A stretch of DNA of 64,000 nt from Anaerolineales bacterium (GTDB lineage: Bacteria; Chloroflexota; Anaerolineae; Anaerolineales; UBA11579). Positions within the stretch are counted from its first letter, which is position 1. Each line of letters opens with the position of its first letter. The position numbers and the translations under genes are program-made. A model generated the notes under the pieces. That model searched no databases. It was given only the letters and a program-made list of their open reading frames with translations, and was not told the DNA's origin. Of the stretch, positions 1 through 64,000 are shown in pieces. The DNA lies in contig DATDRZ010000048.1 of the NCBI GenBank assembly GCA_035291465.1, positions 630 through 64,629 of the forward strand, written 5' to 3'.

Positions 1-155
1 AGCTCTCCCTCGACCTCCGTCTCGGAGTCGGAGGTGCTCGTTAGCTCTGTCTCGCCCTCTGGACCATCTGCATCCGATGTTCGACAGCCTGTGGCGGCTA
101 TCAGCATCACAAGTAGGACAGCGGTCATCCAGGCAGAGTGCGCCTTTGTGTTCAT
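1..155 (-). CDS. N-terminus of a lipoprotein; the gene runs off the window start
   Basis: ATG at 155 (minus) opens a frame with no stop down to base 1: MNTKAHSAWMTAVLLVMLIAATGCRTSDADGPEGE... This is a signal peptide plus lipobox LIAATG|C. It is absent from the ORF track because it is truncated. Confidence 0.45.
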   Translation of the reverse strand, partial: MNTKAHSAWMTAVLLVMLIAATGCRTSDADGPEGETELTSTSDSETEVEGE

Positions 156-247
156 GGTTACTTTATCTCTCGGACAACCTGAAGGTAGTGCCAGGCGGTG
201 TCTTCCTCCAGTACGCCATTCTGCAGACTAATGATGAAACGATGTCG

Positions 248-1303
248 CTATTCCCGGATGATCCGCGCATAGATGCCCAATTGAGGAATATAGGCACCGA
301 CAGGAAAATCAGCTTTTAACTGAAAGCCTGGCTTTAGCGGAACAGCCATCGTTCCGTCCGCATAGGCTGCGCCGATTGCGTTTTCCCACATTCCACTTTC
401 ACTTGCAAACGCTCCACCACAAGCCGCCTCACCATCAATACGGCCGACGCCAGCCCCAAAAGATATGCGAATGAATATATAACTCGCCCGTATTTCAGCT
501 TTAAGCGTGACAGGACCTTTGACATCGATCCATTTCGCTTTGGAATAACAGCCAGCAGTACTATAAAGAAAGTCCCCATTATAGGTAAACTCTGAACTCC
601 CAGTATATACTGCTTTGTTATCCGGCACGAGATCAACTGACCCAATGATGCCGAACCCAGACCCCGTAAAAGGGTCCTTCCAAAAACCGATATGATATCC
701 CCAAACTCTGATCTTGCAGGGAATCACCTCGATCTCGATCTCTTCTTTACTTGTAATAGCCCGCCTCAGCTCAAACCTGCGCATCCGAAGGATGAAATCC
801 GTCGAGAACGCCGCCTCTTCAATAGTCATGTCGCCCATACCCTCCACAGCACTGATATCCCGCATCGTAAGTTGAACTGTCAGGTAATGGGTTCCCACCT
901 CGGAAAATTGGATTAAGAAGGTCGTTTTGAAAATACTATCGACGTCTTCGTCGAACGCCGGGATGGGCTTGTCTTGTCCGCTCGGAGTTCTCACTTCGGC
1001 AGTTACTGGGGCTACAAGCACATTCCCGAGATCACCTGAACGCTCGGTAACCAGCTTCGGTGTTACAGTAATCATGATAATCTCACCAGGGCAAACAGGG
1101 CCCTCAGGGGATCGCTCGATCTCGAATGAGAACGCTGCCGTTTGATCAAGCGGCGCTGCTTTGGATGGAGGAGATCCACCCAGTATCACCAGCAGCAGGG
1201 CCGTGCCTATACTGATACGCAGCCAGCGCGGGTTCAGCCTCATGCACCGCCCCAATACCGAACCAATTCTGAGAAGACCTATGACAACCAAATCGGCTTT
1301 CAT
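248..1303 (-). CDS. hypothetical secreted/membrane-anchored protein
   Basis: 351-aa ORF. The internal Met at 1243 gives MRLNPRWLRISIGTALLLVILGG, a signal-like segment. No family recognised by eye. Visibly lower GC than neighbours. Confidence 0.6.
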   Translation of the reverse strand: MKADLVVIGLLRIGSVLGRCMRLNPRWLRISIGTALLLVILGGSPPSKAAPLDQTAAFSFEIERSPEGPVCPGEIIMITVTPKLVTERSGDLGNVLVAPVTAEVRTPSGQDKPIPAFDEDVDSIFKTTFLIQFSEVGTHYLTVQLTMRDISAVEGMGDMTIEEAAFSTDFILRMRRFELRRAITSKEEIEIEVIPCKIRVWGYHIGFWKDPFTGSGFGIIGSVDLVPDNKAVYTGSSEFTYNGDFLYSTAGCYSKAKWIDVKGPVTLKAEIRASYIFIRISFGAGVGRIDGEAACGGAFASESGMWENAIGAAYADGTMAVPLKPGFQLKADFPVGAYIPQLGIYARIIRE

Positions 1304-1508
1304 ATCTTCCTCGTCCGTTCAACTGAACGAACTGTATCGTGACGGCAATCATTATAGCGCTGTTTCATACTAGACATCGCGAGGCGAGAGCGTTGTGGTA
1401 TGTTTAGGGTTTGGGGGGATTCTTGGGGGGCAGAATCACGGAGAAAACACACGTTACGGGGCTTAGTGTCGCTTATTGAAACAAGTTAGCGCTCACTTCC
1501 GCGTCAGC

Positions 1509-1564
1509 TTCCCCTCTCCCGAGGTTACGAGGGAGGTGGTCGGATGAAGTCCGGGGTGAGGTTA
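1509..1564. repeat. REP-like GC-rich hairpin element, copy 1
   Basis: CCCCTCTCCCG-N-GAGGGAGG ... GGGGTGAGGTT. Same architecture as 47116-47160 (CCCCTCTCTCG-N-GGGAGAGGG...GGGGTGAGGGT). Intergenic here. Confidence 0.4.
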
Positions 1565-1770
1565 CCTATGAAGTAAGCCTCGCCATCGAGCCGTTCTTTC
1601 CGTCTCTGGCCAGTGAAGGACACCACGATGAACAACATGAAGAACCGGAGCAGCACGATCACGCAGAGTGAAATCGTAGAATAAAAATGGGTCCCAGAGA
1701 AGACTTCTAGTTAACAGGCGCTATACGGATTCCTCGTCGCCTTCGTAGGGGCGATGCACGCGTCGCCCTC

Positions 1771-1800
1771 AGAAAAATCAGGGCGGGGTAACCCCGCCCC
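1771..1800 (-). terminator. intrinsic terminator of the lipoprotein gene 1881-3026
   Basis: Minus-strand GGGGCGGGGTTACCCCGCCC stem followed by TGATTTTTCT, about 80 nt after the stop codon. Confidence 0.6.
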
Positions 1801-1880
1801 TACCAATGATACGCTGGAGAAGCGCCTTTAATGAAGATACAGCCCTACTCTCCTCAATCACTCCTGGGGAAACGCAGATG

Positions 1881-3026
1881 CTACTCTTTGTAAAAAGCCA
1901 AAACGCATCCATAACCAGCCGGCATAGTGGAGACGCACAGATCTCCGGCCATGTAAGGCGCAATCACCACCTGGCTCAATCTCCAATTAATCAGGGTCAC
2001 ACATTCGCGTGCGTTGCAAGAGCGAAAGTCGCTGACGTTGCCGATCTCCTCAAGCTTCCAAGCGCTGTCGTCTGGCAAGTTGCGATAGAAATCCAGGAAA
2101 TCCTGGTTGCTGATCTCGAGGGGCACAAAATGGTCGTACCAATCAGAGTCGTCGCCTTCAACGCCTTCTTGCACGCTCCAAAGGATCGTGCCCTCTGGGA
2201 ACGGGATGCCGGGGTTCAGCTCGAACACTGGGAAATCCGCGGGCAAACCGATCTCAGCCAATTGGTTGATGGTGAGCAATTCCGCGGTGAACTCGCGGCT
2301 GGCTTCGCTCCCGGTGACATTGAAATGAATGTACACCGGATAATTATCTCCCTGCGCCAGGTAAATGTCTCCCTGCCCACTTTGCAGGTCGCCAACGTAG
2401 CCCACCCCGCCCAAATCGGTTTCGTCAAAGCTGAAATGATTGGCGGGTATCCCCTGGTAATCCTCCTGGGCAACGAACTCGGCGCTCTCGATCAAGTAAA
2501 TGGGGAAACTGCCCTGGCGCATATCGGCGGCATCCAGCAGCCAGTAATTCACGTCATCCGCAACCGGCTGGAACTCGGCATAGTAATAAAAAGGCGGACC
2601 ATTCTGGCCATCCTTGGTAAACATAATTCCATCGATCAGGTAGTACGAATCCTCTTCGAGGTTTCCCCCGGAGCCTGCAAAGGAAAAATAGGCGGTGTGC
2701 GAGGCAGACAAAGGCTCTTTGATATAGCCGATTAAATCCGAGTGATCGCCGTCGGCGCTGCCGCCAACGATATTATCCGTAATGATCAAAATGAAACTGT
2801 CAAGTACGCGATTATCCCCAATGGCTGCGGGGTCGAACACTGGCGGCCAGACCGTGGCCGTGGGTTCAGGCAGCGGAGTTTGCGTGGAGGTGACGGCTTT
2901 TGTGGGGACGGGAGCATTGGAGAGCTCGGACACCGCGCCCTGCTCGGAGGGTGCCTGCGGAGCCACCTGCCCGCAAGCGGACAGCATCAAACCGAAGATG
3001 AGAGCAAATTTGGCGAAGTTCTGCAT
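1881..3026 (-). CDS. lipoprotein, function unknown
   Basis: ORF trimmed to Met84 (ATG 3026), which is preceded by GGAGG. MQNFAKFALIFGLMLSAC is a lipobox. A Thr/Pro-rich linker precedes a globular domain. The upstream 83 codons of the tracked ORF overlap the repeat-rich spacer. Confidence 0.75.
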   Translation of the reverse strand: MQNFAKFALIFGLMLSACGQVAPQAPSEQGAVSELSNAPVPTKAVTSTQTPLPEPTATVWPPVFDPAAIGDNRVLDSFILIITDNIVGGSADGDHSDLIGYIKEPLSASHTAYFSFAGSGGNLEEDSYYLIDGIMFTKDGQNGPPFYYYAEFQPVADDVNYWLLDAADMRQGSFPIYLIESAEFVAQEDYQGIPANHFSFDETDLGGVGYVGDLQSGQGDIYLAQGDNYPVYIHFNVTGSEASREFTAELLTINQLAEIGLPADFPVFELNPGIPFPEGTILWSVQEGVEGDDSDWYDHFVPLEISNQDFLDFYRNLPDDSAWKLEEIGNVSDFRSCNARECVTLINWRLSQVVIAPYMAGDLCVSTMPAGYGCVLAFYKE

Positions 3027-3145
3027 GTTCAAAATTCCTCCGACGAAAGGAGCATTGCGATCAGGACCCCCGCCGCCAGCATCCAGGCAACCGTTGCGAA
3101 CGGCGTTTAGGGCCATTGGACAATCAAGTAGTTTTGCGCCGATCG

Positions 3146-3225
3146 CTTGCGTCGCCAAATAGCGACGCGTTGGAGTTCCTCGTTTGCCATATAAGTACTG
3201 GGGGTAGATCAGTGTACGGAACTCC
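3146..3225. repeat. double-hairpin intergenic element, copy 1
   Basis: CTTGCGTCGC-loop-GCGACGCGTTGGAGTTCCTCGTTTGC-(about 25 nt)-TGTACGGAACTCCA. Stem 1 is GCGTCGC/GCGACGC; stem 2 is TGGAGTTCC/GGAACTCCA. Confidence 0.55.
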
Positions 3226-3375
3226 ATATCGGAGAGCTCAACCCACGGGGGCCGTTGCGAACGGCGTGTCGTCATGCGCGCCCCGCGGCCACCGGCCCAT
3301 TAGCGGTTCACCGCTTGGTTGCCGGCTCGAATCCTGCCGGGCACACTTTTAGGCGGAATCGAATTCAAACGTTCC

Positions 3376-3457
3376 CTTGCGTCGCAAAAGAGGCGACGCG
3401 TTGGAGTTCCTCATTTGCAATTCATTGGTGGCTTTCTGGATCCTGTACGGAACTCCA
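3376..3457. repeat. double-hairpin intergenic element, copy 2
   Basis: Same blocks as copy 1: 10 + 20 + 14 nt identical, with both loops different. Confidence 0.55.
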
Positions 3458-3499
3458 GGCTAGTGCGCGCTTGCTCGGATCCGCGGCGAGCGGTTTAAT

Positions 3500-3787
3500 T
3501 CAAACATTGCCGATTACACGCCCGTCATAAGTAGCTATACGGCCGCAGAAATTACAGATGATCTCCACTGGCATCACCTTACGACCGTCGCCAACATCAA
3601 ATGCCGGCCCCGTCCTCCCGATGATCCAGTCTTCGCTGCCGCAAACCACACAGCTGGTATCGATACCCAGCCGAGTGAAATAGTCCATATGTGCTTTTCT
3701 CTGCTTATCGGTTTTCTTACGTGCTTTTCTCTGCTTATCGGTTTTCTTACGTACTTTTCTCTGCTTATCGGTTTTCTTCTTCACCAT
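3500..3787 (-). CDS. small zinc-ribbon-like protein with Lys-rich repeat N-terminus
   Basis: 95-aa ORF with two CxxC pairs (CVVCGS ... CNFCGR). The N-terminus is 3 x KKTDKQRK(V/A)(R/H), encoded by the 30-bp tandem repeat. Alternative start at Met34 (3688). Confidence 0.6.
   Translation of the reverse strand: MVKKKTDKQRKVRKKTDKQRKARKKTDKQRKAHMDYFTRLGIDTSCVVCGSEDWIIGRTGPAFDVGDGRKVMPVEIICNFCGRIATYDGRVIGNV
3691..3780. repeat. 30-bp tandem repeat x3 (in frame)
   Basis: GTGCTTTTCTCTGCTTATCGGTTTTCTTAC at 3691-3720 and 3721-3750 are identical. The third unit, 3751-3780, has 2 mismatches. Confidence 0.95.
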
Positions 3788-3987
3788 TAACCTCTCACCG
3801 CCTTCGCTATCCTATTAATCACATGGGAAATGAGGACATGCCGCTGAATCCTTAGAACAGGATACATCAATTTGTGCAATATTGGATTAGAAGGCCTAAC
3901 TCGCAATCCGAATTCGAAATGCGCCCTTTGTTTTTTATCCTTTTTCCTTGATCCCTTATCCTTATTATTTCCTCCCTCATCCTCCAT
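3787..3987 (-). CDS. possible 66-aa Lys/Asp-rich small protein (may be non-coding polypurine tract)
   Basis: MEDEGGNNKDKGSRKKDKKQRAHFEFGLRVRPS... The ATG at 3987 lies 8 nt after the stop of the upstream gene, with GGGGAG 11 nt upstream. Its stop overlaps the next ATG as TAATG. The composition is driven by the polypurine run. Confidence 0.3.
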   Translation of the reverse strand: MEDEGGNNKDKGSRKKDKKQRAHFEFGLRVRPSNPILHKLMYPVLRIQRHVLISHVINRIAKAVRG

Positions 3988-3995
3988 CCGTTTTC

Positions 3996-4505
3996 TTACT
4001 CCCCGTGTTCGTGCGCGGGCTCTCCGTTCTCGGCTTCCGCAAGGAAAGGAAACAGCGGCTCCACCGCCCGGCTGACCCCGTAGGTCACAACCCCGGCGGC
4101 CGCTCCAAGCAAAACCGCAGTCGCAAGCAAACGACCGAAGGATTGCTTGGCCAGCCCCAAAATTCGCCCCTGCGTGGCCAGCGCCACCAATGCCAAAATA
4201 CCGACCATCTCGCCTAGTTTGGAGGCAATGCCGCCGGCGTCGATGGCGCCGACTTCGTGACCGAAGGGCGCCGGCAGGTACCGCGTAACGACCCACAGGG
4301 CCACCAGGCCGCCTGCCATGGCCAGGCCCGCATAGTAGAAGGGCCGGCTGGGCCAGCGCAGGAACCCCACCGCCCAGGCGATCTCCGCCAAACCCGCGAC
4401 GGCAAAGAAGATGCCGTGCGCCGGCGCGTGAGCGTAATGCTGGGGGGCTAAATAGATATGGATGTACCCCGCAATGGCTATAGCTATACTTGCCACTACT
4501 TTCAT
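3996..4505 (-). CDS. integral membrane protein, unknown function
   Basis: 169-aa ORF with 4-5 hydrophobic helices and His-rich ends (HYAHAPAHG, EPAHEHGE). It outcompetes the overlapping Arg-rich frame 3787-4296. Confidence 0.7.
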   Translation of the reverse strand: MKVVASIAIAIAGYIHIYLAPQHYAHAPAHGIFFAVAGLAEIAWAVGFLRWPSRPFYYAGLAMAGGLVALWVVTRYLPAPFGHEVGAIDAGGIASKLGEMVGILALVALATQGRILGLAKQSFGRLLATAVLLGAAAGVVTYGVSRAVEPLFPFLAEAENGEPAHEHGE

Positions 4506-4640
4506 CTGCGTACTCCTTTCAGGCGAATCCTCTTACAGACTATTCTATCGGCACCATACCCTTTAGATCAGCAATCAGCATTCAGCAATCAGAAATTCTC
4601 CGCCTTAGTTGCCCTTGGCAACACGGCTCGCCCGCAATGA

Positions 4641-4671
4641 CAAATAAACGGCGTGGGACGCCGTTTATTTG
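4641..4671. other. perfect 14-bp hairpin between divergent genes
   Basis: CAAATAAACGGCGT-GGG-ACGCCGTTTATTTG, extendable by CCGCA/TGCGG. It looks like a bidirectional terminator but sits between two divergent gene starts. Confidence 0.5.
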
Positions 4672-4762
4672 CCTGCGGCTTGCAAGCCGCCCCTACTCTG
4701 CGGATTTGCTATATCATGTACATCACAAACAAAACACATTCGCCATCTTCCAGGAGGGCTCC

Positions 4763-5275
4763 ATGTCACCCAACCCGATCAAACAGTCCATCGAAACCGC
4801 CATCGCCTACTTAACTTCGCATCCCGACGAAGCGCGCTACACCGACAGCGCCGCGGTGGCGACGCTGGAAAGCGGGCTGCGTTTTCGGGTCAGCGATCCG
4901 GATGGGCGAACGATCACGACTGACATGCCGAAGGGCGTGGGCGGCGAAGGCATGGAGCCGGGCCCCGGATGGCTGTTTCGGGCAGCTCTGGCCTCCTGTA
5001 TCGGCAGCCTGGTCGCCATGCGAGCGGCGCAGACCGATGTGAAGCTTAGCGTGCTCGAGGTCACTGTGGACAGCGAATCGGATGATCGCGGCATATTGGG
5101 CATGGACGAAACCGTGTCTGCCGGACCGCTATCGATGCGCGTGAGCGTCAAGATGGAAGCGCAAGGCGCTGGCGAAGAGGTCTACCGCGAACTGGCGGAG
5201 TGGGCGCTGGCCCACTGCCCGGTGGCCGACGCTGTCGGCAGCGCAGTGGAGCTGAAGCTGGAGTTGCAGCGATAA
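4763..5275 (+). CDS. OsmC/Ohr family peroxiredoxin-like protein
   Basis: Trimmed to Met92 (ATG 4763), behind AGGAGGG. OsmC-type pattern with two conserved Cys contexts (LFRAALASCIGS, WALAHCPVADA). Confidence 0.85.
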   Translation: MSPNPIKQSIETAIAYLTSHPDEARYTDSAAVATLESGLRFRVSDPDGRTITTDMPKGVGGEGMEPGPGWLFRAALASCIGSLVAMRAAQTDVKLSVLEVTVDSESDDRGILGMDETVSAGPLSMRVSVKMEAQGAGEEVYRELAEWALAHCPVADAVGSAVELKLELQR

Positions 5276-5384
5276 AGGAAAGGGGCTCACCAATGATTAA
5301 TGTTCACAACTTTCTCGCCCGTTCGAATCAAGCCTCCGTTTCGTTATATTGCGCAGATTATCATTCCTACTCAAGGAGGCAAAC

Positions 5385-5558
5385 ATGACTACTCAAAAAA
5401 GCACTGGCGGAAGCAGCAATACTGCGATCGTGGCTATCGTTGTGATCTTGATCATCGTGATCGGCGCATATTTCCTGTTCATCGCTCCAGGCGGTGGTGG
5501 AGGCGGTGGTGGCAATACCATCATTCCGACGCTACCGATCGCAACCATAGCACCCTAA
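5385..5558 (+). CDS. 57-aa single-TM protein with Gly8 run
   Basis: AGGAGG lies 6 nt before ATG 5385. MTTQKSTGGSSNTAIVAIVVILIIVIGAYFLFIAPGGGGGGGGNTIIP... A strong terminator follows. Confidence 0.55.
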   Translation: MTTQKSTGGSSNTAIVAIVVILIIVIGAYFLFIAPGGGGGGGGNTIIPTLPIATIAP

Positions 5559-5574
5559 TCGGACTATAGGCCAA

Positions 5575-5613
5575 ACAAATAAGACTCCCGCTGGGAGTCT
5601 TATTTGTTTTTTT
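5575..5613 (+). terminator. intrinsic terminator
   Basis: ACAAATAAGACTCCC-GCT-GGGAGTCTTATTTGT followed by TTTTTTT. Confidence 0.8.
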
Positions 5614-5624
5614 CGGGCGACATG

Positions 5625-5825
5625 CCGTTTTTGTTTGATCTCGTACATCTCTTTTGTCAACAATCTTGATCAGCATTTCCGCATCCAACGAATCGCGCGG
5701 GAAAATACCCACGCCTACGCTGGCGGTAACGCTCATTTTCTTCTCCATCAATCTCAAAGGGCGCGCCGAAGACACCTTCGATGGCTTTGACCACGTGTCC
5801 GGCGTATTTTTCGTCCGAGAGAGTT
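5625..5825 (-). pseudogene. frameshifted C-terminal remnant of a GGDEF (diguanylate cyclase) domain
   Basis: Two frames together read ...LSDEKYAGHVVKAIEGVFGAPFEIDGEE / MSVTASVGVGIFPRDSLDAEMLIKIVDKR... This matches the distal half of a GGDEF domain (x-F-x-I-x-G-x-x-x-x-V-T-A-S-I/V-G-V). There is no N-terminal part and no start. Confidence 0.4.
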
Positions 5826-6022
5826 GGCAGCTGCGCGGGCGAGCACTTCTGCCAAGCGCTCACTCCTGGGGCTTCGTGATCACGGAGAGAGCTTCCAACG
5901 GCGCCCGGAACAAACGAAATCGGTGGTTGTCCGTTTCTACCCACCAGGGCGTCGAACTGATTCTTCGGTCAACGCACCCGTATGGTAAAATTTTTTGGCC
6001 CGAGGAATAGAAACTTAAACTG

Positions 6023-6111
6023 GGAGGGATGGCCGAGTGGCTTAAGGCGGCGGTCTTGAAAACCGTTGTGGGTGGCAACACTCACCGGGGGTTCGAATCC
6101 CTCTCCCTCCG
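6023..6111 (+). tRNA. tRNA-Ser (anticodon TGA)
   Basis: GGAGGGA/TCCCTCC acceptor, GTTCGAATCC T-arm, anticodon loop CTTGAAA, 20-nt variable arm (class II). Confidence 0.9.
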
Positions 6112-6125
6112 CTGCACCACAACCT

Positions 6126-6216
6126 GGGGAGGTCGCATAGCCTGGTCTAGTGCGCCCGCCTGCTAAGCGGGTTCCGGCGTTTTAGTCGGACGAGGGTTCA
6201 AATCCCTCCCTCCCCG
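6126..6216 (+). tRNA. tRNA-Ser (anticodon GCT)
   Basis: GGGGAGG/CCTCCCC acceptor, anticodon stem CCCGC/GCGGG with loop CTGCTAA, long variable arm, T-arm GAGGG-TTCAAAT-CCCTC. Confidence 0.85.
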
Positions 6217-6367
6217 CCTTGAATTTGGTTCATCCGCTCGTTACAATATTGAACAACCGATTGCATCAGCACTCGACAGTTTGAGAGCTTCGAAGAAGCG
6301 AGGAAACTGTAAGGTAACCGGGGCATATAGCCACTGGTTACCAACGAGGCCAATGCCCCGGTTACCA

Positions 6368-6440
6368 GCTCTCGTAGCTCAGTGGATAGAGCACTTGCTT
6401 GCGGAGCAAGGGGTCGCGCGTTCGAGTCGCGCCGAGAGCG
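6368..6440 (+). tRNA. tRNA-Arg (anticodon GCG)
   Basis: GCTCTCG/CGAGAGC acceptor, D-arm GCTCAGTGGATAGAGC, anticodon loop TTGCGGA, T-arm GCGCG-TTCGAGT-CGCGC; 73 nt. Confidence 0.9.
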
Positions 6441-6442
6441 CT

Positions 6443-6490
6443 AAATTGAAAAATGACCAGCAAAAGGGGCTGGTCATTTTTCAATTTTTA
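6443..6490 (+). terminator. intrinsic terminator after the tRNA cluster
   Basis: 19-bp perfect stem AAATTGAAAAATGACCAGC/GCTGGTCATTTTTCAATTT followed by a T-run. Confidence 0.8.
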
Positions 6491-6648
6491 AGGAGAATGG
6501 CAATAGGCAGCCTATTAATCACAGGTTTTATTGCCATTCTCCCTCATGAAAACCAGCGCAAAACTACCGCTATAATTTCTGCCGTTGCCTCCCATTAATG
6601 AAGCAAAGTCGACAGACCCTCGTCTAATCCTCTAGAGAGCGGAAAATC

Positions 6649-7218
6649 GTGGATTCCGAGCTCCTCGCCAGATGTCAATCGGGCGACCCGCAGGCAATTG
6701 AAGCGCTGGTGCATGAGCACCAGGCCAAGATTTACCGATTGTGCTTGTCCATGCTGGATGATGCCGCAGAAGCCGAGGACGCCACCCAAGAAAGTTTCAT
6801 TGCCGCGTTTAAAGCTTTAAAGAGCTACCGCGGCGACAGCGCTTTCCAGACCTGGCTGATCTCAATCGCCCTCAATGTATGCCGTTCGTCGCTGCGCCAG
6901 CGAAAGCGTCGCACGCGTCTGAGCGAGACGCTTGAGGATCCCTCGCTTTCGGGAGACAACATACCTACGCCCGAGCAGCACACTATGCGCTCGGAAGAAT
7001 CTCGGGCCTTATGGACGGCGATCTCGAAATTGGATGAGAAGCACCGCATGCCCATCTTCCTGCGCTACTACCATGAGCTTTCCACCGCGGAGATCGCCTC
7101 CGTATTAGGCATCAACGAGGGGACCGTGCATTCACGCCTGTCCATCGCCCGGACGCAGCTAGCCGGTGCGCTGAAGCGAGCCCAGGCGAGGTCGCGCAAA
7201 GCGAGGCCTGCAAAATGA
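6649..7218 (+). CDS. ECF-type RNA polymerase sigma factor
   Basis: GTG start. Region 2 (DATQESFIAAFKALKSYRG..FQTWL) and region 4 HTH (LSTAEIASVLGINEGTVHSRLSIAR) are recognisable. Confidence 0.9.
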   Translation: MDSELLARCQSGDPQAIEALVHEHQAKIYRLCLSMLDDAAEAEDATQESFIAAFKALKSYRGDSAFQTWLISIALNVCRSSLRQRKRRTRLSETLEDPSLSGDNIPTPEQHTMRSEESRALWTAISKLDEKHRMPIFLRYYHELSTAEIASVLGINEGTVHSRLSIARTQLAGALKRAQARSRKARPAK

Positions 7219-7228
7219 AGGCCCTTCG

Positions 7229-8146
7229 ATGAAGGCTCTCAACCATTCTGAAGCCCGCACGCTGATCGAGCGAGCCGCCGACGGCCTGCTGACGTCCGAT
7301 CAGCAGCGCGCGTTGGAAAGCCACCTGCAGGGCTGCGCAGATTGCCGCGCCTACGCCGGGGAGTTCGCCGCCTTGGAGGCCGCGCTGGGAGACACCTTCT
7401 TGGAGCGATGGGGCAAGCCGCAACTCTCTCAAGCTACAGAAAATAAGCTGGTAAAGCAGCTTCAGGAAACCTTTGGGCCAAACGGGGGATCTGGCGGGGG
7501 ACCGGGAGCGAAGTCTTTCGGTAATTGGGCGCGATGGGCGGGGCCCCTGATTCTTTTGGTTTTACTTGCGGCTGCTGCGATGGCCACCCTCGAGTTTCGG
7601 GCGGCTCAACCTAAACAAGAAACCGTTGAACTAATGCTGGATCTATTCGAGTCGGAAACTCCAACCCCCACGGCGAGTCGAACTGCGACAGTCACCAGAA
7701 CTGTTACCAAAACCCCTGCCGAAACCCCGAGCCCGCTGGTACTGGTTGCCATTCCAAAGCGGAATGCTAATTGCCGCGAAGGAAACGGAAATTCATTTGA
7801 TATTGCGGATACGTTGTTCGAAGGAGTTCCATACACTCCAATTGCGCGTGGATTTGACAACCTTTGGGTTCAGTTCCGGGGACCGGTCACCAACGTCAAA
7901 TGTTGGGCATTTATAGAAAACATCGATCTATTGATCGATGAGGTCGTGACTCCGATTGAGGAAATCCCGGAAAGCCTGCTCCCCTTTGTCGGCTACCCGC
8001 CGAGCCCCACCCCGACCTTTACGGCCACGCCAACCTCGGCCACCCAGCCGCAATGCAGCGATGGCATTGACAATGACAAGGACGGAGCCATTGACATGCA
8101 AGATAAAGATTGCAAAGACCGGCTGGATAACAACGAATTTGACTAA
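7229..8146 (+). CDS. anti-sigma factor (zf-HC2) with extracytoplasmic SH3-like domain and C-terminal DNDxDG motif
   Basis: Lies 10 nt after the sigma gene. HLQGCADC fits H-x3-C-x2-C. Single TM (GPLILLVLLAAAAMATL), TP linker, ectodomain NCREGNG...RGFDNLWVQF...CWAF, tail CSDGIDNDKDGAIDMQDKDC. Confidence 0.85.
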   Translation: MKALNHSEARTLIERAADGLLTSDQQRALESHLQGCADCRAYAGEFAALEAALGDTFLERWGKPQLSQATENKLVKQLQETFGPNGGSGGGPGAKSFGNWARWAGPLILLVLLAAAAMATLEFRAAQPKQETVELMLDLFESETPTPTASRTATVTRTVTKTPAETPSPLVLVAIPKRNANCREGNGNSFDIADTLFEGVPYTPIARGFDNLWVQFRGPVTNVKCWAFIENIDLLIDEVVTPIEEIPESLLPFVGYPPSPTPTFTATPTSATQPQCSDGIDNDKDGAIDMQDKDCKDRLDNNEFD

Positions 8147-8343
8147 CCCAGGCCAGGGATCCTGGCGTGGAAAAATGAAGGTTTATGTCCTAAAATGCAT
8201 CTAATTTGTTAGGCTTCCTCCAAGGAGGACGGCGAGGCTGCGTTTTTGAGGAGAACAAAGCCAATTGAAAAGGGTTACTTTGCAAGATTCGAATTTGGCC
8301 TTAAACTGATCTTCGGTACCACAAGCAGTGAGGAGAATTCGCC

Positions 8344-10755
8344 ATGGAAACCAAATCTCATCTGTTCATTAGTCTTGCCGGTCTGCTGGTTTTACTGCTG
8401 GCGGCCTGCGCTCCCGCAGGCGGAACACCGACAGTAGAACACGGTGCGCAACCAGGAGATCCGCTATACCAGCAACTAGTCTGGGACTGCAACACCGGCG
8501 AGAACTTGCCGGCCGACTACAGCACCGATGGGCCGATCCAGCCTGATGCAGGTTGTGATAACTGGCAGATCAACCGCTACGAACGCCCCTTTAACCCAGA
8601 GACCCAGGATATTTTCTTACCCGATCTGGACATTCTTTCCGCCGAATTGGGAACCGATGGGACCTGGTTTTATTTCCGGCTTTCTGTTTTTGATGTGAAC
8701 CAGGAAACCCAGGGATTGGACGGAACCTACGCTATTGAAATCGACATTGACATCGATGGTCGCGGGGACGTACTTGTCTTAGCTCGCAATCCTGGGGAAG
8801 AAGCCACTGAAGATTGGACGGTCCTCGGCGTTCAATTCCTCGGTGATGATGACAATGACGTCGGTGACCAGCAGCCCTTGGCCCCGGACCCACCCAATGC
8901 CGGAGATGGATACGACATCCTTGCCTTCGATCAAGGCCAGGGTGAAGACCCCGACCTTGCCTGGGCGCGTTACAAGCCTGGCAAACCGGCCATACTTGAA
9001 ATAGCCTTTAAGGCCTCCGGCATCTACAACGATCCCACATTCAAATGGTGGGCCTGGACCGATGAAGGCGTAGATAACCCGGCCGGTTTTGATTACCACG
9101 ACTTATATGATCACCCCGAAGCTGGAGATCCTAATGAAAGCCAGCCCTTCTTCCCCTCTCAAGCCATCAACGAGATGGACAACACCTGTGCGGCTATTTG
9201 GGGAACGGAACCTGGAGACGATCCGGATCTTTGTGTAAACGACGACTCGGTACCGCCTCCGGTAACACATCCCTCGCCAACGCCGACTCAGACCCCGGAA
9301 GACGAAACGCCAACTGCAACTCCTACCGCACCCTCAGAAACTCCCTGTGTGTTGGCGGATTTGGTCGTTGGCGCTACACCGGAAACGTGTACACCAACTC
9401 CCTCGCCCAGCCCCACCATGACGGCAACGCCTTGCGCGGCCTTTAACGCCAATAACACTGCAGGAATACCAAACACCTGCACACCAACACCCACTGAGTG
9501 CGTTCCCGAAATACCGGAAGACCTAATCGGCCCGGTCCAGACTATTCAGGCGAGCGGCGGTTTTGGCGGTCTAATTCGCGGCGGAGAAGAGACCATAACC
9601 CCTGGTCCCGCGGCCGAAGCTTGGGCAACCATACAGGCCTATTTCACCCAAACCCCAGGTGCAGGCCAGTTGATACGTGGCGGCTACGATTGCACGCCCA
9701 CGCCAACACCCACACCAACTGCAAGTTACACGCCGACGGTCACAGCCACTCCCTGTGTGCCGTTCGCGGCCACGGCCAACATCCCTAACACCTGCACTCC
9801 CACGCCTACGCTGTCGCCGACGCCCACACTGACTACCACGGATTGCTACAGCCTTTCTACTTACCTAGCTGCCAATTTGGTTGCCACTTGCACTCCCACC
9901 ATCACATACACTCCTACCGATACACCCACGACCTGCGCCACACTGAATCCGTTTACCGGGCAGCTTGAGGAATGCACACCAACTCCTACCGATTGTTATG
10001 TGCCGGTTGTCGGTGCGGTTGCCAACGTGGCCGTTACCTGCACACCTACCCCTACGCCGACGCCGACTGACTGCTATGTAGACTTCCCCTTTGCAAAGGT
10101 GGATTGCACCCCAACGCCTACGCCGACGCCCAGTCTCACTCCAACCCAGTGCACGGGTTTGAGCCCCGATACAACGGCGCCGTTGCCAATGCCCTGCACG
10201 CCCACTCCTACCGACTGCATCACGGTTGACTTCGCGGCAGCTTCAGTTTCCAACTGCACACCTACACCGACGCCCACTGAGTGTCTCGTCGGCGTCCAGA
10301 TCGGAGTTGATGAAGCCGGCGCTCCGATCTACGCGTACGAACGCTGCACGCCGACACCAACACCGACAGAGTGCATTGGATCCGATGCAGCAGGCGTGGT
10401 CGTTCCTTGCACGCCCACTCCCGAGACGGCAGCCTTGATGGTCTTCCCAGAACAGGACACCAACTGCCGGCAAAGCAACGCGCAAGGGGCGCCGATCCTT
10501 AGAACATTGTTGATGGGCCAAGGATATATACCGCTCGGGCGTGGTCCAGATAACTTATGGATGCTTTTCCTGGTGGACGGTGCACACTGTTGGGCGCTGG
10601 CTTCCCTGTTCGTCATCCCGTTCGGTCCGCTGCCAGATGTTCCGGGAGACGTGCTGCCGTACATTAACTATCCAACAGCGACGCCTACATCAATCCCGCC
10701 AACGTTCACACGCACTCCCACTCCCACAGCCACAAGGCCGCAAACCATACCGTGA
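8344..10755 (+). CDS. large secreted lipoprotein with Cys-loop/TPTPT repeat array
   Basis: GAGGAG RBS and lipobox LLVLLLAAC. An acidic N-domain of about 290 aa, about 12 C-x(10-20)-C loops each followed by TPTPT, and a C-terminal domain similar to the anti-sigma ectodomain. Confidence 0.85.
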   Translation: METKSHLFISLAGLLVLLLAACAPAGGTPTVEHGAQPGDPLYQQLVWDCNTGENLPADYSTDGPIQPDAGCDNWQINRYERPFNPETQDIFLPDLDILSAELGTDGTWFYFRLSVFDVNQETQGLDGTYAIEIDIDIDGRGDVLVLARNPGEEATEDWTVLGVQFLGDDDNDVGDQQPLAPDPPNAGDGYDILAFDQGQGEDPDLAWARYKPGKPAILEIAFKASGIYNDPTFKWWAWTDEGVDNPAGFDYHDLYDHPEAGDPNESQPFFPSQAINEMDNTCAAIWGTEPGDDPDLCVNDDSVPPPVTHPSPTPTQTPEDETPTATPTAPSETPCVLADLVVGATPETCTPTPSPSPTMTATPCAAFNANNTAGIPNTCTPTPTECVPEIPEDLIGPVQTIQASGGFGGLIRGGEETITPGPAAEAWATIQAYFTQTPGAGQLIRGGYDCTPTPTPTPTASYTPTVTATPCVPFAATANIPNTCTPTPTLSPTPTLTTTDCYSLSTYLAANLVATCTPTITYTPTDTPTTCATLNPFTGQLEECTPTPTDCYVPVVGAVANVAVTCTPTPTPTPTDCYVDFPFAKVDCTPTPTPTPSLTPTQCTGLSPDTTAPLPMPCTPTPTDCITVDFAAASVSNCTPTPTPTECLVGVQIGVDEAGAPIYAYERCTPTPTPTECIGSDAAGVVVPCTPTPETAALMVFPEQDTNCRQSNAQGAPILRTLLMGQGYIPLGRGPDNLWMLFLVDGAHCWALASLFVIPFGPLPDVPGDVLPYINYPTATPTSIPPTFTRTPTPTATRPQTIP
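9330..10420 (+). repeat. coding repeat array: TGCAC(N)CC(N)AC(N)CC(N)AC (= C-T-P-T-P-T) recurring about 12 times
   Basis: Recurrent CTPTP(T/S/E) after each closing Cys. Antisense frames read GVGVGV. Confidence 0.8.
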
Positions 10756-10829
10756 TTTGGTCGTGTGAATGACGCGAGGGACCGCGACTAGAAGAATATG
10801 ATCTGAGGGCAACAGTTGCGATAAGAAAA

Positions 10830-10861
10830 CTGGACGGGTCATGCGACCCGTCCAGTTTTTT
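10830..10861 (+). terminator. intrinsic terminator
   Basis: CTGGACGGGTC-ATGC-GACCCGTCCAG followed by TTTTTT. Confidence 0.8.
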
Positions 10862-10941
10862 CCAAGTCTGATTAACTACATACCAGTCATGCGATAAGCA
10901 ATTCCGGTCCAAACACAGTAAAATCTCGTCAATTCCCTCCC

Positions 10942-12177
10942 ATGTTTAGGAAACAAAGCGCCACCACACCTCATCGGTTCAGTCCGGATGATAGGCAAAT
11001 CACGCGGCCGTCTGCCGCCGTGCCGCGCCGACCGAACCGGGCTGGTTCCGGCGGCAAGGACAATGATCCACCGTCAAGTGATCGGCCCGGATGCTTAGCC
11101 GGTCTTTTCAAATCCCCATTTATTACTGCGGTTGCGGTTCTGGTAGCAGCCTTGTTCCTGGTCTCCGCCGCCAGCGCCGCGGTTGGTTGGTCACTGGGTT
11201 CCATCGAATACTCCGCCACGGCAACGATGGAAGCCGGAATTTATATGCTAGATCAATATAACCTGGCGCTAGCAGATTTAGAGGCTGGCAGCCTTTCCCT
11301 GGCCCGCCAGCGCTTGGAATTTATCTTCGCACAAAATCCAAATTTCCTGGACGTCCAGCAGCAGCTGTTGCAGGTGCTGGTAGCACTGGGCAACAACCCT
11401 GAGCCGATCAGCGGATTGCCCACGGAAACCCCAACCCCGACGCCTGACCCGCGGCCAAAAGAGGAGCTTTTCAACGCGGCTCAAGCGTTGTTCATTGCGC
11501 GCGACTGGACGGGGACCATCGACACGCTGTTATCGCTGCGCAAAGCGGATCCGAATTTTCGTACTGCCGACGTGGATGGCATGTTCTACGCATCTCTGCG
11601 CAACCGGGGAGCACAAAACATTTTGGAGCTGGGTCTGTTCGAGCCCGGTCTTTATGATTTCTCACTGGCAGAAAAATTCGGACCTTTGGACGCGGACGCC
11701 CAAAAATACCGCACCTGGGCAAGACTATATTTGTGGGGCAATGCATTTTGGCTGGCCTACCCGCAAGATGCCGCCTACTACTATGGACAGGTTGCTTCAC
11801 TGGCGCCCAACCTTACTGATGCTTCGGGAATATCGGCTTTCTCACGCTACTGGCATTCACTCATTCACTGGGGAGACCAGCTCGTTACGGATGAAGACTG
11901 GTGCGGCGCGTATGAACAATATCAAGTAGCACTGACCGTTCGCAACGAAGCCGACCTGCAGGGAAAGTCCGATCAGGCCTACAGCCTGTGCTTCGTAGCT
12001 ACCAACACGCCTGCGTTTACAGCAACTTTTACGCCGACAATCACTTTTCTCCCTTTTACTGAAACGCCGGGTTTAACCGCAACGCCGACATTTACCCCGG
12101 GAGCCATTACGGCAACACCCAGTCCCACGCCCACATCCAGTCCCACCCCCACACCTACGGAAACACCGACCCCCTAA
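10942..12177 (+). CDS. single-pass membrane protein with helical-repeat (TPR-like) ectodomain and TP-rich tail
   Basis: 411-aa ORF. Basic cytoplasmic N-terminus, TM (FITAVAVLVAALFLVSAASAAV), C-terminal TPTFTPGAITATPSPTPTSSPTPTPTETPTP. The stop lies 3 nt before the LCP gene. Confidence 0.7.
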   Translation: MFRKQSATTPHRFSPDDRQITRPSAAVPRRPNRAGSGGKDNDPPSSDRPGCLAGLFKSPFITAVAVLVAALFLVSAASAAVGWSLGSIEYSATATMEAGIYMLDQYNLALADLEAGSLSLARQRLEFIFAQNPNFLDVQQQLLQVLVALGNNPEPISGLPTETPTPTPDPRPKEELFNAAQALFIARDWTGTIDTLLSLRKADPNFRTADVDGMFYASLRNRGAQNILELGLFEPGLYDFSLAEKFGPLDADAQKYRTWARLYLWGNAFWLAYPQDAAYYYGQVASLAPNLTDASGISAFSRYWHSLIHWGDQLVTDEDWCGAYEQYQVALTVRNEADLQGKSDQAYSLCFVATNTPAFTATFTPTITFLPFTETPGLTATPTFTPGAITATPSPTPTSSPTPTPTETPTP

Positions 12178-12179
12178 GC

Positions 12180-13571
12180 ATGGCTCGATCAAAGATCCGC
12201 GAATTTTTACAGCGAAATCGGAGGCTCTCGATACTGGCCATCGCAGCCTTCTTTGTAATCGCCATCCTGCTGATCCCACTTAGCTACACATTCGCACACT
12301 GGGTGGCTGCTGCCCCCCGGGGTGCCTTTGGTCTGCCTGTCCCCTTACAGGGAGGAGCAGGCACACTAAGCCCAGATATCCTCGAGACCCCAGGAGGGTT
12401 CACGCTGCCCGAACCCTGGAGTGGCGCTGACCGGGTAACGATCCTCCTCATGGGTCTGGATTATCGCGACTGGAGCGCCGGAGAGGGGCCGTCGCGAACC
12501 GACACCATGATCCTGCTCAGTGTCGATCCGGTGACCAAGACGGCCAGTATTCTTTCCATTCCCCGTGATTTGTGGGCAGTGATACCCGGTTTCTCCCCCA
12601 ATAAGATCAATACCGCCCACTATTATGGCGAGCTATATAAGGTCCCTGGCGGGGGACCGGAACTGGCCATGCGCACCGTTGAGCAGACCATTGGAATACC
12701 AATCGATTACTATGCCCGTATTGATTTCAACGCGTTCATCAAATTCATTGATTTGATCGGCGGTGTGAAGATCGACGTTCCGGAACCGATCACAGTGGAT
12801 CCACTCGGGGCGGACACGCAGCCTAAGAATCTCAAACCGGGGATACAAACGCTCCCCGGTGCTGTGGCGCTGGCCTACGCCCGCGAACGCCACGTGAAAG
12901 GCGGCGATTTTTCGCGCGCAGAACGCCAGCAGCAGATCATCTTGGGAATCCGAAACCGCATTCTTGAGTTCAATCTGTTACCTGGACTGATCGCAAACGC
13001 ACCGCAAATCTATGCTGAACTGTCCGCGGGCATTTCATCTAATCTGTCGCTTGAAGACGCAATCCAATTGGCGGTGCTTGCCAGCCAAATCGATTCGGCC
13101 AATATCAAACGGGGAGTCATCAATGAGAAATACGTGATTTTTGGACGTTCACCGGATGATCTTTCCATCTTGATCCCTATCCCTGACAAAATCCGCGAAC
13201 TGCGCGATGAAATCTTCACCGGTAACGCAGGCCTGGGTCCACTCACCCCAGGCAGCCCCGAAGAGCGTCTCGCCGCCGAAGCTCCGCGCATCTCCATCCA
13301 AAACGGAACATCGGATGGCAGCCTGGGTGGGCGGACACAGGCGTTCCTTGCCGGCCTTGGAGCCAACATTGTTGAAGTTCGCGCTACCGGCAGCGCGCTA
13401 AGCCAAACCATTTTAGTCGACCATACCGGCAACCCTTACACGCTTGCCTATCTGTCCCAACTGATGGGCGTGGAAAGTTCGCGCATCATCCACGAGTTCG
13501 ATCCGACGAATTCGATCGATGTAGAAATCCGCTTAGGCAACGACTGGCTAGCGAGCAATTCATTGCCCTAG
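12180..13571 (+). CDS. LytR-CpsA-Psr (LCP) family glycopolymer ligase, paralog 1
   Basis: N-terminal TM; RTDTMILLSVDP...ILSIPRDLW...NKINTAHYYG signature; C-terminal LytR_C-like region. Confidence 0.9.
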   Translation: MARSKIREFLQRNRRLSILAIAAFFVIAILLIPLSYTFAHWVAAAPRGAFGLPVPLQGGAGTLSPDILETPGGFTLPEPWSGADRVTILLMGLDYRDWSAGEGPSRTDTMILLSVDPVTKTASILSIPRDLWAVIPGFSPNKINTAHYYGELYKVPGGGPELAMRTVEQTIGIPIDYYARIDFNAFIKFIDLIGGVKIDVPEPITVDPLGADTQPKNLKPGIQTLPGAVALAYARERHVKGGDFSRAERQQQIILGIRNRILEFNLLPGLIANAPQIYAELSAGISSNLSLEDAIQLAVLASQIDSANIKRGVINEKYVIFGRSPDDLSILIPIPDKIRELRDEIFTGNAGLGPLTPGSPEERLAAEAPRISIQNGTSDGSLGGRTQAFLAGLGANIVEVRATGSALSQTILVDHTGNPYTLAYLSQLMGVESSRIIHEFDPTNSIDVEIRLGNDWLASNSLP

Positions 13572-13773
13572 CGGGGACTAACCGTTGTCCGTTTTTTAGT
13601 TTGGTTTCAAGGGATTTAAGAGACAAGTAGCTGGGCAATTGGGCTACTTAAAGCGCTAGGATACATGGGAAGACAATAACGAGGGAAACACAAGAATGGC
13701 CTAGTAAACCGCCGCACTCCACAATAAGTTAAACGAATCCGGGCAACTGGCACAGACAACCGATAACTAACAC

Positions 13774-13779
13774 TATAAT
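13774..13779 (+). promoter_or_regulatory. -10 box TATAAT 9 nt before the surE ATG (near-leaderless mRNA)
   Basis: ACACTATAATTCCACGCCCATG. There is no SD between the box and the ATG, and the -35 is weak. Confidence 0.35.
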
Positions 13780-13788
13780 TCCACGCCC

Positions 13789-14604
13789 ATGGCCAAAAAC
13801 AAAAGACCACAAATCCTGCTTACCAACGACGACGGAATCAACTCCCCCGGGCTCTGGGTGGCTGCAGAAGCCCTCTCAGGACTTGGCTATGTGTGGGTGG
13901 CGGCACCGCGCGAGCAATCCTCAGGCATGGGGCGCAGCATGCCGCCTACTTCCGACGGCATCATCACCGCGCAGACAATCACCATCCACGAAAAAGAATG
14001 GACGATCTATGCGGTGGGTGGCACTCCTGCACAAACTGTGCAGCACGCCATCCTCGAAATCATGCCCACCCCACCAGACCTGGTGGTGGCCGGCATCAAC
14101 TACGGCACGAACTTTGGCACGGGGGTCACTATTTCGGGCACAGTTGGCGCTGCAATGGAAGGGGCATCGCACAACATCCCATCCCTAGCGGTCTCGCTCG
14201 AGACGGAACACAAATACCATCTAAGCCATTCCAAAGAGGTAGATTTCAAGCCCTCAGCGTACTTCACCACTTTATTCGCGCGGCAACTGTTAACGAAGAG
14301 ATTTCCACCGGATGTCCAGGTTTTAAAAGTGGAAGTGCCTTCGGATGCAACCATAGAAACTCCGTGGGCACTCACCCGGCTTTCAAAGCTACGCTTTTAT
14401 CTGCCAACAGCCCCTAACCGCAACTCATGGAGCGAACCGGGTTCCACGGGCTATGAACAAGTGCCGGAGGCCAGTGCTTTTGCAAAGGATACGGATGTTT
14501 ATACGGTCATCGTCAAGCGCCAGGTGGCAGTAACGCCCCTCACGTTGGACATGACCTCTAATGTTTCTTTTGAGGAATTGAAAAAGGAGCTCAAACAAAC
14601 TTGA
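13789..14604 (+). CDS. surE: 5'/3'-nucleotidase SurE
   Basis: ILLTNDDGINSPGL N-terminal signature; 271 aa. Confidence 0.9.
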   Translation: MAKNKRPQILLTNDDGINSPGLWVAAEALSGLGYVWVAAPREQSSGMGRSMPPTSDGIITAQTITIHEKEWTIYAVGGTPAQTVQHAILEIMPTPPDLVVAGINYGTNFGTGVTISGTVGAAMEGASHNIPSLAVSLETEHKYHLSHSKEVDFKPSAYFTTLFARQLLTKRFPPDVQVLKVEVPSDATIETPWALTRLSKLRFYLPTAPNRNSWSEPGSTGYEQVPEASAFAKDTDVYTVIVKRQVAVTPLTLDMTSNVSFEELKKELKQT

Positions 14605-14731
14605 TCTTCAACAGCTGCCCTCAAAAGGTTGTAACGAAATTTGCGATTTCCCCGGCCAATAGCAACTTCGGCATTAACTATCCTTGCCACCGGCACAATT
14701 CTGCGGTGCATCGGTACTTTATTTAATTTGG

Positions 14732-15829
14732 TTAATTGTTTATCGGCAACGATTGCTTTTCCGACAATTTGCCGGCTCTAATCATCCAAAGCAATGCGGC
14801 CCAGGTAAGCAATAGAACGCCGGTCCAATAGGTGTATTCCCATTCAGCCCGGATTGATGTTTGTCCTAAAAACAGATAAGGGAGGTAATAAAGAGCCAAG
14901 AGAACATAGCCGACGAACGATCCGCTTTGAAGGACAGGGAATACGCCAATCACAAAAGGAACCAGAAAGCTGCTCCCAGAATACGGAGCCAACAACATAC
15001 TGGCTGTGATCAGCATGGCGACTTCGTGATTTCTTAATTTGCTCCAACCCTTTTGTAATCCCCAAAGCGTTGCAAGCAGCACAACAATCCAAGAGCCGAA
15101 GATCACCGGCTCCGGTAATTCAAACCTGGATAACGCACCCCAAATACTACTATCAATATCGGATCCGATAGGGAAGCGGCGTAAAGCTTCAAACCAAGCG
15201 GGCCACTTCCAAATCAAAAAGGGCACTACATATATAACGCTCAAGGCTGCGACTTTCGCGATTTTTTCCCTTGGCCATTTCAGCAAAACCCATAAGGCAG
15301 CCGAAAGGAGCAGTAACCAACTCTCCTGCGGTTTGCTGGAAAGCAATATCAGGGATGCTGCCGCTGCCCAAGGGGTTTCCGTTTCGAGAGCCCAAAGGAA
15401 CAGCAGCACACCAAGGATGATTAAAAATTCCATGTTGCCATCCACCAGCTGGCGTGCAGCGGGGTAAGAAAGAGAGAGCAGCAACAGGTAAGACCCCCAC
15501 TTGAAGAGGTTGGACTTACGAGGAACACTTAGCGCCAACGTAACTAGGGTGGAAAAAACGAAAAACCCCCCACTAACTGCAAATGGCCAGATCGTAATCG
15601 GCCATAGCAGGGCCAGCGTCCAGGGGGGATTAAAAATCCGAACGCCTTCATAGTTAATGGAGAAATTATGAGTAGCTTTCCAATACATTTCCCAATCCAA
15701 GATAAAGCCGGGGATGGTTACGAAATACTCTCCTAACCTTCCAAAGGTGTAAGTCAAGATAATGAACAACAAAAACATACTCGCTATTTTTTTAACTCGA
15801 TCAACGCCAAGCATTTGCAATTCAGCCAT
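14732..15829 (-). CDS. GT-C-type membrane glycosyltransferase (DUF2029/GT87-like)
   Basis: 365 aa with about 10 TM helices. The first loop, ILDWEMYWKA...IFNPPW, resembles polyprenol-phosphate-sugar-dependent GT87/DUF2029 proteins. Its start overlaps the upstream ppm-like gene by 8 nt. Confidence 0.6.
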   Translation of the reverse strand: MAELQMLGVDRVKKIASMFLLFIILTYTFGRLGEYFVTIPGFILDWEMYWKATHNFSINYEGVRIFNPPWTLALLWPITIWPFAVSGGFFVFSTLVTLALSVPRKSNLFKWGSYLLLLSLSYPAARQLVDGNMEFLIILGVLLFLWALETETPWAAAASLILLSSKPQESWLLLLSAALWVLLKWPREKIAKVAALSVIYVVPFLIWKWPAWFEALRRFPIGSDIDSSIWGALSRFELPEPVIFGSWIVVLLATLWGLQKGWSKLRNHEVAMLITASMLLAPYSGSSFLVPFVIGVFPVLQSGSFVGYVLLALYYLPYLFLGQTSIRAEWEYTYWTGVLLLTWAALLWMIRAGKLSEKQSLPINN

Positions 15830-16532
15830 ATCTCCATTTCACCTGCCACACACGCCAGGCGGCTTCCAGCTGGACGCGGATATTCATTTTCGATTCCCCC
15901 CACTTCCGGTCGGCGAAGTAAATAGGCACTTCGCCGAAGCGGCAGCCTTGCAACTGCGCCAGGTAGAGCAGCTCTACCAGAAATACATAGCCATTGGATA
16001 TCACGTACCGGTAAGGTATACGTTGCAGCATTTCGCGGCGCCACAATCGGAAACCCCCGGTTACATCCCGCACCGGCAGCCCCAGGATGCTGCGCGCGTA
16101 AAAGTTCGCCCAGCGCGAGAGCGCCTTGCGCCATAGGGGCCAGCGTTCATCCACCCCGCCGCCGGGAATATACCGGGAACCCAAAGCCAGGTCGCAGGTT
16201 TCAAGCCTGGCTGCCAGAGCTGGCAACTTCTCTGGTGGATGTGAAAAGTCGCAGTCCATCTGCCCTATGGCCTCGGCATCGCCTTGCAAAGCGTGTTCAA
16301 AGGCAAATACATAGGCGCGACCCAGCCCGCGAGGACCTTTGCGATGCAAGACCTCTATTCGGCCGGGAAACTGTTTTGCCAAGCCCTCGGCCACATCTCC
16401 CGTACCATCCGGGCTCAGGTCGTCAACGATCAGTAAACGAAGATCAGGAAGCCCCAGGTTGAAGAGCGCTGGAACCAGCCGCGGGAGGTTTTCGGCTTCG
16501 TTATAGGTGGGCAAAACCAGGGTTATTTTCAT
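15822..16532 (-). CDS. polyprenol-monophosphomannose synthase (GT2, Ppm1/DPM1-like)
   Basis: VLPTYNEAENL, LLIVDDLSPDGT and RKGPRGLGRAY are typical of dolichol/polyprenol-phosphate mannosyltransferases. Confidence 0.88.
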   Translation of the reverse strand: MKITLVLPTYNEAENLPRLVPALFNLGLPDLRLLIVDDLSPDGTGDVAEGLAKQFPGRIEVLHRKGPRGLGRAYVFAFEHALQGDAEAIGQMDCDFSHPPEKLPALAARLETCDLALGSRYIPGGGVDERWPLWRKALSRWANFYARSILGLPVRDVTGGFRLWRREMLQRIPYRYVISNGYVFLVELLYLAQLQGCRFGEVPIYFADRKWGESKMNIRVQLEAAWRVWQVKWRYG

Positions 16533-16541
16533 GCAAACCTA

Positions 16542-17177
16542 TCAGGCAATCGGCTCTTTTGGGATCACGAAGCGGCATAGTTCTCCGCCAGCCGCCAGGC
16601 ATTCGGCTTCATCGACCCGGAACTCGCGGCCGCCCGAAATCCTGTTTAGCGCTTCTTGCAGAATGCCAACCATCATGAAACAGACCGGCTTCTCTTCCCC
16701 ACTGCGTCCCCAACACACGGAATTGCGGTGAACGAGGTAATGGAATTCGGGCGATTTTTCCTGCACACGGCTAGGCTGATCGCTGAAATCGCTGAAGATT
16801 CTGGCGAGCGCGCCAAGCCCCACCTTCAGTTTAAGATTCATTGATAACATCCTGAATGCGGCGGCCTCTACGCCTTCCAGCGCACCGAAATGGCTGAGTG
16901 CGTTATTGAAGACCATGCGCCCAGCCCGCAAGGCCAACCCGCGGCCTCCGCGCGGCCCATAATATTCCTCCAAGCCGAGGTTCAAAGCTCCCATTTCTGA
17001 GAAATCGAAACCGCGCTCAAGATTCGCCAGCGGATAATTCTGGATAAGGTGTTGCAAATGGGCGAGGGTAAGCAATGTCTCCATCCCCTTAGGCGTAAGC
17101 AATTCCTCGATAGTCTGTAAAGTGATACGGGCTAATCTGTTGGGCAGCTTGTACCCACTTGGTGGGATCGCGTCCAT
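16542..17177 (-). CDS. V4R domain protein
   Basis: C-terminal CWGRSGEEKPVCFMMVGILQEAL...VDEAECLAAGGELCRFVI is the V4R (4-vinyl-reductase-type) Cys pattern. Confidence 0.75.
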   Translation of the reverse strand: MDAIPPSGYKLPNRLARITLQTIEELLTPKGMETLLTLAHLQHLIQNYPLANLERGFDFSEMGALNLGLEEYYGPRGGRGLALRAGRMVFNNALSHFGALEGVEAAAFRMLSMNLKLKVGLGALARIFSDFSDQPSRVQEKSPEFHYLVHRNSVCWGRSGEEKPVCFMMVGILQEALNRISGGREFRVDEAECLAAGGELCRFVIPKEPIA

Positions 17178-17194
17178 TTCTCGCCCGCTGTGAT

Positions 17195-17611
17195 TTAGAG
17201 CAATGATTGCAAATCTGCAATTACATGGCGTATTTCGAGTAACAGCAGACCTAGGCGAGCGTCATTTTTGGCCATCACCGTAAGCACGGCTTGATGACCT
17301 GCAGCGGTCAACACCGCGAAGCCCTCTGCCCCGCGAATGTATACCTGCTGCATTTTGCCGCGCCCAAGCTCCGCGGCAATGCGTTCGCCGAGAGACAACA
17401 AAGCAGCGGACATGGCTGCCACGCGGTCCTCCGAAATGGGCGGGTTGAGCACCGCAGCGATGCTCAACCCGTCGTTGCTTACGACCGCCGAGCCTTCGAC
17501 CTCGGGCGTCGAATCTTGGAACGCGCGCAGGCGCTCTACCAGATGCTGGGTTCGCGTTGGATTCACAGATTCTCTAGTCAACACGGTGGGAAATGAAACT
17601 AACTGTAGCAT
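17195..17611 (-). CDS. Roadblock/LC7 (MglB-like) domain protein
   Basis: 138 aa. EVEGSAVVSNDGLSIAA...AAMSAALLSLGERIAAELGRG...VYIRGAEGFAVL is typical of Roadblock/LC7. Confidence 0.8.
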   Translation of the reverse strand: MLQLVSFPTVLTRESVNPTRTQHLVERLRAFQDSTPEVEGSAVVSNDGLSIAAVLNPPISEDRVAAMSAALLSLGERIAAELGRGKMQQVYIRGAEGFAVLTAAGHQAVLTVMAKNDARLGLLLLEIRHVIADLQSLL

Positions 17612-17676
17612 AGCGGATTAGGGGTGTCAAGAAACTTGATTTCGGAGCCATTTTTGCAACGTGAAAAGGAAATATA

Positions 17677-18945
17677 ATGCCGCTTATGCTCATCCATTCA
17701 GCGGGGCAACTGTTGACGCTGGCCGGTGGCCCGCAGCGCGGTCGTGCACTGGGAATGTTAGGAATTATCGAAGACGGCGCGGTATTAATCCGTGAAGGCC
17801 GGATTGTTGCGACGGGCTCAAGCGCCGATCTGCGCCGCAAAAATCCCGATGAAGTGGAGTTGGATGCCGGCGGCCGAGTGGTGATGCCCGGCTTCGTCGA
17901 TGCACATTCGCATCCGATTTGGGCCGGCGACCGCGCCGCAGAATTCGAACAGCGGCTGCGGGGCAAGACCTACTTGGAAATTCTCAATGCGGGTGGTGGA
18001 ATACTTTCCACTGTAAGGGCAACCCGCGGCGCATCCATGGGGGACTTGCTCAGCCAAACTCGCCCGCGGCTCCAGCGCATGTTCAATCATGGTTCTACCA
18101 CCGTCGAGGCCAAGACCGGCTACGGATTGGACTTCGATACGGAGCTACATTTGATGGAAGCGCTACTTCAGCTGGACGCCGAAGGGCCCTGGGAACTGAC
18201 CGTCACTTATCTTGCCGCCCATGCCATCCCGCCCGAATTCAAAGGAAGAGCCGAAGATTACACTAACGAATTGTGCAGGAATTGGCTCCCTGGAGTGAAA
18301 GATTGGTGGACACAAAACGTGCCGGAAAAGACTTTGCCTTTCGTCGACGTATTTTGCGAGACCGGCGCATTCGACTTACGTCAGTCACGACGAATTCTGG
18401 AAACGGCTAAAGGGCTTGGTTTCCCTCTTAAAATCCATTCCGACGAGTTCGACAACCTCGGCGGCACGCGCATGGCTGTCGAATTAGGCTCGGTCAGCGC
18501 AGACCACCTCATTAGCGTTTCGCCTGAAGAGATTGCTGTGTTGGCCGACAGCGATACGGTGGCCGTAGCCTTGCCGGCTACGCCATTCGGCCTGGCTGAG
18601 CTGCACAGCATGCCCGCAAGGGCCATCCTCGAAGCGGACGGACTACTGGCAGTGGGAAGTGACCTGAATCCGGGCACGGCTTGGGGCGAAAGCCTTCAAT
18701 TTGCCATAGCCCTGGCTTGCCGCAGCCTAGGGCTCACTCCAGCACAGGCTATTGCCGCAACCACCATCAATGGTGCCGCAGCCATCCAGCGCCAGAATGT
18801 AATTGGATCGATTGAAGCCGGAAAACAGGCCGACCTGCTTATTCTGGATGCAATAGACTACCGCCATCTTGGTTACCGTTTTGGCACTAATCTTGTACGT
18901 ACAGTGATCAAGAAAGGGACACCTTATCCGGTGGCACGCCATTGA
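17677..18945 (+). CDS. hutI: imidazolonepropionase
   Basis: PGFVDAHSHPIWAGDRAAEFEQRLRGKTYLEI..., KIHSDEF, amidohydrolase fold; 422 aa. Confidence 0.88.
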   Translation: MPLMLIHSAGQLLTLAGGPQRGRALGMLGIIEDGAVLIREGRIVATGSSADLRRKNPDEVELDAGGRVVMPGFVDAHSHPIWAGDRAAEFEQRLRGKTYLEILNAGGGILSTVRATRGASMGDLLSQTRPRLQRMFNHGSTTVEAKTGYGLDFDTELHLMEALLQLDAEGPWELTVTYLAAHAIPPEFKGRAEDYTNELCRNWLPGVKDWWTQNVPEKTLPFVDVFCETGAFDLRQSRRILETAKGLGFPLKIHSDEFDNLGGTRMAVELGSVSADHLISVSPEEIAVLADSDTVAVALPATPFGLAELHSMPARAILEADGLLAVGSDLNPGTAWGESLQFAIALACRSLGLTPAQAIAATTINGAAAIQRQNVIGSIEAGKQADLLILDAIDYRHLGYRFGTNLVRTVIKKGTPYPVARH

Positions 18946-19146
18946 ATGCCAATACTTGAAACCCTTATCAACTCTCTCCCCGGCCAATGGGTGGTCATCA
19001 CGCTGATCGCCGGCATTGGACTAGCCGTGGTTTTCCTACGCGGTCTGATCCGCACTGCCATAAGAGTTTTTCTGATCGGGAGTGTCGGGTTTATACTGCT
19101 GGCCGTTGTGTACTACGTCCTTAAATACTTAAACTTTTCATCCTAG
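18946..19146 (+). CDS. 66-aa two-TM membrane protein
   Basis: Starts directly after the hutI stop (TGAATG). Two hydrophobic helices. Confidence 0.5.
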   Translation: MPILETLINSLPGQWVVITLIAGIGLAVVFLRGLIRTAIRVFLIGSVGFILLAVVYYVLKYLNFSS

Positions 19147-19779
19147 ATGCCCACCGTAGAGCAGGCCCGAGCCTGGTACCCGGATTACGATCCGGTGCAC
19201 GGCTTCGACCATATTCTGCGCGTGCTGCGGTTGGCTGAACGTCTGGCGAAAGCCGAAGGCGCGGACATTGACATCGTGCGCGCCGCGGTGCTGCTGCATG
19301 ATGCCAGCGGCGCGGAAACCGGGGGTGAAAAGCGCCCCGAACACCAGCACCACTCCGCCGAATTTGCCAAGCAGATCCTGGAGGCCGAGGGTTGGCCGCC
19401 TGAACGCATTGCGGCAGTGCAGCACTGCATTCGCGCTCACCGCTTCCGCGGCGACGAAGCGCCGCAGACCCTGGAGGCCAAAATCCTCTTTGATGCCGAC
19501 AAGTTGGATGTGATCGGCGCGTTTGGAGTAGCGCGCACCCTGGCTTACGACGTGATGATGCATTGGCCGTTTTACGCGGAAGTTTCAGACGAATTCAAGC
19601 GAAGAGGCGCGAAGGTTGAAGGTGAACTACACAGCTCTTACCATGAATTCGTTTTCAAGCTTGGCAAAATAAAGGACAGGCTACACACGGAGTCCGCGCG
19701 GCAACTGGCCGAACCGCGACAAAAATTCCTAAACGAATTTTTTACTCAATTAGACGCAGAAAGTAAAGGAGAGAGATAA
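19147..19779 (+). CDS. HD-domain phosphohydrolase
   Basis: HGFDHILRV ... AAVLLHDA is the H...HD motif. Confidence 0.85.
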   Translation: MPTVEQARAWYPDYDPVHGFDHILRVLRLAERLAKAEGADIDIVRAAVLLHDASGAETGGEKRPEHQHHSAEFAKQILEAEGWPPERIAAVQHCIRAHRFRGDEAPQTLEAKILFDADKLDVIGAFGVARTLAYDVMMHWPFYAEVSDEFKRRGAKVEGELHSSYHEFVFKLGKIKDRLHTESARQLAEPRQKFLNEFFTQLDAESKGER

Positions 19780-19808
19780 CGATAGCACGCTCGCCAACAC
19801 TAAATGAC

Positions 19809-20576
19809 TTGATCGAAATCGCGCAACAAGCCGGCGAAATCTTGCGAGTGGGATTTGGTCAGCACCACCAGGTGGAATTCAAAGGAGAGATCGACCTGGT
19901 TACCGAAATCGACCACCGATCCGAGGAATTAATTCTCGGCGAAATCGGCAAGCGATTCCCCGACCACGCGGCATTTAGCGAAGAGAGCGGCGAACGCAGC
20001 GGATCAGCGGAAGACATCTGGTATGTAGATCCGCTGGACGGCACGCTGAATTACTCGCACGGCCTTCCGTTTTTTTGTGTCTCAATTGCTTATGCACACA
20101 AAGGCAGGTTCACCTTTGGCGCGGTGTACGACCCGATCGCCGAAGAAATGTACATCGCCGAAAATGGCAAGGGAGCGCGGCTAAACGGTAAGCCCATTCA
20201 CGCTTCTGCCGTCGCCGAACTCAAGAGCAGCCTGCTGGTCACCGGTTTCCCTTACGATGCGTGGACCAACCCAATCAACAATTTCGCAGAGTTTCAACGC
20301 TTTTCCATGCGAACGCAGGGCGTGCGGCGGCTGGGCTCGGCGGCCCTAGACCTGTGCTATGTGGCTGCGGGGCGCCTGGATGGATTCTGGGAGATCCGCC
20401 TCAACCCCTGGGACGTGGCTGCCGGGGCGCTGATCGCGCAGGAGGCTGGCGCCCTGGTGACGAACGTACGCGGCGACCCGGATTTCATCGGCAAGCCACA
20501 ATCCGTGTTGGCAGCCAACCCGGCGCTGCACGCTAAGATGTTGGAGATTCTGAAAGAAAGCAATCTTTCGCTTTAG
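19809..20576 (+). CDS. inositol monophosphatase family protein
   Basis: TTG start. EESG..., WYVDPLDGTLNY and WDVAAG motifs. Confidence 0.88.
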   Translation: MIEIAQQAGEILRVGFGQHHQVEFKGEIDLVTEIDHRSEELILGEIGKRFPDHAAFSEESGERSGSAEDIWYVDPLDGTLNYSHGLPFFCVSIAYAHKGRFTFGAVYDPIAEEMYIAENGKGARLNGKPIHASAVAELKSSLLVTGFPYDAWTNPINNFAEFQRFSMRTQGVRRLGSAALDLCYVAAGRLDGFWEIRLNPWDVAAGALIAQEAGALVTNVRGDPDFIGKPQSVLAANPALHAKMLEILKESNLSL

Positions 20577-20592
20577 TCAGGCGAGGGCCTGG

Positions 20593-21417
20593 CTAAAGGT
20601 TTAGCAGCCGCCCCCACTCCTCAAGACTTAGAGTCTGCGGCCTCCGCATAGGATCAATGCCTGCGGCATCCAGGCGCGCGGCAGCGTGCTCCTTGGTCCA
20701 ATCCGGCAGAGAGGCCAGCGAATTCGCGAGTGTCTTGCGTTTTTGGGAGAAAGCGGCCTTGGCAAGGTTGAAGATCGCATCGATCTTCTCCGCTGGCAGC
20801 CGGGGTTCGGCATAGAGATCGACCACCAGAAGTGCCGAATCGACCTTGGGGATGGGATAAAACGCCCCGGCGGGAATGTGATGAGCGATTCGGGGCGAGC
20901 CATAAAGCTGCACGCTTAGCGCCAACAGCGACATCTCTGGCGGCGAAGCGCAGGCACGCTCGGCCACTTCGCGTTGAATGGTGAGCGTCAGCCGCTGGGG
21001 CCGTGGGTCATGTTCCAACAAATGGCGGATAAGGCTGGACGTTAAATAATAAGGGATGTTGGCGACAACCAGATATCCCGGCGACTGGAAGAAATCGGCC
21101 AGGCGCAACTGGAGGATGTCAGCATGCACCACTTCAACGTTAGGATAACCGCGAACTGTTTCGCGCAAAAGGGGCAGCAGTTTGCCATCCAATTCCACCG
21201 CCACCACACGTTTGGCCGCGGCTGCCAGGTGGCGGGTGAGCGACCCGAGGCCTGCGCCAACCTCGAGGACTTCGTCGGTTGAGGCGACTCGCGCGAACTC
21301 CACAATGCGCACCAGGTGGCCTTCATCGACCAGGAAATTCTGGCCCATGGCCTTCTCTGGGCGCAGCCCATGGAGGCGAAGGAGTGCAGGGACGTTGATA
21401 GCTTGGATGGCCGGCAT
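20593..21417 (-). CDS. rsmA: 16S rRNA (adenine1518/1519-N6)-dimethyltransferase
   Basis: MGQNFLVD, EVGAGLGSLT (SAM site), VANIPYY. Confidence 0.92.
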   Translation of the reverse strand: MPAIQAINVPALLRLHGLRPEKAMGQNFLVDEGHLVRIVEFARVASTDEVLEVGAGLGSLTRHLAAAAKRVVAVELDGKLLPLLRETVRGYPNVEVVHADILQLRLADFFQSPGYLVVANIPYYLTSSLIRHLLEHDPRPQRLTLTIQREVAERACASPPEMSLLALSVQLYGSPRIAHHIPAGAFYPIPKVDSALLVVDLYAEPRLPAEKIDAIFNLAKAAFSQKRKTLANSLASLPDWTKEHAAARLDAAGIDPMRRPQTLSLEEWGRLLNL

Positions 21418-21418
21418 T

Positions 21419-22819
21419 TTAGGGCGGCCAGATAAGCGGAACGTATGAAGGAACGGGGGTGGTGAAATAAATAGTTACATATTGGTTTACCCACGGAGCG
21501 CCGCTACTGGCGGCGACTTCCGCTTCACTGAATGCTAGGTCGATCCATGGCTCTCCCGTCGGCCAGCTACCCACATCACCAAAAGCGGCGTTCCCATAAC
21601 CAGGAACATAAACGGTTGTCCCCTTTAGAGCCCTGTACCAATTTAGGTAGGTGGCAATGGTTCCTTTTTGAACGGGCATCCCGGAGGAGGTGCCGTTGAG
21701 GCAGCCGTCCGTCCCGGAATTACATGGGGAATACCAGGTAGTAAACACAGTCACGGCTCGATAATATTCAATGGTCACACCATCCACCACCGCGGTTTTC
21801 AGAACTAATTGAGCGCCATATCCATTGATCTGGTCCTTGGCTTCAACCAGTACACGTTCCCCCTCTTCCATTCTAGAAACCTCCTGGCCATCTTCGTAGC
21901 GCACGCGGATGCGGGAAGCGGAAACGCCGTCTTGTCCGGCTTGAACGACCGAAATGGTATCCAGTTCGGCCTGCAGGTCTTCCTGCCATTCTGTCTTATG
22001 GGGAATTGTTTGCTGTTCCAGCAACAAAGTTTCATTGACACGAATAACCCGAATGAGTCGGTCCGTTGGAATGGGTTGACCCTCATCGGGCTGGCTACGG
22101 TCCAAACCCTGCAGCGAAATGCCCGCATCGGCGAGGGCTTCGCCAACTGTAGCAACCGCTGTGCGAACTTCGAATTCGGAACCGCCCATGACAACCAGCA
22201 CCGGCTTCGCACGAATAATGGTGACGATTATCGTAGTATCCAGGGGAGTCTCGAGGTCAGGCTCAATCAGATCTGCGGCAAATATATCGATGCCCTTCTC
22301 GGCGAGGGCTTCGCCAAGCGTTGGAGCAGAACTCTGGAATTCGGCAAAGTCGTCGCCGTCTCTAACGCTCACATCCACCGGGCGCCGCAATTCAAGACTC
22401 AGGAATGCAGCCTGAGGCAGCAACTCGCCTTCTGACAATGTTCTGCCTGCAAGCAATAAGCGATCACCATCGTCGAGCTTGAGGCCCCAGCGGTCGAGCA
22501 GTGAGGCAGGGTCGCGCTCGGCAGTATTCGCCGAGTAGGTTTTACCATCAGCAATGAGTTGGATACGGGCGGCGCGTAGGACATTGATCACCAAACCATT
22601 GCTGATCGGTGACCAATTCGACGGCTCGACCATGTCCTCAGGGTTAAGGTTCACCCCAGCATCTTTGAGCGCACCACCGACGGTCAGCGCGCGCGTAGCA
22701 ATGGTGGCGACATCCCCATCTGCCATAATGGTCACTGTTCTGGTGAGCGAAGCATAACCGAGCACCAGCACAAACGCCCCGGCGGCTAATGCAATCCAAC
22801 GTATTCGAGCGACCTGCAT
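21419..22819 (-). CDS. YabE-like cell-wall protein (DUF348 repeats + G5 + 3D domain)
   Basis: N-terminal TM, three ubiquitin-like DUF348 repeats, a G5 segment and a C-terminal 3D-type domain (YVPGYGNAAFGDVG..WIDLAF). It sits directly upstream of rsmA, as yabE does relative to ksgA in Bacillus. Confidence 0.8.
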   Translation of the reverse strand: MQVARIRWIALAAGAFVLVLGYASLTRTVTIMADGDVATIATRALTVGGALKDAGVNLNPEDMVEPSNWSPISNGLVINVLRAARIQLIADGKTYSANTAERDPASLLDRWGLKLDDGDRLLLAGRTLSEGELLPQAAFLSLELRRPVDVSVRDGDDFAEFQSSAPTLGEALAEKGIDIFAADLIEPDLETPLDTTIIVTIIRAKPVLVVMGGSEFEVRTAVATVGEALADAGISLQGLDRSQPDEGQPIPTDRLIRVIRVNETLLLEQQTIPHKTEWQEDLQAELDTISVVQAGQDGVSASRIRVRYEDGQEVSRMEEGERVLVEAKDQINGYGAQLVLKTAVVDGVTIEYYRAVTVFTTWYSPCNSGTDGCLNGTSSGMPVQKGTIATYLNWYRALKGTTVYVPGYGNAAFGDVGSWPTGEPWIDLAFSEAEVAASSGAPWVNQYVTIYFTTPVPSYVPLIWPP

Positions 22820-22873
22820 TGGAGAGAATTCTACCCAGGGGTTTCTAAAAATAAGGCGGAAATGTTTACTTAT

Positions 22874-23815
22874 TTACTTTTTGGGCGCCTGGTCATTGGC
22901 CAGCTTAGCCTTCCGTTGAAGGTAAATATCCCAGGCAAGGCTGATGGCTACAAGGAACACAATAGTCAAGGCTGCATAGATAATTGGCTCGATTTGCGCC
23001 TGGCCTCCCGCATCGATGCCCTGCCCTGTTCCTATAACAACAAATCCAGGATTGCCTCGCGGCAGGGTCTGTGAATAGGCCAGGACGTCCGCCATCAGAC
23101 TTAAGGACCAACCTTTATCCTCGTAAGCGGGCATGCGACTGCCGACCGGGGATCCAAAACGAATCTTATGCAAGCTCAGCCAGGGATCAGCAACGGCCAG
23201 ATCGCCAAGGTACAGTGGGCTAAGCGCATTGCCAAAGTTGATCGCGTCGCCATTTTCCCCGTGGCAGGCGACACAGGTATTCATGTAGAGTCTCCTGCCT
23301 TCACCGCGATCACCGAAGACAATACCCGTTTCCGGATCAATGAGCAAATCGGTATCGATTTGACGCGTGCGTAGGAAGACAGCCAAATCATTCATTGCAC
23401 TCGCATTTGTATACTGCAGGAAATTGTGCTCGGGATTCACCGTGCCGTCGAGCCAAGAAAGAACCTGCTCCTGGCTGGCCCCCACCGCATCTTCAAGCCC
23501 TGTGAAACCTGTGTAATGGGTGGAATAGGGGCCGTACGCGCCATCCACGCCCTTATAATCCCAGCCGTGACATTCAGTGCAGCGCCATGTTATTTCACCG
23601 CTGCGCGCGTTTGTGTCCTGATTGTCCCAAAGTGGATGGTTGCCTTGCGGCGGCAACAGGTCGAGTGCCAGGACCCAATTGTCATAAATGCGCGCGCCAG
23701 CAATGGGATCCCCAGGTAAGCCACCTTGCGCAGACGACAAGCCTCGGGATGCCGCCAGCAACAAAGTAGACACCACCAAAGCAAAAAAGATGGTTCCTAC
23801 TGTGCGTTGCATCAT
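22874..23815 (-). CDS. dihaem c-type cytochrome with C-terminal membrane anchor
   Basis: Trimmed to Met27. Signal-like N-terminus, CTECH and CVACH haem motifs, C-terminal TM IIYAALTIVFLVAISLAW. Confidence 0.8.
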   Translation of the reverse strand: MMQRTVGTIFFALVVSTLLLAASRGLSSAQGGLPGDPIAGARIYDNWVLALDLLPPQGNHPLWDNQDTNARSGEITWRCTECHGWDYKGVDGAYGPYSTHYTGFTGLEDAVGASQEQVLSWLDGTVNPEHNFLQYTNASAMNDLAVFLRTRQIDTDLLIDPETGIVFGDRGEGRRLYMNTCVACHGENGDAINFGNALSPLYLGDLAVADPWLSLHKIRFGSPVGSRMPAYEDKGWSLSLMADVLAYSQTLPRGNPGFVVIGTGQGIDAGGQAQIEPIIYAALTIVFLVAISLAWDIYLQRKAKLANDQAPKK

Positions 23816-23872
23816 TTGGGGGATCAAATTGGGATGAAATACCAGAAAAGTATAACATCGGCAATAAAGGAA

Positions 23873-23903
23873 CAAAAAAAACGCCCCCTTCAAGAGGGGC
23901 GTT
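23873..23903 (-). terminator. intrinsic terminator after the cytochrome c gene 23921-24727
   Basis: Minus strand AACGCCCC-TCTTGAAG-GGGGCGTT followed by TTTTTTTT. Confidence 0.75.
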
Positions 23904-23920
23904 CGTGTCTCGTTGCGTCT

Positions 23921-24727
23921 CTATTGCAAGGTGAGCAAGAAAGCCACCAAATCGTTGATCTGCTCTTCAGTCAGCGTTGTGCCGAATGTCTGCGGCATGA
24001 GGCCGTCGGCAAAGCCTTCAACCACGTAGGCGCTCGGTTCTACGATCGACTGTCGAATATACTCTTCAGCCGTCAAACCGCTTACCGTGTCGCCAGCCCG
24101 GCTCGCCAAACCATCTAATACAGGGCCGATGTTGCCGGTACTGAGCCCGCTGATGGTATGGCAGGCGTTACAACCGGCCTGAACGAACACCGCCTGGCCG
24201 CGACCCTCTGGCGTGGATTCGTCCGCAAGTGGAACGAGTGGTTCCACGGTTGGGATCTGTCCTAAGGCATACGGCTCAAAGTTCATGATGAAGGCAGCCA
24301 CAGCGCGGATTTGATCATCCCTAAGCGGGCCGCCAAATCGCTCCGACCAAGTAGGCATGACCGGACTTGTCCCAGTAGCGCCAGCATACTGATCGGGGCG
24401 CGTGGAAACCTGGCGACCGGTGGTCACCACCGAAACGATGTAATTCTCCAAGCCACCCTGCCAACCCACCTCTTCCAACCGCTGAGTGAAGAAATATTCG
24501 TCGCGCAAGCTTGGGGCTATACCTGTAATGCCCTGCGCCTGGGATCCGTGACACCGTGTGCAATTGATGGTGAAAACGGAGGCCCCGAACTCGATAAGTT
24601 CGGCGCGCTGCTGCACTTCGAAATCAGCCATGCGCTGCGGCTCTTGGATGCCAAGGATAACCACAATGGCGGTGCTGAGCAGCACCAGGATGGTGCCGAA
24701 GACGATTTCTAGTTGAACGCGTTTCAT
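23921..24727 (-). CDS. membrane-anchored dihaem cytochrome c of the bc-type complex
   Basis: N-terminal TM; CTRCH and CNACH motifs. Confidence 0.85.
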   Translation of the reverse strand: MKRVQLEIVFGTILVLLSTAIVVILGIQEPQRMADFEVQQRAELIEFGASVFTINCTRCHGSQAQGITGIAPSLRDEYFFTQRLEEVGWQGGLENYIVSVVTTGRQVSTRPDQYAGATGTSPVMPTWSERFGGPLRDDQIRAVAAFIMNFEPYALGQIPTVEPLVPLADESTPEGRGQAVFVQAGCNACHTISGLSTGNIGPVLDGLASRAGDTVSGLTAEEYIRQSIVEPSAYVVEGFADGLMPQTFGTTLTEEQINDLVAFLLTLQ

Positions 24728-24754
24728 GCGCTGGGGGTCTCCTGGTAGCCTTGC

Positions 24755-26488
24755 CTACTCTTCATGAGGGCGATCTTGATGCAAGTAGTAGGTATGCTCA
24801 TATGTCTTAGTTTCCCCAGATTCCGGGTCCGTCCATTCCACCTGTGGGGTAACACGTTTCAAGTTATATTGCACCTGTTCAACAGTGATGTTGGCATTCA
24901 GGTCGGGTAGCTCGCCTTCGGCTTCCGCGGCAAGCAATTTTTCACTAAATTCGCGGAAGACAGCGGTTAGATTAGGGCAGCCAACGACGACATTGTTCAC
25001 GTCGCCTTCAGGATCAGGTTGATAAGAGAGCGTTGGGCAAAGGTCAGGGCCATACTCTTCCCCTACCACGTAGATTCCTTGCTGCAATTCTTGATAAGGG
25101 ATCAAGCGCAAAGCGCCCTCCCCTTCTTCCGGCGCCAAATCCTGGATGATACGGGTGGCCGGCGGAGTTTCAATACCAAATTGGGGAGTGCCCATGAAGC
25201 TTAATGCGATAACAATGAATACCCAGGCGATGCCCCACATGATGGCAAAGGGTCGCTTCCGCGCCAGGCGCGAGGGGTTGCGATCGATGTAAGGGATAGC
25301 CAGTAGGATAATGATCAATGTTGGCGGAACGATCAGACCCATGATGAACTTACTGTTGAGCAGCTTGCTCAATTCGAGGCGGAATCCTAGCCTAAAAGTC
25401 TCAAAGATCGGATTTACCATGCCCTCGATAATGGCAGCCGGGTCGATCTTCAGCAACCCCTGAAGCCACCAGAAATACCAGGGCGCTTTTGTATCCAGTG
25501 GTGTTTGCTGCGGGTTGGCGTGGGTCTCCAGCGGAGATGCAAACCAGCGGAAATAAAGGATGACCAGCATTATGAAGATGCCCAGGCTAACCAAGAAGAC
25601 TTCATGGGAGAGCAGGTCTGGGATCAAGTCGATGCGGCGGTTGTCTTCCTTTTTCTGGTCCGGTGTGCGTTCAGTCTCTTCAACCACCGCGGGAAGCGAG
25701 ATGCTGTGCTCGCGCGATACCTTGTAATAGTGAATACTGATTAAGGCGATCGCCAACAGAGGGAAAAGGATTACGTGCTGCAGGTAGAAACGGAGTAACC
25801 CACCCGTGCCAATGTCGGGCGCACCGCGCATCAGCAGGTTGAGTGCCGGTCCAACCACCGGACCAGATTCGGTGATGCTCGTGCCCACCGTAACCGCCCA
25901 GTAAGCTAACTGGTCCCAAGGCAGCAGATAGCCAGTGAAGCTAAGCCACGCGGTAATTAGCAACAAGATAACGCCAGTAAGCCATGTGAAGGTACGCGGT
26001 CCCTTGTACGAGCCGGTGAAATACGTGCGCAGCAGGTGCAGCCAGCTGAAGATCACCATAGCCTCTGCACCCAGGCGGTGCAGGTCGCGCAGCAGTTCGC
26101 CAAAGAAGACGTTACTTTCGATTACGAGGATGGATTCGTAGGCTTGATCCGGGAAGGGGATGTAGTACACCATCAAGATCACGCCGGTGATTACTTCGAC
26201 AATGAAGAAGAAGGTGGTAAAGAATCCCAGGCGGTAGGTATGCGTAAACCAGGTGGAAGCCTGCGGGTAATAGCGCGGGCGCAGATGGGCCACAAAGCTG
26301 GTGGTGATAACCTTGTATCGTGGATTCGGTTTTTCGGTCGGCGGATCGCCGCGCATCACGGCGCGCAGCTCGCGAATGCTGAGACCGGCCGTGATGATGC
26401 GCACCCGGTCATCGATGATCTTAGCGATCGCGGCGCGCCACTGATCGCGCGGCGGGATATTCAAGCGTCGTCTCAGGGCGTTGAGCAT
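24755..26488 (-). CDS. cytochrome b (fused b6 + subunit IV-like) with soluble C-terminal extension
   Basis: DLHRLGAEAMVIFSWLHLLR (bis-His helix), GYLLPWDQLAYWA, further TM helices, then an acidic tail of about 130 aa. Confidence 0.9.
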   Translation of the reverse strand: MLNALRRRLNIPPRDQWRAAIAKIIDDRVRIITAGLSIRELRAVMRGDPPTEKPNPRYKVITTSFVAHLRPRYYPQASTWFTHTYRLGFFTTFFFIVEVITGVILMVYYIPFPDQAYESILVIESNVFFGELLRDLHRLGAEAMVIFSWLHLLRTYFTGSYKGPRTFTWLTGVILLLITAWLSFTGYLLPWDQLAYWAVTVGTSITESGPVVGPALNLLMRGAPDIGTGGLLRFYLQHVILFPLLAIALISIHYYKVSREHSISLPAVVEETERTPDQKKEDNRRIDLIPDLLSHEVFLVSLGIFIMLVILYFRWFASPLETHANPQQTPLDTKAPWYFWWLQGLLKIDPAAIIEGMVNPIFETFRLGFRLELSKLLNSKFIMGLIVPPTLIIILLAIPYIDRNPSRLARKRPFAIMWGIAWVFIVIALSFMGTPQFGIETPPATRIIQDLAPEEGEGALRLIPYQELQQGIYVVGEEYGPDLCPTLSYQPDPEGDVNNVVVGCPNLTAVFREFSEKLLAAEAEGELPDLNANITVEQVQYNLKRVTPQVEWTDPESGETKTYEHTYYLHQDRPHEE

Positions 26489-26554
26489 CAGTTACTCCGC
26501 AAAGGTGAGGTCTTGGTTTCGGTCAGGCTCTCCGTATGGTTGCTTCCAACCATA

Positions 26555-27139
26555 TCAATCGTGAGCCTCTCCAATGAATTTATCGCCGGTGTCGATGCGA
26601 ACTATGGCGCCTTCGTCTGCCGGAACGGGCGTCGGGCCGCCTTGCGCGGGCGTTTCAGCTAGCACATTCCCATTCTCATCTTCGAAACGGATTGAGAAAT
26701 AGTCTAGGCTTCGGGGCGCGGGACCATAGATCCACGTGCCATTGTGTTCGTACTGCGAACCGTGGCAAGGGCAAATGAATTTAAATTCCTGATCGTTCCA
26801 GCCATACAAACAACCCAGATGCGGGCAAACTTTGTAGAGCGCCATCAGCCCTTCCGGAGTATGGGATAACCACAATTTGACTTTGGGGAAATTGGCGGGC
26901 GCTGTGTCTACGGCGGGCAAATCCGCGACCGTTCCGGTAGTGAACACGCCTCCGAACTCGCCTTCGCGAAAGCGGGGCAGGCCGAATAATATGGTCATGC
27001 CACTGACGCTCAGGGTCAGGAATCCCAGGGAGGCAAGCCAAGCAATATTAAGAAACTCGCGGCGATTCAGTTTGAGTTGTTCTTGCTCTACGGCACGGCT
27101 GGTTTCAGCTTGGCCGGCGGGTACGGCAGCTTCGGTCAT
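26555..27139 (-). CDS. Rieske [2Fe-2S] subunit
   Basis: Tat-like RREFLN, CPHLGC and CPCHGS boxes. Confidence 0.9.
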   Translation of the reverse strand: MTEAAVPAGQAETSRAVEQEQLKLNRREFLNIAWLASLGFLTLSVSGMTILFGLPRFREGEFGGVFTTGTVADLPAVDTAPANFPKVKLWLSHTPEGLMALYKVCPHLGCLYGWNDQEFKFICPCHGSQYEHNGTWIYGPAPRSLDYFSIRFEDENGNVLAETPAQGGPTPVPADEGAIVRIDTGDKFIGEAHD

Positions 27140-27246
27140 GAGGCGCTTCCTCCAAATAGTCCGGGAATTACCTTGCGCATTTTATCACTACTGAAAACGC
27201 CTTACAAGCAGATTCTAATATTCAAGAAAAAATCATGGTAGCAAGC

Positions 27247-27630
27247 TTACAAGGCGACTTGAGCCGTATAGATGGCCCTAAGCACAAGTCCGGCGGTGAT
27301 AAGGGTCACTGTCCCATAAACTAGAATATCGCGGCGGTCTGTGCGACCGCGTGTGTAGAAGTAAGCGAGCGGAATCATCGCAGGGATCAATGAGCCATAT
27401 AACACATGTAGCCAGCCGCGCGCAGGTTGGTGGCCCGAAACCCAGAGGAAGACCCCCAGCAATGCTTGGGCTAGGACCAGGATTTCTCCGATAGCCAACA
27501 TTCCCCAGTAGCTGGAATCGATCCCCTGCTTACGGAAAAAACGGAAATAGCCCCATAGTGCCACAATCAAAAAGTAGTAAAGCGCAGCGGTTGCCAAACG
27601 TCCATGGATCAAGCTCAAAAAATCAGACAT
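27247..27630 (-). CDS. 4-TM membrane protein, unknown function
   Basis: 127-aa ORF with four hydrophobic helices. Confidence 0.6.
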   Translation of the reverse strand: MSDFLSLIHGRLATAALYYFLIVALWGYFRFFRKQGIDSSYWGMLAIGEILVLAQALLGVFLWVSGHQPARGWLHVLYGSLIPAMIPLAYFYTRGRTDRRDILVYGTVTLITAGLVLRAIYTAQVAL

Positions 27631-27727
27631 AACACCTCACACGTGTATTGGAAAAACAAAACGGTTGAATTCTAACAGAGGTGACCATAACGGTGAAATT
27701 TCACACATGTATAATCACGCATCACTG

Positions 27728-28762
27728 ATGAAAACCATCTTTTTCAACAAACACGGCAATTTGGATGTTTTGCAATACGGCGAATTACCCGTGCCACAAC
27801 CGCAGCCCGGTTGGGTGCTGGTGGGCCTACGCACGGCAGCGCTCAATCACGTCGACATTTTCGTGCGCCGAGGGTGGCCGGGACTCAATTTGAAGATGCC
27901 CCACGTTCCCGGCTGTGATGGCGCCGGAGAGGTGAGCACGCTAGGTGATGGCGTCACCGATTGGAAGATCGGCCAACGCGTGGTGATCGATGCCAGCATT
28001 TGCCTGGAGGAGGATGAATTTACTCGCTCTGGGCAAGACAACCTATGCAAGAAATGGGAACTGCTCGGCGAGACTATGGCAGGAACCTATGCCGAATACG
28101 TTGCGGTGCCGGCGACCAACCTTCTCGAAATCCCCACAGAATTTCCGTATGACAAAGCCGCTGCCGCCGCACTCGTGTACCTCACAGCCTGGCATTCATT
28201 AGTGACGCGTGGAAAGGTGCAAAGCGGCGAATCGGTTTTGGTGATCGGCGCTTCTGGCGGGGTCAACACCGCTGCCATCCAGATTGCTAAATACCTGGGA
28301 GCAGAAGTTTTTGTCGTGGGCTCGGATGCGGAAAAATTGAAGCTGGCAGAATCTTTGGGCGCCGATCATGTAATCGATCGCTCCAAGGATGAGGATTGGT
28401 CGAAAGCCGCTTACCTGCTGACTAATAAGCGCGGCCTGGACGTCGTGGTCGATAACGTGGGAGTTACCGTTCCTCAAAGTTTGCGCGCCCTGCGCAAAGG
28501 CGGGCGCCTGCTGACGGTGGGCGCCACTGGCGGCGCCAAATTTGAGTTAGACAACCGCTATGTTTTCCATAAACACCTCAGCATCCTGGGTTCGACAATG
28601 GGCACCCGCAAAGATTTCACAGAGGTCATGGGTCTGGTTTTCGCGGGGAAGCTGGTCCCCGTCATTGATCGCATCTACCCTCTCCAAGAGGCAAGAGCAG
28701 CGCAGGAACGGCTGGAGGCGGGCGGGCAAATGGGAAAGATCGTATTGGAAATTCAGAGGTGA
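27728..28762 (+). CDS. zinc-type alcohol dehydrogenase / NADPH:quinone oxidoreductase family
   Basis: Trimmed to Met22. PHVPGCDGAGEV, GASGGVNTAAIQIAK (Rossmann), GKIVLE tail. Confidence 0.88.
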   Translation: MKTIFFNKHGNLDVLQYGELPVPQPQPGWVLVGLRTAALNHVDIFVRRGWPGLNLKMPHVPGCDGAGEVSTLGDGVTDWKIGQRVVIDASICLEEDEFTRSGQDNLCKKWELLGETMAGTYAEYVAVPATNLLEIPTEFPYDKAAAAALVYLTAWHSLVTRGKVQSGESVLVIGASGGVNTAAIQIAKYLGAEVFVVGSDAEKLKLAESLGADHVIDRSKDEDWSKAAYLLTNKRGLDVVVDNVGVTVPQSLRALRKGGRLLTVGATGGAKFELDNRYVFHKHLSILGSTMGTRKDFTEVMGLVFAGKLVPVIDRIYPLQEARAAQERLEAGGQMGKIVLEIQR

Positions 28763-29208
28763 ACCCCTCGCCATTGCCAGACAAGGAGCGGGCTCCATCT
28801 CTAAAACGCCCGTTTGCCGTAACCACCCTATTTGAGCTAGTGTTAATGTTCACAGGATTGCAGGCGCTGAGATTGTGGGGAGTCCTGACCTCGTGGGACT
28901 TCCTTTACAGCCTGCCCCTAAGCATTTCCCCAGTGCTATTGGGACTGAGCGCCGCCTTTTGGGTGGCGCTCGGTCTCCCACTCGCCTGGGGCATCTGGAG
29001 CGCAAGAGGCTGGGCGCCGCGAGCCACCCGCTGGGCGGGCATCGCTTTTGTGACTGTGCATTGGCTGGACCGGCTCATTTTGCAGATCAAGGGACCGCAG
29101 AGCGTCAACTGGCCTTTCGATTTATTGATGAGTGCAATGCTGCTGATTTCAGTGATAGCTATCCTTGCCCTCCCCAAGGCGCGAGTCTACTTCGGAGAAA
29201 AACCATGA
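28759..29208 (+). CDS. 4-TM membrane protein, unknown function
   Basis: The GTG start overlaps the upstream stop (GTGA) and the stop overlaps the next ATG (ATGA). Hydrophobic helices. Confidence 0.6.
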
Positions 29209-30767
29209 GTGAACGTTCGGACAACCGCTCTAAGATCGAAGAATTAAAGAAACTGCGCGCCCAAAGCAAGGAGGGCGGCGGGCCGGAACGCATCAAAGCG
29301 CAGCATGCCCAGGGCAGACTGACGGCGCGCGAAAGGCTGGATCTGCTGCTGGACAAAGGCTCCTTCCGCGAGCTGGGCGCTTTCGTCAAACATCGCACCC
29401 ATGCCTTCGGCCTGGAACAGCAACAAATCCTCAGCGACTCCGCGGTGACCGGCTGGGGGACCATTGACGGCCGCTTGATCTACGTTTATTCCCAAGACTT
29501 CACCGTCTTTGGCGGCAGTCTGGGCGAAGTGCATGCCGAAAAAATCGTTAAAGTAATGGAGATGGCGCTCAAAAACGGCGCGCCCATCATCGGCTTGAAC
29601 GATTCGGGGGGCGCGCGCATCCAAGAGGGAGTTGTTTCGCTGGGGGGTTACGCTGATATCTTCTTGCGCAATACGCTGGCCTCCGGTGTGATCCCGCAGA
29701 TCAGCGCCATCATGGGACCCTGCGCGGGCGGGGCGGTATATTCCCCTGCGCTTACAGATTTCATCTTCATGGTGCGCAATTCCTCGTACATGTTCGTCAC
29801 CGGCCCTGAGGTGGTAAAGAGTGTGACCCACGAGGAAGTCTCATTTGAGGAACTGGGTGGCGCAAGCATCCATTCGGCGCAATCCGGAGTATGCCACGTG
29901 GTTGCCGACAGCGAAGCCGATACCTTATTTCTGATTCGCAAGCTGCTTTCCTACTTGCCGCAGAACAACCTTGAGGACCCTCCTTTCCGGCCGACGAAAG
30001 ACGACCCGTTGCGCCGCGAGGATGAATTGGACGGCTTGATCCCCGATGAACCCAACAAACCTTACGACATTAAGCGCGTGATCCAACTCGTTGTTGATGA
30101 AAGTGCATTCTTCGAGATCCACGAGCAGTTCGCACAGAACATTGTCGTGGGCTTTGCCCGGCTCGGCGGGCATGTAGTGGGCATCATCGCCAACCAACCC
30201 ATGGTGCTGGCAGGCGTGCTTGACATCGACGCCTCGGAGAAAGCGGCGCGCTTCGTGCGCTTCTGTGACGCGTTCAATGTCCCGCTGGTCACTCTGGTGG
30301 ATGTTCCCGGCTTTATGCCAGGCACTACGCAGGAACACAATGGCATCATCCGCGCAGGTGCGAAGCTGCTGTATGCCTATTGCGAAGCCACCGTGCCTAA
30401 GCTCACTGTTGTGACGCGCAAGGCTTATGGCGGGGCATATGACGTGATGAGCAGTAAGCACATCCGCGGCGACCTGAACTTGGCCTGGCCAACTGCCGAA
30501 TTGGCCGTCATGGGCCCCGAGGGCGCGGTAAATATCATCTTCCGCAAGGAGTTGGCAAAATCGAAGAATCCCGACAAACGGAGGGCGCAACTGGTTGCCG
30601 AATACCGCGAGCAATTTGCTAATCCCTATGTGGCCGCAGCCCGCGGTTACATTGATCACGTTATCCGCCCGCGGGAAACGCGCCCGCGCCTGATCAACGC
30701 GCTGGAGATGCTAACCAACAAGCGCGATAACAATCCTGCCAAGAAGCACGGAAATATCCCACTTTAG
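29205..30767 (+). CDS. pccB: acyl-CoA carboxylase carboxyltransferase (beta) subunit, propionyl/methylmalonyl-CoA type
   Basis: Trimmed to Met111. [44 protein letters not shown]; 520 aa. Confidence 0.9.
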
Positions 30768-30795
30768 TCAGGTACTTAACTAGAAAGAAAAGGCC

Positions 30796-32310
30796 ATGTT
30801 CAACAAAGTGTTGATCGCTAATCGGGGAGAGATCGCAGTTCGCATTATTCGCGCCTGCCGCGAATTAGGGTTGCACACAGTAGCTGTGTTCTCTGACGCA
30901 GATAGGCAGGCATTACATGTGCGCCTTTCCGACGAGGCTTATCCTATCGGTCCGGCTCCTTCGCGCGAATCTTATTTGCGCATGGACAAGATCATCGATG
31001 TGGCCAAGAAATCCAAGGCAGGCGCTATCCATCCAGGATACGGTTTCCTTGCAGAACGAGCTGATTTTGCCCAGGCCTGCGAAGACGAAGGCATTACATT
31101 CATAGGGCCTCGTCCGTCGGCGATTGCCGCCATGGGCGACAAGGCCATCGCGCGCGCCACTGTATTGGCTGCGGGAGTGCCAGTGGTGCCGGGCACTGAG
31201 GGAGAAGGAAACCTCAGCGATGAGGAACTATTGAGACTTGCGCCTCAGATCGGATTCCCGCTCTTGATAAAGGCCACAGCGGGTGGAGGCGGCAAAGGAA
31301 TGCGCGAGGTTCGCAATCTGGAGGAGATGCCAGGCCTGCTCAATGCAGCCCGCAGCGAGGCCCAATCGGCTTTCGGCGATGGAAATGTGTATTTGGAGAA
31401 ACTGGTCGAAGGCGCCCGGCATATTGAATTTCAGATCATGGCCGACCTTGAAGGCAACACAGTCCATCTAGGCGAACGCGAGTGCTCTTTGCAACGACGG
31501 CACCAAAAGTTACTGGAAGAATCCCCCTCCCCCTTCATCGATGATGACGAAGGATTCAGGCAAGTCATGGGCGAGGTTGCAGTTAAGGCTGCCAAAGCCG
31601 TGCATTATGCCAATGCGGGCACGATCGAATTCCTTGTTGACAAGGACAACAATTTTTACTTCCTGGAGATGAACACCCGCCTTCAAGTTGAGCATCCCAT
31701 CACCGAAGAAGTAACCGGATTTGACATCGTCACAGAACAGCTCCGGGTAGCCCGCGGCCGCCAGCTCAGCATCACGCAGGATCAGGTGAAGCTAAAGGGG
31801 TGGGCGATTGAGTGCCGCATTAACGCCGAGGACCCCTACAATAATTTCTTGCCTTCCACGGGGCTCATCTCGCATCTCTCGGTACCCACTGGCCCGGGCG
31901 TTCGCGTCGATACGGGCGTGTATGCCGGTTTCCAGGTCTCGCCTTACTACGATTCGCTGATCTCCAAGCTGGTGGTACATGGAGAGTCACGCGCTCAGGC
32001 AATCCTGCGCATGCGTCGAGCCCTGGAGGAATATCGCATCTTGGGCGTGAAGACCAATATTCCCTTCCACCAGAGATTACTGGAACAGGCTCGCTTCATC
32101 GCCGGCAATTTCGATACACGTTTTATCGAAGAGCGTTTCTCGCTGGAGAAGGCGGAAGAAGGCAAGGAAGAGCATCCGGAGATCGCCGCGATCGTGGCAA
32201 CCTTGGTCACGCACCAGCAGACAGAGCGATCTGCCCACATTATCGCCCGCGGCAAGCGCGACACCAGTAACTGGAAATGGGTATCGCGCTGGGAGCGAAT
32301 GCACCGCTAG
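30796..32310 (+). CDS. accC: biotin carboxylase subunit
   Basis: [46 protein letters not shown]. Confidence 0.92.
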
Positions 32311-32319
32311 CCGATAGCC

Positions 32320-32820
32320 ATGAAATACATCACTGCCATTGGCGACCAGGAATACACCATCGAAATCCTTGGGCCGCGCCACGTAAGCGTGAACGGCAAA
32401 CTGTATGACGTGGACTTTCAGTCCATCTCAGGACAGCCCGTCTTTAGTCTTCTCGTAGATGGAAGGTCCTATCAGCCGGCTGTTTTCCCTGGGGAGGAGG
32501 ACACATTGCAGGTCTTAATGCGCGGCACTTTGTATATTGCGACTGTGGAGGACGAGCGCGAGAGGCGGCTGAAATCTGCGGGCGGCACTGGGGCGCCGGT
32601 CAGCGGTGAGTTTGTACTCCGCGCGCCGATGCCGGGGTTGATCGTAAACGTGCCGGTGTCGGAAGGCCAGGATGTCAAAAAAGGTGATGTCCTCGTTATC
32701 CTAGAGTCTATGAAGATGCAGAACGAGTTGAAATCCCCGCGCGATGGCAAAGTGACACGCGTCCAGGCGAAGCCCGGTGATAGCGTGGAGCAGCGCCAAA
32801 CGATATTGAGCGTGGAATAA
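32320..32820 (+). CDS. biotin carboxyl carrier protein
   Basis: C-terminal biotinyl domain GDVLVILESMKMQNEL (MKM motif). Confidence 0.85.
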   Translation: MKYITAIGDQEYTIEILGPRHVSVNGKLYDVDFQSISGQPVFSLLVDGRSYQPAVFPGEEDTLQVLMRGTLYIATVEDERERRLKSAGGTGAPVSGEFVLRAPMPGLIVNVPVSEGQDVKKGDVLVILESMKMQNELKSPRDGKVTRVQAKPGDSVEQRQTILSVE

Positions 32821-32827
32821 TAGATCT

Positions 32828-33463
32828 ATGGTTATCTCTGTGAGCGACAAAGAACTTGAAGTTAAATTCTTTGTCAACGATCTGGCTGAAATCGAAAAAC
32901 AGCTGGTGAAGCTGGGCGCCACATTGGTGCAGCCGCGCACTCACGAGTACAACCTGCGCTTTGACACGCCTAGCGGCGATTTAGGGCAGGCGGAGAGCAT
33001 GCTGCGGCTGCGGCGAGACGCCGGCAGCCATGTGACCTTCAAGGGCCCCAGCAGCACCCTAGGCGGAGTTCTGGCGCGGCAAGAGATCGAATTCGAGGTC
33101 AGCAATTTTTCTGCAGCGCAAAAATTGATCGAGGCATTGGGATATCGATCGAAATTTGTATATGAAAAATTCCGTACGACTTACGCCCTGGACGGGTTAA
33201 AGATCACTTTGGACGAAATGCCCTATGGCCCATTTGTCGAGATCGAAGGTCGGGAAGCCGCAGCCATCCAGACTGCGGCGAAAAAGCTCGATCTGGACTG
33301 GCAGCAACGTTTGCCGGAAACCTATGTCAGTATTTTCCGCAGACTGAAAGAATTGTTTAGTCTGCACTTTACGGATCTCACCTTCACAAACTTCGAGGGT
33401 GCGAATATCAATATGGCGCGCGTAGGAATCAATTTAGCGGACAAGATAAGCGCGGAAAAATAA
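32828..33463 (+). CDS. CYTH-domain protein (class IV adenylate cyclase / triphosphatase fold)
   Basis: The N-terminal ELEVKFFV is the ExExK motif. LRLRRD...VTFKGP. Confidence 0.78.
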   Translation: MVISVSDKELEVKFFVNDLAEIEKQLVKLGATLVQPRTHEYNLRFDTPSGDLGQAESMLRLRRDAGSHVTFKGPSSTLGGVLARQEIEFEVSNFSAAQKLIEALGYRSKFVYEKFRTTYALDGLKITLDEMPYGPFVEIEGREAAAIQTAAKKLDLDWQQRLPETYVSIFRRLKELFSLHFTDLTFTNFEGANINMARVGINLADKISAEK

Positions 33464-33503
33464 CTCCATCCCTTCCTACGCTTGAGGCAATTGGCGGAAC
33501 TAT

Positions 33504-34325
33504 CTAAACAGTTATTTCTTGCTCTCTCCAACGTATTGATTCAACTTCAGCGGATTCTCCGAGCAATTCATTTAAACGGGCTTTCATTGCTGCAGGATCT
33601 CCGCTAGTCAGATAACGGGTTGTCCCACCGCCAGTCTGCGGACTCCGAATGGCTCCCTCATCGAGCAACTGCTCAACCCGCCGTGCAATTGCCGGTGCTG
33701 GGTCGATCAGGCGTACGCCATCGCCAACTATGTCGCGGATGGCAGCGAACGCAAACGCGTAATGCGTACAACCCAGGACAACGGTGTCAAGTCCTTTAGC
33801 CAACATGGGTTCAAGGGCTGCCTTCAATATTCGGTGAGCTTCGGGGCCATTGGCGCGGCCCGCCTCGATCTCAGCGACCAAACCGGGGCAAGCGTCCTGC
33901 AAAATTGTGACGCCCTGCCCAAAGCGCTCGACCACCGAGGAATAGAGCTCCCCTTCGAATGTAGTAGGCGTCGCGAGAACGCCGACGACTCCACTCGCTG
34001 TGCGCTCTGCGGCTGGTTTGACCGCCGGTTCCATGCCCACAAATGGAAAACCCGGATATTGATCACGCAACGAATGGAGAGCAGCCGCGGATGCTGTATT
34101 GCAGGGAATCACGATCAGTTTTGCACCCTGATCCATCAAAAAGCGCACAATAACTTCCGAAAGGCGGCGCACTTCCGCCAGGCCGCGCGGGCCGTAGGGC
34201 ACGTGGGCCTGGTCAGCGAAGTAGATGAGATCTTCTCCTGGCAGGCGAGCGCGGATGGTGCGCAAGACGCTAAGCCCGCCAACCCCGGAATCAAACGCGC
34301 CGATGGGCGCCGATCTTTGAGCCAT
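33504..34325 (-). CDS. murI: glutamate racemase
   Basis: Trimmed to Met13. FDSGVGGLSVL, IPCNTASA, LGCTHY. Confidence 0.9.
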   Translation of the reverse strand: MAQRSAPIGAFDSGVGGLSVLRTIRARLPGEDLIYFADQAHVPYGPRGLAEVRRLSEVIVRFLMDQGAKLIVIPCNTASAAALHSLRDQYPGFPFVGMEPAVKPAAERTASGVVGVLATPTTFEGELYSSVVERFGQGVTILQDACPGLVAEIEAGRANGPEAHRILKAALEPMLAKGLDTVVLGCTHYAFAFAAIRDIVGDGVRLIDPAPAIARRVEQLLDEGAIRSPQTGGGTTRYLTSGDPAAMKARLNELLGESAEVESIRWREQEITV

Positions 34326-34394
34326 CTTTCTCCGAATAAAAACGGGTGCACTGCTAAACAATGCACCCGCGGTTATACCAGATAGATCTGGTGA

Positions 34395-34745
34395 TTAATC
34401 TTCGAACTTCTGCTTCAAGCGGCCGCTTTTGCCGCTGAGGCCCTTTAAGTATGTCAGGTGGGCGCGCCGAACTTTTGCACTCCTCTCAACCACCACTTTT
34501 TCGATCAGGGGTGAGCGCAGCAGGAAGGTACGCTCGACGCCGATGCCGTTGGCCGCTATACGGCGTACTGTGAAATTGCGGCTATTCCCCGCTTTGCCTA
34601 CGCGCATCACGGTGCCCTTGAACTCCTGGATACGCTCGCGGTCACCTTCTTTGATCTTGACGTGCACGCTAACCTGATCGCCCGAGCGCAGGGCAGGGAT
34701 ATTTTCATTGACCTTGGCCTCGACGGCCTGTAGCAAATTCGACAT
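34395..34745 (-). CDS. rplS: 50S ribosomal protein L19
   Basis: 116 aa. GDQVSVHVKIKEGDRERIQEFKGTV..., FTVRRIA.GIGVERTF. Confidence 0.95.
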   Translation of the reverse strand: MSNLLQAVEAKVNENIPALRSGDQVSVHVKIKEGDRERIQEFKGTVMRVGKAGNSRNFTVRRIAANGIGVERTFLLRSPLIEKVVVERSAKVRRAHLTYLKGLSGKSGRLKQKFED

Positions 34746-34874
34746 TTCAACAATCCTTTACCTTGTTTCGAAAACGGCGCAGGATTGTACCACACCGAGT
34801 CGCGGCTGAACCCCTCGAAATCGCCATCGCGCTCAAGCAGAGCACATCAGCCATATCTATAAGCCGTTGACTTC

Positions 34875-35723
34875 TTACGCAAACAGATCTGTCGACCGAT
34901 ATTGGTCCGGAACCGGAGGGAAGGCCCTGGTGAAAGTATCGCGCCTGCCTGTCAGCCGCCAATAGAGTTCCAACAGCGAAAAGCGGCTGAAGCGGCCATC
35001 CAGCTGGCTGGCGTGGCAAGCGTCTGCCTGGTGTTTGCGCTTTTCTACACTGCGGTAGTTGATGCTCACATGGGGTGGTGTGTCCTGGTCGCGGGCCAGT
35101 GCCGTTAGGTCAATATCCTTGTTGCGCCCCACCCGGCTCGGATCCTTGCCGGCGAGTCGCATCATGCGCACCAACCAGCGCAGTCGGCGACGATTTAGCG
35201 CGTTGTAATAAAGCCTCTCCGGTTGGAAGGGGTTGCCCGCATGTGGGAACTGACTGCCATCACCCGCCGCATGGAACGCTTGCACGGTGGCATTGTGGAT
35301 GGCGATATGGTCCGGGTGGTGATAGCCGCCGACGGGATCGAAAGTGAGAACCACTTGTGGGCGCAGCCGCCGAATCCCGTGGACAACCTTTTCGGCGACT
35401 TGCTCAAGCGGCGCCGAGACCAGCGAATTCGGATGCCGGTTATCCTCACTGCCGGGCATTCCCGAGTCCCTATAATCGAGAAAGATTACAGACGCCAACC
35501 CCAGCGTCTTGGCCGCGCAACGCAATTCCTCTTCGCGCAATGCGGCGATGTCCTTATGATTCTCGAGGAATTCCGGATCAACTGTGCCCGCCTCGCCACG
35601 AGTTGCGCAGATCAGGTGGACGTCCACACCTTGGGTGGAGTAATAAGCCAGGGTACCACCCATGCCAAATGACTCATCATCTGGGTGAGCTAAAACGGCG
35701 AGGATAACCTTATGATCGGACAT
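34875..35723 (-). CDS. PIG-L/LmbE family N-acetylglucosaminyl deacetylase
   Basis: Trimmed to Met17. AHPDDESFGMGGT and HPDH motifs. Confidence 0.85.
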   Translation of the reverse strand: MSDHKVILAVLAHPDDESFGMGGTLAYYSTQGVDVHLICATRGEAGTVDPEFLENHKDIAALREEELRCAAKTLGLASVIFLDYRDSGMPGSEDNRHPNSLVSAPLEQVAEKVVHGIRRLRPQVVLTFDPVGGYHHPDHIAIHNATVQAFHAAGDGSQFPHAGNPFQPERLYYNALNRRRLRWLVRMMRLAGKDPSRVGRNKDIDLTALARDQDTPPHVSINYRSVEKRKHQADACHASQLDGRFSRFSLLELYWRLTGRRDTFTRAFPPVPDQYRSTDLFA

Positions 35724-35832
35724 TTCCAAAGACGAAAACCGAATTATAGCCCCGAGGTCAGGATCAACCACAAAAGGCCAAAGATCAAAAAACTTTAAGC
35801 TTTTGTGTTCTTCGTGCCTTCGTGGTTATTTT

Positions 35833-37008
35833 CTAATAAACAGGCTGGGTGGGATCGACCTGCCGCGCCCAGGCATTGATGCCGCCCACGAGATTCTTCA
35901 CCTTTCTGAATCCGGCCAAGCGCATTAACTGCACGGCTCGACCGGAACGAGAGCCCGTGCGGCAAAAGACTACGAAATCGTCAGCCGTATCCAGTTCGGA
36001 GAGGTGGGCGGGCAGTTGGCCCAAGGGCATTAACTCTGCCCCGGCGATCTGGGAAATATTGAGCTCGTGAGGTTCGCGCACGTCCAGCAGCCTCGGTTTA
36101 TTTCCATTCCTCATTTGCTCAGCAAGCTCATTAGGCGAAATCTCATACTGCGACTCCATGGACACCTCTTCGTGGTCATGCGCGGGAACCCCACAGAAGG
36201 CTTCGTAATCGATCAGTTCAATTTCCTCGGCCGGCAGGCTGCAAACGGCGCAATTTGGATTCTTGCGCAGCTTCACAAAATCGAAGTGCATATCCAGGGC
36301 GTTGTAAAGAAGGAGTTTCCCAACCAACGGCTCGCCGATACCCAGCAACAGTTTCAACCCCTCACTCGCCTGCAGCGAACCGATAATCCCGGGAAGCACA
36401 CCCAGCACTCCGCCTTCCGCGCAGGAGGGCACCGTGCCGGGAGGCGGCGGCTCTGGGAACAGGCAGCGGTAGCAGGGTCCTCGCCTGGCATCGAAAACAG
36501 AGACCTGGCCATCAAAGCGAAAAATGGATCCGTAGACGTTGGGAATGCCCAGCTTCACACACACATCGTTGACCAGGTAGCGCGTCGGAAAATTATCCGT
36601 GCCGTCGATGATCAAGTCGTATCCTTCGGCGATACGCAGCGCATTCGAGGAGGTAAACGGTTCGTTATAGATATCCACCTGGATATCAGGATTGATATCC
36701 AGGACTCTGTCGCGCGCCGACTCAACCTTAAAAGTATTCAGCCGCGAGCTGCCATGGATAATCTGACGCTGGAGGTTGGAAAACTCCACCACGTCGTAAT
36801 CGACAAGACCGATTCGCCCCACTCCAGCAGCGGCCAGATACATGGCCACCGGCGATCCCAGGCCCCCAGTGCCAATGACAAGTACCGAGGAGGCCTTCAG
36901 CTTGCGCTGACCTTCAAGGCCGACTTCGGGAATCAGCAGGTGGCGCGAATATCGCAGAACCTCATCATGCGTGAGATCGGTGGGGCTTGGCATAGGATTC
37001 AAGATCAT
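35833..37008 (-). CDS. moeZ: MoeZ-type adenylyltransferase/sulfurtransferase (ThiF/MoeB E1 + rhodanese)
   Basis: GTGGLGSPVAMYLAAAGVG, CYRC...CAVC, C-terminal rhodanese with active-site CRTGSRS. Confidence 0.88.
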   Translation of the reverse strand: MILNPMPSPTDLTHDEVLRYSRHLLIPEVGLEGQRKLKASSVLVIGTGGLGSPVAMYLAAAGVGRIGLVDYDVVEFSNLQRQIIHGSSRLNTFKVESARDRVLDINPDIQVDIYNEPFTSSNALRIAEGYDLIIDGTDNFPTRYLVNDVCVKLGIPNVYGSIFRFDGQVSVFDARRGPCYRCLFPEPPPPGTVPSCAEGGVLGVLPGIIGSLQASEGLKLLLGIGEPLVGKLLLYNALDMHFDFVKLRKNPNCAVCSLPAEEIELIDYEAFCGVPAHDHEEVSMESQYEISPNELAEQMRNGNKPRLLDVREPHELNISQIAGAELMPLGQLPAHLSELDTADDFVVFCRTGSRSGRAVQLMRLAGFRKVKNLVGGINAWARQVDPTQPVY

Positions 37009-37496
37009 ATCAAACTCCGATTATTTTTCTTTTCGGTAATTGGCGAATGGATTTGTTCGAGTTCCAAATTTCTTGCCAGGCGCCTGCCTTCGGCAGTTTC
37101 CAATTGGCCGCGCAGTTTCTCCGCCGAGGCAACCCCGTGATTCACACCGCGCGGCCGTCCTTTGGAATCGATGATGAAAGTCGTCGGCACGCTAAGTACG
37201 CCCCAGTAATTTGCCAGGTCAGGTCGCTGGGCCGCATCCACTTGTATAACCTGTACCTGGTCGCGCAGTTCCTCGCTCAGGCGCTTCAGCGCCGGCTGCT
37301 GCTGGGCCTTGCAAGGTTGGCAATTGGGTGCGGTGAAGTACAAGATTGCAGGCGTTCCGGGGAGCCGGTTTTCGAGGCCATGGGTTGCCTTGCGGACCCG
37401 CCTTAACATGAGAACGTTGAATGCCCAATAGGCGCTGATCGCGATCAAAGCAATCCCTGCCGCCCAGACAGCCCGAATAAAGAGCTCAGCCATCAA
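37005..37496 (-). CDS. membrane-anchored thioredoxin-fold protein
   Basis: N-terminal TM, then YFTAPNCQPCK (CxxC). Overlaps both neighbours by 4 nt. Confidence 0.8.
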   Translation of the reverse strand: MMAELFIRAVWAAGIALIAISAYWAFNVLMLRRVRKATHGLENRLPGTPAILYFTAPNCQPCKAQQQPALKRLSEELRDQVQVIQVDAAQRPDLANYWGVLSVPTTFIIDSKGRPRGVNHGVASAEKLRGQLETAEGRRLARNLELEQIHSPITEKKNNRSLI

Positions 37497-38233
37497 CCCG
37501 CCTTAGGTCTAAGGCCGGGAAAAGTTCCGTCGGGAGGAGCTTTCACGAAACCTGGAACATGCAATCGATTCAACCAGTAATACACCATGCAGCCGGCGCA
37601 AAAACCGACGAACAGGTTGATCGCCGCCAGGAATATAACCAGCCATACCAAGGCCCAGCCCGCAACAGGAGCGCCGCCGGCCAATAAGGCTAAACCAAGC
37701 AGTTGAACGACGGCCCCGAACCCTTGTGCAAACCGGTGCGGTTCCATATTGTCCGTCAGAACATCAGGTTTCAGCCAGCCGCGCAGCCAACGGCGGTAAA
37801 CGAAGGCAAAGGCAGGAACTTTGAGCAATGTTCCAACCAGCATCGCCAGGCCCGCTATTCCGGCGAGCCAGGGTGCGTCGGAAACATAAGCCGCAATGCT
37901 GATGCCGATTATGAAGGCCTGATTGGTGCGCAGGGCGGCATGGTCCACGGTTTGCAGCGGAGTACCCCCCGCGATGCTGGGCAAGATCATCAGGCTGTCT
38001 CCCGGTTTTAATTGGGTATCGGGCCCGTACAGGTCGCGCACATTCTCGTCGTTCACGAAGAGATTGACGAAGGCGCGCAGCTCTCCCGACTCGGTGAAGA
38101 GGTGCGTTTTCAGTTGTGGGAAAGCAGCCACGAGTTCGTCCAGAGCACCTGACACGGTTCCTGATCTCACTTCCAATTGGGCTTTTCCATCTGTAAAGGG
38201 ACGCAGAGGACTCGGGATTTTTAGCGTGGTCAT
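37493..38233 (-). CDS. cysO: CysO/MoaD/ThiS-like sulfur carrier fused to DUF4395-like membrane domain
   Basis: Residues 1-90 form a beta-grasp ending LMILPSIAGG. Residues 91-246 form 4 TM helices ending FVGFCAGCMVYYW. Confidence 0.72.
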   Translation of the reverse strand: MTTLKIPSPLRPFTDGKAQLEVRSGTVSGALDELVAAFPQLKTHLFTESGELRAFVNLFVNDENVRDLYGPDTQLKPGDSLMILPSIAGGTPLQTVDHAALRTNQAFIIGISIAAYVSDAPWLAGIAGLAMLVGTLLKVPAFAFVYRRWLRGWLKPDVLTDNMEPHRFAQGFGAVVQLLGLALLAGGAPVAGWALVWLVIFLAAINLFVGFCAGCMVYYWLNRLHVPGFVKAPPDGTFPGLRPKAG

Positions 38234-38234
38234 T

Positions 38235-38687
38235 TCATCGACTCCTTGACTCGGTTATTTCTGTTTCCATTCGAATTTCCTCCTCCACAAACCCGGCGCG
38301 ATCATCACTGAGTCGCCAGGATCGGGTTTCCCCAGCCTTCCCATCTTGCACGCTGGTGATTAGGTAGCTAAACCAGGGCATGGCCCATTCGCGGTCGAAT
38401 TCCGAGGCTTGCGCGGGATGGTCGGGGTGGGAATGGAAAATACCAACCAAATCCAAGCCTAGGCGCTGGGCGGATTCTTCAGCGCGCAACACCTCCCGCG
38501 GCAAAAGGAGGTAGCGATTACCTCGCGCGGCCTCCTCCCGGCTGTTTTCGGCCGGCAGGATTGACATCAGGAAGCGGCGTTCGCCTTCCACGCGACCAAG
38601 CAGGAAACCTGCACCCTCTTCAGGATAAGCCGCCTCTCCATGAGCACGAATCCGGTTCATGAGGTCAATAGGTATGTGCAGCTTCAT
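38235..38687 (-). CDS. mec: JAMM/MPN+ metalloprotease (Mec+-like)
   Basis: YPEEGAGFLLG ... HSHPDHPAQASEFD is the E...HxHx7Sx2D JAMM motif. Confidence 0.88.
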   Translation of the reverse strand: MKLHIPIDLMNRIRAHGEAAYPEEGAGFLLGRVEGERRFLMSILPAENSREEAARGNRYLLLPREVLRAEESAQRLGLDLVGIFHSHPDHPAQASEFDREWAMPWFSYLITSVQDGKAGETRSWRLSDDRAGFVEEEIRMETEITESRSR

Positions 38688-39634
38688 TTTTCAAACCCCC
38701 AAAAAGTCTGGCTGAGATATTTATAACCCGTATCAGGGAACACAGTCACCACGATCCCTACTTCCAAGTCCTTCGCCACGCGCTGTGCGGCCACTGCCGC
38801 CGCACCCGAGGACACGCCTACGAACAAACCCTCTTCGCGAGCGATGCGCTTTGTCATCTCGTATGCCTCTTCGCTGCTGATCCCCAGCACTTCGTCCGCC
38901 AGTTCTGAATCGTAGATGCCCGGCAATATCGAGGTGCGCAAGTGCTTTAGGCCTTCCAGTCCATGGAAGGGGCCGTCAGGCTGGACACCGATCAGTTGGA
39001 TCGCCGGATTATGCTCGCGCAGATATCGTCCTGCACCCATCATGGTTCCAGTGGTGCCAAGACCAGCCACAAAATGCGTGACCGCACCGGCTGTCTGCCG
39101 CCAGATCTCAGGACCTGTGCTTTGGTAGTGCGCCTGCCAATTGGCCGGATTGTTGTACTGATCAGCAAAGAAATACCTCTCGGGGTTTTGTTCCAACAAC
39201 CTTCTCGCCAACAACAAAGCTCCGTCCGTCCCTTCAAGCGCATCGCTCCGGTGCAGCTCCGCTCCTAATGCGGCAAGTATCTTCAGTCTTTCCGGGCTGG
39301 CGGACGCGGGAATGGCCAATGCCACGCGGATGCCCAACGAGGCTCCCAAAGTCGCGTAGCTGATGCCCATATTGCCGGATGTCGAATCCAGCAGGATCTT
39401 GCCATTGCCGAGCTGGCCATCAGCCAGCGCTCGGCGAATGATATTGGCCGCCGGCCGATCCTTCACCGATCCGCCGGGGTTGAACCATTCCGCTTTGGCG
39501 AAGAGCCGGACGCCGGCCGGCGGCTCTGCGCCTAGCCTGGCGAGTGGCAGCAGGGGTGTGTTGCCCACCGCATCCAACAAACCGGAGCTGAGCGTCTTGC
39601 GATTGAGGCGAAGTTTCGTTTGTGTAGTTACCAT
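38684..39634 (-). CDS. cysM: cysteine synthase B-type (CysM, sulfur-carrier dependent)
   Basis: Start set at ATG 39634 (MVTTQTK...). NPGGSVKDRPA (PLP Lys), TSGNMGIS. Confidence 0.88.
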   Translation of the reverse strand: MVTTQTKLRLNRKTLSSGLLDAVGNTPLLPLARLGAEPPAGVRLFAKAEWFNPGGSVKDRPAANIIRRALADGQLGNGKILLDSTSGNMGISYATLGASLGIRVALAIPASASPERLKILAALGAELHRSDALEGTDGALLLARRLLEQNPERYFFADQYNNPANWQAHYQSTGPEIWRQTAGAVTHFVAGLGTTGTMMGAGRYLREHNPAIQLIGVQPDGPFHGLEGLKHLRTSILPGIYDSELADEVLGISSEEAYEMTKRIAREEGLFVGVSSGAAAVAAQRVAKDLEVGIVVTVFPDTGYKYLSQTFWGFEK

Positions 39635-39651
39635 TTCAAACCAAAACAAAA

Positions 39652-39745
39652 GCGGCCAACAGGAAACAAAAAACGGGCTTGCCGACTGGCATGCAACCTA
39701 GACATGCATGCGGGGGTGGCAACCGCCCGTTCTTCTGTTGGCCGC
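39652..39745 (-). promoter_or_regulatory. nested terminator-type hairpin in the cysM leader (putative attenuator expression platform)
   Basis: Outer stem GCGGCCAACAG/CTGTTGGCCGC (11 bp). Inner stem AACGGGC(GG)TTGCC/GGCAAGCCCGTT. Apical stem GCATGCA/TGCATGC. The inner stem is followed by TTTTGTTT and the outer stem by TTTTGTTTTGG. Confidence 0.55.
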
Positions 39746-39770
39746 TTAGCGGGTCAGATGGTCTGGGCGG

Positions 39771-39815
39771 TTAGCTTCCCCGCCCCAAACACAAGCAAGT
39801 GTTTTGAGTACGCAT
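39771..39815 (-). CDS. candidate 14-codon leader peptide MRTQNTCLCLGRGS
   Basis: ATG CGT ACT CAA AAC ACT TGC TTG TGT TTG GGG CGG GGA AGC TAA. Two Cys codons. The stop sits in the loop between complementary GGGGCGGGG and CCGCCC. No SD. Confidence 0.35.
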   Translation of the reverse strand: MRTQNTCLCLGRGS

Positions 39816-39837
39816 ATTCTAGAATTAAGTCTTACAA

Positions 39838-39865
39838 ATTATAAGGGCGGATTTCCAAGTGTCAA
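39838..39865 (-). promoter_or_regulatory. consensus sigma70-type promoter of the cys operon
   Basis: Minus strand TTGACA (39865-39860), 16 nt spacer, TATAAT (39843-39838). Confidence 0.6.
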
Positions 39866-40167
39866 GGGGCAATGCTTAAGAGTGTGGCCCGACTTGTCTA
39901 CTAAGCCATGGAATTGTTCCCACACACGCGTGCCGATCCAGTCCCTGCACGATTCACCACGGCACCTACGGTCTGCGCCCGGATCTGGCGCCTGGCGCCG
40001 TCCCTTCGCTATCCTTTCGATAAAGGATAGTTCAGGGCAGGCTCCGAACCGGCTCAGCCTGATCGAGAAGGCGGAGTCCACCCTTTAAATCAGGTCCACC
40101 TGGAACGGGATGCGCGCATCCCCAGCGGCAAAGAGGCGATGCCGCTGGGAATTCCTCCTGAAATCTC

Positions 40168-40199
40168 CGCAAAAGAAGAGGCGGCTTTCGCCGCCTCCT
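40168..40199 (-). terminator. intrinsic terminator of ilvE
   Basis: Minus strand GAGGCGGC-GAAA-GCCGCCTC followed by TTCTTTTG. Confidence 0.75.
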
Positions 40200-40223
40200 T
40201 GGTTCGTTCCGCGATCAGACGTT

Positions 40224-41165
40224 TTACGAGTTCACGACCATTTTCTCGTAGACCGCCTGGTTCCAGTGGCGGTATTTCTTGAGTTTGCCTCGCACCGCAT
40301 CACTGTAAAGCTCGCGCAGCTTGGCTGTGAGCGGGCCCATCTTGCCGTCGGCGATCTGCCTATGATCGACCCTGGTGATGGCAGTCACCTGGGCTGCCGT
40401 TCCAGTGAGGAAAAGCTCGTCGCTAATGTACACCTCGGTGCGATCAATCGAACGCTCGCGAACTTCGAGGTTCAATTCGTTGCGAGCCAGTTCGATGACC
40501 GAGCGGCGCGTGATGCCCTCGAGAATGTTATCGGTGATAGGCGGGGTAATCAGCACGCCGTCGCGCACCATAAAGAAGTTTTCAGCGCTGCCTTCGGAGA
40601 TATGGCCGTCCTGGTTCAATACCAGGGCCTCATCAAAGCCGGAGCGGACTGCATCGGACTTGATAAAGGCCGTATTCACATAGGCGCCGGCGATCTTGCC
40701 GCGGGCGGGGATGGAGTTATCGTCCACACGGCGCCAGGAAGAAACCGTAACATGTGCGCCGGTATCGTTGGATACGTATTTGTCGAATGGCACGGAGAAT
40801 ATGGTGATCTCCGTCTTTAAGTCATGCAATTTCACCCCAATGATCTCATCCGCAAAATAAATCAACGGGCGGACGTAGACGTCTTGCCGGTACCCTTCCT
40901 TCTGTAACAATTCGATGGTGATATGAACCAGTTCGTCTGGTGAATACCCCACATCCATATTCATTAGTTTGGCGGAATTCAACAATCGCTTATAGTGGTC
41001 CTGGGGACGAAAGATGAACAGCTCTTCCTCTGCCTCGCTCCAGTACCCGCGGACTCCCCCAAATGCCGCAGTACCATAATTCAAGGCATGGGTCATGACT
41101 CCGATTTTGGCATCGGAGTAAGGCACGATCTTGCCGCGAAAAAAGGCATAGTTCGGGACGGCCAA
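40224..41165 (-). CDS. ilvE: branched-chain amino acid aminotransferase
   Basis: 313 aa. GVMTHALNYGTAAFGGVRGY, class IV aminotransferase pattern, GGAGG RBS. Confidence 0.92.
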   Translation of the reverse strand: MAVPNYAFFRGKIVPYSDAKIGVMTHALNYGTAAFGGVRGYWSEAEEELFIFRPQDHYKRLLNSAKLMNMDVGYSPDELVHITIELLQKEGYRQDVYVRPLIYFADEIIGVKLHDLKTEITIFSVPFDKYVSNDTGAHVTVSSWRRVDDNSIPARGKIAGAYVNTAFIKSDAVRSGFDEALVLNQDGHISEGSAENFFMVRDGVLITPPITDNILEGITRRSVIELARNELNLEVRERSIDRTEVYISDELFLTGTAAQVTAITRVDHRQIADGKMGPLTAKLRELYSDAVRGKLKKYRHWNQAVYEKMVVNS

Positions 41166-41518
41166 GAAACACCTCCAGCTAGGTTAGTCGCCTATAAGCC
41201 AGGCGGGCCATGATTCAGGGGCCATTTCATTATAACGTATGGCGTCAACCGGTTTTCATTAATATGAAGCTTGGTGATTAATGACGCGGAAAAATGAGGA
41301 CAAAAGACGGCCCTTGGTTATCTCATAAACGTTATTGGTCCGCAACGCGTCGAATGAGCAGGTTTCCGGCATTGTCCTGCAATGTATGGGCGGGTCTGGT
41401 TCCTTGCACTCATCCCGATACCCAAAACGCGACTAGACCCGCCCGTTCAATCGCACCTGTCCTATCCGGGCCTATTGATGAAACAGCTTCTAGAAATCGG
41501 GGCATCAACGCATCAGAA

Positions 41519-41640
41519 CCTTGCGAAGGTCATGGAAAGCTTTGCTTTCCGCAGTTGCGAGAGCCTGTCCCGAGCGAGCCACCTTGGTGGCGACAAGGGA
41601 AGGCCGAAGGCCGACGAAGCAATCCGCGACCTTCGCAAGG
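41519..41640 (+). other. 122-nt structured element (13-bp closing stem) in the leader of the 41689 operon
   Basis: CCTTGCGAAGGTC (41519-31) pairs perfectly with GACCTTCGCAAGG (41628-40). Internal hairpins GGAAAGC/GCTTTCC, GCCAC/GTGGC and GGCC-GAA-GGCC. It ends 48 nt before the ATG. Confidence 0.4.
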
Positions 41641-41688
41641 CTGAACTCTATTGGGAGTACAATGCAAATTCTCTGAGGAGGATCTCCC

Positions 41689-42588
41689 ATGAAGCGAGCC
41701 GTCAGCATCAGCATAGGATCGTCGAAACGCGACAAAGCGGTGGAAGTTGAATTATTGGGGGAAAGAGTGCGTATCGAACGCATCGGCACCGATGGTGATA
41801 TGGGGAGGGCCGCGGAAAAATTCAAGGAATTGGACGGAAAAGTGGACGCCTTCGGACTTGGCGGAGCCGATCTCGGTATCTTGGTGGCAGACAAGTTCTA
41901 CCCCCTCTATTCCGTTCGCCCGATGGTACGCCATGTCCATATGACGCCTTTGGTAGATGGCGAAGGTTTGAAAAACACGCTGGAAAATCGCGCGGTCAAA
42001 GCTATGCATTCTAAGATTGGCGATTACATCAAGGAGAAAAAGGCGCTTATCACCAGCGGAGCCGATCGCTGGGGAATGACCACCTCCTTCGAAGATGCCG
42101 GCTACGAATGCGTTTTCGGCGACCTGATGTTTGGCCTGGGACTCCCGATCCCGCTGCATTCATCGAAAACCATCAAGTGGATTGCCCCAATCATCATGCC
42201 CATCGCCGGGAGGCTCCCATTCAAATGGATATACCCCACCGGCGAGAAGCAGGAGGTGCGCGAGCCAAAATGGGAAAAATATTATCAATGGGCAACCGTG
42301 ATCGCCGGCGACATGCACTATGTGCGGCGCCACATCCCCGAGAGCCTGCCGGGCAAAATCGTGGTCACGAACACCACCACGACAAGCGATGTTGATTTGC
42401 TTCGCAAGATCGGCATCAAATATCTGGTTACCACCACCCCTGTGATGGATGGCCGCTCCTTCGGAACGAATATGTTGGAGGCCGCATTAATCGCTGCATC
42501 CGGCAAAGGCCGGAAACTTTCGCACGCTGAACTTAACGAACTGATCGATCAACTCAAGCTCGAGCCTCAGATCCAGGAGTTAAATTGA
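41689..42588 (+). CDS. conserved protein of the family usually auto-annotated 'quinate 5-dehydrogenase' (function unproven)
   Basis: GAGGAGG RBS. MKRAVSISIGSSKRD...IERIGTDGD...ELDGKVDAFGLGGADL matches my recollection of that family. Confidence 0.7.
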   Translation: MKRAVSISIGSSKRDKAVEVELLGERVRIERIGTDGDMGRAAEKFKELDGKVDAFGLGGADLGILVADKFYPLYSVRPMVRHVHMTPLVDGEGLKNTLENRAVKAMHSKIGDYIKEKKALITSGADRWGMTTSFEDAGYECVFGDLMFGLGLPIPLHSSKTIKWIAPIIMPIAGRLPFKWIYPTGEKQEVREPKWEKYYQWATVIAGDMHYVRRHIPESLPGKIVVTNTTTTSDVDLLRKIGIKYLVTTTPVMDGRSFGTNMLEAALIAASGKGRKLSHAELNELIDQLKLEPQIQELN

Positions 42589-43364
42589 TATTTGATGCGC
42601 TGGTAACCGCCGGCGGGGTCCCTGAACCCGGCGAGAGTCTATACGAATTCAGCAGGGGCCGTTCGAAGGCGCTGATCGACGTCGCCGGAAAGCCCATGGT
42701 GCAATGGGTGCTGGACGCGCTCAGCAACGCCAAAACCATAGGCCGTGTGGTTGTCGTAGGCCTGGAGGAATCCAGTGGTCTGAGTTGTAGGAAGCCGCTC
42801 AGCTACCTGCCCAACCAGGGCGGCATGTTGGACAATATTCGCGGCGGGGCGCGCGAGATCGCCAGGTTAAATCCGAGAACGGAATATGTACAAATTGTTT
42901 CTTCTGACATCCCGACTGTCACCAGTGAAATGGTGGACTGGGTCAGTGAGCAGGTGCGTCCCGGTGAAGATGAAGCGCTCTACAATGTAATTGAGCGAGC
43001 GGTGATGGAAAAACGTTTCCCCGATTCGCGGCGGACATTTACCAAGCTCAAAGGGTTCGATCTTTGCGGCGGTGACCTGAATCCTGTGGCGCTACCTCTC
43101 ATCCTTTCCCATACCGGTCCCTGGGAAAAAATATCCGACGCTCGCAAAAGCTCATTGAAAATGGCGACGCTCATCGGCATCGACACCTTGATTCTTTTCC
43201 TTTTCCGCGCCATGACCCTTGAACAGGCTGCCGCCAGGGCCAGTAAGAATCTCGGTTTGCGCGCCCGCGCCGTTGTCTGCCCATACGCCGAACTCGGGAT
43301 GGATGTGGATAAGGTCCATCACTTGGAGGTCGTACGCGCTGATCTGGAGGGCAAGCGAATCTGA
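42585..43364 (+). CDS. MobA-like nucleotidyltransferase (NTP_transf_3)
   Basis: LVTAGGVPEPG...GRSKALIDVAGKPM N-terminal nucleotide-binding signature. 4-nt overlap with the upstream gene. Confidence 0.78.
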   Translation: MIFDALVTAGGVPEPGESLYEFSRGRSKALIDVAGKPMVQWVLDALSNAKTIGRVVVVGLEESSGLSCRKPLSYLPNQGGMLDNIRGGAREIARLNPRTEYVQIVSSDIPTVTSEMVDWVSEQVRPGEDEALYNVIERAVMEKRFPDSRRTFTKLKGFDLCGGDLNPVALPLILSHTGPWEKISDARKSSLKMATLIGIDTLILFLFRAMTLEQAAARASKNLGLRARAVVCPYAELGMDVDKVHHLEVVRADLEGKRI

Positions 43365-43891
43365 TGAGGAAATTATTCGAACTCGATGCGCGCCTTTCGG
43401 CGCGCTTGCGCGTGGCGGAGAAACCCGGAAAGCGCCGCCGGCTGGCCATCATCTTCGGCCATTCCGGCGACTCCTGGTTCTGGCTACTGGGTTTATTGCT
43501 GCTCACCGGGCTGGGCGCTGAACCCTGGCGCCAATTTGCCATCTTGTTGATCTCTGGAATCCTGCTGACAGCCGCGGTCGTTCTACTCCTCAAATTCAGC
43601 GTGCGGCGCCAGCGCCCAGAAGGCGAGTGGGGCCAGATTTATAGGCGCGCTGACCCGCATTCTTTTCCATCCGGGCATGCAGCCCGTGCCCTAATGCTCG
43701 CGGTGGTGGCTCTTGCACTGGCGCCGGCCGCCTGGGCGGGTTGGCTACTCATCATTTGGGCGCCGCTTGTAGGGCTTGCCAGGGTCGCGACGGGTCTCCA
43801 CTACGTATCAGATGTCCTGGCCGGCTGGATTTTGGGGCTAATAATGGGCTTAGCCATGATTCAATTGTCACCCTTGATCCCCGCGTTCTGA
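43364..43891 (+). CDS. PAP2-family membrane phosphatase
   Basis: KFSVRRQRP, SFPSGHA, RVATGLHYVSDVLAG are the three PAP2 motifs. ATGA-type overlap. Confidence 0.85.
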   Translation: MRKLFELDARLSARLRVAEKPGKRRRLAIIFGHSGDSWFWLLGLLLLTGLGAEPWRQFAILLISGILLTAAVVLLLKFSVRRQRPEGEWGQIYRRADPHSFPSGHAARALMLAVVALALAPAAWAGWLLIIWAPLVGLARVATGLHYVSDVLAGWILGLIMGLAMIQLSPLIPAF

Positions 43892-43986
43892 GCATTAATC
43901 TGAAACTTGTCGATTTCGATTTTCAAGTTTCGAATTTCAAATTCGCAATTCTCCATTCGAAACTCGACATTGGTTTTAGTCGGTAG

Positions 43987-44073
43987 CGGAGAGGGAGGGA
44001 TTCGAACCCTCGATACCTTGCGGTATACGCGCTTTCCAAGCGCGCGCACTAGGCCAGACTATGCGACCTCTCC
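43987..44073 (-). tRNA. tRNA-Ser (anticodon GGA)
   Basis: The reverse complement reads GGAGAGG-TC-GCATAGTCTGGCCTAGTGC-G-CGCGC-TTGGAAA-GCGCG-variable arm-GAGGGTTCGAATCCCTC-CCTCTCC-G. Confidence 0.88.
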
Positions 44074-44098
44074 AAATTGGCAAAGGAAAAATTATAGC

Positions 44099-44635
44099 AT
44101 GCAGAGCTACGGGCAATACCGTTACAATCTCGATGCGATGGCGCACACAATCTATCTCGGACTTGGTAGCAATCTCGGTGATCGTAAAGCCTATCTTGAC
44201 GGAGCTGTCAGTGCCATGGCGCCAGCGATCTGCGTCCGGCGCCGCTCACTGATTTACGAAACTGCGCCCTGGGGTTACACCGAGCAAGACGACTTCCTAA
44301 ACATGGTAATCGAAGCTGAGACCGAGCTCGGCCCAAAGCAATTGCTAATTCTGATAAAAGGCATTGAAGTCAAGCTTGGCCGCCAGCTGCGCTTCCGTAA
44401 CGGCCCGCGCGAGATCGACATCGATATTCTGCTTTACGATGATCTCATCTTCGAGGATGCCGGGCTGCGCCTCCCGCATCCCAGGCTACATGAGCGCGCT
44501 TTCATCCTTGCGCCGCTGGCTGACCTGGCGCCCGATCTATTAATCCCCGGCGAGGGTAAAACCGTCGCCGAATGCCTGGCGGTCGCAGATGCCGTTGGTA
44601 TCCACAAATTCAATGCAGATGACTCCCACGACTAG
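44099..44635 (+). CDS. folK: 2-amino-4-hydroxy-6-hydroxymethyldihydropteridine diphosphokinase
   Basis: The tracked ORF is trimmed because its first 64 codons overlap the tRNA. LGLGSNLGDR, ETAPWGY, GPREIDIDIL, HPRLHERAFIL. Alternative start 44138. Confidence 0.88.
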   Translation: MQSYGQYRYNLDAMAHTIYLGLGSNLGDRKAYLDGAVSAMAPAICVRRRSLIYETAPWGYTEQDDFLNMVIEAETELGPKQLLILIKGIEVKLGRQLRFRNGPREIDIDILLYDDLIFEDAGLRLPHPRLHERAFILAPLADLAPDLLIPGEGKTVAECLAVADAVGIHKFNADDSHD

Positions 44636-45617
44636 ACAAAAACTCCTTTTCTGGCTGCTGTTGGCGGCTGCTTCCAGCTTCTTCGCCGAGGTGATCAGTG
44701 GCTCTGAGCTCTTCCCATTTTCCACGCCAAATGGATTGCTTTTGGTCGTGCCCCTTTACGGATTGCACATCCTCCTCTTATCCGGGATGGTGTATTCAAA
44801 AGGGATTCCCCGCTTCCACACGCTTTTCTTCGCTGGCATGCTTTTCGGACTATATGAGGCCTACATCACCAAGGTTCTTTGGAACCCATTCTGGGAAGGT
44901 CCTTTCTTCCACATTCTAGAGATCGAGATCCCAGCCGCCACAACTTTGGTCCTTTGGTGGCATCCCTTCATGTCCTTCATTGTTCCACTCATGCTGGTTG
45001 AAATCTTTGCTACCACATCAAGCACGGTATTTGAAAGCCTGCCGGGTCGCCTGCGCGGTTGGCTGGGCAGCCCGCGCATTCAGGTCGGCCTCGCCATGGC
45101 CGCGGGTTTGCTGCAGACAGCAGGCAAGCCACCGCTGCTCAGTTTCATCGCTGGCATTGTCGGGCTGTTGGTGCTCTGGCTGCTCCTCGCCTGGTGGCGT
45201 CGCACGAATCGCAACAAACTGCCTCTGACGCAACTGCTCCCCGCTAACCGTCAACTGCGCTGGGTCTTGGCATTTCTGATCCTGCTCTATCTGCTCACCG
45301 GCTTCAACATTCGCCCCGAAGCACTCCCGGGGGTAACTGGCCATGTCGTCATTCTAGCGATCTATATACTCACCGGCTTACTCCTCTGGCGCGGGCTGCG
45401 CCAATCGTCCGCCAAAGAGCCAGCCGCATCGGCAATTGATCTCCCCGCCCGACGCGTCTTCACGCTCGTTTCTGTTTACCTGCTCGCCACTTTACTCAGC
45501 TCATTCTTCCCGGACAACATCAAGCTAATCATCTTTGTTGCCGAAACAATTTTCGGATGGATTTTCGGCATCTCAATATTCATCTACTGTCTACGCCAGG
45601 TATTCAAGAGATCATGA
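44613..45617 (+). CDS. polytopic membrane protein, unknown function, embedded between folK and folP
   Basis: About 10 TM helices. Overlaps the folK end by 23 nt and the folP start by 4 nt (ATGA). Confidence 0.65.
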   Translation: MQMTPTTRQKLLFWLLLAAASSFFAEVISGSELFPFSTPNGLLLVVPLYGLHILLLSGMVYSKGIPRFHTLFFAGMLFGLYEAYITKVLWNPFWEGPFFHILEIEIPAATTLVLWWHPFMSFIVPLMLVEIFATTSSTVFESLPGRLRGWLGSPRIQVGLAMAAGLLQTAGKPPLLSFIAGIVGLLVLWLLLAWWRRTNRNKLPLTQLLPANRQLRWVLAFLILLYLLTGFNIRPEALPGVTGHVVILAIYILTGLLLWRGLRQSSAKEPAASAIDLPARRVFTLVSVYLLATLLSSFFPDNIKLIIFVAETIFGWIFGISIFIYCLRQVFKRS

Positions 45618-46492
45618 AAGACCTCCATATCGCTAACCGTACTTTCGCCTGGGGCGCCCGCACTTACATAATGGGCATTCTCAATGTCACTCCAGATAGC
45701 TTTTCCGGGGATGGGTTGATCTCCGAAACAGATACGGTCTACCGCGCCCTGGCGCAGGCCGATCGCTTTGCCAAAGCCGGCGTGGATATCCTGGATGTAG
45801 GTGGGGAAAGCACACGGCCTGGAGCCGAACCTGTCAGCGCGGTCCAAGAGCAAGACCGAGTGATTCCAGTCATCCAGGCACTGGCTTCCGAAGTGAATAT
45901 CCCCGTCTCAATAGATACGTACAAGGCCGAAGTGGCCGCGGCCGCCCTGGATGCTGGCGCCCATCTTGTAAATGATGTTTGGGCTTTGCGCGCGGATCCG
46001 GATCTTGCCACCCTGGTCGGCGAGCGCGGAGCGCCGGTCATTTTGATGCATAACCGCAGCAATCCCGCCAACGCCGACCTGCGCGAACACCTTGGTGGGC
46101 GCTATATTGGTGTGGAATACGAGAATCTGATCGAGGATATCAAACGGGAACTGATGGAAAGTGTAGCCATTGCAAAGGAAGGTGGCGTCCCAGATGAACA
46201 CATCATCCTGGATCCGGGCATCGGTTTCGGGAAAACGGTGGAGCAAAACCTGGAGTTGGTAAATCGTTGTGGCGAGGTCCGTGAACTCGGCTACTCCTTA
46301 CTTGTTGGCCCCTCGCGCAAATCGTTCATTGGCTACACGCTGGACCTTCCGCCGGACCAGCGCGTCGAAGGCACCGCTGCGGCGGTGGCAATTGCTATTG
46401 CCCGCGGCGCGGACATCGTGCGCGTCCACGACGTGGAAGTTATCGCGCGCGTCGTAAAGATGACAGACGCGATAGTTAGAAGAGGTGCTTAA
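45614..46492 (+). CDS. folP: dihydropteroate synthase
   Basis: Trimmed to Met20. IMGILNVTPDSFSGDG, DVGGESTRPG, VRVHDV. Confidence 0.92.
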   Translation: MKDLHIANRTFAWGARTYIMGILNVTPDSFSGDGLISETDTVYRALAQADRFAKAGVDILDVGGESTRPGAEPVSAVQEQDRVIPVIQALASEVNIPVSIDTYKAEVAAAALDAGAHLVNDVWALRADPDLATLVGERGAPVILMHNRSNPANADLREHLGGRYIGVEYENLIEDIKRELMESVAIAKEGGVPDEHIILDPGIGFGKTVEQNLELVNRCGEVRELGYSLLVGPSRKSFIGYTLDLPPDQRVEGTAAAVAIAIARGADIVRVHDVEVIARVVKMTDAIVRRGA

Positions 46493-47100
46493 AAAGGAGC
46501 TCCAAATGGAATCTCAACCGAAGCCAGCAATTCTGCAAAATTCATCAGCCCGTATTCTTCCCAGCGATCATATTCAGCAGTCACATATCCAAACCCAAAA
46601 GCCAGGAAGGAAACTTCTTCCCCTAGATCGATGACCACATAGTTCCCTGAGATAACAGATCCACTCAAAACGCCCGAAAAATCAGCCCGTGTTCCCGTCA
46701 TGCCCGAAACCTTAGTTTTAGTATCTGCTTGGACTTCAACGCCTTCGAAAATTGCAAAAATGTCCTCCAACAGGCTCTGGGCTGTGCGTTCATCCTCATC
46801 TGCGCCGATTACGGCAAGCGAAAGGAACACTTCCTGACCCACATCGCTTATAAAAACTGCCTTTTCTTCCAGATCGGCATGATAATTCAACGGGGTGATA
46901 AAAGAAAAGAATCCCCCCACATGCTTCCGCTCGCCAATTGGGGTTCTCGCCGCCGCTGTTTCGGTTGGCGGGAAGGTCGGCTCCGGAGTAGAACTTGCCA
47001 GTGAAACAACGGTGACCGCCGCGGCCGGTTCACCAGCCGCTGGCTGGCAGGCAATCAAAAACACACCAATCACTAATGGGAAGAAGCCAGTTCTTCTCAT
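46489..47100 (-). CDS. lipoprotein, unknown function
   Basis: Trimmed to Met38. MRRTGFFPLVIGVFLIAC is a lipobox. Confidence 0.65.
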   Translation of the reverse strand: MRRTGFFPLVIGVFLIACQPAAGEPAAAVTVVSLASSTPEPTFPPTETAAARTPIGERKHVGGFFSFITPLNYHADLEEKAVFISDVGQEVFLSLAVIGADEDERTAQSLLEDIFAIFEGVEVQADTKTKVSGMTGTRADFSGVLSGSVISGNYVVIDLGEEVSFLAFGFGYVTAEYDRWEEYGLMNFAELLASVEIPFGAPF

Positions 47101-47102
47101 TT

Positions 47103-47630
47103 TCAATCCCTGGGCACCCCTCTCTCGCCTGCGGGAGAGGGACTGGGGGTGAGGGTCAGGTTCTTTTCCATCACAATGGCATCTTCGTCGCCTTGATAGT
47201 ATTGGGGCCACACATCGATCTGCTCGTAACCCCGGCCTTGGTAAAGCTTTTGCGCGGCTTTATTACCGGCGCGCACGCTGAGGCGCATACGTGGCATCCC
47301 GGCACGCTCCTCGGCTACCTGCATCAGCTGCCCGCCAATCCCGCGGCCGCGATAATCGGGATGCACGGCAATGGTGGCGATCCAGGCCACCTGCTGTCTC
47401 CGTCGGATGTCGGCGGCGACAAAGCCTACCAACTTCTCGCCGATCATCGCCTTCCAGCGCTCGATGCTGGGCAGGCTGAGCACTCCGATCATCTCGATCA
47501 GCGGCCAAGCGTCCAGCGGGAAGCTGAGGTGCTCCAGCTCACGCACCGCGTTGAGGTCCCACAGATTGGCGGGCAGGATTTCGATTGATTGCGCACGTTT
47601 GGGCATAACTAGGGCCGAAAGATTATACAT
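47103..47630 (-). CDS. rimI: GNAT N-acetyltransferase, RimI-like
   Basis: IATIAVHPDYRGRGIGGQLM (acetyl-CoA site). The last 18 codons (LTLTPSPSPAGERGVPRD) are encoded by a REP-like element. Confidence 0.75.
   Translation of the reverse strand: MYNLSALVMPKRAQSIEILPANLWDLNAVRELEHLSFPLDAWPLIEMIGVLSLPSIERWKAMIGEKLVGFVAADIRRRQQVAWIATIAVHPDYRGRGIGGQLMQVAEERAGMPRMRLSVRAGNKAAQKLYQGRGYEQIDVWPQYYQGDEDAIVMEKNLTLTPSPSPAGERGVPRD
47116..47160. repeat. REP-like GC-rich hairpin element, copy 2
   Basis: CCCCTCTCTCGCCTGCGGGAGAGGGACTGGGGGTGAGGGT; compare 1509-1564. Confidence 0.4.
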
Positions 47631-47826
47631 GTCCCGAGCGAGCCGCTTGCGGCGACGAGGGATACCTCGTGCATGGTATTATTCGCCAGAAGGGTTAATG
47701 AAGCATGCCACATTCGTTTTGGAGAACGAAGAAAATGCCCATGCAAAAAAACCAGACCAACCTCGTTCTCCAAAAGATCGGCGATAAAAGGCCGCTAATG
47801 AAAAATCAACCTCAAACGCCGACCGT

Positions 47827-48684
47827 ATGAAACTCAAGCTGGCGCTGGTGCAAATGGACACTCGCCTTGGCGTGATGAGCGCCAATCTCGAAAAGCACCT
47901 CGATTACATTAAAAAGGCCAAAGGGGCAGACCTGGTTATCTTCCCCGAACTCTCTCTAACAGGTTACATCCTTCAAGATTTGGTTCCCACCGTGGTCTCT
48001 CGCCCCACCAGCCACGACCCAACTTTCAAGACCTTGCTGCAGGCAAGCAAAGACACTGACCTATTAGTGGGGTTCGTCGAAGAAGACGACCGCCATCGCT
48101 ATTTCAATTCCGCCGCATACTTGTCAAAAGGCGAAGTCGTCCACATCCACCGCAAAGTTTATCTGCCGACCTACAGCATGTTCGACGAAGGTCGCTTCTG
48201 GGCCTGGGGCGATTCGGTGCGCGCCTTCGACACGCGCTTTGGCCGTGCCGGAGTTTTGATCTGCGAGGATTTCTGGCACGCCTCTAACCCTTATTTACTT
48301 TGGATGGACGGCGCCGACTTGTTCTATTTCATTTCCGTATCCCCCAGCCGCGGCTTGACCACCGACGAGAATTTCGATTCTGCTGCCTTTGTCGAGCACG
48401 TAGGCCAGGCTTACGCCAGCCTGTTCACCAGCTTCGTGGCCCAGACCAATCGTGTGGGCTACGAAGATGGCATCAATTTCTGGGGCGGCGCCAGCGTTTA
48501 TGACCCCAATGGCGAGCAGATCGCCAAGGGCCTGTATCACGAAGAATCGCTTACCCTCGCCGAGCTGGATCTGGACGAATTGGAGCGCGCGCGCAAGCGA
48601 CTGCCCCTTCTGCGCGATGAGCGCAGTGCGCTGGTGCAACGCGAACTGAACCGCATCCTGCAGCAACGCGGGAGGACATTCTGA
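47827..48684 (+). CDS. carbon-nitrogen hydrolase (glutaminase partner of NAD synthetase)
   Basis: Glu-Lys-Cys triad contexts FPELSLTGY, HRKVYLP, VLICEDFWH. Confidence 0.85.
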   Translation: MKLKLALVQMDTRLGVMSANLEKHLDYIKKAKGADLVIFPELSLTGYILQDLVPTVVSRPTSHDPTFKTLLQASKDTDLLVGFVEEDDRHRYFNSAAYLSKGEVVHIHRKVYLPTYSMFDEGRFWAWGDSVRAFDTRFGRAGVLICEDFWHASNPYLLWMDGADLFYFISVSPSRGLTTDENFDSAAFVEHVGQAYASLFTSFVAQTNRVGYEDGINFWGGASVYDPNGEQIAKGLYHEESLTLAELDLDELERARKRLPLLRDERSALVQRELNRILQQRGRTF

Positions 48685-48752
48685 ACGTCAAATCCGACGC
48701 TGCCACTGAAATCCTGGAAAACCTGCGCATCAACACGGACGTCGCCCGCCGC

Positions 48753-49535
48753 GTGCTCACCGGCTTCATCCGTTCGGAAGTGACCCGCGTGGCCTTCAAG
48801 CGCGTTGTCCTGGGTCTTTCCGGCGGTATCGATTCAGCGGTCGCCTGCTACCTGGCGGCCGAAGCCCTGGGTCCAGAAAACGTACTGGCTCTGCGCCTTC
48901 CCTACAAAACTTCGTCGCCGGACTCACTCCCCCATGCCCAATTAGTGATCGATGCTCTTGGCATACAGAGCAAGACCATTGACATCACCCCCATGGTGGA
49001 CCCCTATCTCGATGCCAACCCGGACATGGACAAGATCCGCCGGGGTAACGTGATGGCACGGGAGCGCATGATCATTTGGTACGACCATTCCGTCGCCTTC
49101 AACGCCCTGGTGCTGGGTACCAGCAACAAGACTGAGCTCCTGCTAGGCTACACCACACATTACGGGGACAACGCCTCGGCCATCAATCCCAATGGCGACC
49201 TTTACAAGACACAATTACGCCAACTCGCCAAAGCCCTCGGGGTCCCGCAGGTCATTCAAGACAAGAACCCATCGGCCGACCTCTGGGCAGGGCAAACCAC
49301 CGAGGGCGAGCTCGGCTTTACTTACGAAGAAGTGGATAGCCTGCTTTACTTGCTGGTAGATCGGCGCTACAATCCCGAGCAGTGCGTGACCTCCGGTTTC
49401 AAACGCGACTTCGTGGACACTGTGTTGGAGCGCGTGCGTCGCAACCAGTTCAAGCGTATGACGCCACTGGTGGCCAAAGTCAGCAACCGCACGGTGGGTT
49501 ACGATTTCTTGTATTTGCGCGACTGGGGAACCTGA
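48753..49535 (+). CDS. nadE: NAD+ synthetase (PP-loop ATP pyrophosphatase domain)
   Basis: VLGLSGGIDSAV (SGGxDS). The first canonical start is GTG 48753. The true start may lie upstream, for example CTG 48681 behind GGAGG. Confidence 0.85.
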   Translation: MLTGFIRSEVTRVAFKRVVLGLSGGIDSAVACYLAAEALGPENVLALRLPYKTSSPDSLPHAQLVIDALGIQSKTIDITPMVDPYLDANPDMDKIRRGNVMARERMIIWYDHSVAFNALVLGTSNKTELLLGYTTHYGDNASAINPNGDLYKTQLRQLAKALGVPQVIQDKNPSADLWAGQTTEGELGFTYEEVDSLLYLLVDRRYNPEQCVTSGFKRDFVDTVLERVRRNQFKRMTPLVAKVSNRTVGYDFLYLRDWGT

Positions 49536-49714
49536 ATTAGTAGACAAGTAAACCGATAAACAAGTACACAAGGATCTTGCGAACTTAATGTGGAAATCGC
49601 CTATCGGGGTTTTTGCTTATCACTATTTACTTTTCTACTCGCGTACTTAACTGGCATCGATTATGCATCTTGGGTGATAACTAAAGGCTCATTAATGCTA
49701 TTCGCGTTCCTACT

Positions 49715-49723
49715 TGCTATAAT
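49715..49723 (+). promoter_or_regulatory. extended -10 promoter TGcTATAAT, 12 nt before the ATG (near-leaderless)
   Basis: CTTGCTATAATCTCGGCCGATTTATG. No SD. Confidence 0.4.
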
Positions 49724-49735
49724 CTCGGCCGATTT

Positions 49736-51157
49736 ATGACCACCCTAAACGCTTCAAAACCATCGATATTTCGCCGTCTGGCAACAAACTTTGGCCGCCT
49801 GGACCGCCTTACCAAGGGATTCCTCCTCGCGTTCGTAGTCGCCGGCATTGCCACGGGGGCAACAGCCTTCGGGTTTGTTCGCCAATTTGTGGAAAGCTCG
49901 CCCTCCTTCACGCTTCCTGGTCTGGCTATTCACGAGGAAGGCACTTCTACCAGCGGCGAAGCCATCACGCCTGAATCGGAAACAGTCTACGGTTACCAAG
50001 AGCCAGTGCCGTGGGATGGGTCGAGCCGGGTGAATATCCTGATCATGGGCTTGGACGCCCGCGATTGGGAGGCGGGAGACAACGCGCCGCGCACCGACAC
50101 CATGATGGTGCTGACCTACGACCCGGTCACCCACACGGCGGGAATGCTCTCCGTACCGCGTGACTTGTGGGTGGACATCCCCGGTTTCGGCCACGACAAG
50201 ATCAATAACGCATATTCACTGGGTGAAGCCAACAGGCTGCCAGGCGGGGGAGCGGGCTTGGCGGTGAAAACGGTGGAGCAATTCCTTGGCATCACCATCA
50301 ACTATTACGCCCAAATCGATTTCTCCGCCTTTGAAAGATTTATCGACATCATTGGAGGAGTGAAAATCTATGTAGAGGAAACAGTTGAAGTTTCCATTAT
50401 TGGGAAAGATGGTACGCGAAAGATTAGGCCTGGTTGGCAAACCCTGGATGGGGCTTATGCTCTTGCCTATGCGCGTACCCGGTATACCGGGAACGGAGAT
50501 TTCGATCGCGCCCAACGGCAGCAGGAAGTCATCCTAGCCATGCGCAATCAATTAGCACGTGAAGACATCCGCGCTCTTGTCCTCAACAGCGCCCTGGAGA
50601 TCTACGACACGCTGGCCAGCGGGATCAACACCAACATGTCAGTGCAGGAGGCCCTTAGCCTAGCCTGGTCCGCAAAAGATATCAAGGTGGAAGAGATTAC
50701 GCAGGCGATTATTGCCCCACCGGAACACGTAACGATCCAAACCAGTCCGGAAGGACTTTCCATACTGAAACCGATCACGGAAAAAATACGCTTACTGCGC
50801 GATCAGGTGTTCGCCAGCGGCAGCGCTCGGAGCCAGTTGGCGCTAACCAGTCAGGCGGTGGACCTGATGAAGATGGAAGCGGCCAATGTAGTGGTGAACA
50901 ACGGCTCAGGGAATTCCGGGATCGCCGACGCTACTCGCGCTTACCTCGAAGGTCAGGGCATGATCATCGTCAGCACCGGCAACGCCGACGCAGCAAATGG
51001 CACTACGCTGATCGATTACACGGGCAACCCGTACACCCTGCAATACCTGGCGGCCCTCATGGGTGTGAACGCCAGCCACATCTTTAACCGCTACGACCCC
51101 AATAGCACTGTGGATGTGGAAATCATCATCGGTCCCGAGTGGGTGATCCCTCAATAA
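49736..51157 (+). CDS. LytR-CpsA-Psr (LCP) family glycopolymer ligase, paralog 2
   Basis: RTDTMMVLTYDP...MLSVPRDLW...DKINNAYSLG. Same architecture as 12180-13571. Confidence 0.9.
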   Translation: MTTLNASKPSIFRRLATNFGRLDRLTKGFLLAFVVAGIATGATAFGFVRQFVESSPSFTLPGLAIHEEGTSTSGEAITPESETVYGYQEPVPWDGSSRVNILIMGLDARDWEAGDNAPRTDTMMVLTYDPVTHTAGMLSVPRDLWVDIPGFGHDKINNAYSLGEANRLPGGGAGLAVKTVEQFLGITINYYAQIDFSAFERFIDIIGGVKIYVEETVEVSIIGKDGTRKIRPGWQTLDGAYALAYARTRYTGNGDFDRAQRQQEVILAMRNQLAREDIRALVLNSALEIYDTLASGINTNMSVQEALSLAWSAKDIKVEEITQAIIAPPEHVTIQTSPEGLSILKPITEKIRLLRDQVFASGSARSQLALTSQAVDLMKMEAANVVVNNGSGNSGIADATRAYLEGQGMIIVSTGNADAANGTTLIDYTGNPYTLQYLAALMGVNASHIFNRYDPNSTVDVEIIIGPEWVIPQ

Positions 51158-51173
51158 AAACAATTCTAAACGC

Positions 51174-51206
51174 AACGCCCAGCCAATGGCTGGGCGTTTT
51201 TATTTT
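51174..51206 (+). terminator. intrinsic terminator
   Basis: AACGCCCAGCC-AAT-GGCTGGGCGTT followed by TTTTATTTT. Confidence 0.8.
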
Positions 51207-51251
51207 AAGTCAGGGGCTCTAACGGATTAGGAGTCGTGCCAAGGAACTCGG

Positions 51252-52025
51252 CTATTCTGCTTCGTTGAATAAGAGCAACCAGGTGCCCCAGGCAGGCTCC
51301 CCGGCATCAGTTTCACAAGCGGCTGCCTGGATGCCGCCCATTGCTTCGACGCCATTGATAGACAGCGAATATACGAGGCGCGGCGTTAAAATGAATTCAG
51401 CATAGCCGGGACTCATTTCGGGGTGCAGACCTGTGGAAAGTTCGGCAACACCGTCTTGAGACCCAAGGGATAATTGCACACCCGCCTGCGGGTTGGCATT
51501 CGCATCAAATACAAAGAGCTGCAAATAGGGAGGAGTGTCCACTGCATCGCAAACCAATTCTTGATCCTGCAACTCGTAACGAGCCGATTCAGATCCCGAT
51601 TCGAACGGCGTGGAAAATTGGTTCAGATCCTCTTCCCTCGGTGTACTGATAACTTCTGCGGTCCCAGACTGGCTGGCTGCGAACTCCTGCATCACCGAGG
51701 CCAGGGCAGCCAGTGCTCGCGCTTCACGCTGCGTGGCGCTGTTGGCTAGTGCCAATTGCGCCTGTGTGGTCAAGGCCCGAACCGGGTCGCCGTCTTGCAG
51801 AAGGGCGATGCGAGCCTGGGCGCGGCCAAGATCGCCGGAGGCCGCAAACGCCAAGGCGGTCATTAAGCGATATTGATCCTTATAAGTATCTTCAAGGCTT
51901 GCGGGGCTCACGTCTGCGCCGCGCGCCGGCCAAAGGATCCCGGCAAGGATCAGGCCCGTCAGCAGCCCAAGCATGACCCCAGTGATCAAATATAGAGGAG
52001 GACGCTGCTGTCGATCGTTGATCAT
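51252..52025 (-). CDS. membrane-anchored hypothetical protein
   Basis: 257-aa ORF with an N-terminal TM (LYLITGVMLGLLTGLILAGILW). 4-nt overlap with the upstream gene. Confidence 0.55.
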   Translation of the reverse strand: MINDRQQRPPLYLITGVMLGLLTGLILAGILWPARGADVSPASLEDTYKDQYRLMTALAFAASGDLGRAQARIALLQDGDPVRALTTQAQLALANSATQREARALAALASVMQEFAASQSGTAEVISTPREEDLNQFSTPFESGSESARYELQDQELVCDAVDTPPYLQLFVFDANANPQAGVQLSLGSQDGVAELSTGLHPEMSPGYAEFILTPRLVYSLSINGVEAMGGIQAAACETDAGEPAWGTWLLLFNEAE

Positions 52026-52408
52026 GGTGTTGGAGAAGCTGCGAAGCTGGGATCGAAGGTCTGGATGGCCGCCGCAAGATCTTGCAGCAGTTCAATGTCG
52101 TCAGCAGAATAGCCGGCATCGATTGCGAATTCGATAGCCCCACTGACGAAAACCAACGGGTTGTAGCCTTCCTGGTTTTTGCTCAGGAAGCCCAGCGCGC
52201 CTATGGCGCGCTCGACCTCATGGTCTGCGCCGTACACCTCGGCCGCCATGAGAACATAGTCCGCTCGGAAATCCTCGCGGAGCAACGAGGGAGACGCATC
52301 CCGAACGGTTATTGGGCGCAACCCCCAGCCATAATAAACTGCCGCCAGGAACCCAAGCAGGATAGTCAACCCAAAAAGGGTATAGCGATTGGAGAAAATC
52401 AGGTTCAC
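52022..52408 (-). CDS. membrane-anchored hypothetical protein
   Basis: 128-aa ORF with an N-terminal TM (YTLFGLTILLGFLAAVYYGW). Confidence 0.55.
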   Translation of the reverse strand: MNLIFSNRYTLFGLTILLGFLAAVYYGWGLRPITVRDASPSLLREDFRADYVLMAAEVYGADHEVERAIGALGFLSKNQEGYNPLVFVSGAIEFAIDAGYSADDIELLQDLAAAIQTFDPSFAASPTP

Positions 52409-52480
52409 GAACTAAATAGGTGCAAGATTCTAGCCAAAGAAATCGGCTGGCAATTCACCACTGCAATGGTTGCAACCGGT

Positions 52481-52717
52481 TTACTCGATTTCGCGCTGCA
52501 GGATGATGGAAAAGTTGGTCTCGCTGCTATCGGACGCCTTGATCTCCCAACCCTCCATGCCCATCTTGTTCAAATAATCGACCAACGGCTGCCTAAGCAC
52601 CTGCCGATCATCGTGCTCGATGACGTCGCAGTCGTAGAGGGCGCCTGTGTTTTTCGACAGTTTCACGCGCCGGACAGCAACCAAACGGGTGAACTCGTAC
52701 CTCGACATAAGCGCCAA
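52481..52717 (-). CDS. small DUF4177-like protein
   Basis: 78 aa. YEFTRL...LVDYLNKMGMEGWEI resembles the DUF4177 pattern (..Y.....LN.lG.eGWEL). Confidence 0.45.
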   Translation of the reverse strand: MALMSRYEFTRLVAVRRVKLSKNTGALYDCDVIEHDDRQVLRQPLVDYLNKMGMEGWEIKASDSSETNFSIILQREIE

Positions 52718-52719
52718 TA

Positions 52720-53847
52720 TTACCCTGAAGACAGAATTTCGCGCAGCGCGGCCAACACCAAACTTACGTACTTTCGCTGGCTGCTATGGCCCATCAATCC
52801 GATCCGCCAGATCTGGCCCTTGAGTTGGCCCAAACCAGCGCCAACCTCGATGCCATATTCCTCGAGCAAGCGCTTCTTGACCGCGTCGTGGCTGGCTGAT
52901 GGAGGAACCTTTACCGAAGTGACCGTGGCCATGCGGTGTTCGCGCTTGACCAGCAGCTCCATATCCAATTCTTCAAGTCCTTTCCAGAGCTGTTCAGCGT
53001 TCCTCTGGTGGCGTGCCCAACGCGCCTCCAGGCCTTCGGCGGCCACCAAGCGCAATGCCTCGTGCAGGGCGTAGTTGAGTTGAATTGGCGCGGTGTGGTG
53101 ATAGGTGCGTTCCTTGCCCCAATATTTCTGCACTTCGCTGAGTGACAGATACCAGCTGCCGACCGGTGTTCTGCGCTTTCTTAGAATCTCTTCGCCGCGC
53201 GGGCCGACGGTGATTGGAGCCAGACCCGGAGAAGCCGATATGGCTTTCTGCGAACCACTAAATGCTACATCCACGTCCCAAGCGTCGACTTCCACCGGAC
53301 CGCCGCCCAGGGTGGCGACTGTATCCAAAACAAAGAGTGCGCCGTGCTCATGGGCGATGGCAGCCAGTTCCTTGATGTCGGGCTGCTGGGCGCCGGATGA
53401 CGTCTCGCCGTGAACAACAGCTAGCAGCTTATACTGGTTTTGACTGACCTTTTTCCTCACCTCCGCCAAATCGAGCACTTGGCCCCAGGGTACTTCGATC
53501 CGATCTACGAATGCGCCATATCGACCAGCCATGTCAAACATACGCTCACCGAAATATCCCATTACGCCGATGAGTACGTGATCGCCGGGCTCGATGAAAT
53601 TCGCCAAGGCGGCCTCCATGCCAGCGCTGCCTGTGCCCGAAACAGGGATGGTCAATTTGTTGTCGGTTCGGAATGTAAAGCGAAGCATTTCCTGAACTTC
53701 GTCCATAATTTGCAGAAAGGCTGGGTCCAAATGGCCGATGACGGGCAGAGCCAATGCTTGAGAAACGCTGGCAGGCATATTGCTGGGTCCCGGCCCGAGC
53801 AAAATACGTTCCGGGGGCCTAACGGCCATGAAAGATTTGGGTTCCAC
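52720..53847 (-). CDS. class V aminotransferase (serine-pyruvate / alanine-glyoxylate type)
   Basis: LLGPGPSN, FSGSQKAISASPG (PLP Lys); 375 aa. Confidence 0.88.
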   Translation of the reverse strand: MEPKSFMAVRPPERILLGPGPSNMPASVSQALALPVIGHLDPAFLQIMDEVQEMLRFTFRTDNKLTIPVSGTGSAGMEAALANFIEPGDHVLIGVMGYFGERMFDMAGRYGAFVDRIEVPWGQVLDLAEVRKKVSQNQYKLLAVVHGETSSGAQQPDIKELAAIAHEHGALFVLDTVATLGGGPVEVDAWDVDVAFSGSQKAISASPGLAPITVGPRGEEILRKRRTPVGSWYLSLSEVQKYWGKERTYHHTAPIQLNYALHEALRLVAAEGLEARWARHQRNAEQLWKGLEELDMELLVKREHRMATVTSVKVPPSASHDAVKKRLLEEYGIEVGAGLGQLKGQIWRIGLMGHSSQRKYVSLVLAALREILSSG

Positions 53848-53898
53848 GTTGATTACTCCTCGGGCTGCGGGTAAATTAAGTGTACCATTGGCTTAGTT

Positions 53899-56235
53899 TT
53901 GAACTTCCAAACAATGCGCTCCAACAGACTCGTTTATGTTGTTGAATTGGTTAAGACTCGGCATGCTCGCTTAGACGGCTGCAAGCAAACCGGCAGCCGA
54001 CGAACCCTGCACCTCAGCGCACTATCCCTGGGAGTCGTTAGTTTGGTTGCAGCCGTGTTGGCCTTAGCGGCCTTGCCGTTCTCCTTTCTTTTGACCACAG
54101 GGCTTCCAGCAGTTGGCCGTTTGGAGGAACTTCTAAATCCAACCTCGGGGGTGCTTTTGCAGCCTGTGCGATTTTACGATCGGAGCGGCGAAACCCTGAT
54201 CCTGACCCTTGCCCCCGAGGGCATTGAGCGAAAATTTGTATCAGTGGGCGATGTGCCCTGGCTGGCCAAAGCCTACGTAGCGAGCAACCAGCCTGATTTC
54301 TGGCAAGCCGGTATTTTTGAATGGAGCGAAGCAACTCGGTCATCAGACACAATTGCTGAACGCATGGTGGCAACACTGCTGCTGCCGAATGAGCCTGAGG
54401 GTTGGTTGAAAAATCTTCGCGTTAACTTGCTGGCCGCTGATGCGTTGAAAAAGTATGGCCAAGAACAGATTCTTACTTGGGCGATCAACAGCACCGATTT
54501 CGGCCACTGGGCGTTCGGCGCCGAGAGCGCGGCCCAACTGTATTTGGGCAAGCCGGCTGCGGAACTAACGCTGGCGGAATCAGCCCTGCTGGTCGCCGTC
54601 GCCCAGGCGCCAGCGCTGAATCCCATTGATGCGCCCGAGCTGGCAATCCGCTTCCAGCGACTGGTGCTTACCTCTATGTGGGAACAGGGGGTTATTACCG
54701 ATAGCGAGCTTGCCGAAGCCGTTTCCCAGCTGTTGGTATTTGCACCTGCCAGAAAATCAGTCAACCTGGCACCCGATTTTACTGACCTGGCCATCGAGCA
54801 GCTTGAGGCCGAGCTTGGGCATGAGCGCGTAATCAGTGGCGGTTTGGACGTGATAACCACATTGGACTACGAGTTGCATCAAGAAGCAGCCAGCTTGATC
54901 GGCGAGGATGGGTCAAATCTTGTTATCGCAGATCCAGTCAATAATCGACTGCTGGCCGTTTTGGGAGATGCAGCAACTGAACACCAGGCTGGTTCTGTGT
55001 TCAGCCCCTTTGTTTACCTCGGCGCCTTTGCCCAAGGAAAAGCGCCGGCGAGCCTGGTTTGGGTTTTCGACCAACGGACTGCCGCCTCGATAAACCAGGG
55101 TCCCCTGACCTTGCGAAAGGCCTTTGCAGGGCGCCTCTCGACAGTGGAAGCCTCACTCTCAATCGACCCGGCAATCGAGCGGAGATTTGCGGAGCTAATG
55201 CAGTTATTGGATATCCGCTTTCCGGATCAAGAGGCGGAACTCAGTCTTGCCGACGCCGCCCGGGTTTATGGACTGCTCAGTCAAAATGGATTGGCGGCTA
55301 ACATCGAGTCACCCTCGCTAAACACGTTGTTATTTGCTGCAGGACCAAGCAGTAGTGTAGAGCTTGATCTCACGCGCACAGTGTGGCACTCCGTCCTGAG
55401 CCCTGACCTTTCTTATCTGGTGACGGATGTTTTGAGCGACACGACTTACTGGCAGCAAGCAATAGATCGCCCCGCAGCCTTTACGTTTGACACCGGTCAA
55501 CACTGGCTGGTGGCTTATTCACCACAAAGGGTTCTAGTACTGTGGAAAGAAACCGCATTTGGCGACGAATCACAAATATGGTTACCTCTTTTTGAAACCG
55601 CGCATCGTGGCCTGCCGACGATAGATTGGGAGGTTCCTGCAGGGTTGATCTCGGTCATCGTCTGCGTGCCCTCGGGGCAACTCCCCGACGAAGATTGTCC
55701 TGAAACTCGCCGCGAATGGTTCCTGCGTGACAACAGGCCGCGGGAAACGGACGGTTTGTACCAGCGAATTGCAATCAACAGCTTAAACGGCAAGTTGGCA
55801 ACAGTGTTCACTCCAGAGGAATTCGTCGAGGAGCGCGTTTACTTGATGGTGCCGCCGGAGGGAGAAGCCTGGGCCCAAGCTGCCCGCATCCCGATACCGT
55901 CACAGGATTACGATCCAGTGCCTGGGCTCAAGATAGGTAATTCATTGCCTGAAATAGCGCGACCGGCGCCATTCACTGAAGTCAGCGGCCTGGTCAAAGT
56001 CATTGGCAGCTTGGGAGCGGATGCTGTACGCTACGATGTGCAAATCGGTCAGGGATTGCGTCCCAGCGAATGGCTGCTGTTGGCTGAGGGCCGCGCCTCG
56101 CCCTGGAAAAGAGACTTGGCACAATGGGACACAGAAGGACTGGGCGGCATTTGGGCGATCCAGCTGCAAACCTGGAACGCTGAAGGCAAGATGACGCGGG
56201 TATATACAGTTGTCACGATCGAATCTGAAAAATAA
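53899..56235 (+). CDS. class A penicillin-binding-protein homologue with substituted catalytic motifs
   Basis: TM helix. GT51-like block (ILTWAINSTDFG...AAQLYLGKPAAELTLAESALLVAVAQAPALNP) and transpeptidase-like block (AGSVFSPFVYLGAF ... WLVAYSPQRVLVLW). The catalytic positions read SNQPDF, SVFS, STV and DTG. Confidence 0.78.
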   Translation: MNFQTMRSNRLVYVVELVKTRHARLDGCKQTGSRRTLHLSALSLGVVSLVAAVLALAALPFSFLLTTGLPAVGRLEELLNPTSGVLLQPVRFYDRSGETLILTLAPEGIERKFVSVGDVPWLAKAYVASNQPDFWQAGIFEWSEATRSSDTIAERMVATLLLPNEPEGWLKNLRVNLLAADALKKYGQEQILTWAINSTDFGHWAFGAESAAQLYLGKPAAELTLAESALLVAVAQAPALNPIDAPELAIRFQRLVLTSMWEQGVITDSELAEAVSQLLVFAPARKSVNLAPDFTDLAIEQLEAELGHERVISGGLDVITTLDYELHQEAASLIGEDGSNLVIADPVNNRLLAVLGDAATEHQAGSVFSPFVYLGAFAQGKAPASLVWVFDQRTAASINQGPLTLRKAFAGRLSTVEASLSIDPAIERRFAELMQLLDIRFPDQEAELSLADAARVYGLLSQNGLAANIESPSLNTLLFAAGPSSSVELDLTRTVWHSVLSPDLSYLVTDVLSDTTYWQQAIDRPAAFTFDTGQHWLVAYSPQRVLVLWKETAFGDESQIWLPLFETAHRGLPTIDWEVPAGLISVIVCVPSGQLPDEDCPETRREWFLRDNRPRETDGLYQRIAINSLNGKLATVFTPEEFVEERVYLMVPPEGEAWAQAARIPIPSQDYDPVPGLKIGNSLPEIARPAPFTEVSGLVKVIGSLGADAVRYDVQIGQGLRPSEWLLLAEGRASPWKRDLAQWDTEGLGGIWAIQLQTWNAEGKMTRVYTVVTIESEK

Positions 56236-56262
56236 AAGGACGAGCTTGCGCTCGTCCTTTTC
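56234..56262. terminator. bidirectional terminator between convergent genes
   Basis: AAAAGGACGAGC-TTGC-GCTCGTCCTTTT. Confidence 0.75.
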
Positions 56263-56277
56263 AGTTTACTTTCCAGG

Positions 56278-57072
56278 CTAAGGGGTACTGATAGTGACGT
56301 AATCAACCTCCACCATGACAGGGATGCCATCGAATGAGGCAACAGATATACCTATTAAGCCTTCATCATAGCGGCTGTCTTTAACCATTCGGATTTCCGT
56401 CCCGTTGACTCCAAGCGTCAGCCGTTCCCCCTGGCAAATAATAGTGTAGTCGTTGGTATCTTTGCCGGTCTTTAGATTCGCCACCCCGCCGCTATACAAC
56501 TCAAAATACTCCCCGGTTGAACTTTCATAACGGAGGATATTGTACAAACCGTTATTAGCCACATTGAATTCATACCACCCGCGATCATTGGCGCGGCAAA
56601 TCAAACTTACGCTGTTGTTATTGTTTCCCAGATTCTCGGCCCGGGCGTCCACACGGACATCGTCGTAAGTGTAAGCATCATAGGTGTAGTAAGGCCAAAC
56701 ATTTTCGCCCGTGATATCAAAAATCAGCTTGCCACGATCTGCATACAGCTCTAAATCTAAATCATCACCACTGACCAAGAAGTAGGACCAGTTCGTTGGA
56801 ATTTGATCGAATTCCTCAGTGTAATATGGCTCGTCCTCCGCAGCCGGCGGTTCAGTGGCCGCAGGTGGTTCGGTAACTGCCGGCTCGGTAGTTGGTGCGA
56901 TGGTTGCCGGCTGTTGCGGCTGGGCGTTGAGCGCCTGCTGGGTCGCTTCCAGGGATTGTTGGGTGGCCGCCAAGTCCGCGGCGCTCGGGCCGCCGGATGC
57001 TCCCCCGCAGGCGGCCAAAATCATCGAGAAAACAAAAACTGCTGCAATTCGGTAAAACAACTGGCTGCGCAT
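56278..57072 (-). CDS. lipoprotein with C-terminal jelly-roll/lectin-like domain (tentative)
   Basis: Trimmed to Met29. MRSQLFYRIAAVFVFSMILAAC is a lipobox. Pro/Ala/Thr/Glu linker, then a beta-rich domain of about 180 aa. Confidence 0.6.
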   Translation of the reverse strand: MRSQLFYRIAAVFVFSMILAACGGASGGPSAADLAATQQSLEATQQALNAQPQQPATIAPTTEPAVTEPPAATEPPAAEDEPYYTEEFDQIPTNWSYFLVSGDDLDLELYADRGKLIFDITGENVWPYYTYDAYTYDDVRVDARAENLGNNNNSVSLICRANDRGWYEFNVANNGLYNILRYESSTGEYFELYSGGVANLKTGKDTNDYTIICQGERLTLGVNGTEIRMVKDSRYDEGLIGISVASFDGIPVMVEVDYVTISTP

Positions 57073-57134
57073 AAAAAACACTCCTAACAAGTCAGAAAGA
57101 TACGCGCAGTATAACAGGGATTTGGGAGCGATTT

Positions 57135-57758
57135 CTAAGGATTGCGACGGCGCCACCAGGCAAACAAGCCGGCGCCGATCGCCAATATCGCCAGGCTAAA
57201 TTCCAGAGGCCTGGCGTAATCGGCCAGAAACAGTCGCAGATCGAATGGCCCCGCCTCTTTCGTATTGCGGTCCCCTTGATCTTGCTCCGCATGGAGTTCG
57301 ATTTCCCCAGCGCCTTCAGTCGCAGAATCCGTCGGGGTCGGCGTAACCGTCAGGTCTTCGGCGGACTCTTGTGCCATCATTGCCTGGGGGGCCTCTTCGG
57401 CTGCGGGCGCAGCCACCCCAAACAGCGGCATTCCGCTGGCCCAGATCTCCCCGGCGAAGACAAGCACCAGCACCAGGGTCGTCGCAGCAGAAACCAAGTT
57501 CCACGAGTTCCAACCACCTGCAGCGGCTTTGCGCGGCGCAGCCACCATATCGGCGCGGAGAGCAAAGGAGCGCGGAACGCGTCGTTGCGGCGCGCGACGC
57601 AACAGGGCGCGCGTGCGCTCAAGTTGCTTCAGCGCGTCCGATAGATCCGGCTCTGCCTCCAGACGCTGCTCGAATGCAGCGCGTTCCTGCGAGGGCAGGG
57701 CATTATCCAGGTAGGCTGAAACCCACTCCAGGTCGCGGGTGGAAAGTCCATTGCTCAT
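57135..57758 (-). CDS. anti-sigma factor (no zinc motif), two TM segments
   Basis: 4-nt overlap with the sigma gene. The N-terminal WVSAYLDNALPSQERAAFEQRLEAEPDL is typical of anti-sigma N-domains. Confidence 0.7.
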   Translation of the reverse strand: MSNGLSTRDLEWVSAYLDNALPSQERAAFEQRLEAEPDLSDALKQLERTRALLRRAPQRRVPRSFALRADMVAAPRKAAAGGWNSWNLVSAATTLVLVLVFAGEIWASGMPLFGVAAPAAEEAPQAMMAQESAEDLTVTPTPTDSATEGAGEIELHAEQDQGDRNTKEAGPFDLRLFLADYARPLEFSLAILAIGAGLFAWWRRRNP

Positions 57759-58363
57759 TGCGTTCCCTCAGTACTTAGACGGAAACGGTCTGGCAACAGT
57801 TCCACGAAACCCTGCAGGCAGAGCTGCAATCGGCTGCGCGCCCGGGCCAGCCTGCTCTTCACTGTCCCTAATGGGCGACGCATCACCTGCGCCGCCTCGG
57901 CGTAGTCCATACCCTGCACATCGACCAGCACGACCGCCGCGCGGAATTCGGCCTCTAGTTGATCCAGGCAGCGCTGGATAGCGGCGTTCAACTCAACGCG
58001 TTCAGCCAGTTCCTGTGGGCTTTCGCCAGGGTCGGCCAGCCAAGCCGGGTCGGGGACCTCATCGCCGTCCTGCGTTTCTGGCTCCAAGGGAGTCTGCGGG
58101 CGACGTTGGCGGCGGCGCAATTCGTCATAGGAACCATTGGTCACAATGCGCAGCAACCAGGCTTTGAAGGAACCGCCGCGATAGCTGCGCAGATTTTTGT
58201 AAGCGGAGATGAATGCTTCTTGAGTGATATCTTCTGCAGCAGAGTCGTCACTGAGTAAACGATAGGCGAGGTTGAAAACCAATCCCTGGTAGCTGGTCAC
58301 CAGGCGATTGAAAGCATCCAAATCACCTTGCTGGGCCGCTTGGATTAATTGTTCTTCTTCCAT
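57755..58363 (-). CDS. ECF-type RNA polymerase sigma factor, paralog 2
   Basis: Trimmed to Met63 (MEEEQLIQAAQQGDLDAFNRLV...). EDITQEAFISAYKNLRSYRG, MDYAEAAQVMRRPLGTVKSRLARAR. Confidence 0.9.
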   Translation of the reverse strand: MEEEQLIQAAQQGDLDAFNRLVTSYQGLVFNLAYRLLSDDSAAEDITQEAFISAYKNLRSYRGGSFKAWLLRIVTNGSYDELRRRQRRPQTPLEPETQDGDEVPDPAWLADPGESPQELAERVELNAAIQRCLDQLEAEFRAAVVLVDVQGMDYAEAAQVMRRPLGTVKSRLARARSRLQLCLQGFVELLPDRFRLSTEGTQ

Positions 58364-58755
58364 TTTTCCGTCTTCGACCAGTTGCTTGCGAAAGCCAAAA
58401 TAAACGCTCCGCGCGAAATGAGAATCCCTGCAGAAATGGCAGCTCCCATAACCAACACAAAAATTGGGATCAGGGGAGTTCCCAACCACAGGGCTCGAGC
58501 GGCGGCGCCGATGGGTGCGGTTAAGAAAGCCGCAACGGGTATGCGCCATACCTGGCTCAAGGCCGATGCAGTCGCTGAATCGTAAAGTCTCAAAACTGCG
58601 GCGAACGATAGCCAGGCAACGAGAAATGGAAGAAAGGTGTAAGGCAACCGCGAAAAAAAGGCTAGATCAGTTTGGTGGAAACGAATACCCAGCAAGGTAA
58701 CTAAGAAGATAACCAGAGAATCATCAATCAACAAGAGAAACTGAACCAGCTTCAT
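58345..58755 (-). CDS. DUF3054-like 4-TM membrane protein
   Basis: 136 aa with four helices. Overlaps the sigma start by 19 nt. Confidence 0.55.
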   Translation of the reverse strand: MKLVQFLLLIDDSLVIFLVTLLGIRFHQTDLAFFSRLPYTFLPFLVAWLSFAAVLRLYDSATASALSQVWRIPVAAFLTAPIGAAARALWLGTPLIPIFVLVMGAAISAGILISRGAFILAFASNWSKTEKWKKNN

Positions 58756-58898
58756 TTCGCTGTTTTACCACAACCGTGAGAATGGTGTGCACAAGATTCG
58801 GCAGAAAAAACGCTCGCGCAAATAGCGAATAGCTCTGACGGCGAGAGTAAAATGACAGGGTTGAGAACATCCCCTTTTCTTAACGTATAGAACCCAAG

Positions 58899-61235
58899 CT
58901 ATTTGTTTAGACGCTCCAGAAACTGCTGGTAAGTTTGCGCGTTAGGCGGATTCAAGGCCAGGATTGCACGCACGGCTGCCTTGGCGCCTTCGCGGTCCCC
59001 GAGTTCGACCAGCAATTCACCTACCCGGTCCCATTCACGAATCGCGTCTCCCTTTTGGTTGTTTCGCTGGTAATACTCAGCCAACCGGCGATGAGCCAGG
59101 ATATAGCGAGGGTTTTCCTCAACAAGGTTTGTCAGGAAGGTCCCGGCATCGGATTCGAGGTCAACGCCATCGGAAATGGAGAGGTAGTCATCGAGTTCGA
59201 GGCTGGCCTTCGCTTCTTGGCTCAAACGAAGATTCAATTGCACCAGGTTTTGGCGCGCAACTCTATCCGTTGGCGCCAGAGTCCGAATCTGCTCGTAGAC
59301 GCTTAGGGCCCTTCGCGAATCCAATCGCTGCAAATCTATATCGGCCATCTGGTGCAGGATCTTTACAGTCCAGGTCGGATCTGCCCCGTTCTCTTGCACC
59401 AGACCCAAGGCTTTTTCATAAGTATCACGGGCCATGTCGAGTTGGGCCAGGCGATAATACACGTCCGCAAGTTCCAGGTATTGGCGTGCCGCCTCTTCCA
59501 ACTGTTGGTGAGAAGTTAGTTGCTCGATTAGACGATTACGGGCTTCTACATCCAGCGGAGATATGGATACGATACGTTCATACATTTCAGCGGCGCTGCG
59601 GATGTCAGCGCGGGCTTCATATACGCGTGCCACAATCGAAAGCTTCTCGATAGCCTGCTGCGGCCGATCGTTCATCAACAGCAATTCGCCCATATGGATG
59701 TGCAAAGGCAAATACCCAGGCGAGTATTGCAAAGCGGTGAAGGCTTCCTCCATGGCCGCGCGCAAGTAGCCATCACGCGAGATCTCATTGATGCGCGCCA
59801 GGGCATCGACCAGGCGCCCGCTGTTCGGATCCGTGAGCACTTCAGCGACGGGAACAGGCCCTTCCGCCTCCAGGGCGCTGGGCAGTTGCCCGCGGGCTTC
59901 GGCAATAGCCGTTCGCCAGTTCGATCGCTGAAGCAAATTACCAATGTTTCGAGAAAGCAATTTGATTTCGTTATCATTGGTTGTTTTCAGAAACGATTCG
60001 ATCCATGGATCGTAGGCTCCGCCAAGGGCTGTTTTATCTTCCTCGGGCACAACTTCCACATCCGCAACCTTTAATGCCTGCAAATAATCGGCGACCGCAT
60101 CCTTCGGGCGGCTCAAGGCGCGAAGCTGGTCGGCCATAAGCAGCCAGGAAACCATGGCAAAATCAGCATGCCTGGCCGATTCCTGGAAACTGCCATAAGC
60201 CTCTTCATGAAGGCCATGCTGAGATCGAAGCAGTCCCAGATTGAAATGCGCGGCGGGATGATTCAATCCGGCATCGATGGCGGATTCTAGTTCTTCAGCG
60301 GCCTCTTTGTGTTTTTTCAATGTCTGCATGTCGATGCCCCGGCTAAGATGTTGGATGATAGCCTTTTCATCAAAACCGCGGGCCAGGAAACCTTGAGCGA
60401 CAACTTGGCCTATTGAACGAAGACCGCTTGTCTTCCGTGTGGGTTTCGTTTCGGTAGGAGTTAAATCGAAGAGCAAATTGGCCAGGGCTTGCACCGCGTT
60501 TTGCGCTGCCGCTTTCACGGGTTCCGGCCCCTCATCGGATTCGGGCCCCGCCCCTCTGCGAATCAATTTTCCAGTGGCGACAGGCAGCCGCAATGGTCCG
60601 CTCATTCCGCGCTGGCGGATCGGCTTAGGGAGCGGCGAGAAAGCTTTGAGCAAAGCGATGGCTTCTTGGGCCTCTTTATTCTCTGGATCCAAACTCAAGG
60701 CATATTCGGCGCTCCTTAGAGCTTCCGCCTGTTGGCCTTCACGTTGCTGGAGCGCAGCGAGAGCGATATGCTCCGCAATCGCTTGAGGAATTCTGCCGAG
60801 TTTCTCATACACGTGGGCAAGCCTGGTGTGCGCATCGATATTCTCAGGCACCACCAAGGTCACGCGCGTCCAATTGTTGATGGCTTTATCTGTATCGCGT
60901 AACTTGATATGCAATTCGGCGGCGCGCATAGAATGACTAACCGCTTCATGCAATTTTCCGCTTTCTTTGTAAATCTGAGCAATTTTTTCAACCGGCAACG
61001 GATCATCCGGGGTGAGACGAGCTGCTTGGTTGTAGTAATCCAGTGCTTTGTCTTGTTGGCCAAGTTGCAAATGGGCAAATGCCAGACTGTTTATTGTTGC
61101 CGCATTATCGGGGAATTGTTCCAAGGCGCGGCGGTAATACTCGAGGGCCTCTTGCCACCTGCCCTCCCAGGCTGCAGAGTGCCCCTGGTTCACCGAACGG
61201 CGGAATATATCTTCGTTGCCTGTCAAAGCCGCCAT
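58899..61235 (-). CDS. large TPR-repeat protein
   Basis: 778 aa. Repeated A..Y..AL.l.P motifs throughout. Confidence 0.85.
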   Translation of the reverse strand: MAALTGNEDIFRRSVNQGHSAAWEGRWQEALEYYRRALEQFPDNAATINSLAFAHLQLGQQDKALDYYNQAARLTPDDPLPVEKIAQIYKESGKLHEAVSHSMRAAELHIKLRDTDKAINNWTRVTLVVPENIDAHTRLAHVYEKLGRIPQAIAEHIALAALQQREGQQAEALRSAEYALSLDPENKEAQEAIALLKAFSPLPKPIRQRGMSGPLRLPVATGKLIRRGAGPESDEGPEPVKAAAQNAVQALANLLFDLTPTETKPTRKTSGLRSIGQVVAQGFLARGFDEKAIIQHLSRGIDMQTLKKHKEAAEELESAIDAGLNHPAAHFNLGLLRSQHGLHEEAYGSFQESARHADFAMVSWLLMADQLRALSRPKDAVADYLQALKVADVEVVPEEDKTALGGAYDPWIESFLKTTNDNEIKLLSRNIGNLLQRSNWRTAIAEARGQLPSALEAEGPVPVAEVLTDPNSGRLVDALARINEISRDGYLRAAMEEAFTALQYSPGYLPLHIHMGELLLMNDRPQQAIEKLSIVARVYEARADIRSAAEMYERIVSISPLDVEARNRLIEQLTSHQQLEEAARQYLELADVYYRLAQLDMARDTYEKALGLVQENGADPTWTVKILHQMADIDLQRLDSRRALSVYEQIRTLAPTDRVARQNLVQLNLRLSQEAKASLELDDYLSISDGVDLESDAGTFLTNLVEENPRYILAHRRLAEYYQRNNQKGDAIREWDRVGELLVELGDREGAKAAVRAILALNPPNAQTYQQFLERLNK

Positions 61236-61240
61236 GGCGG

Positions 61241-62010
61241 TTAATTCTCCACCAGGAAGTCTAGCACAAACTGATTGAACTCTTCGGGCTTTTCCATAGG
61301 CGGCAAGTGAGCGGGGCCGGTCATATCCACGCGTGTGAAGTTGGGGATTCCTTTTTCAAGTTGGTCAGCGATGTCGTGCATGCCTTGCAGGTCTTCATCG
61401 CCAAGGATCAACAGTGTTGGTGATTTGATGTCTCCCAAGCGCCGGCGGCCAAAGGTTTTGCATTGGCTCCCTCACCCACGCCGATTCCAAGGTCAATGGT
61501 ATGGCGGATCAATGCCACCGCTTGCTTGCGGAAAACGGGATCAATCTGTTCCGGCTTCCTTCTCGGACCATCAACCCACATCTGCGCGTTGAGTTCAGCC
61601 GCCAAGGCGTTATCACCGGTTTTTATGGCGGCTTCGTACTTCGCAGACAGCTCCTGGTCGAATTTGTCTTCTGGCTGACGGTACCCCGGCAGGCCAGGAG
61701 CAACCAGGGCGAGCTTGTCGACCATTGCCGGGAATGTCAGCGCGAACTCTATGGCAATGCGGCCGCCATTGGAGATGCCCAATACATGAGTTCGTTTGAT
61801 TTGCAAAAAGTCCAGCAATGTGTTCAGGTCGTCATAATCGGTGTACCTGCCGGCCGGGTCCGGCGTTTCGCCGAATCCGCGCACATCGTGGCGAATTACG
61901 CGGAAGTGCTTGGTGAGGGCTGGCATCTGGGCATCCCACATGTTCAAATTGGCAATGCCGGCGTGGATGAGCACCAGCGGATAGCCATCACCTTGCACGT
62001 CATAGTGCAT
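61241..62010 (-). pseudogene. alpha/beta hydrolase interrupted by a frameshift
   Basis: ORF 61408-62010 carries LVLIHAG...GISNGG (nucleophile elbow). ORF 61241-61438 carries the C-terminal SPTLLILGDED...GPAHLPPMEKPEEF. The frames change near 61440-61460. Confidence 0.75.
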
Positions 62011-62059
62011 CCTGACACCATTGGTGTTGGCGAATTTGTAGGAAATGGATATCCTCCGG

Positions 62060-64000
62060 CTAGACTTCGAACCCTGTCATCTCACCCCAATTTTTTCCAA
62101 CCTTCACTTCTGTCTGGAGTGGGACCTTTAGCTGGTAGGCAGTACTCATCTCCTGGCTGACGAGCCTGGCGGTCTTTTCCAATTCAGTCTCGGGAACCTC
62201 GAGCACCAGCTCATCGTGCACCTGCAGCAGCATCTGGCCATTCAGCTTTGCGTTCCGGAGCGCCGCGGCTATGCGCAACATAGCGACTTTCATAATATCG
62301 GCTGCAGAGCCCTGGATAGGGCTGTTGATGCATTCGCGCTCCAAGCGGGAGCGCAAAATATAGTTTGTACCATCCTTGAGGCCAGGGAAGTAGCGACGGC
62401 GACCGAGCAACGTCTCAACGTAACCCATTTTCCTGGCTTGCTGTTTTGTGTTTTCAATGTAAGCGCGGACGCCAGGGAATTGAGCAAAGTAAGCCTTGAC
62501 GAAATTTTCCGCCTCGGCCAGAGTTAAATCTGTGCCGCGACTAAGGCCGAAAGGGCTCATACCGTAGATCAGGCCGAAGTTCACAGCCTTGGCATTGCGG
62601 CGCTGCTCGCTGGTCACCTGGTTGAGCGGGATTCCCAAAATACTGGCTGCTGTGGTCGCGTGAATATCCTGGCCGTCGCGAAATGCCTGGAGCATGGCTT
62701 CATCGTTGGCAATGTGGGCCACGATGCGAAGTTCAACTTGGGAATAATCCACACCCAAAAGCATATGACCCGGTGAAGATGTGAAGGCCCGGCGCACCTT
62801 TCGTCCCAACTCAGTTCGGATGGGGATGTTTTGCAGGTTGGGTTCACTTGATGCAATCCGCCCGGTTACGGTGCCGGCCTGGTTGTATGAAGTATGCACG
62901 CGCCCGGTTTGCGGGTTCACATCGAGAGGCAGAGCATCGACGTAGGTGGATTTCAGTTTTGCGAGTTCGCGGTAGTCGAGTATCCATGCAACTACGGGAT
63001 GAGAATCGCGCATCGAATCGAGGATATCGGCGGCGGTCGAAAAAGAACCGCTGGCTGTCTTGCGCCTCAAACCGTCGGGTGGCGGGATCTTGAGGCGATC
63101 GAATAAGGCATGGGAAAGTTGCTGCGGTGAGTTGAGGTTGAATTCTTCGCCTACCTGCTGATACACCTGTTGAGCTATATTCGCCAGATCACGGTCCAAT
63201 TCCGCTGCCATCGCATGCAAGAACTCCGTGTCCAGTGAGATGCCGGTCATCTCCATTTTGGCGAGAACCGGCACCAGGGGCATTTCTATTTCGGTAAAGA
63301 CTTCGTCGGCTTTTTCTTCATGAATTCGCTCTTCGAGAATCGGCTTGAGCCGTAGCACCACTTCGGCATCGGCGGCGGCATAGGCGCCCGCTTTTTCAAT
63401 GGGTACCTGCGCCATAGTGAGCTGCTTGCGGCCCTTACCGAGCAGATCTTCGATTTCAATCATTTGCTGGTTCAGCCGCACCCAAACGAGGCCTTTGAGG
63501 CCCAAGTTGCGCGAAGAAGAATCCCCTACCCACTCGGCGATCATACTGTCAAAAGTCAATGGCGTCGTTTCCAAACCGTGGCGCGCCAGAACCACGTAAT
63601 CGAAGCTGAGGTTGTGGCCCAACTTGGGAATCTTGGGGTCTGTAAATGGCCCGCGCAACGCTTTGATCACATCGACCAGAGGCAGCTGGCGGCCATGCTT
63701 TGGATCGTGACCAACCGGAATGTAGTAAGCCTTGCCTGGCTCGATGGAAATCGAGATGCCCACAACCTCAGAGCGCATGTGGCTGGTGCCGGTCGTCTCT
63801 AGGTCGAACGAAATCTCCTCTGCCGCCGCTAGGCTTTCAGTCACGGCAGCTAAAGTTTGCAAAGTATCGACGATAGTCACATCGATGTCGATACCGGGCG
63901 GCGGTAATTGGTCGACACTTTCAACCGGGAAGAGGCCAAGTTGAGCGCCGGTGGAAGGTTCGTGCGCCACGCCGAGCAGGTCGATCACGGTGTAAAGTCG
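62060..64000 (-). CDS. polA: DNA polymerase I (3'-5' exonuclease + polymerase domains; N-terminus beyond the window)
   Basis: RRNAKAVNFGLIYGMS (motif B), LLQVHDELVLE (motif C). The frame is open to the window end. Confidence 0.93.
   Translation of the reverse strand, partial: RLYTVIDLLGVAHEPSTGAQLGLFPVESVDQLPPPGIDIDVTIVDTLQTLAAVTESLAAAEEISFDLETTGTSHMRSEVVGISISIEPGKAYYIPVGHDPKHGRQLPLVDVIKALRGPFTDPKIPKLGHNLSFDYVVLARHGLETTPLTFDSMIAEWVGDSSSRNLGLKGLVWVRLNQQMIEIEDLLGKGRKQLTMAQVPIEKAGAYAAADAEVVLRLKPILEERIHEEKADEVFTEIEMPLVPVLAKMEMTGISLDTEFLHAMAAELDRDLANIAQQVYQQVGEEFNLNSPQQLSHALFDRLKIPPPDGLRRKTASGSFSTAADILDSMRDSHPVVAWILDYRELAKLKSTYVDALPLDVNPQTGRVHTSYNQAGTVTGRIASSEPNLQNIPIRTELGRKVRRAFTSSPGHMLLGVDYSQVELRIVAHIANDEAMLQAFRDGQDIHATTAASILGIPLNQVTSEQRRNAKAVNFGLIYGMSPFGLSRGTDLTLAEAENFVKAYFAQFPGVRAYIENTKQQARKMGYVETLLGRRRYFPGLKDGTNYILRSRLERECINSPIQGSAADIMKVAMLRIAAALRNAKLNGQMLLQVHDELVLEVPETELEKTARLVSQEMSTAYQLKVPLQTEVKVGKNWGEMTGFEV

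Follow-up and report, generated by a model that had tools for sequence, protein, structure and literature searches.

A conserved Roadblock/LC7–V4R gene pair linked to a DPM1/Ppm1-type synthase gene in Anaerolineae suggests undescribed control of cell-surface glycosylation

Four minus-strand open reading frames in a 64-kb window (the whole stretch of DNA analysed here) from a soil Anaerolineae bacterium encode a Roadblock/LC7 protein, a V4R protein, a GT2 glycosyltransferase and a polytopic GT-C protein (Table 1). The intervals between them (17 nt, 9 nt and, for the last pair, an overlap of 8 nt) were exactly as an earlier note on this DNA had given them, which confirms the operon-like packing, and its four family assignments were all recovered by Pfam (Robl_LC7, V4R, Glycos_transf_2 and GT87). 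Both flanking genes (HutI-like and SurE) lie on the opposite strand. The sole promoter match between 14400 and 17900 agrees with the sigma-70 consensus at 10/12 positions, has an extended -10 TG and sits in the divergent intergenic region common to the operon and the HutI-like gene; as a consensus match alone, it is no proof of function. Four weak internal terminator matches were rejected because all fall within coding sequence and shuffled sequence gave more on average (5.1), and no riboswitch or leader RNA matched Rfam at E ≤ 0.1. The spacing, the overlap, the one promoter-like site and the opposite-strand flanks thus fit a single transcription unit. The 24 sequencing runs containing the locus were DNA-metagenome-like, and the single candidate "rna" run gave one 182-nt contig.

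Table 1 Predicted features of the Roadblock–V4R–GT2–GT87 locus, numbered from the first letter of the window.
Feature	Position	Strand	Remarks
HutI-like amidohydrolase, upstream flank of operon	17677-18945	+	
Sigma-70-like promoter candidate	17602-17630	-	TTGACA, 17 nt spacer, TG-TACAGT
Roadblock/LC7 (MglB-family)	17195-17566	-	123 aa from GTG 17566; Pfam Robl_LC7
Roadblock, alternative start ATG 17611	17195-17611	-	138 aa
Stand-alone V4R / H-NOX / TRAPPC3-fold protein	16542-17177	-	211 aa; Pfam V4R
TM-less (type-II-like) DPM1/Ppm1-type GT2	15822-16532	-	236 aa; Pfam Glycos_transf_2
PimE-like GT87 GT-C, polytopic	14732-15829	-	365 aa; Pfam GT87
SurE, downstream flank of operon	13789-14604	+	

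The first gene product matched Robl_LC7 (PF03259; E 1.8e-18, 66.5 bits vs a gathering score of 23) over positions 2-90 of the 91 in the model. Its nearest PDB entries were 7f8m (E 8e-26) and CvnB5 (3leq, E 5e-10), and the match to MglB in the PDB was marginal (E ~0.08). Translation most likely starts at the GTG rather than at the upstream ATG, since orthologues in the eight relatives examined are 123-124 aa by gene calls and the only promoter match overlaps that ATG. Roadblock proteins classically act on GTPases, not on glycosyltransferases. Residues D32-G33, invariant in seven orthologues, correspond to the Asp-Gly pair that is a feature of MglB partners of GTPGQ-type MglA (Groups 2-5) (PMC4316618). 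No MglA-family GTPase is encoded within a few genes, or indeed anywhere in the 64-kb window: window ORFs of at least 90 aa contained no credible P-loop GTPase signature (a Walker-A match in one 105-aa ORF was spurious, as the G3 and G4 motifs were absent), and a tblastn search of the window with an Anaerolineae small GTPase gave no match. By the definition of PMC4316618, the Roadblock protein is thus an "orphan". The earlier note had correctly recorded the lack of a GTPase in cis but regarded it as unusual, a view that does not hold as 328 of 749 MglB homologues (44%) have no neighbouring GTPase; none of these orphans had been characterised at the time of that survey (PMC4316618).

The second protein matched Pfam V4R (PF02830; E 5.3e-11, 42.9 bits vs a gathering score of 31) and belongs to a family of 1600 matches, nearly all of the 120 listed being 211 aa long. 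Across 18 sequences, four cysteines (C155, C166, C193 and C201) never vary; they probably form a Zn site. The Foldseek matches of the AlphaFold 2 model (pLDDT 84) included sGC H-NOX (5.6e-5), phenol-bound MopR (4e-4), palmitoylated TRAPPC3 (8e-4), Thor-TRAPPC3, Nostoc H-NOX and BcsD. As modeled, it has the complete alpha/beta fold common to MopR/PoxR sensors, H-NOX and TRAPPC3, V4R being the proposed ancestor of the last (PMC2253512). This fold holds lipids or hydrophobic ligands (TRAPPC3 binds palmitate and MopR binds phenol; PMC10933270), and a small hydrophobic molecule is a plausible ligand here too. BcsD, itself the partner of a GT2 synthase, also has a V4R-type fold.

The third protein matched Glycos_transf_2 (E 1.1e-29), and its best PDB match was the dolichyl-phosphate-mannose-type synthase of Pyrococcus furiosus (PfDPMS, 5mlz; E 1.5e-30 over residues 1-233). 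Donor and acceptor residues were taken from PMC5526996. The sequence DCDFSHPPE aligned with DADLQHPPE of PfDPMS (the DxD motif), and VDDxSPDGT and the guanine-binding Asp are conserved. GSRY, WRK and LS aligned with the PfDPMS acceptor-phosphate site (Arg117, Arg131 and Ser135), and the A-loop R/K (...DRKWGESK...) is likewise conserved. No NCBIfam equivalog scored at or above its cut-off. We infer a polyprenyl-phosphate mannose synthase of the DPM1/Ppm1 type, with mannose assigned as the sugar from motifs only. The protein has no TM segment; type-II enzymes such as human DPM1 likewise have no TM anchor and need accessory subunits (PMC5526996).

The fourth protein scored above the GT87 gathering threshold (E 1.2e-7, 32.2 bits vs 25), as did its orthologue in genome L007 (35.3 bits), while that of L013 fell below it (19.9 bits). 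Sequence and profile searches of the PDB were empty even at E 10, so a fold comparison was needed. The model, of moderate confidence (pLDDT 70.7), best matched PimE (9dm5/9dm7; E 2.4e-5, TM 0.61), followed by PIG-M, PglB and ALG9, at a sequence identity to PimE of about 15-18%; its designation as a GT-C protein is thus upheld at both profile and fold level. D45-W46, just after TM1, is invariant across nine homologues and may contain a counterpart of the catalytic Asp that PimE has in its first extracytoplasmic loop. A search of 5.8 billion proteins gave only nine homologues, and all those with genomic context are encoded directly 3' of GT2, their start codon overlapping the stop of that gene. 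The GT87 protein is 38-40% identical to its positional orthologues compared to 76-89% for neighbouring genes, and its gene has a GC content of 47.0% vs 55-59% for neighbours. GT87 is confined to the closest clade (the window, L001, L002, L007, L013, L086 and L087); other genomes have a PMT_2 GT-C gene in the same slot, or nothing, and PMT_2 and GT87 replace one another even where the downstream flank matches (L004 vs L086). The gene is a clade-specific, compositionally odd and hypervariable add-on. The earlier note had also linked the operon to O-mannosylation of secreted proteins with TP linkers, of which it described the window as full. TP runs do occur, in three adjacent ORFs (7229-8146, 8344-10755 and 10942-12177) and more weakly in one other, which falls short of the claimed abundance. 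The link to O-mannosylation is conjecture, since characterised GT87 enzymes act on lipoglycans; we know of none that mannosylates proteins.

Conservation was assessed in 80 species-level genomes, all from Anaerolineae, with 76 loci informative for GT2. Robl lies directly upstream of V4R in 80/80 (median gap 13 nt), and GT2 follows on the same strand in 71/76, either directly (24 loci) or after an intervening response-regulator gene (47 loci). The linkage of Robl, V4R and GT2 proposed earlier thus extends across relatives, whereas a GT-C gene in a fixed fourth place does not, and the four genes together are not the conserved unit. On gene order, that unit is Robl–V4R–(REC/degenerate-GGDEF response regulator)–GT2. 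The response regulator has no HTH and retains its phospho-acceptor Asp in 57/57 sequences; no homologue was found in the 64-kb window. An MFS gene lies 3' of GT2 in nine other loci. Since the sample is confined to one class, the conservation partly reflects shared descent, and it could be argued that Robl-V4R and GT2-GT87 are functionally unconnected, co-transcribed neighbours retained in Anaerolineae. The five of 76 loci in which no GT2 adjoins Robl-V4R would be in keeping with this. However, the core has outlived changes of its flanks that involve at least 26 gene families upstream and at least 18 downstream, mostly on the opposite strand, and the response regulator has come or gone repeatedly without splitting it; the linkage persists with operon-like intergenic gaps while V4R identity drops to about 52% across the sample. 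We consider a mere accident of descent very unlikely. As the core persists while flanking genes turn over, the linkage of Roadblock-V4R to a Ppm1-like synthase is real and selected.

Domain searches found no DNA-binding domain in Robl, V4R or the response regulator, which makes post-translational action most likely and, together with the ligand-binding fold of V4R, renders plausible the ligand-responsive switch that the earlier note envisaged. Our preferred explanation, to which we give an even chance of being correct, is that a post-translational Roadblock/V4R module controls the supply of polyprenyl-phosphate-mannose. The operon is self-contained and its core, conserved across the class, comprises Roadblock/LC7, V4R and the TM-less DPM1/Ppm1-type synthase; the response regulator typical of most Anaerolineae has been lost from the locus in this lineage. 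A Roadblock dimer would serve as a docking platform and the Cys4 V4R protein as the binder of a small hydrophobic ligand; jointly, they would control how active the soluble synthase is or whether it is brought to the membrane, and thereby how much lipid-linked mannose reaches extracytoplasmic GT-C enzymes. In this lineage, translational coupling of the PimE-like GT87 to the synthase would pair a donor-maker with a donor-user, and the hypervariable GT87 slot would decide which envelope acceptor is mannosylated.

The missing membrane anchor of GT2 could also be read structurally. Type-II DPMS enzymes need partners, and Robl and V4R might be constitutive subunits of the synthase in a role like that of DPM2/DPM3 or mycobacterial Ppm2, with no signalling; for example, the V4R pocket could hold the polyprenyl-phosphate tail while Robl dimerises the complex. 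The capacity of the V4R fold for lipids and hydrophobic ligands such as palmitate and phenol (PMC10933270), its sharing with BcsD, and a gene order and spacing consistent with 1:1 co-translation all agree with such a role. Yet Robl and V4R are both soluble and so cannot themselves anchor the enzyme, and the phospho-accepting response regulator within the operon in 47/76 genomes points to signalling. Furthermore, four of the five GT2-less loci retain Robl, V4R and the response regulator, so that Robl-V4R can exist without a synthase in cis, and a V4R paralogue occurs in a separate GTPase module (below). Purely structural subunits are accordingly judged unlikely, if less so than a mere accident of descent.

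Related genomes carry an ultra-conserved MglA-type GTPase (e.g., L068:11329-11868) with the motifs GPFSSGKT (G1), GTPGQ (G3) and NKQD (G4), GTPGQ being the hallmark of MglA Groups 2-5, which are usually paired with MglB (PMC4316618). It is encoded in a module with PatA_N, a hydrolase, V4R2, a GMPPB/eIF2B-like hexapeptide protein, a REC/GGDEF protein and a GAF sensor. A role of the hexapeptide protein as a GDP-mannose pyrophosphorylase was not adopted and stands as a lead, as only its LbH part matches (GlmU, eIF2B and GMPPB_C) and its N-terminal domain has no family assignment. No PatA_N homologue was found in the 64-kb window. With at least 8000 matches to the GTPase family, the top 120 of which are 87-100% identical across Anaerolineales, the GTPase probably occurs in the majority of these genomes. 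In our preferred explanation too, a GTPase partner of the Roadblock protein is probably encoded at another place in the genome. By analogy with MglB, Roadblock may stimulate GTP hydrolysis by that partner.

These observations raise the possibility of a split MglA/MglB-type switch, in which Roadblock is the GAP or scaffold for a distant GTPase whose cycle controls the synthase, and the operon supplies one of its two loci. The idea overlaps with our preferred explanation and differs in the controlling input. In the contexts covered by gene calls or an ORF listing (L068 and L088-L090), no Roadblock gene accompanies the GTPase module, and the Roadblock module has no GTPase. The GTPGQ motif on one side and the retained Asp-Gly pair on the other are those described for Groups 2-5 partners. 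In seven genomes the GTPase module even lies directly downstream of GT2, but these loci form a single clade and represent one evolutionary event, and the adjacency was downgraded as independent functional evidence. The soil run that holds the window likewise contains many GTPase variants, one at a depth of 11.5 vs 11.2 for the window contig, but with 117 contigs matching, the depth match cannot be tied to the same genome. The GTPase is also absent from the window, and other Roadblock paralogues may be its true partner. On balance, a split switch is possible, though we favor it less than ligand-gated control within the operon. A further extension, which we regard as rather doubtful, is a two-locus GTPase circuit dedicated to mannose activation in Anaerolineae. 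Its first module would comprise Roadblock, V4R, the response regulator and the DPM1-like synthase, and its second the GTPGQ GTPase, PatA_N, the V4R paralogue, the hexapeptide protein, a second response regulator and the GAF sensor, together making the supply of lipid-linked mannose for the envelope depend on the state of guanine nucleotides or of a hydrophobic ligand.

Several known systems resemble parts of this arrangement. In gtrABC of Shigella, Salmonella and their phages, the conserved GT2 lipid-sugar synthase GtrB and the variable GT-C protein GtrC carry out O-antigen glucosylation. Here too, a conserved GT2 synthase is directly followed by a fast-evolving GT-C swapped between close relatives, which would likewise take its lipid-linked sugar on the outer side of the membrane. 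Unlike in gtrABC, the GT-C is GT87/PimE-like (PMT_2 in relatives) rather than of the GtrC family, mannose is the probable sugar, the synthase gene comes after those for Roadblock and V4R, and the locus is chromosomal and vertically conserved, not prophage-borne. No GtrA-like flippase gene lies beside GT2 in the operon, whose 17-nt and 9-nt gaps and 8-nt overlap leave no space for one. The actinobacterial Ppm1 and PimE/Pmt enzymes are comparable in that a DPM1-type synthase makes polyprenyl-phosphate-mannose for GT-C mannosyltransferases. Mycobacterial and corynebacterial Ppm1 is either fused to an Lnt-like membrane protein or has one as its partner, and is not clustered with PimE; to our knowledge it has no Roadblock/V4R partners, which sets the present locus apart, as does the low identity to PimE.

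Shared features with MglA-MglB and the Streptomyces conservon (CvnA-D) include the Roadblock/LC7 protein itself, CvnB5 being among its closest solved relatives, as well as links to a response regulator (RomR in the MglA-MglB system) and the GTPGQ motif of Groups 2-5 in the related Anaerolineae GTPase. In contrast, Roadblock is here accompanied by V4R and a glycosyltransferase, and of the conservon set (histidine kinase, Roadblock, DUF742 and GTPase) the operon contains Roadblock only. The eukaryotic DPM1-DPM2-DPM3 complex likewise has a TM-less catalytic subunit with a DxDxSHxP-type signature and separate partners, as would be expected here (PMC5526996), but its DPM2 and DPM3 subunits are small membrane proteins with two TM segments, whereas Roadblock and V4R are soluble and show no homology to them. 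Both folds also occur in TRAPP and Ragulator (TRAPPC3/Bet3 and Roadblock/LAMTOR), and here they are encoded side by side, with GTPases near in some relatives; this resemblance is at fold level only, in a bacterial context where the associated enzyme is a glycosyltransferase.

No earlier description of the cluster was found in the literature on Roadblock/V4R, V4R/MglB or Anaerolineae glycosylation, and the class-wide linkage of the first three genes suggests an undescribed control of cell-surface glycosylation. The operon ties one orphan Roadblock family and V4R to a single defined enzyme, which makes their function directly testable. How bacteria set their lipid-linked donor pools is poorly understood. 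A module devoted to this task and acting after translation would represent a new point at which envelope glycosylation is controlled in Anaerolineae, a class that is plentiful in soil and sludge. That a conserved synthase is followed by a hypervariable GT-C slot suggests that surface glycans are diversified here in a way comparable to serotype-converting gtr cassettes. If the two-locus circuit were true, it would give an orphan MglB its first assigned function and be an example of bacterial Roadblock and TRAPPC3-fold proteins working on a glycosylation enzyme in concert with a small GTPase. More generally, Roadblock and TRAPPC3-like folds that occur as a pair, with a GTPase nearby in relatives, make the locus of interest for comparative work on how the building blocks of eukaryotic GTPase regulators arose.

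The four packed minus-strand genes were recovered with the coordinates, the 17-nt and 9-nt gaps and the 8-nt GT2/GT87 overlap claimed in the earlier note, and as both flanking genes lie on the opposite strand, they form a self-contained unit. A promoter candidate (17630-17602, minus strand; TTGACA, 17-nt spacer, TG-TACAGT) was the sole sigma-70-like match in 14400-17900. Because it overlaps the ATG of the 138-aa Roadblock ORF, and the protein is called at 123-124 aa in the eight relatives examined, the Roadblock start was moved to GTG 17566. The four possible internal terminators were rejected, since shuffled sequence gave more (mean 5.1) and all four fall within coding sequence, and an Rfam scan of the operon region matched no family. 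The GGAG directly 5' of the GT87 ATG, within the 3' end of the GT2 gene, and the start/stop overlaps seen again in relatives fit translational coupling of the two genes.

Coordinates of the operon, its surroundings and related features (positions without a locus prefix refer to the window; L-numbers are relatives' loci in their own coordinates)
Feature	Position	Strand	Remark
Roadblock/LC7 ORF	17195-17611	-	138 aa as first read; 123 aa from revised start
V4R ORF	16542-17177	-	211 aa
GT2 ORF	15822-16532	-	DPM1-type synthase
GT87-like ORF	14732-15829	-	polytopic GT-C
HutI-like amidohydrolase	17677-18945	opposite to operon	flank of Roadblock end
SurE	13789-14604	opposite to operon	flank of GT87 end
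(TP)n-rich ORFs	7229-8146, 8344-10755, 10942-12177	+	three consecutive
LytR-CpsA-Psr (LCP) gene	12180-13571		directly after third TP-rich ORF
Walker-A ORF	26877-27194		105 aa
Response regulator	L035:8649-9500		likewise in 46 other loci
PMT_2 gene	L006:9561-10523	-	320 aa
MFS transporter	L036:10395-11681, L047:9591-10871, L075:9368-10651	as GT2	about 427 aa; six further loci
711-aa protein	L076:9393-11528	-	convergent to GT2
1082-aa Wzy_C protein	L044:4838-8086	-	convergent to GT2
Second module	L068:10457-15795, L088:7147-13323, L089:7059-13406, L090:7155-11412		PatA_N(DUF4388)-GTPase-hydrolase-V4R paralogue-hexapeptide
Small GTPase (example)	L068:11329-11868		179 aa
Hexapeptide-repeat protein	L068:13460-14737		

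Pfam, PDB-sequence or fold matches agreed with all four family assignments made from the sequence (Roadblock/LC7, V4R, Ppm1/DPM1-like GT2 and GT87-like). The Roadblock protein matched Pfam Robl_LC7 (E 1.8e-18), and its closest solved relatives in the PDB comparison are short Roadblock proteins (7f8m, 8e-26; CvnB5, 5e-10), with only a marginal match to MglB proper (E ~0.08). The Pfam V4R model spans only the C-terminal 57 residues of its protein, and the AlphaFold model (pLDDT 84) showed an H-NOX/V4R/TRAPPC3 fold over all 211 residues, with Foldseek matches to sGC and Nostoc H-NOX, the MopR phenol sensor, palmitoylated TRAPPC3, archaeal TRAPPC3 and BcsD. Four invariant cysteines (C155, C166, C193 and C201) probably form a Zn site, matching the one known from PoxR and Thor-TRAPPC3 (PMC10933270). 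Over its full length GT2 aligned to P. furiosus Dol-P-Man synthase (catalytic domain; E 1.5e-30), and it keeps the DxD signature (DCDFSHPPE in the window, DADFSHPPE in relatives), the guanine-binding Asp, three lipid-phosphate-positioning residues and the A-loop Arg/Lys. Since it lacks a transmembrane segment, GT2 resembles type-II DPM1, which requires separate subunits for membrane targeting (PMC5526996). The membrane protein passed the Pfam GT87 model (32.2 bits against a threshold of 25) and had no sequence-level match in the PDB; its predicted structure (pLDDT 70.7) was nearest to mycobacterial PimE (E 2.4e-5, TM 0.61), followed by PIG-M, PglB and ALG9, and an invariant Asp-Trp pair directly follows TM1. 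PimE is a GT87 enzyme that depends on polyprenyl-P-mannose.

The idea that the operon O-mannosylates the TP-linker proteins of the window, though conceivable, found no support, because characterized GT87 enzymes mannosylate phosphatidylinositol mannosides and lipoglycans and are not known to act on proteins, and because the TP-rich ORFs number only three plus one weak case, the three being clustered at 7.2-12.2 kb beside the LCP gene. The 803-aa TP-rich ORF matched no Pfam family. LCP-SurE linkage was seen again in relatives L003, L004 and L087.

Conservation of the neighborhood was assessed across the V4R family, whose 1600 matches come from Anaerolineales and further Chloroflexota (of the 120 listed, nearly all are 211 aa) and which is encoded in at least 536 species-representative genomes. 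Counts cover the best 80 loci, all from Anaerolineae. Roadblock lies directly upstream of V4R in 80/80 loci (median gap 13 nt), and of the 76 loci with enough sequence, 71 have a DPM1-like GT2 further downstream in the same orientation. The window's direct V4R-GT2 layout is found in 24 of these 71; in the remaining 47 the two genes are separated by one for a 283-aa response regulator (REC, 4e-30; GGDEF, 3e-7). The phospho-acceptor Asp of this regulator is conserved (57/57 copies), and since its GGDEF motif is degenerate, with variable sequences in its place (e.g., GHLSxTDF, GQSDSARF), its output domain is probably a non-catalytic nucleotide- or protein-binding one. A paralogue with GGDNF occurs in L068 and three other loci. 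Because the direct layout is scattered over many separate places on the V4R tree, Robl-V4R-RR-GT2 looks ancestral, with repeated loss of the regulator from the locus, including in the window's clade; Robl-V4R-RR is still present in 4/5 loci without GT2. Flanking genes, mostly on the opposite strand, belong to 26 families upstream (70 loci) and 18 downstream (58 loci). We read this stable core amid changing flanks as linkage to the synthase under selection, and with the core kept while its flanks turn over, it is very improbable that the neighborhood carries no function.

The proposed four-gene synteny therefore held widely for Robl-V4R-GT2 but only in the closest clade for the GT-C gene, as a GT87-like gene follows GT2 only in the window and six relatives' loci (L001, L002, L007, L013, L086 and L087). 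A search of 5.8 billion proteins detected no more than nine homologues, and those with genomic context all occupy this slot. The window protein shares 38-40% identity with its positional orthologues, compared with 76-89% for HutI, Robl, V4R, GT2 and SurE of the same loci, and its gene has a GC of 47.0% and GC3 of 52.7% (neighbors, 55-59% and 59-65%), consistent with a recent replacement of the cassette or with strong diversifying pressure. A GT-C of another family, PMT_2, fills the slot in L004 and L005; L004 and L086 share a downstream flank of a ~200-aa opposite-strand gene and then a HerA-like gene. The closest named genome, L006, carries a PMT_2 gene at this position in the opposite orientation; its short product has an odd C-terminus and may be a truncated or frameshifted leftover of a GT-C cassette. 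Several close relatives have no GT-C after GT2 at all, and in more distant loci the next gene encodes an MFS transporter (9), an opposite-strand KsgA (23) or other proteins. The MFS protein could be a flippase/exporter for lipid-linked sugar or be unrelated. Two large polytopic proteins, one in L076 that has about 14 TM helices and matches no Pfam family and an O-antigen-ligase-like one in L044 with TPR repeats, are further envelope-glycan genes at this variable position. This pattern resembles serotype-converting gtrB-gtrC cassettes, in which the synthase of the donor is constant and the GT-C that uses the donor, encoded directly after it, is exchangeable.

No DNA-binding domain occurs in Roadblock, V4R or the response regulator, so none of them can be the operon's transcription factor. 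The sole enzyme of the conserved core is GT2, a soluble synthase whose lipid acceptor would require it to work at the membrane. In the best-supported reading, to which we give roughly even chances, this synthase would be the post-translational target of Roadblock and V4R, joined where present by the phosphorylatable regulator. They would gate its activity or membrane recruitment and so set the supply of polyprenyl-P-mannose for extracytoplasmic GT-C enzymes, one user in the window lineage being the co-translated PimE-like enzyme. The eukaryotic counterpart DPM1 depends on partner subunits. That Roadblock and V4R are instead constitutive structural or lipid-presenting subunits seems unlikely.

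The lack of a GTPase in the operon had been called unusual, but a survey of 1,611 genomes found 328 of 749 MglB homologues without MglA within four genes, none of them characterized at the time (PMC4316618), so a Roadblock without a GTPase in cis is common. No small GTPase gene lies within the 64-kb window. Walker-A ([AG]xxxxGK[ST]) occurs in only one window ORF of at least 90 aa, which looks spurious; a 64-kb stretch without any P-loop NTPase gene is unusual. In one clade of seven related genomes, an extra block directly follows GT2 of a Robl-V4R-RR-GT2 operon, encoding PatA_N (DUF4388), a small GTPase, an alpha/beta hydrolase, a paralogue of V4R (in six of the seven loci, 37-42% identity to the window V4R), a hexapeptide-repeat protein and, in L068 only, another regulator of the REC/GGDEF type. 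Matched by the ATP_bind_1, Ras and Arf models, the GTPase carries GPFSSGKT, GTPGQ and NKQD, GTPGQ being the G3 hallmark of MglA Groups 2-5, which are normally paired with MglB (PMC4316618). Its family has at least 8000 matches, the best 120 clusters (P0130-P0249) being 87-100% identical, and this extreme conservation suggests many simultaneous constraints or partners. In the same seven loci, by contrast, V4R shares only about 52-54% identity with the window V4R.

On long contigs the GTPase sits in a conserved Anaerolineae module of its own that lacks a Roadblock gene and is followed by GAF-rich sensors. After the module comes a REC/GGDEF regulator in L068, L088 and L089, and in L088 and L089 the huge GAF-rich sensors too. 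The ~200-aa N-terminal domain of its hexapeptide protein was recognized by no Pfam or PDB profile; a left-handed beta-helix (residues ~208-340; LbH_EIF2B/GMPPB_C matches) gives a layout recalling sugar-nucleotide pyrophosphorylases (GlmU, GMPPB) and eIF2B gamma/epsilon, and the protein may regulate a GTPase or be a GDP-mannose-related enzyme. The two modules complement each other: Roadblock occurs in one, which has no GTPase, and the MglA-type GTPase in the other, which has no Roadblock. Both encode a V4R protein and, as a rule, a REC/degenerate-GGDEF regulator. Because the Asp-Gly pair described in MglB proteins that partner GTPGQ GTPases (PMC4316618) is present in the window Roadblock as well, an MglA/MglB-type system split over two loci is a serious possibility. 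Control centered on a GTPase encoded elsewhere, which partly overlaps with post-translational control of the synthase, is accordingly possible but the less likely of the two: the complementarity, the Asp-Gly pair and the adjacency in one clade speak for it, whereas that adjacency is a single evolutionary event on the V4R tree and the window holds no such gene. In the source soil metagenome a GTPase matches the window in depth, which is suggestive only.

Full-text literature searches returned no prior description of a Roadblock-V4R-(RR)-DPM1-like operon. Its individual parts belong to known kinds. What appears new is that Roadblock and V4R are associated class-wide with a lipid-linked-mannose synthase, along with the GTPase module that complements them. 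An orphan MglB family would thereby gain a concrete, testable function.

Follow-up and report, generated by a model that had tools for sequence, protein, structure and literature searches.

Within the 64,000-nucleotide stretch of DNA from a soil Anaerolineales bacterium analyzed here (the window), a minus-strand operon encodes a CysO-type sulfur carrier joined to a membrane domain, DUF4395, which raises the questions of whether this fusion is genuine, how the carrier would be put to use, and what the operon makes. Our preferred reading, to which we assign a probability of about 65%, is the CysO-dependent cysteine pathway in the form found in Anaerolineae (Chloroflexota), with a JAMM-cleaved carrier fusion and a DUF4395/thioredoxin pair. 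In this proposal, CysO is made as residues 1-90 of the membrane fusion, which would be cut after Gly90, likeliest by the adjacent JAMM/Mec+ protein. MoeZ would then adenylate and thiocarboxylate free CysO, as in M. tuberculosis, CysM would join thiocarboxylated CysO to an activated serine (putatively O-phosphoserine or O-acetylserine), and the JAMM protein would free cysteine, recycling CysO.

The initial annotation described five overlapping or abutting minus-strand genes and assigned them to a pathway of this kind. All five ORFs lie where it placed them, with adjoining genes translationally coupled and either overlapping by 4 nt or abutting, and the domain matches agree with the assignment (Table 1). 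Judged by its sequence, the operon belongs to the CysO/CysM/Mec+/MoeZ type. The start of cysM is ambiguous between TTG at 39649 and ATG at 39634, the latter being likelier. The JAMM motif is intact (E...HSH-x7-S-xx-D; HSHPDHPAQASEFD is found in the sequence), and the rhodanese domain of the MoeZ-type protein carries the active-site loop CRTGSR. At the RNA level, expression is represented by a single short metatranscriptome contig.

Table 1. Features of the operon and its upstream region, in window coordinates.
Feature	Position	Strand	Remarks
Sigma-70-type promoter, TTGACA-16 nt-TATAAT	39838..39865	-	12/12 consensus matches
Leader mini-ORF, MRTQNTCLCLGRGS then stop	39771..39815	-	two Cys codons (C-x-C) near stop codon
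Terminator-like hairpin (AACGGGCGGUUGCC...GGCAAGCCCGUU), then U-run	39668..39733	-	competing antiterminator pairing
cysM-like PLP-dependent sulfhydrylase	38684..39634	-	PALP, E 1.3e-70
JAMM/MPN+ metalloprotease, Mec+-like	38235..38687	-	Prok-JAB, E 1.5e-21
CysO::DUF4395 fusion, 246 aa	37493-38233	-	ThiS and DUF4395 matches
CysO-type beta-grasp sulfur-carrier domain, residues 1-90	37964..38233	-	ends in invariant PSIAGG
Linker, residues 91-96	37946..37963	-	putative cleavage site at 5' edge, after Gly90
DUF4395 domain, residues 96-223	37565..37948	-	four TM helices, predicted N-in/C-in
C212-A-G-C215 pair, cytoplasmic end of TM4	37589..37600	-	family conservation
Thioredoxin	37005..37496	-	anchored by one TM helix at the N terminus; C59-Q-P-C62 active site (nt 37311-37322)
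MoeZ-type E1: ThiF domain and C-terminal rhodanese	35833..37008	-	E 4.8e-84 and 9e-17

The fusion is real. Four independent soil metagenome runs yielded contigs that cross the junction with zero indels, and in three of the four a single contig extends over 37000-38700 free of mismatches and gaps. At depths of 9-42x, three independent assemblies agree exactly over the junction. Both domains occur in 120/120 of the best database homologues, and the continuous ORF recurs in 59 further loci, at identities as low as 46%. The fusion is also widespread, hundreds of Anaerolineae species having it within the same operon. On these grounds we rejected an assembly or sequencing artefact, namely a stop codon lost or a frameshift between two genes, the probability of which is negligible. 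Relatives with two separate ORFs, which had been put forward as a sign of such an artefact, do exist in number, yet they reflect evolutionary fusion and fission.

The claim that the carrier is made as a fusion to a four-helix DUF4395 domain is borne out by these homologues and by the domain matches (ThiS, residues 5-90, E 1.8e-9; DUF4395, residues 96-223, E 1.2e-27). Whether the first 90 residues would match MoaD/ThiS/CysO profiles had been posed as a point of doubt; besides ThiS, a profile search with them retrieved CysO of M. tuberculosis (3dwg_C, E 3.3e-17) and of Amycolatopsis (4n6e_B, E 1.4e-18). Both structures terminate at a GG aligned with that of the carrier, and the AlphaFold carrier model compares with them at TM 0.86-0.89. 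Gly89-Gly90 maps to nt 37969-37964, as first reported. The membrane domain does not end in FCAGC as had been described; this motif occupies residues 211-215, and after it come one more helix and a tail of 23 residues.

These four kinds of protein also make up the CysO-CysM-Mec+-MoeZ system of M. tuberculosis (Rv1334-1336 plus Rv3206c), whose CysO is 38% identical to the carrier domain (TM 0.86) and which likewise has an intact JAMM motif and an E1 with a rhodanese domain. Unlike that system, all genes here lie in one operon, whereas M. tuberculosis moeZ sits elsewhere. The carrier here is also a fusion with DUF4395, cysO and moeZ are separated by two additional conserved genes (DUF4395 and the TM-thioredoxin), and neither CysM nor MoeZ reaches its NCBIfam equivalog cut-off. 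The core gene set also matches the type 4c operons that Iyer, Burroughs and Aravind defined in 2006 (ThiS/MoaD, JAB, E1-rhodanese and cysteine synthase), noted in Chloroflexus among others (PMC1779556). Unlike the operon here, however, type 4c was described without thioredoxin (0 occurrences in the paper) and without a membrane partner; the sole membrane-fused beta-grasp protein there, YukD with a 12-TM domain, has neither GG nor a sulfur-carrier role (PMC1779556).

Nearly all of 84 related loci, down to about 45% identity, share the gene order CysM-JAB-CysO/DUF4395-Trx-MoeZ. Split arrangements occur in 25 of these (L001-L084) as well as in L088-L091; there, CysO ends in GG-stop or in GG plus 1-7 residues, including GGC-stop, and DUF4395 is a separate adjacent gene 3' of cysO with its own start codon. 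PSIAGG is invariant among the carrier homologues, whereas the linker that follows ranges in length from 4 to 18 aa across relatives. Because fused and split states are interleaved on the MoeZ tree, with at least about 12 switches, the fusion is, as far as these sequences indicate, an interchangeable gene arrangement. It is not a new mechanism, and it may allow co-production at 1:1 as well as membrane delivery. The proteolytic or redox gating initially suggested is without support, since free interchange of the two forms argues that fusion adds little regulation.

The fusion almost certainly needs cleavage after Gly90, on the sequence evidence, because the Gly-Gly carboxylate of the carrier must be free for adenylation; ThiS/MoaD/CysO chemistry needs a free C-terminal carboxylate (PMC3227635, PMC4326299). 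The adjacent JAMM/Mec+ protein is most plausibly the protease, since its usual hydrolysis of the CysO-GG~Cys amide is the same chemistry. Trimming after GG has precedents in QbsE/QbsD (GG-CF) and CxnE/CxnF (GG plus a decapeptide), where a JAMM gene lies in the same cluster and JAMM trimming is the proposed route (PMC5925218), and release of ThiS/MoaD from fusions by JAB was proposed in general terms (PMC1779556). The operon resembles these in having extra residues past GG and a clustered JAMM gene, and the short tails of its split relatives are similar; unlike their disposable peptides, the extension here is a whole membrane protein of 156 residues that is conserved independently. In MoaX, the M. 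tuberculosis MoaD-MoaE fusion, the carrier is likewise fused upstream of a functional partner protein, and activity was shown to depend on cleavage past Gly-Gly (PMC4326299). The MoaX partner is soluble, being the large subunit of MPT synthase, whereas here it is the membrane protein DUF4395, and a JAMM gene adjoins the fusion here.

By analogy with MoaX, whose protease is not yet known (PMC4326299), the adjacent JAMM protein may not be the sole option. DUF4395 could cleave itself through conserved Asp, His and Cys near the junction, or a housekeeping protease could act, leaving the JAMM protein only as the CysO-Cys hydrolase. D97, just 7 residues past Gly90, together with H166 and C212/C215, resembles a Cys-His-Asp set, and the fusion at locus L004 has no JAMM gene nearby; yet standalone DUF4395 proteins, with nothing to cut, retain the same residues, and JAMM adjoins nearly all fused loci. 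Together with the trimming proposed for QbsE and CxnE, this makes a different protease unlikely.

The initial annotation left open whether the carrier is released or the pathway operates tethered to the membrane. Split relatives and repeated switches strongly favor release by cleavage after GG, and permanent tethering is unlikely because adenylation needs the free carboxylate and split lineages do without any tether. A carrier that stays attached, docking MoeZ/CysM at the membrane or being redox-gated there while sulfur chemistry proceeds on DUF4395/thioredoxin cysteines or on a free carrier encoded elsewhere, would fit co-localization with a membrane thioredoxin, and AlphaFold models both domains confidently (pTM 0.75), which is compatible with a defined arrangement. 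We nevertheless consider it very improbable: the GG is invariant, which an internal linker would not need, relatives encode a free carrier ending in GG, and the linker has the lowest pLDDT, the junction being the least confident part of the model.

The membrane thioredoxin noted as a neighbor proved to be constant in the operon across relatives, as did DUF4395, a finding that links the two proteins to a CysO-type cysteine pathway for the first time. Their genes are adjacent in all operons of the set, a natural DUF4395-thioredoxin fusion (P0138) occurs in two assemblies, and distant members retain the pair without CysO or MoeZ. Conserved DUF4395 residues are D97, Y146, H166, F168 and W193; C215 is invariant in the family and C212 is kept in at least 90% of members. 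Predicted inside loops contain 8.4 K+R against 0.01 in outside loops, and the prediction puts both termini on the cytoplasmic side together with every conserved polar residue, the CxxC included. The thioredoxin domain is also predicted to face inward, its TM helix being followed by an Arg/Lys-rich stretch in 84/89 homologues. What donates sulfur to MoeZ is acknowledged not to be known (PMC3227635), and we tentatively suggest a thiol or persulfide relay serving MoeZ. The two proteins would form a conserved thiol-redox pair on the sulfur-loading half of the pathway, to which locus L004 ties them since it keeps the fusion, thioredoxin and MoeZ without CysM or JAB nearby. They might hand sulfane sulfur to the MoeZ rhodanese cysteine, or reduce persulfide or disulfide intermediates on MoeZ after each turnover. 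One distant DUF4395 member adjoins YeeE/TusA sulfur-trafficking genes. Because one subgroup has neither thioredoxin nor sulfur genes nearby, the function of the family may be broader than sulfur relay. No DUF4395 relative of known function or structure was detectable (best Foldseek match, E 0.9), and YgaP-TM failed as a candidate relative.

Regarding the product, the operon is tied to cysteine because a Cys-codon leader, a putative attenuator, precedes cysM. Transcription would run from the strong promoter through this leader, where the 5' arm of the hairpin could alternatively pair with UAACCGCCC directly past the leader stop codon as an antiterminator. The C-x-C leader ORF, in a layout typical of end-product attenuation, occurs in 65/77 related loci, against 4/77 on the reverse strand. 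This counts against another thio-compound or a protein modification, in which the CysO-like protein would give sulfur to a different acceptor or be a SAMP/Urm1-like modifier, with DUF4395/thioredoxin as target or handler. The best NCBIfam match of the carrier is SAMP1 (55.6 versus a cut-off of 60), the JAMM protein weakly matches the NCBIfam "desampylase," CysM falls below the cysM equivalog cut-off, and the closest relatives have a PIG-L (MshB/BshB-like) deacetylase gene next after the operon. However, nearly every locus opens with the gene of a PLP enzyme from the cysteine synthase family, and CysO proteins themselves are the closest solved structures, so that a non-cysteine product is improbable. 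Mycobacterial polycysteine leader ORFs are cysteine-responsive attenuators before cysteine-biosynthesis genes (bioRxiv 10.1101/834739; PMC1262725), and the short ORF here likewise has Cys codons near its stop. Those elements act at the level of translation and without terminator hairpins, whereas the predicted hairpin, U-run and antiterminator here suggest a classical transcription-attenuation layout.

Mycobacterium tuberculosis is the best-known host of the CysO route to cysteine, which has been studied there as a stress-resistant pathway. In the window, the corresponding operon comprises five open reading frames (ORFs) that abut or overlap by 4 nt. The PLP enzyme matches PALP in Pfam (E 1.3e-70), which places it in the fold-type II, cysteine synthase family, and its matches in the PDB include CysM 2jc3 (2e-66) and M. 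tuberculosis CysM 3dwg_A (4e-56). The best NCBIfam model, cysM TIGR01138, scored 355.8 bits, under its equivalog cut-off of 394.2; the CysM assignment is made at the family level, with a putative specificity for CysO-thiocarboxylate and O-phosphoserine. The JAMM protease (Prok-JAB, E 1.5e-21; PDB 2kcq, E 6.5e-30) retains an intact zinc-binding motif, E-xn-H-S/T-H-x7-S-xx-D, which reads YPEEG...HSHPDHPAQASEFD in translation. Within the 246-residue fusion protein, ThiS (residues 5-90, E 1.8e-9) is directly followed by DUF4395 (PF14340; residues 96-223, E 1.2e-27), the latter scoring 97.3 bits against a gathering cut-off of 24.5 and covering profile positions 1-130 of 130. The thioredoxin (PF00085, 45.1 bits against 23.5, E 1.1e-11) has one N-terminal hydrophobic helix and a CQPC active site, where homologues mostly carry C-[AV]-P-C. 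The MoeZ-type protein combines ThiF (4.8e-84) with a C-terminal Rhodanese domain (9e-17), and its active-site cysteine loop is translated as CRTGSR; it passes the MoeB model NF006444 (464.2 against 449) and falls below the cut-off of the MoeZ equivalog NF005902 (477.3 against 647). Metatranscriptome support for the operon is thin, consisting of one specific 189-nt contig.

Coordinates of the operon, its surroundings and the features described in related loci
Feature	Sequence	Position	Strand	Remarks
Sigma-70-type promoter, perfect	window	39865-39838	minus	200-nt leader after it
Leader region (predicted attenuator)	window	39635-39865	minus	equivalents upstream of cysM in L001-L091
Five-gene operon	window	35833-39649	minus	
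Gly89-Gly90 codons of the fusion	window	37969-37964	minus	
Region spanned by single soil contigs	window	37000-38700		
Pieces joined in the run X1 contig	window	37920-37945 / 38416-38435		
PIG-L deacetylase gene	window	34875-35771		
rplS	window	34395-34745		
murI	window	33504-34361		
tRNA genes, clustered	window	6023-6440	plus	three genes
tRNA gene, isolated	window	43987-44073	minus	
Inserted ORFs	L002	5355-6814	minus	three called
Inserted ORFs	L003	5357-6814	minus	two called
cysO-DUF4395 spacer with inverted repeat	L054	6274-6366		
cysO-DUF4395 spacer with inverted repeat	L056	6271-6378		
cysO-DUF4395 spacer with inverted repeat	L063	6274-6381		
cysO-DUF4395 spacer with inverted repeat	L077	6280-6360		
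cysO-DUF4395 spacer with inverted repeat	L069	814-897		
DUF4395-Trx fusion (P0138)	L086	3053-3859		
DUF4395-Trx fusion (P0138)	L087	2743-3549		
Distant DUF4395 with sulfur-trafficking genes	L095	1171-6498		

The N-terminal 90 residues of the fusion are a CysO-type beta-grasp carrier. A profile of 29 fusion proteins retrieved, as its best solved structures, Amycolatopsis CysO (4n6e_B, E 1.4e-18) and M. tuberculosis CysO (3dwg_C, E 3.3e-17), both of whose chains terminate exactly at the aligned Gly-Gly. The AlphaFold model has a mean pLDDT of 93.7 and superposes on these CysO chains in Foldseek with TM scores of 0.86-0.89 at 38% identity. The initial annotation had placed the Gly-Gly at residues 89-90, with coordinates that agree with ours, and had warned that this segment might resemble no MoaD, ThiS or CysO profile; since it matches ThiS and, in both profile and structure, the two CysO chains, that objection does not hold. 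The membrane domain, described there as ending at FCAGC, in fact runs on for 31 further residues. The encoded fusion has no C-terminal Gly-Gly, the pair being residues 89-90 of 246, and a free GG carboxylate on the fused carrier would arise only via cleavage. Nearly all of the 84 related loci compared have the E1-like partner (ThiF+Rhodanese) in the same operon as the carrier, on which a C-terminal thiocarboxylate is, by analogy, putative.

A frameshift or assembly artefact, which had been named at the outset as a possible source of the fusion, is ruled out by four independent assemblies and by the homologues. In contigs from four independent soil-metagenome runs the GG junction is free of indels, and in three of these runs a single contig spans the surrounding region with 0 mismatches, 0 gaps and 9-42x depth. 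A survey of ThiS/MoaD plus DUF4395 architectures, which the initial annotation had suggested, finds both Pfam domains in all 120 best of 2877 homologues; these proteins have ~245-260 residues, reach down to 55% identity, and are named by NCBI as “DUF4395 family protein” or “ubiquitin-like small modifier protein 1” from Anaerolineales. Scanning one genome per species revealed relatives in 415 genomes, the best 80 being essentially all from the Chloroflexota class Anaerolineae, and the gene order CysM-JAB-CysO/DUF4395-Trx-MoeZ on one strand is found in nearly all of the 84 loci.

Two local irregularities were also observed. Soil run X1 yielded a low-depth contig that joins two 20-26-nt pieces of the window and skips 470 bases; it most likely derives from a different organism with common short conserved words and is not a deletion variant. 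In one relative, represented by L002 and L003, minus-strand ORFs without Pfam matches lie between the JAMM gene and the fusion, and the locus is situated amid transposase genes. All five operon genes are still present, and the operon has evidently been interrupted by an insertion.

When the junction was read through locus by locus, 59 proved fused and 25 split, the latter encoding carrier and DUF4395 in two adjacent genes; the ratio is not an unbiased frequency, as the best 80 of the 415 genome matches had been retained. Split carriers end exactly in ...PSIAGG-stop or in GG plus a short tail (C, K, M, R, QG, RS, RK, RA, RR, NGD, WEGQS or KSFTILA), with one relative, L017, encoding CysO-GGC. 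The split DUF4395 gene has its own Met, a few to ~100 nt downstream of the carrier gene, and often a ribosome-binding site. Standalone DUF4395 genes that were retrieved independently, one of them labelled Binatia, lie in the same six-gene operon PALP-JAB-ThiS(89-93 aa)-DUF4395-Trx-ThiF/Rhodanese. Carrier ends form a continuum from GG-stop, through short tails after GG, to an entire membrane protein after GG. Fused and split loci are interleaved on an approximate neighbour-joining tree of MoeZ, where parsimony counts at least ~12 changes. PSIAGG is invariant across the fusions, followed by a linker of 4-18 residues that forms the lowest-confidence stretch of the AlphaFold model. To judge from these sequences, the fused and split forms are probably near-equivalent in function; given that the carrier carboxylate must be adenylated, everything after Gly90 would then have to be removed.

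Programmed stop-codon readthrough in the split relatives would place carrier and DUF4395 in one frame, as is the case in 23 of the 25 split pairs; the independently obtained L088-L091 are all out of frame, and this reading was rejected. The stop codons of split loci are mixed (TAA, TAG, TGA), with a second stop in five spacers. The in-frame excess most likely reflects the ranking, since no more than the best 80 of 415 matches were kept and a tblastn alignment can cross an in-frame stop, and the same effect biases the fused-to-split ratio. Several spacers in split relatives from Ardenticatenaceae, Leptofilum and Promineifilaceae carry repeat-rich inverted repeats (for instance, GTGAAACGTGAAACGTGA...TCACGTTTCACGTTTCAC), which may act as intra-operon hairpins setting carrier versus downstream-gene levels.

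Among 1.84 billion representatives, the family of the membrane partner accounts for 345 clusters at 50% identity, most members being standalone proteins of 145-170 residues. Our search for functional literature on DUF4395 found two papers that name it, in lists only. Residues conserved family-wide are D97, Y146, H166, F168, W193 and C212-x-G-C215 (numbering of the window fusion). The domain model (pLDDT 89.6) contains four long helices and a short two-stranded sheet in which the segments VDH and VLTD meet; the CxxC lies at the interruption that separates TM4 from the last helix. The predicted outside loops, of 3 residues, hold 0.01 K+R, and the inside segments 8.4 K+R; because of this distribution and the cytoplasmic location of the N-terminal CysO, the topology is predicted to be N-in/C-in, which puts all the conserved polar residues at the cytoplasmic side. 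The thioredoxin is anchored by one TM helix at its N-terminus; in 84 of 89 homologues an Arg/Lys-rich stretch comes next, and the Trx domain should therefore face the cytoplasm as well. The same-side orientation, together with a functional partnership, is supported by P0138, a DUF4395 homologue found in two independent metagenome assemblies that is a natural DUF4395-Trx fusion, 268 aa long, whose two domains have no further TM helix between them. A periplasmic thioredoxin of the TlpA/ResA type is disfavoured by the positive-inside pattern and by this fusion without an intervening helix.

Beyond the CysO operon, with metagenomes scanned by a subgroup alignment, distant DUF4395 members keep a thioredoxin gene directly downstream at 14 metagenomic loci and at L094, none of which has CysO, JAMM, MoeZ or CysM. 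At another locus, L095, a distant DUF4395 is clustered with a YeeE/YedE-type sulfur transporter (PF04143), TusA and thioredoxin, a further link, independent of the first, between the family and sulfur trafficking. The linkage to thioredoxin is not universal: the P0153-type subgroup has LysR, hydrolase, MAPEG and other neighbours, with neither Trx nor YeeE/TusA genes nearby. A Foldseek search of the PDB returned no solved structure resembling DUF4395 (best match E 0.9, TM at most 0.4 among the 50 listed). A DsbB/VKOR-like fold was rejected, no such chain appearing among these 50 matches; DsbB and VKOR are 4-TM CxxC quinone-linked oxidoreductases with the CxxC on the outer face, whereas that of DUF4395 is predicted to be cytoplasmic. 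Sub-threshold Pfam matches to YgaP-like TM (PF11127, a membrane rhodanese anchor) occur in 4 of 34 members (best E 0.11), and hhalign did not confirm this homology, either with a single sequence or with a 29-sequence profile, for which the probabilities were 2.1% and 0.24%. A bis-His haem site was also discarded, His98 not being conserved across the family, many members of which have VDQ.

In the M. tuberculosis pathway, JAMM (Mec+) hydrolyses the CysO-GG~Cys amide, an established reaction on the same type of bond as the one that follows Gly90, and for this reason the adjacent JAMM is, by analogy, the obvious candidate for cleaving the fusion. Trimming of a carrier after GG has precedents in QbsE/QbsD and CxnE/CxnF (PMC5925218), MoaX is cleaved after Gly82 (PMC4326299), and Iyer et al. 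proposed in general terms that JAB cleavage frees carriers, in a comparative-genomics account of this operon type that names no thioredoxin and no membrane partner (PMC1779556). There is precedent for the CysO pathway, for JAMM trimming and for carrier fusions; what is new is a carrier fused to an independently conserved membrane protein and, more importantly, the constancy of DUF4395 and a predicted inward-facing membrane Trx in the operon across a bacterial class. These two extra genes between cysO and moeZ are kept in hundreds of relatives, with the carrier-membrane protein fusion in many lineages. This gives DUF4395 a concrete functional context, and the natural series of fused and split forms offers a test bed for JAMM processing of a membrane pro-protein.

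Gene adjacency and these precedents suggest that JAMM would cut the fusion after Gly90, and the released CysO would then run the known cycle with MoeZ, CysM and JAMM. DUF4395 and Trx would serve the half of the pathway that loads sulfur, because their genes lie between cysO and moeZ, because L004 keeps them with MoeZ and has no local CysM or JAMM, and because both proteins carry redox cysteines predicted to face the cytoplasm. In the related Uba4/MOCS3 enzymes, each turnover ends with an enzyme disulfide or acyl-disulfide, which a dithiol has to reduce, and a dedicated thioredoxin fits that need. MoeZ-type enzymes form a rhodanese persulfide, for which the physiological sulfur source and later reductant are an acknowledged gap (PMC3227635), and DUF4395 and Trx are candidates for this sulfur-delivery or reduction step. 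Our tentative reading, to which we assign a probability of about 0.3, is that they constitute the missing upstream module of rhodanese-E1 carrier activation, a cytoplasm-facing membrane thiol/persulfide relay. The relay would take inorganic or membrane-associated sulfane sulfur and load the MoeZ rhodanese cysteine or, alternatively, re-reduce MoeZ after every turnover, and the CysO-DUF4395 fusion would deliver the carrier to that site. DUF4395 itself may contribute sulfur, electrons or a mere membrane platform. If true, the relay would assign a function to DUF4395 and an origin to the sulfur of the CysO pathway when cysteine cannot be the donor.

A separate item is the strongly structured leader (z = -4.5) ahead of the operon, which looks like a classical cysteine transcription attenuator and whose cysteine codons lend independent support to cysteine as the end product. 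In the window it encodes the mini-ORF MRTQNTCLCLGRGS followed by a stop. The layout, shared with equivalent regions upstream of cysM, is C-x-C, 3-5 codons and a stop, then a hairpin, a stem resembling a terminator with a U-run after it, and an antiterminator pairing that competes with this stem. A C-x-C mini-ORF shortly before a stop occurs in 65 of 77 related loci, compared with 4/77 for the other strand and 6.7% of shuffled sequences; if 5 or more T must follow downstream in a row, 53 of the 77 remain, compared with 0/77 and 0.8%. Of 52 distinct leaders that were folded, 47 have a terminator hairpin before the T-run. For a closer 15-sequence set, RNAalifold predicts a hairpin that covers the last part of the ORF and, enclosing the terminator, a long-range helix of 11 bp, with compensatory changes in 9 of 24 pairs among closer relatives; on 28 divergent leaders it gave no structure, and no Rfam family matches the leader. 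In minimum-free-energy (MFE) folds of the window leader, a ribosome footprint at the second Cys codon lets the antiterminator form (UAACCGCCC with GGGCGGUU), and a footprint at the stop codon the terminator. The family-wide ensemble shift has the same direction but is modest (0.78 versus 0.88, p ~0.001). Mycobacterial Cys-codon leader ORFs act on translation, without terminators (bioRxiv 10.1101/834739; PMC1262725), whereas the window leader has a hairpin and U-run that form a predicted terminator. Cysteine-sensing attenuation would thereby extend beyond Actinobacteria, to Chloroflexota, in the classical transcription-termination form.

Across the 64-kb window, Rfam matches are to tRNA genes only, three of them clustered and one isolated. 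After moeZ follow a PIG-L deacetylase gene, rplS and murI, an order kept in the closest relatives (L001, L005-L008). The PIG-L protein is MshB/Mca/BshB-like, yet scores under every equivalog cut-off, and its position next to the operon may reflect a connection between cysteine supply and a low-molecular-weight thiol. The mec-cysO-cysM cluster of M. tuberculosis presumably adjoins murI likewise.

Follow-up and report, generated by a model that had tools for sequence, protein, structure and literature searches.

The window, a 64,000-nucleotide stretch of an Anaerolineales (Chloroflexota) contig, carries on its minus strand an operon headed by a gene for a PLP-dependent, cysM-type cysteine synthase, which would be the first gene under the control of the leader described below. 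The operon ORFs are joined by 4-nt overlaps or 1-nt gaps and, according to Pfam assignments, those after cysM encode a JAMM/Mec protease, a ThiS/CysO::DUF4395 fusion, a thioredoxin-like protein and a ThiF+rhodanese (MoeZ-like) protein (Table 1). We take this gene set to be the sulfur-carrier (CysO)-dependent cysteine pathway of Mycobacterium tuberculosis. The upstream neighbour of the leader is an ilvE-like gene on the same strand.

The leader is preceded by a TTGACA and a TATAAT hexamer with a 16-nt spacer. This promoter, already pointed out in a first-pass annotation made from the sequence alone, was confirmed as a 12/12 consensus match and is the sole one of that quality that a promoter scan detected within positions 38500–41500. 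A TTGACA-type -35 box also lies upstream of 59 of 63 orthologous leaders, where the -10 consensus is TAnAAT, and 19–25 nt separate the -10 box from the start of a short ORF (sORF) in 36 orthologous leaders (22 nt in the window). The promoter geometry predicts a transcription start near position 39831 and hence a 5' UTR of ~16 nt, in which there is no Shine-Dalgarno (SD) sequence.

For comparison we retrieved 585 cysM relatives; the best 80 of these 585 come nearly all from Chloroflexota metagenome-assembled genomes (MAGs), and all relatives are MAGs. Neither the 358-nt spacer at 39866–40223 nor a mechanically predicted 80-aa ORF (39839–40081) was conserved when compared with all 200 loci, and nhmmer found no second copy of the leader in the window. 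In Rfam searches, tRNAs were the sole matches in the whole window at the gathering threshold, and the region 39550–40300, searched at E ≤ 10, gave just chance-level miRNA/snoRNA-like matches (E ≥ 0.5); neither search matched a T-box or a SAM riboswitch. T-box, SAM and other known riboswitch classes were rejected, since nothing relevant appeared in these searches.

Table 1 Features of the cysM leader and operon (positions in the window)
Feature	Position	Strand	Details
-35 hexamer TTGACA	39860..39865	-	12/12 consensus match together with the -10 hexamer; 16-nt spacer
-10 hexamer TATAAT	39838..39843	-	Ends 22 nt before the sORF ATG (39815)
Leader peptide gene (sORF)	39771..39815	-	14 codons plus TAA; ATG at 39815, TAA at 39773-39771; predicted product MRTQNTCLCLGRGS
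Predicted regulatory codons	39789..39797	-	TGC (Cys7) 39797-39795, TTG, TGT (Cys9) 39791-39789
sORF-end hairpin (segments 1:2, extended)	39759..39793	-	-15.3 kcal/mol; stop codon in loop; predicted anti-antiterminator
Segment 1	39778..39786	-	GGGGCGGGG; alternative partners segment 2 or CCCCGC box
Segment 2	39765..39772	-	AACCGCCC; overlaps stop codon; pairs with segment 1 or segment 3a
Antiterminator helix	39705..39788	-	-38.4 kcal/mol, z = -3.2; outer-stem 5' arm in its loop
Outer 11-bp stem	39652..39745	-	GCGGCCAACAG 39745-39735 with CTGTTGGCCGC 39662-39652; encloses the inner terminator in one long hairpin
Inner terminator hairpin (segments 3:4)	39672..39731	-	-27.7 kcal/mol, z = -3.3
Segment 3a	39721..39728	-	GGGCGGTT; in inner terminator 5' arm
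Segment 3b	39710..39715	-	CCCCGC; in inner terminator 5' arm
First U-run	39664..39671	-	TTTTGTTT; predicted termination site 1
Second U-run	39641..39651	-	TTTTGTTTTGG; predicted termination site 2; ends 6 nt before cysM ATG
cysM-type cysteine synthase	38684..39634	-	PF00291, E = 1e-70; ATG at 39634
Operon remainder after cysM	35833..38687	-	Pfam assignments
JAMM/Mec protease	38235..38687	-	Pfam
ThiS/CysO::DUF4395 fusion	37493..38233	-	Pfam
Thioredoxin-like	37005..37496	-	Pfam
ThiF+rhodanese (MoeZ-like)	35833..37008	-	Pfam

A conserved putative leader peptide with two cysteine codons

The 14-codon sORF with Cys at codons 7 and 9 that the first-pass annotation had read on the minus strand is present there. 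A short ORF ending in C-x-C-x-x-[R/G/Q]-[G/D/V]-x-stop occurs 130–310 nt upstream of cysM in 63 of 80 Anaerolineae cysM loci, so that the search for the sORF and its Cys codons in orthologous leaders, proposed in that annotation as a check, was strongly positive. Over these 63 genome loci and at least 83 metagenome loci the conserved ending is C-x-C-x-x-R-G-x-stop. From the sORF stop codon to the start of the structural gene the distance ranges from 129 to 306 nt. At both positions Cys is encoded without exception in at least 143 distinct leaders, and the codon in between is variable (TTG, ATG, ATC, TCC, TCG or ACN). The synonymous choice at the two Cys codons is almost fixed, with TGC at the first in 135 of the 143 leaders listed and TGT at the second in 62 of the 63 genome leaders, which argues for a constraint at the RNA level as well; the second Cys codon is paired within the sORF-end hairpin. 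The conserved nucleotide core reads TGC nnn TGT nnn nGG CGG GGn nnG TAR CCRCCGCC. At distant loci, C-x-C is replaced by in-frame tandem runs of three to five Cys codons (CCC, CCCC or CCCCC); the surrounding RNA differs in these polyCys leaders, and the layout of hairpin and double terminator is the same.

The annotation had cautioned that an ORF of 14 codons can arise by chance, a doubt that the comparison dispels: the frame opened by ATG up to the first Cys codon is frame 0 in 59 of 63 leaders, versus 3 and 1 in the other frames. The N-terminal part of the sORF varies in length and sequence, and a stop is never present in it. These patterns indicate that the sORF is not a chance ORF. The lack of an SD sequence, a second caveat, does apply to the sORF in the window, and many other lineages have GGAG 6–10 nt before the start. 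SD-like motifs are found in 22 of the 63 leaders, among them cases of GGAG with a TTG start, and the leaders without one have short 5' UTRs of ~12–18 nt. Start codons and signals are thus compatible with translation, which is itself predicted. It is also true of the window, as the annotation had noted with reserve, that there are only two Cys codons; as an objection this carries little force, since E. coli trpL likewise has just two regulatory codons.

The leader is not confined to cysM. Second copies precede cysK-cysE in three loci (L043, L045 and L046), and a metagenome scan returned at least 120 pattern matches and at least 83 leaders. The downstream gene could be identified for 73 of the 83 leaders listed, and in all 73 it encodes a cysteine synthase, a tandem-rhodanese sulfurtransferase or a DUF4395 protein. 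Altogether, promoter, sORF and terminators are found together as one unit in more than 140 distinct leaders with differing upstream neighbours. Because the same leader stands before cysK-cysE, rhodanese and DUF4395 genes, it appears to be a cis element of a cysteine regulon of the Anaerolineae.

Predicted nested terminators and a competing antiterminator

The 203-nt leader has a predicted fold of -82.2 kcal/mol (z = -4.5), and none of 200 shuffles was equally stable; the double hairpin on its own reaches -51.3 kcal/mol (z = -6.1). The hairpin containing segment 3 and followed by a U-run, as well as the outer stem of 11 bp with the second U-run behind it, were found where the first-pass annotation had placed them. 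Seventeen nucleotides separate the outer stem from the cysM ATG and, in the full-length fold, ACCAU just 3' of segment 2 is paired with AUGGU at the cysM start. A hairpin followed by a U-run occurs after the sORF in 105 of the 109 leaders with enough downstream sequence, and the nested pair of hairpins with U-runs in at least 71 of these 109; the pair is also seen in the distant polyCys leaders. A consensus terminator scan, which accepts loops of 3–8 nt, did not detect the leader hairpins, whose loops are too large for it, and its outcome was not counted as evidence for or against.

The pairings of the terminator state are conserved and covary. Over 30 leaders, the helices of the inner terminator (helices 4–6) are 81–92% paired, with changes on both sides in 11 of 23 pairs. 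Scoring the window-derived structure on the first MAFFT alignment gives 97% pairing for the outer stem and double changes in 9 of its 11 pairs; with the main-group reference (30 leaders), 10 of 13 pairs show such changes. For the terminator state as a whole, pairing reaches 86.7% and 26 of 47 pairs show double changes, a score as high as this being obtained in 0 of 500 shuffles.

The alternative to this state is an antiterminator, made possible by complementarity between the terminator 5' arm and a strand that runs from the 3' end of the sORF through the stop codon to ~15 nt past it. The first-pass annotation had proposed a scheme of mutually exclusive pairings 1:2, 2:3 and 3:4, which holds in outline and proved to be simplified: the antiterminator takes in both segment 1 and segment 2, with the stop codon and bases further 3', and two nested terminators are present. 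Segment 2 does consist of the last two bases of the stop codon and the next 6 nt; the sequence given for segment 1 is also found, although it is not exactly codons 11–13 as claimed, since its first base is the third of codon 10. The 1:2 pairing exists but is larger than the 6 bp described, spanning 39793–39759 and including the second Cys codon, and 2:3 likewise extends beyond 8 bp, segment 1 pairing in addition with the CCCCGC box. The equivalent of the sORF-end hairpin (helix 1) is 79% paired across 30 leaders and also appears in minimum free energy folds.

The window differs from the main group of leaders by a register shift of 1–2 nt in segments 2/3a, and the pairing was therefore re-scored with a main-group reference and with an alignment-free duplex test. 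With the window-derived structure on the first MAFFT alignment, just the outer stem and the helix between segment 1 and CCCCGC had scored well, and an RNAalifold consensus, which recovered the outer stem and the remainder in fragments, was set aside in favour of the named structures. Scored against the main-group reference, the antiterminator is 82.8% paired, versus at most 53% with the partner slid. The GCGGGG:CCCCGC helix (segments 1:3b) is paired in 94–100% of sequences and has compensatory variants, namely CAGGG with CCCUG (leaders L052, L070 and L073) and GGGGCGU with ACGCCCC (L063 and L074), while segments 2 and 3a show correlated changes (CUACCG with CGGUAG, CCACCG with CGGUGG). In the alignment-free test, cognate duplexes between the sORF-end strand and the terminator arm average -35.4 kcal/mol versus -29.7 kcal/mol for non-cognate ones, with 0 of 5000 permutations as low. 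The compensatory changes that the annotation had suggested looking for are thus found in terminator and antiterminator alike, and they indicate that the terminator 5' arm and the sORF-end strand co-evolve.

Ribosome position, proposed mechanism and alternative readings

We propose that the leader is very probably a ribosome-mediated transcription attenuator, which controls the cysM-mec-cysO-trx-moeZ operon and gauges cysteine supply by how far tRNA-Cys is charged. The trpL-type logic suggested by the first-pass annotation finds support in the conservation of the sORF, the covarying structures and the cysteine/sulfur gene context, and conservation in more than 140 related leaders makes a trp-style cysteine attenuator almost certain. 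The switch would be built on a strand X, which comprises the four final sense codons together with the stop codon and ~15 nt after it, and a strand Y, the 5' arm of the terminator: self-paired, X can form the sORF-end hairpin, and paired with Y, the antiterminator. With plentiful charged tRNA-Cys, the ribosome would reach UAA and its footprint would cover X while Y and the terminator 3' arm are made; after its release at UAA, the local sORF-end hairpin would keep X occupied, so that both terminators could form and transcription would end before cysM. When charged tRNA-Cys is scarce, the ribosome would stall with a Cys codon in its A site and open the 5' strand of the sORF-end hairpin, freeing segment 2 and the following bases to capture Y as it emerges and thereby block the inner terminator. 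The antiterminator loop would hold the 5' arm of the outer stem captive (in the window, folded into a small local hairpin there) and, with the inner terminator blocked and this arm trapped, the polymerase would read through both U-runs into cysM.

We computed folds of 62 leaders with the ribosome footprint masked and the transcript ended either at the terminator apex or with the full inner terminator. For transcripts ending at the apex, the X:Y antiterminator was predicted in 47 of the 62 with the first Cys codon in the A site, in 39 with the second and in 3 with the stop codon. For the leader in the window, masking a stall at the second Cys codon leads to the antiterminator, and masking a ribosome on the stop codon to the terminator. 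Once the inner terminator is complete, its base is formed in 31 of 62 leaders with no ribosome, 21 with the ribosome on the first Cys codon, 43 on the second and 54 at the stop codon, and in the window it is predicted even with the ribosome on the first Cys codon. As equilibrium folding does not give a clean switch, the switch must be kinetic: in these models the informative time point precedes synthesis of the terminator 3' arm, the terminator being thermodynamically dominant once made. At the decisive moment, equilibrium folding predicts that naked RNA favours the antiterminator, a preference that differs from trp 'superattenuation' unless the RNA is kinetically trapped in the local hairpin.

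The leader could instead be a riboswitch-like element of an unknown class, a ligand-, tRNA- or protein-binding riboregulator with the same terminator and antiterminator, the sORF being an untranslated by-product of conserved RNA sequence. The nucleotide-level conservation of the core, the nearly fixed synonymous choice at the Cys codons and the C-terminal residues that follow RNA pairing would agree with it. However, the conservation has codon character: the ATG-opened frame predominates (59/63, versus 1–3 elsewhere), SD motifs are correctly spaced in 22 of 63 leaders, the N-terminal part changes in length and sequence without ever acquiring a stop, and the distant leaders keep their in-frame runs of 3–5 Cys codons despite a different RNA. 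Conserved unpaired positions that might form a ligand pocket are not seen outside the hairpin arms, and no Rfam family, T-box and SAM classes included, matched at E ≤ 10. We consider such a regulator, of which the metabolite riboswitch named as an alternative in the first-pass annotation would be one case, very unlikely.

Control might instead be mainly translational, in the mycobacterial style, with the long hairpin hiding the ribosome-binding region of cysM, a stalled ribosome unfolding this hairpin and the U-runs being incidental. The pairing of ACCAU with the cysM start in the full-length fold and the position of the outer stem 17 nt from the ATG speak for this reading, as does the fact that mycobacterial cysteine attenuation operates in this way. 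Against it, 105 of 109 leaders retain canonical G+C-rich hairpins with a U-run directly behind them, the conserved alternative partner is the terminator arm and not an SD sequence, and the variable distance from stop codon to gene (129–306 nt) places the cysM start region outside the conserved structure. On this evidence we give translational control very little chance of being the main mode.

As little can be said for a functional Cys-x-Cys micropeptide (acting by nascent-chain arrest, as a metal or redox sensor or as a precursor) encoded next to an ordinary partial terminator. In its favour, the peptides share a remarkably uniform motif, C-x-C-[LIMP]-x-R-G-S, and leader peptides with functions in trans do exist, for example peTrpL. 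Yet peptide position -4 is an NGG codon, whether it encodes Arg, Gly, Trp or Ser, and position -1 tracks pairing with GACGA, from which it follows that the C-terminal conservation is at the nucleotide level; on these comparative grounds, R-G-S appears to be dictated by RNA pairing and not by the peptide. Moreover, the tails after the Cys run are entirely different in distant relatives and, among the leaders listed, the sORF is always linked to cysteine/sulfur genes, with no modification or export genes seen in the neighbourhoods. Finally, although 14 codons can be open by chance and the upstream ilvE-like gene lies on the same strand, the idea of a chance ORF beside the ordinary terminator of that gene is already refuted by the comparative data and has practically no probability left, given the perfect promoter between ilvE and the sORF and the recurrence of the whole unit before cysM, cysK, rhodanese and DUF4395 genes in more than 140 leaders with differing neighbours.

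Relation to known attenuators and significance

The proposed cysteine attenuator resembles classical ones (E. coli trpL, hisL, pheL, thrL and leuL; ilvB and trp of Actinobacteria) in having an intrinsic terminator before the first gene, an antiterminator exclusive with it and chosen by ribosome position (here on computational grounds) and a stop codon in or beside the 5' strand of the antiterminator; with trpL it shares two regulatory codons. As in those systems, the regulatory codons match the end product, Cys codons standing before cysteine synthases and the sulfur-carrier pathway. It differs from them in its amino acid, its occurrence in Chloroflexota, the absence of sequence similarity and the split C-x-C codons, in a two-part antiterminator helix of ~20–27 bp that uses the sORF end, the stop codon and ~15 nt, and in two nested terminators instead of one.

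Cysteine leader peptides were first noted in mycobacteria by Seliverstov et al. 2005 (PMC1262725). The polycysteine attenuators of these bacteria are leaderless sORFs without terminators that act translationally through SD sequestration; Ms5788A has nine Cys codons, eight of them consecutive (Canestrari et al. 2020, bioRxiv 10.1101/834739). Transcriptional fusions of Ms5788 are insensitive to cysteine and translational fusions respond (bioRxiv 10.1101/834739). The Anaerolineae leader shares with them an upstream sORF with Cys codons near the stop, sensing cysteine by ribosome stalling as we propose, and the use of one device by several cysteine/sulfur loci (a 'ribulon'); the operon behind the leader is, in addition, of the type that encodes the M. 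tuberculosis CysO/CysM/Mec/MoeZ pathway. The sequences are unrelated, however, and long Cys runs contrast with two Cys codons, leaderless sORFs with a 5' UTR of ~16 nt (predicted from promoter geometry), and a Cys tract that hides the SD with an sORF end that pairs with the 5' arm of a canonical terminator.

A further parallel in mechanism is the uORFC-8-2 motif of Rhodobacterales cysS, a predicted ribosome-mediated attenuator with two conserved Cys codons and a terminator stem followed by a U-run (Brewer et al. 2021, PMC8632094). Both are predicted to attenuate transcription by means of two Cys codons and an intrinsic terminator. By its description, however, uORFC-8-2 is set apart by tandem Cys codons (14–15) in the first stem and a single terminator, and it precedes only cysS of alpha-proteobacteria, whereas the present leader precedes cysteine biosynthesis and sulfur-transfer genes in Chloroflexota. 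No model matching uORFC-8-2 came up in the Rfam search of the leader.

In Firmicutes, RNA control of Cys/Met genes usually relies on T-boxes and S-box/SAM riboswitches; T-boxes are also present in Chloroflexota. These two kinds of RNA, too, are transcription attenuation devices before sulfur amino-acid genes, reading tRNA charging (T-box) or SAM. The present leader is too short for a T-box and has no specifier-loop/T-box architecture, with an sORF, predicted to be translated, in its place.

We could not find this leader described in the literature or in Rfam, nor any literature report of leader-peptide attenuation in Chloroflexota. As far as these sources show, the leader family is previously undescribed, the kind of mechanism itself being known. 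The only cysteine-sensing leaders demonstrated until now are mycobacterial and act on translation, and those of Rhodobacterales cysS are predictions; the present case would extend classical leader-peptide attenuation to the Chloroflexota (Anaerolineae) and to cysteine biosynthesis. A further reading, which we hold only tentatively and regard as rather doubtful, is that of a new architecture in which one antiterminator disables two nested terminators, the inner one by pairing with its 5' arm and the outer one by a topological lock in which its 5' arm is held within the antiterminator loop, together with a ribosome-read cysteine regulon of Chloroflexota that includes DUF4395. If true, the double-terminator lock would combine very low leak at plentiful cysteine with all-or-none read-through at scarcity, and the regulon would assign DUF4395 to sulfur-carrier or cysteine metabolism.

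The nested double terminator and the range from two split to five tandem Cys codons offer a natural series on attenuator tuning, and the leader, compact as it is, is a candidate part for controlling genes in response to cysteine. For the biology of these bacteria, it links the tandem-rhodanese sulfurtransferase and the uncharacterised DUF4395 to the putative cysteine regulon. Short, sharply defined and very widespread, it may serve as a marker for cysteine/sulfur-regulated genes in uncultured Anaerolineae.

A probably translated cysteine leader upstream of cysM

All the features that the first-pass annotation had listed for a cysteine-sensing attenuator upstream of cysM were present on the minus strand of the window. 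The genes downstream of the leader overlap or adjoin one another and correspond to the cysteine pathway of Mycobacterium tuberculosis that depends on a sulfur carrier. By its CysM relatives (top identity 71%), all of them from metagenome-assembled genomes, the source organism belongs to Chloroflexota, class Anaerolineae. At −82.2 kcal/mol (z = −4.5) the folded leader is far more stable than shuffled sequence, and the double hairpin by itself reaches −51.3 kcal/mol (z = −6.1). Within the 358-nt spacer between the ilvE-like gene and the leader promoter, a 9-bp hairpin (CTATCCTTT/AAAGGATAG) is present; the spacer gives no Rfam match and resembles none of the 200 comparison loci, among which a mechanically predicted 80-aa ORF (39839–40081) is not conserved either.

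Features of the cysM leader and its surroundings in the window
Feature	Position	Strand	Remark
Class IV aminotransferase (ilvE-like)	40224–41165		upstream neighbour of the leader
Spacer	39866–40223	minus	358 nt
−35 element TTGACA	39865–39860	minus	16-nt spacer to −10
−10 element TATAAT	39843–39838	minus	promoter matches consensus at 12/12 positions
Leader ORF (sORF), 14 codons, MRTQNTCLCLGRGS	39815 (ATG) to 39771 (TAA)	minus	read from sequence
Cys codon TGC (Cys1)	39797–39795	minus
Cys codon TGT (Cys2)	39791–39789	minus
sORF-end hairpin	39793–39759	minus	stop codon in loop
Segment 1, GGGGCGGGG	39786–39778	minus
Segment 2, AACCGCCC	39772–39765	minus
Segment 3 (3a), GGGCGGTT	39728–39721	minus
CCCCGC box (3b)	39715–39710	minus	conserved
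Inner hairpin, then TTTTGTTT	39731–39672	minus
Outer stem, then TTTTGTTTTGG	39745–39735 with 39662–39652	minus	11 bp
cysM ATG	39634	minus
PLP-dependent cysteine synthase (cysM)	38684–39634	minus	Pfam
JAMM/Mec-type protease	38235–38687	minus	Pfam
ThiS/CysO-like sulfur carrier fused to DUF4395	37493–38233	minus	Pfam
Thioredoxin-like protein	37005–37496	minus	Pfam
ThiF+rhodanese, MoeZ-like activating enzyme	35833–37008	minus	Pfam

In the 400 nt upstream of cysM from 80 related genomes, a comparison proposed in that annotation, the sORF and its Cys codons were retained at 63 loci, where the motif C-x-C-x-x-[R/G/Q]-[G/D/V]-x-stop closes a short ORF 130–310 nt before cysM. The peptides include MKPFKHCLCIGRGS, MNTFTYCLCLRRGS, MSETAYCLCLGRGS and MVRCICMGRGS; in farther loci CCC, CCCC or CCCCC stands in place of C-x-C (e.g., MFKAICCCCCHKMGR, ...YCCCCCLWTGA and ...LCCCCLEGGV). 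These 63 leaders were picked on the C-terminal motif alone, and in 59 of them a frame opened by ATG runs through to the first Cys codon, versus 3 and 1 for the other two frames, which answers the earlier concern that so short an ORF might arise by chance. In the other four, the start codon is TTG, with GGAG ahead of it. The sORF of the window does lack a Shine-Dalgarno (SD) sequence, as had been cautioned, but this loses force as an objection given that an SD-like motif stands at a suitable distance in 22 of the 63 leaders. In the leaders devoid of it, including that of the window, the −10 hexamer lies 19–25 nt before the ATG, so that the 5′ UTR is short and SD-less; a TTGACA-17-TAnAAT promoter occurs in 59 of the 63. 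The presence of only two Cys codons, correctly counted, is no stronger an objection, since E. coli trpL has just two regulatory codons as well.

Across 143 distinct leaders, the amino acid at both Cys positions is invariant, with free variation at the intervening codon (TTG, ATG, ATC, TCC, TCG, ACN). The C-terminal codons read NGG (Arg, Gly, Trp or Ser) at −4, CGG at −3, GGN at −2 and mostly TCG at −1, a pattern indicating that the 'RGS' there is conserved at the RNA level. Judging from these comparisons, the sORF is a translated leader in which cysteine is the sole peptide-level constraint.

Alternative RNA structures and ribosome position

A hairpin followed by a U-run separates the sORF from the gene in 105 of the 109 leaders with enough sequence. 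At least 71 of the 109 carry a nested pair, with the inner hairpin and its U-run enclosed within an outer stem followed by a second U-run, an arrangement also present in distant polycysteine leaders. The outer stem is 97% paired in a 36-sequence alignment, with both sides changed in 9 of 11 pairs. When the whole terminator state was scored on a 30-sequence alignment with the main-group reference structure, 86.7% of cells were paired and 26 of 47 pairs showed double changes; none of 500 shuffles scored as high and at most 53% were paired with the partner columns slid. The sequence of the outer stem is recognisable family-wide (GYCAAC... / ...GUUGRC) despite its covarying pairs, and the nested terminators (39641–39745, minus strand, in the window) are conserved in most leaders.

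Strand X, made up of the final four sense codons, the stop codon and ~15 nt past it, is complementary to strand Y, which is the 5′ arm of the inner terminator. The proposed pairing of segment 2 with 3a stands, but the antiterminator is larger than envisaged, comprising also the stop codon, the ~15 nt and a pairing of segment 1 with 3b. This X:Y helix has a folding energy of −38.4 kcal/mol in the window, extends up to ~25 bp in relatives, and is 82.8% paired over 30 leaders versus at most 53% when slid. X and Y co-evolve, cognate duplexes averaging −35.4 kcal/mol versus −29.7 for non-cognate ones (0 of 5000 permutations as low); explicit compensations also occur (CAGGG with CCCUG; GGGGCGU with ACGCCCC). 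Alternatively, X can fold on itself as the sORF-end hairpin (−15.3 kcal/mol). The synonymous choice is nearly fixed (TGC for Cys1 in 135 of 143 leaders, TGT for Cys2 in 62 of 63 genome leaders), and in many leaders the Cys2 codon pairs with a downstream ACA of this hairpin.

Folding was repeated with a ribosome footprint masked from A-site −15 to A-site +12 and the transcript ending where the terminator 5′ arm has just emerged. The antiterminator formed in 41 of 62 leaders without ribosome, in 47 and 39 with the A site on Cys1 and Cys2, respectively, and in only 3 with the A site on the stop codon, in agreement with the ribosome-position logic of the original proposal. In the window, a stall at Cys2 gave the antiterminator and a ribosome on UAA the terminator. 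Equilibrium folding with the complete terminator present was ambiguous and the two states of the window are nearly iso-energetic (−15.3 plus −27.7 versus −38.4 kcal/mol); kinetics must therefore decide between the folds, as they do in other attenuators.

The leader is very probably a Cys-tRNA-sensing leader-peptide transcription attenuator. Its detailed choreography, which we model with less assurance but consider rather likely, would be as follows. The sORF-end hairpin would act as a kinetic trap keeping X after ribosome release; a stalled ribosome would open the base of this hairpin, and the bases directly 3′ of segment 2 would provide a toehold capturing Y. In the read-through state, the outer terminator would be silenced by having its 5′ arm inside the antiterminator loop, where folding of the window places this arm in a small structure formed locally by CCGC/GCGG plus UCUG/CAGA.

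When the full-length leader is folded, AUGGU at the start codon of cysM is paired with ACCAU directly 3′ of segment 2 (39756–39760), and cysM of the window is without a clear SD (39635–39651). An additional translational effect on cysM through this pairing is possible; its position is not conserved among cysM orthologs.

Genes behind the leader

The leader core occurs once in the window (nhmmer). In three comparison loci, second copies were detected ~2.4 kb upstream of cysM, before cysK-cysE (L043, 554–593; L045, 556–593; L046, 623–661), each having a promoter and a double terminator of its own, which suggests a tandem of two cysteine operons under attenuation. Scanning metagenome contigs for the leader pattern gave at least 120 matches. 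Among the matches listed, 83 had an M-initiated sORF of ≤30 codons, and the next gene, identified for 73, always belonged to one of three groups: cysteine synthases of the CysM or CysK type, among them a form with a CBS domain (53), tandem-rhodanese sulfurtransferases behind the leader subtype ...CSCLWRGS (17), and DUF4395 proteins (3). The other listed matches were mostly chance ones in unrelated sequence, though some lay upstream of cysteine synthase genes. An element that moves together with its promoter from one cysteine or sulfur gene to another is what one would expect of a cysteine-specific cis-regulator.

The tandem-rhodanese protein (279 aa, MSYxHPEYLVETEWVA...) follows a distinct leader subtype, ...C[SL]C[LP]WRGS (loci L081, L082, L084, L091, L096, L107, L115, L117, L130, L140, L141, L145, L154, L171, L180, L187 and L195), which points to sulfur transfer from thiosulfate or persulfide as a part of the same cysteine regulon. 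DUF4395 (PF14340), of unknown function, is fused to the ThiS/CysO-like carrier in the window and stands alone after a Cys leader in three metagenome loci (L122, L148, L157), which links it by association to cysteine or sulfur-carrier metabolism.

Relation to known leader-peptide systems

An Rfam search, also proposed in the first-pass annotation, returned no relevant family for the leader, whether the gathering threshold or E ≤ 10 was applied, excluding T-boxes and known riboswitch classes. The only Rfam matches in the window were tRNA genes, three clustered at 6023–6440 (plus strand) and one at 43987–44073 (minus strand).

The predicted mechanism corresponds to ribosome-mediated transcription attenuation of the trpL/hisL type, and the window leader has all four of the trpL-type features that can be tested on sequence. 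Cysteine leader peptides of Actinobacteria were noted in 2005 'without obvious terminators' (PMC1262725) and shown in 2020 to be leaderless, polycysteine, translational attenuators sequestering the SD, uORF-mediated attenuation for cysteine being, according to those authors, previously undescribed (10.1101/834739). In contrast, the window leader is predicted to have neither a leaderless transcript nor SD sequestration. It also differs from uORFC-8-2, a predicted terminator-based Cys leader upstream of cysS in Rhodobacterales (PMC8632094), in lacking the cysS context and tandem Cys codons in stem 1. Leader-peptide systems known in 2010 came from Proteobacteria, Actinobacteria and the Firmicutes cases of that year's survey (PMC2965389); our literature search found no leader-peptide attenuator in Chloroflexota, nor this Cys leader.

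The initial interpretation as an attenuator is supported; the refinements are a longer antiterminator, a terminator that is double, conservation of the promoter and a regulon. As far as sequence comparison and folding indicate, this is an undescribed, widespread family of trpL-like cysteine leader-peptide attenuators, moderately surprising in phylum and architecture and involving no new principle. If 'one antiterminator, two terminators' holds true, nesting two terminators in this way would count as a true variation in attenuator architecture.
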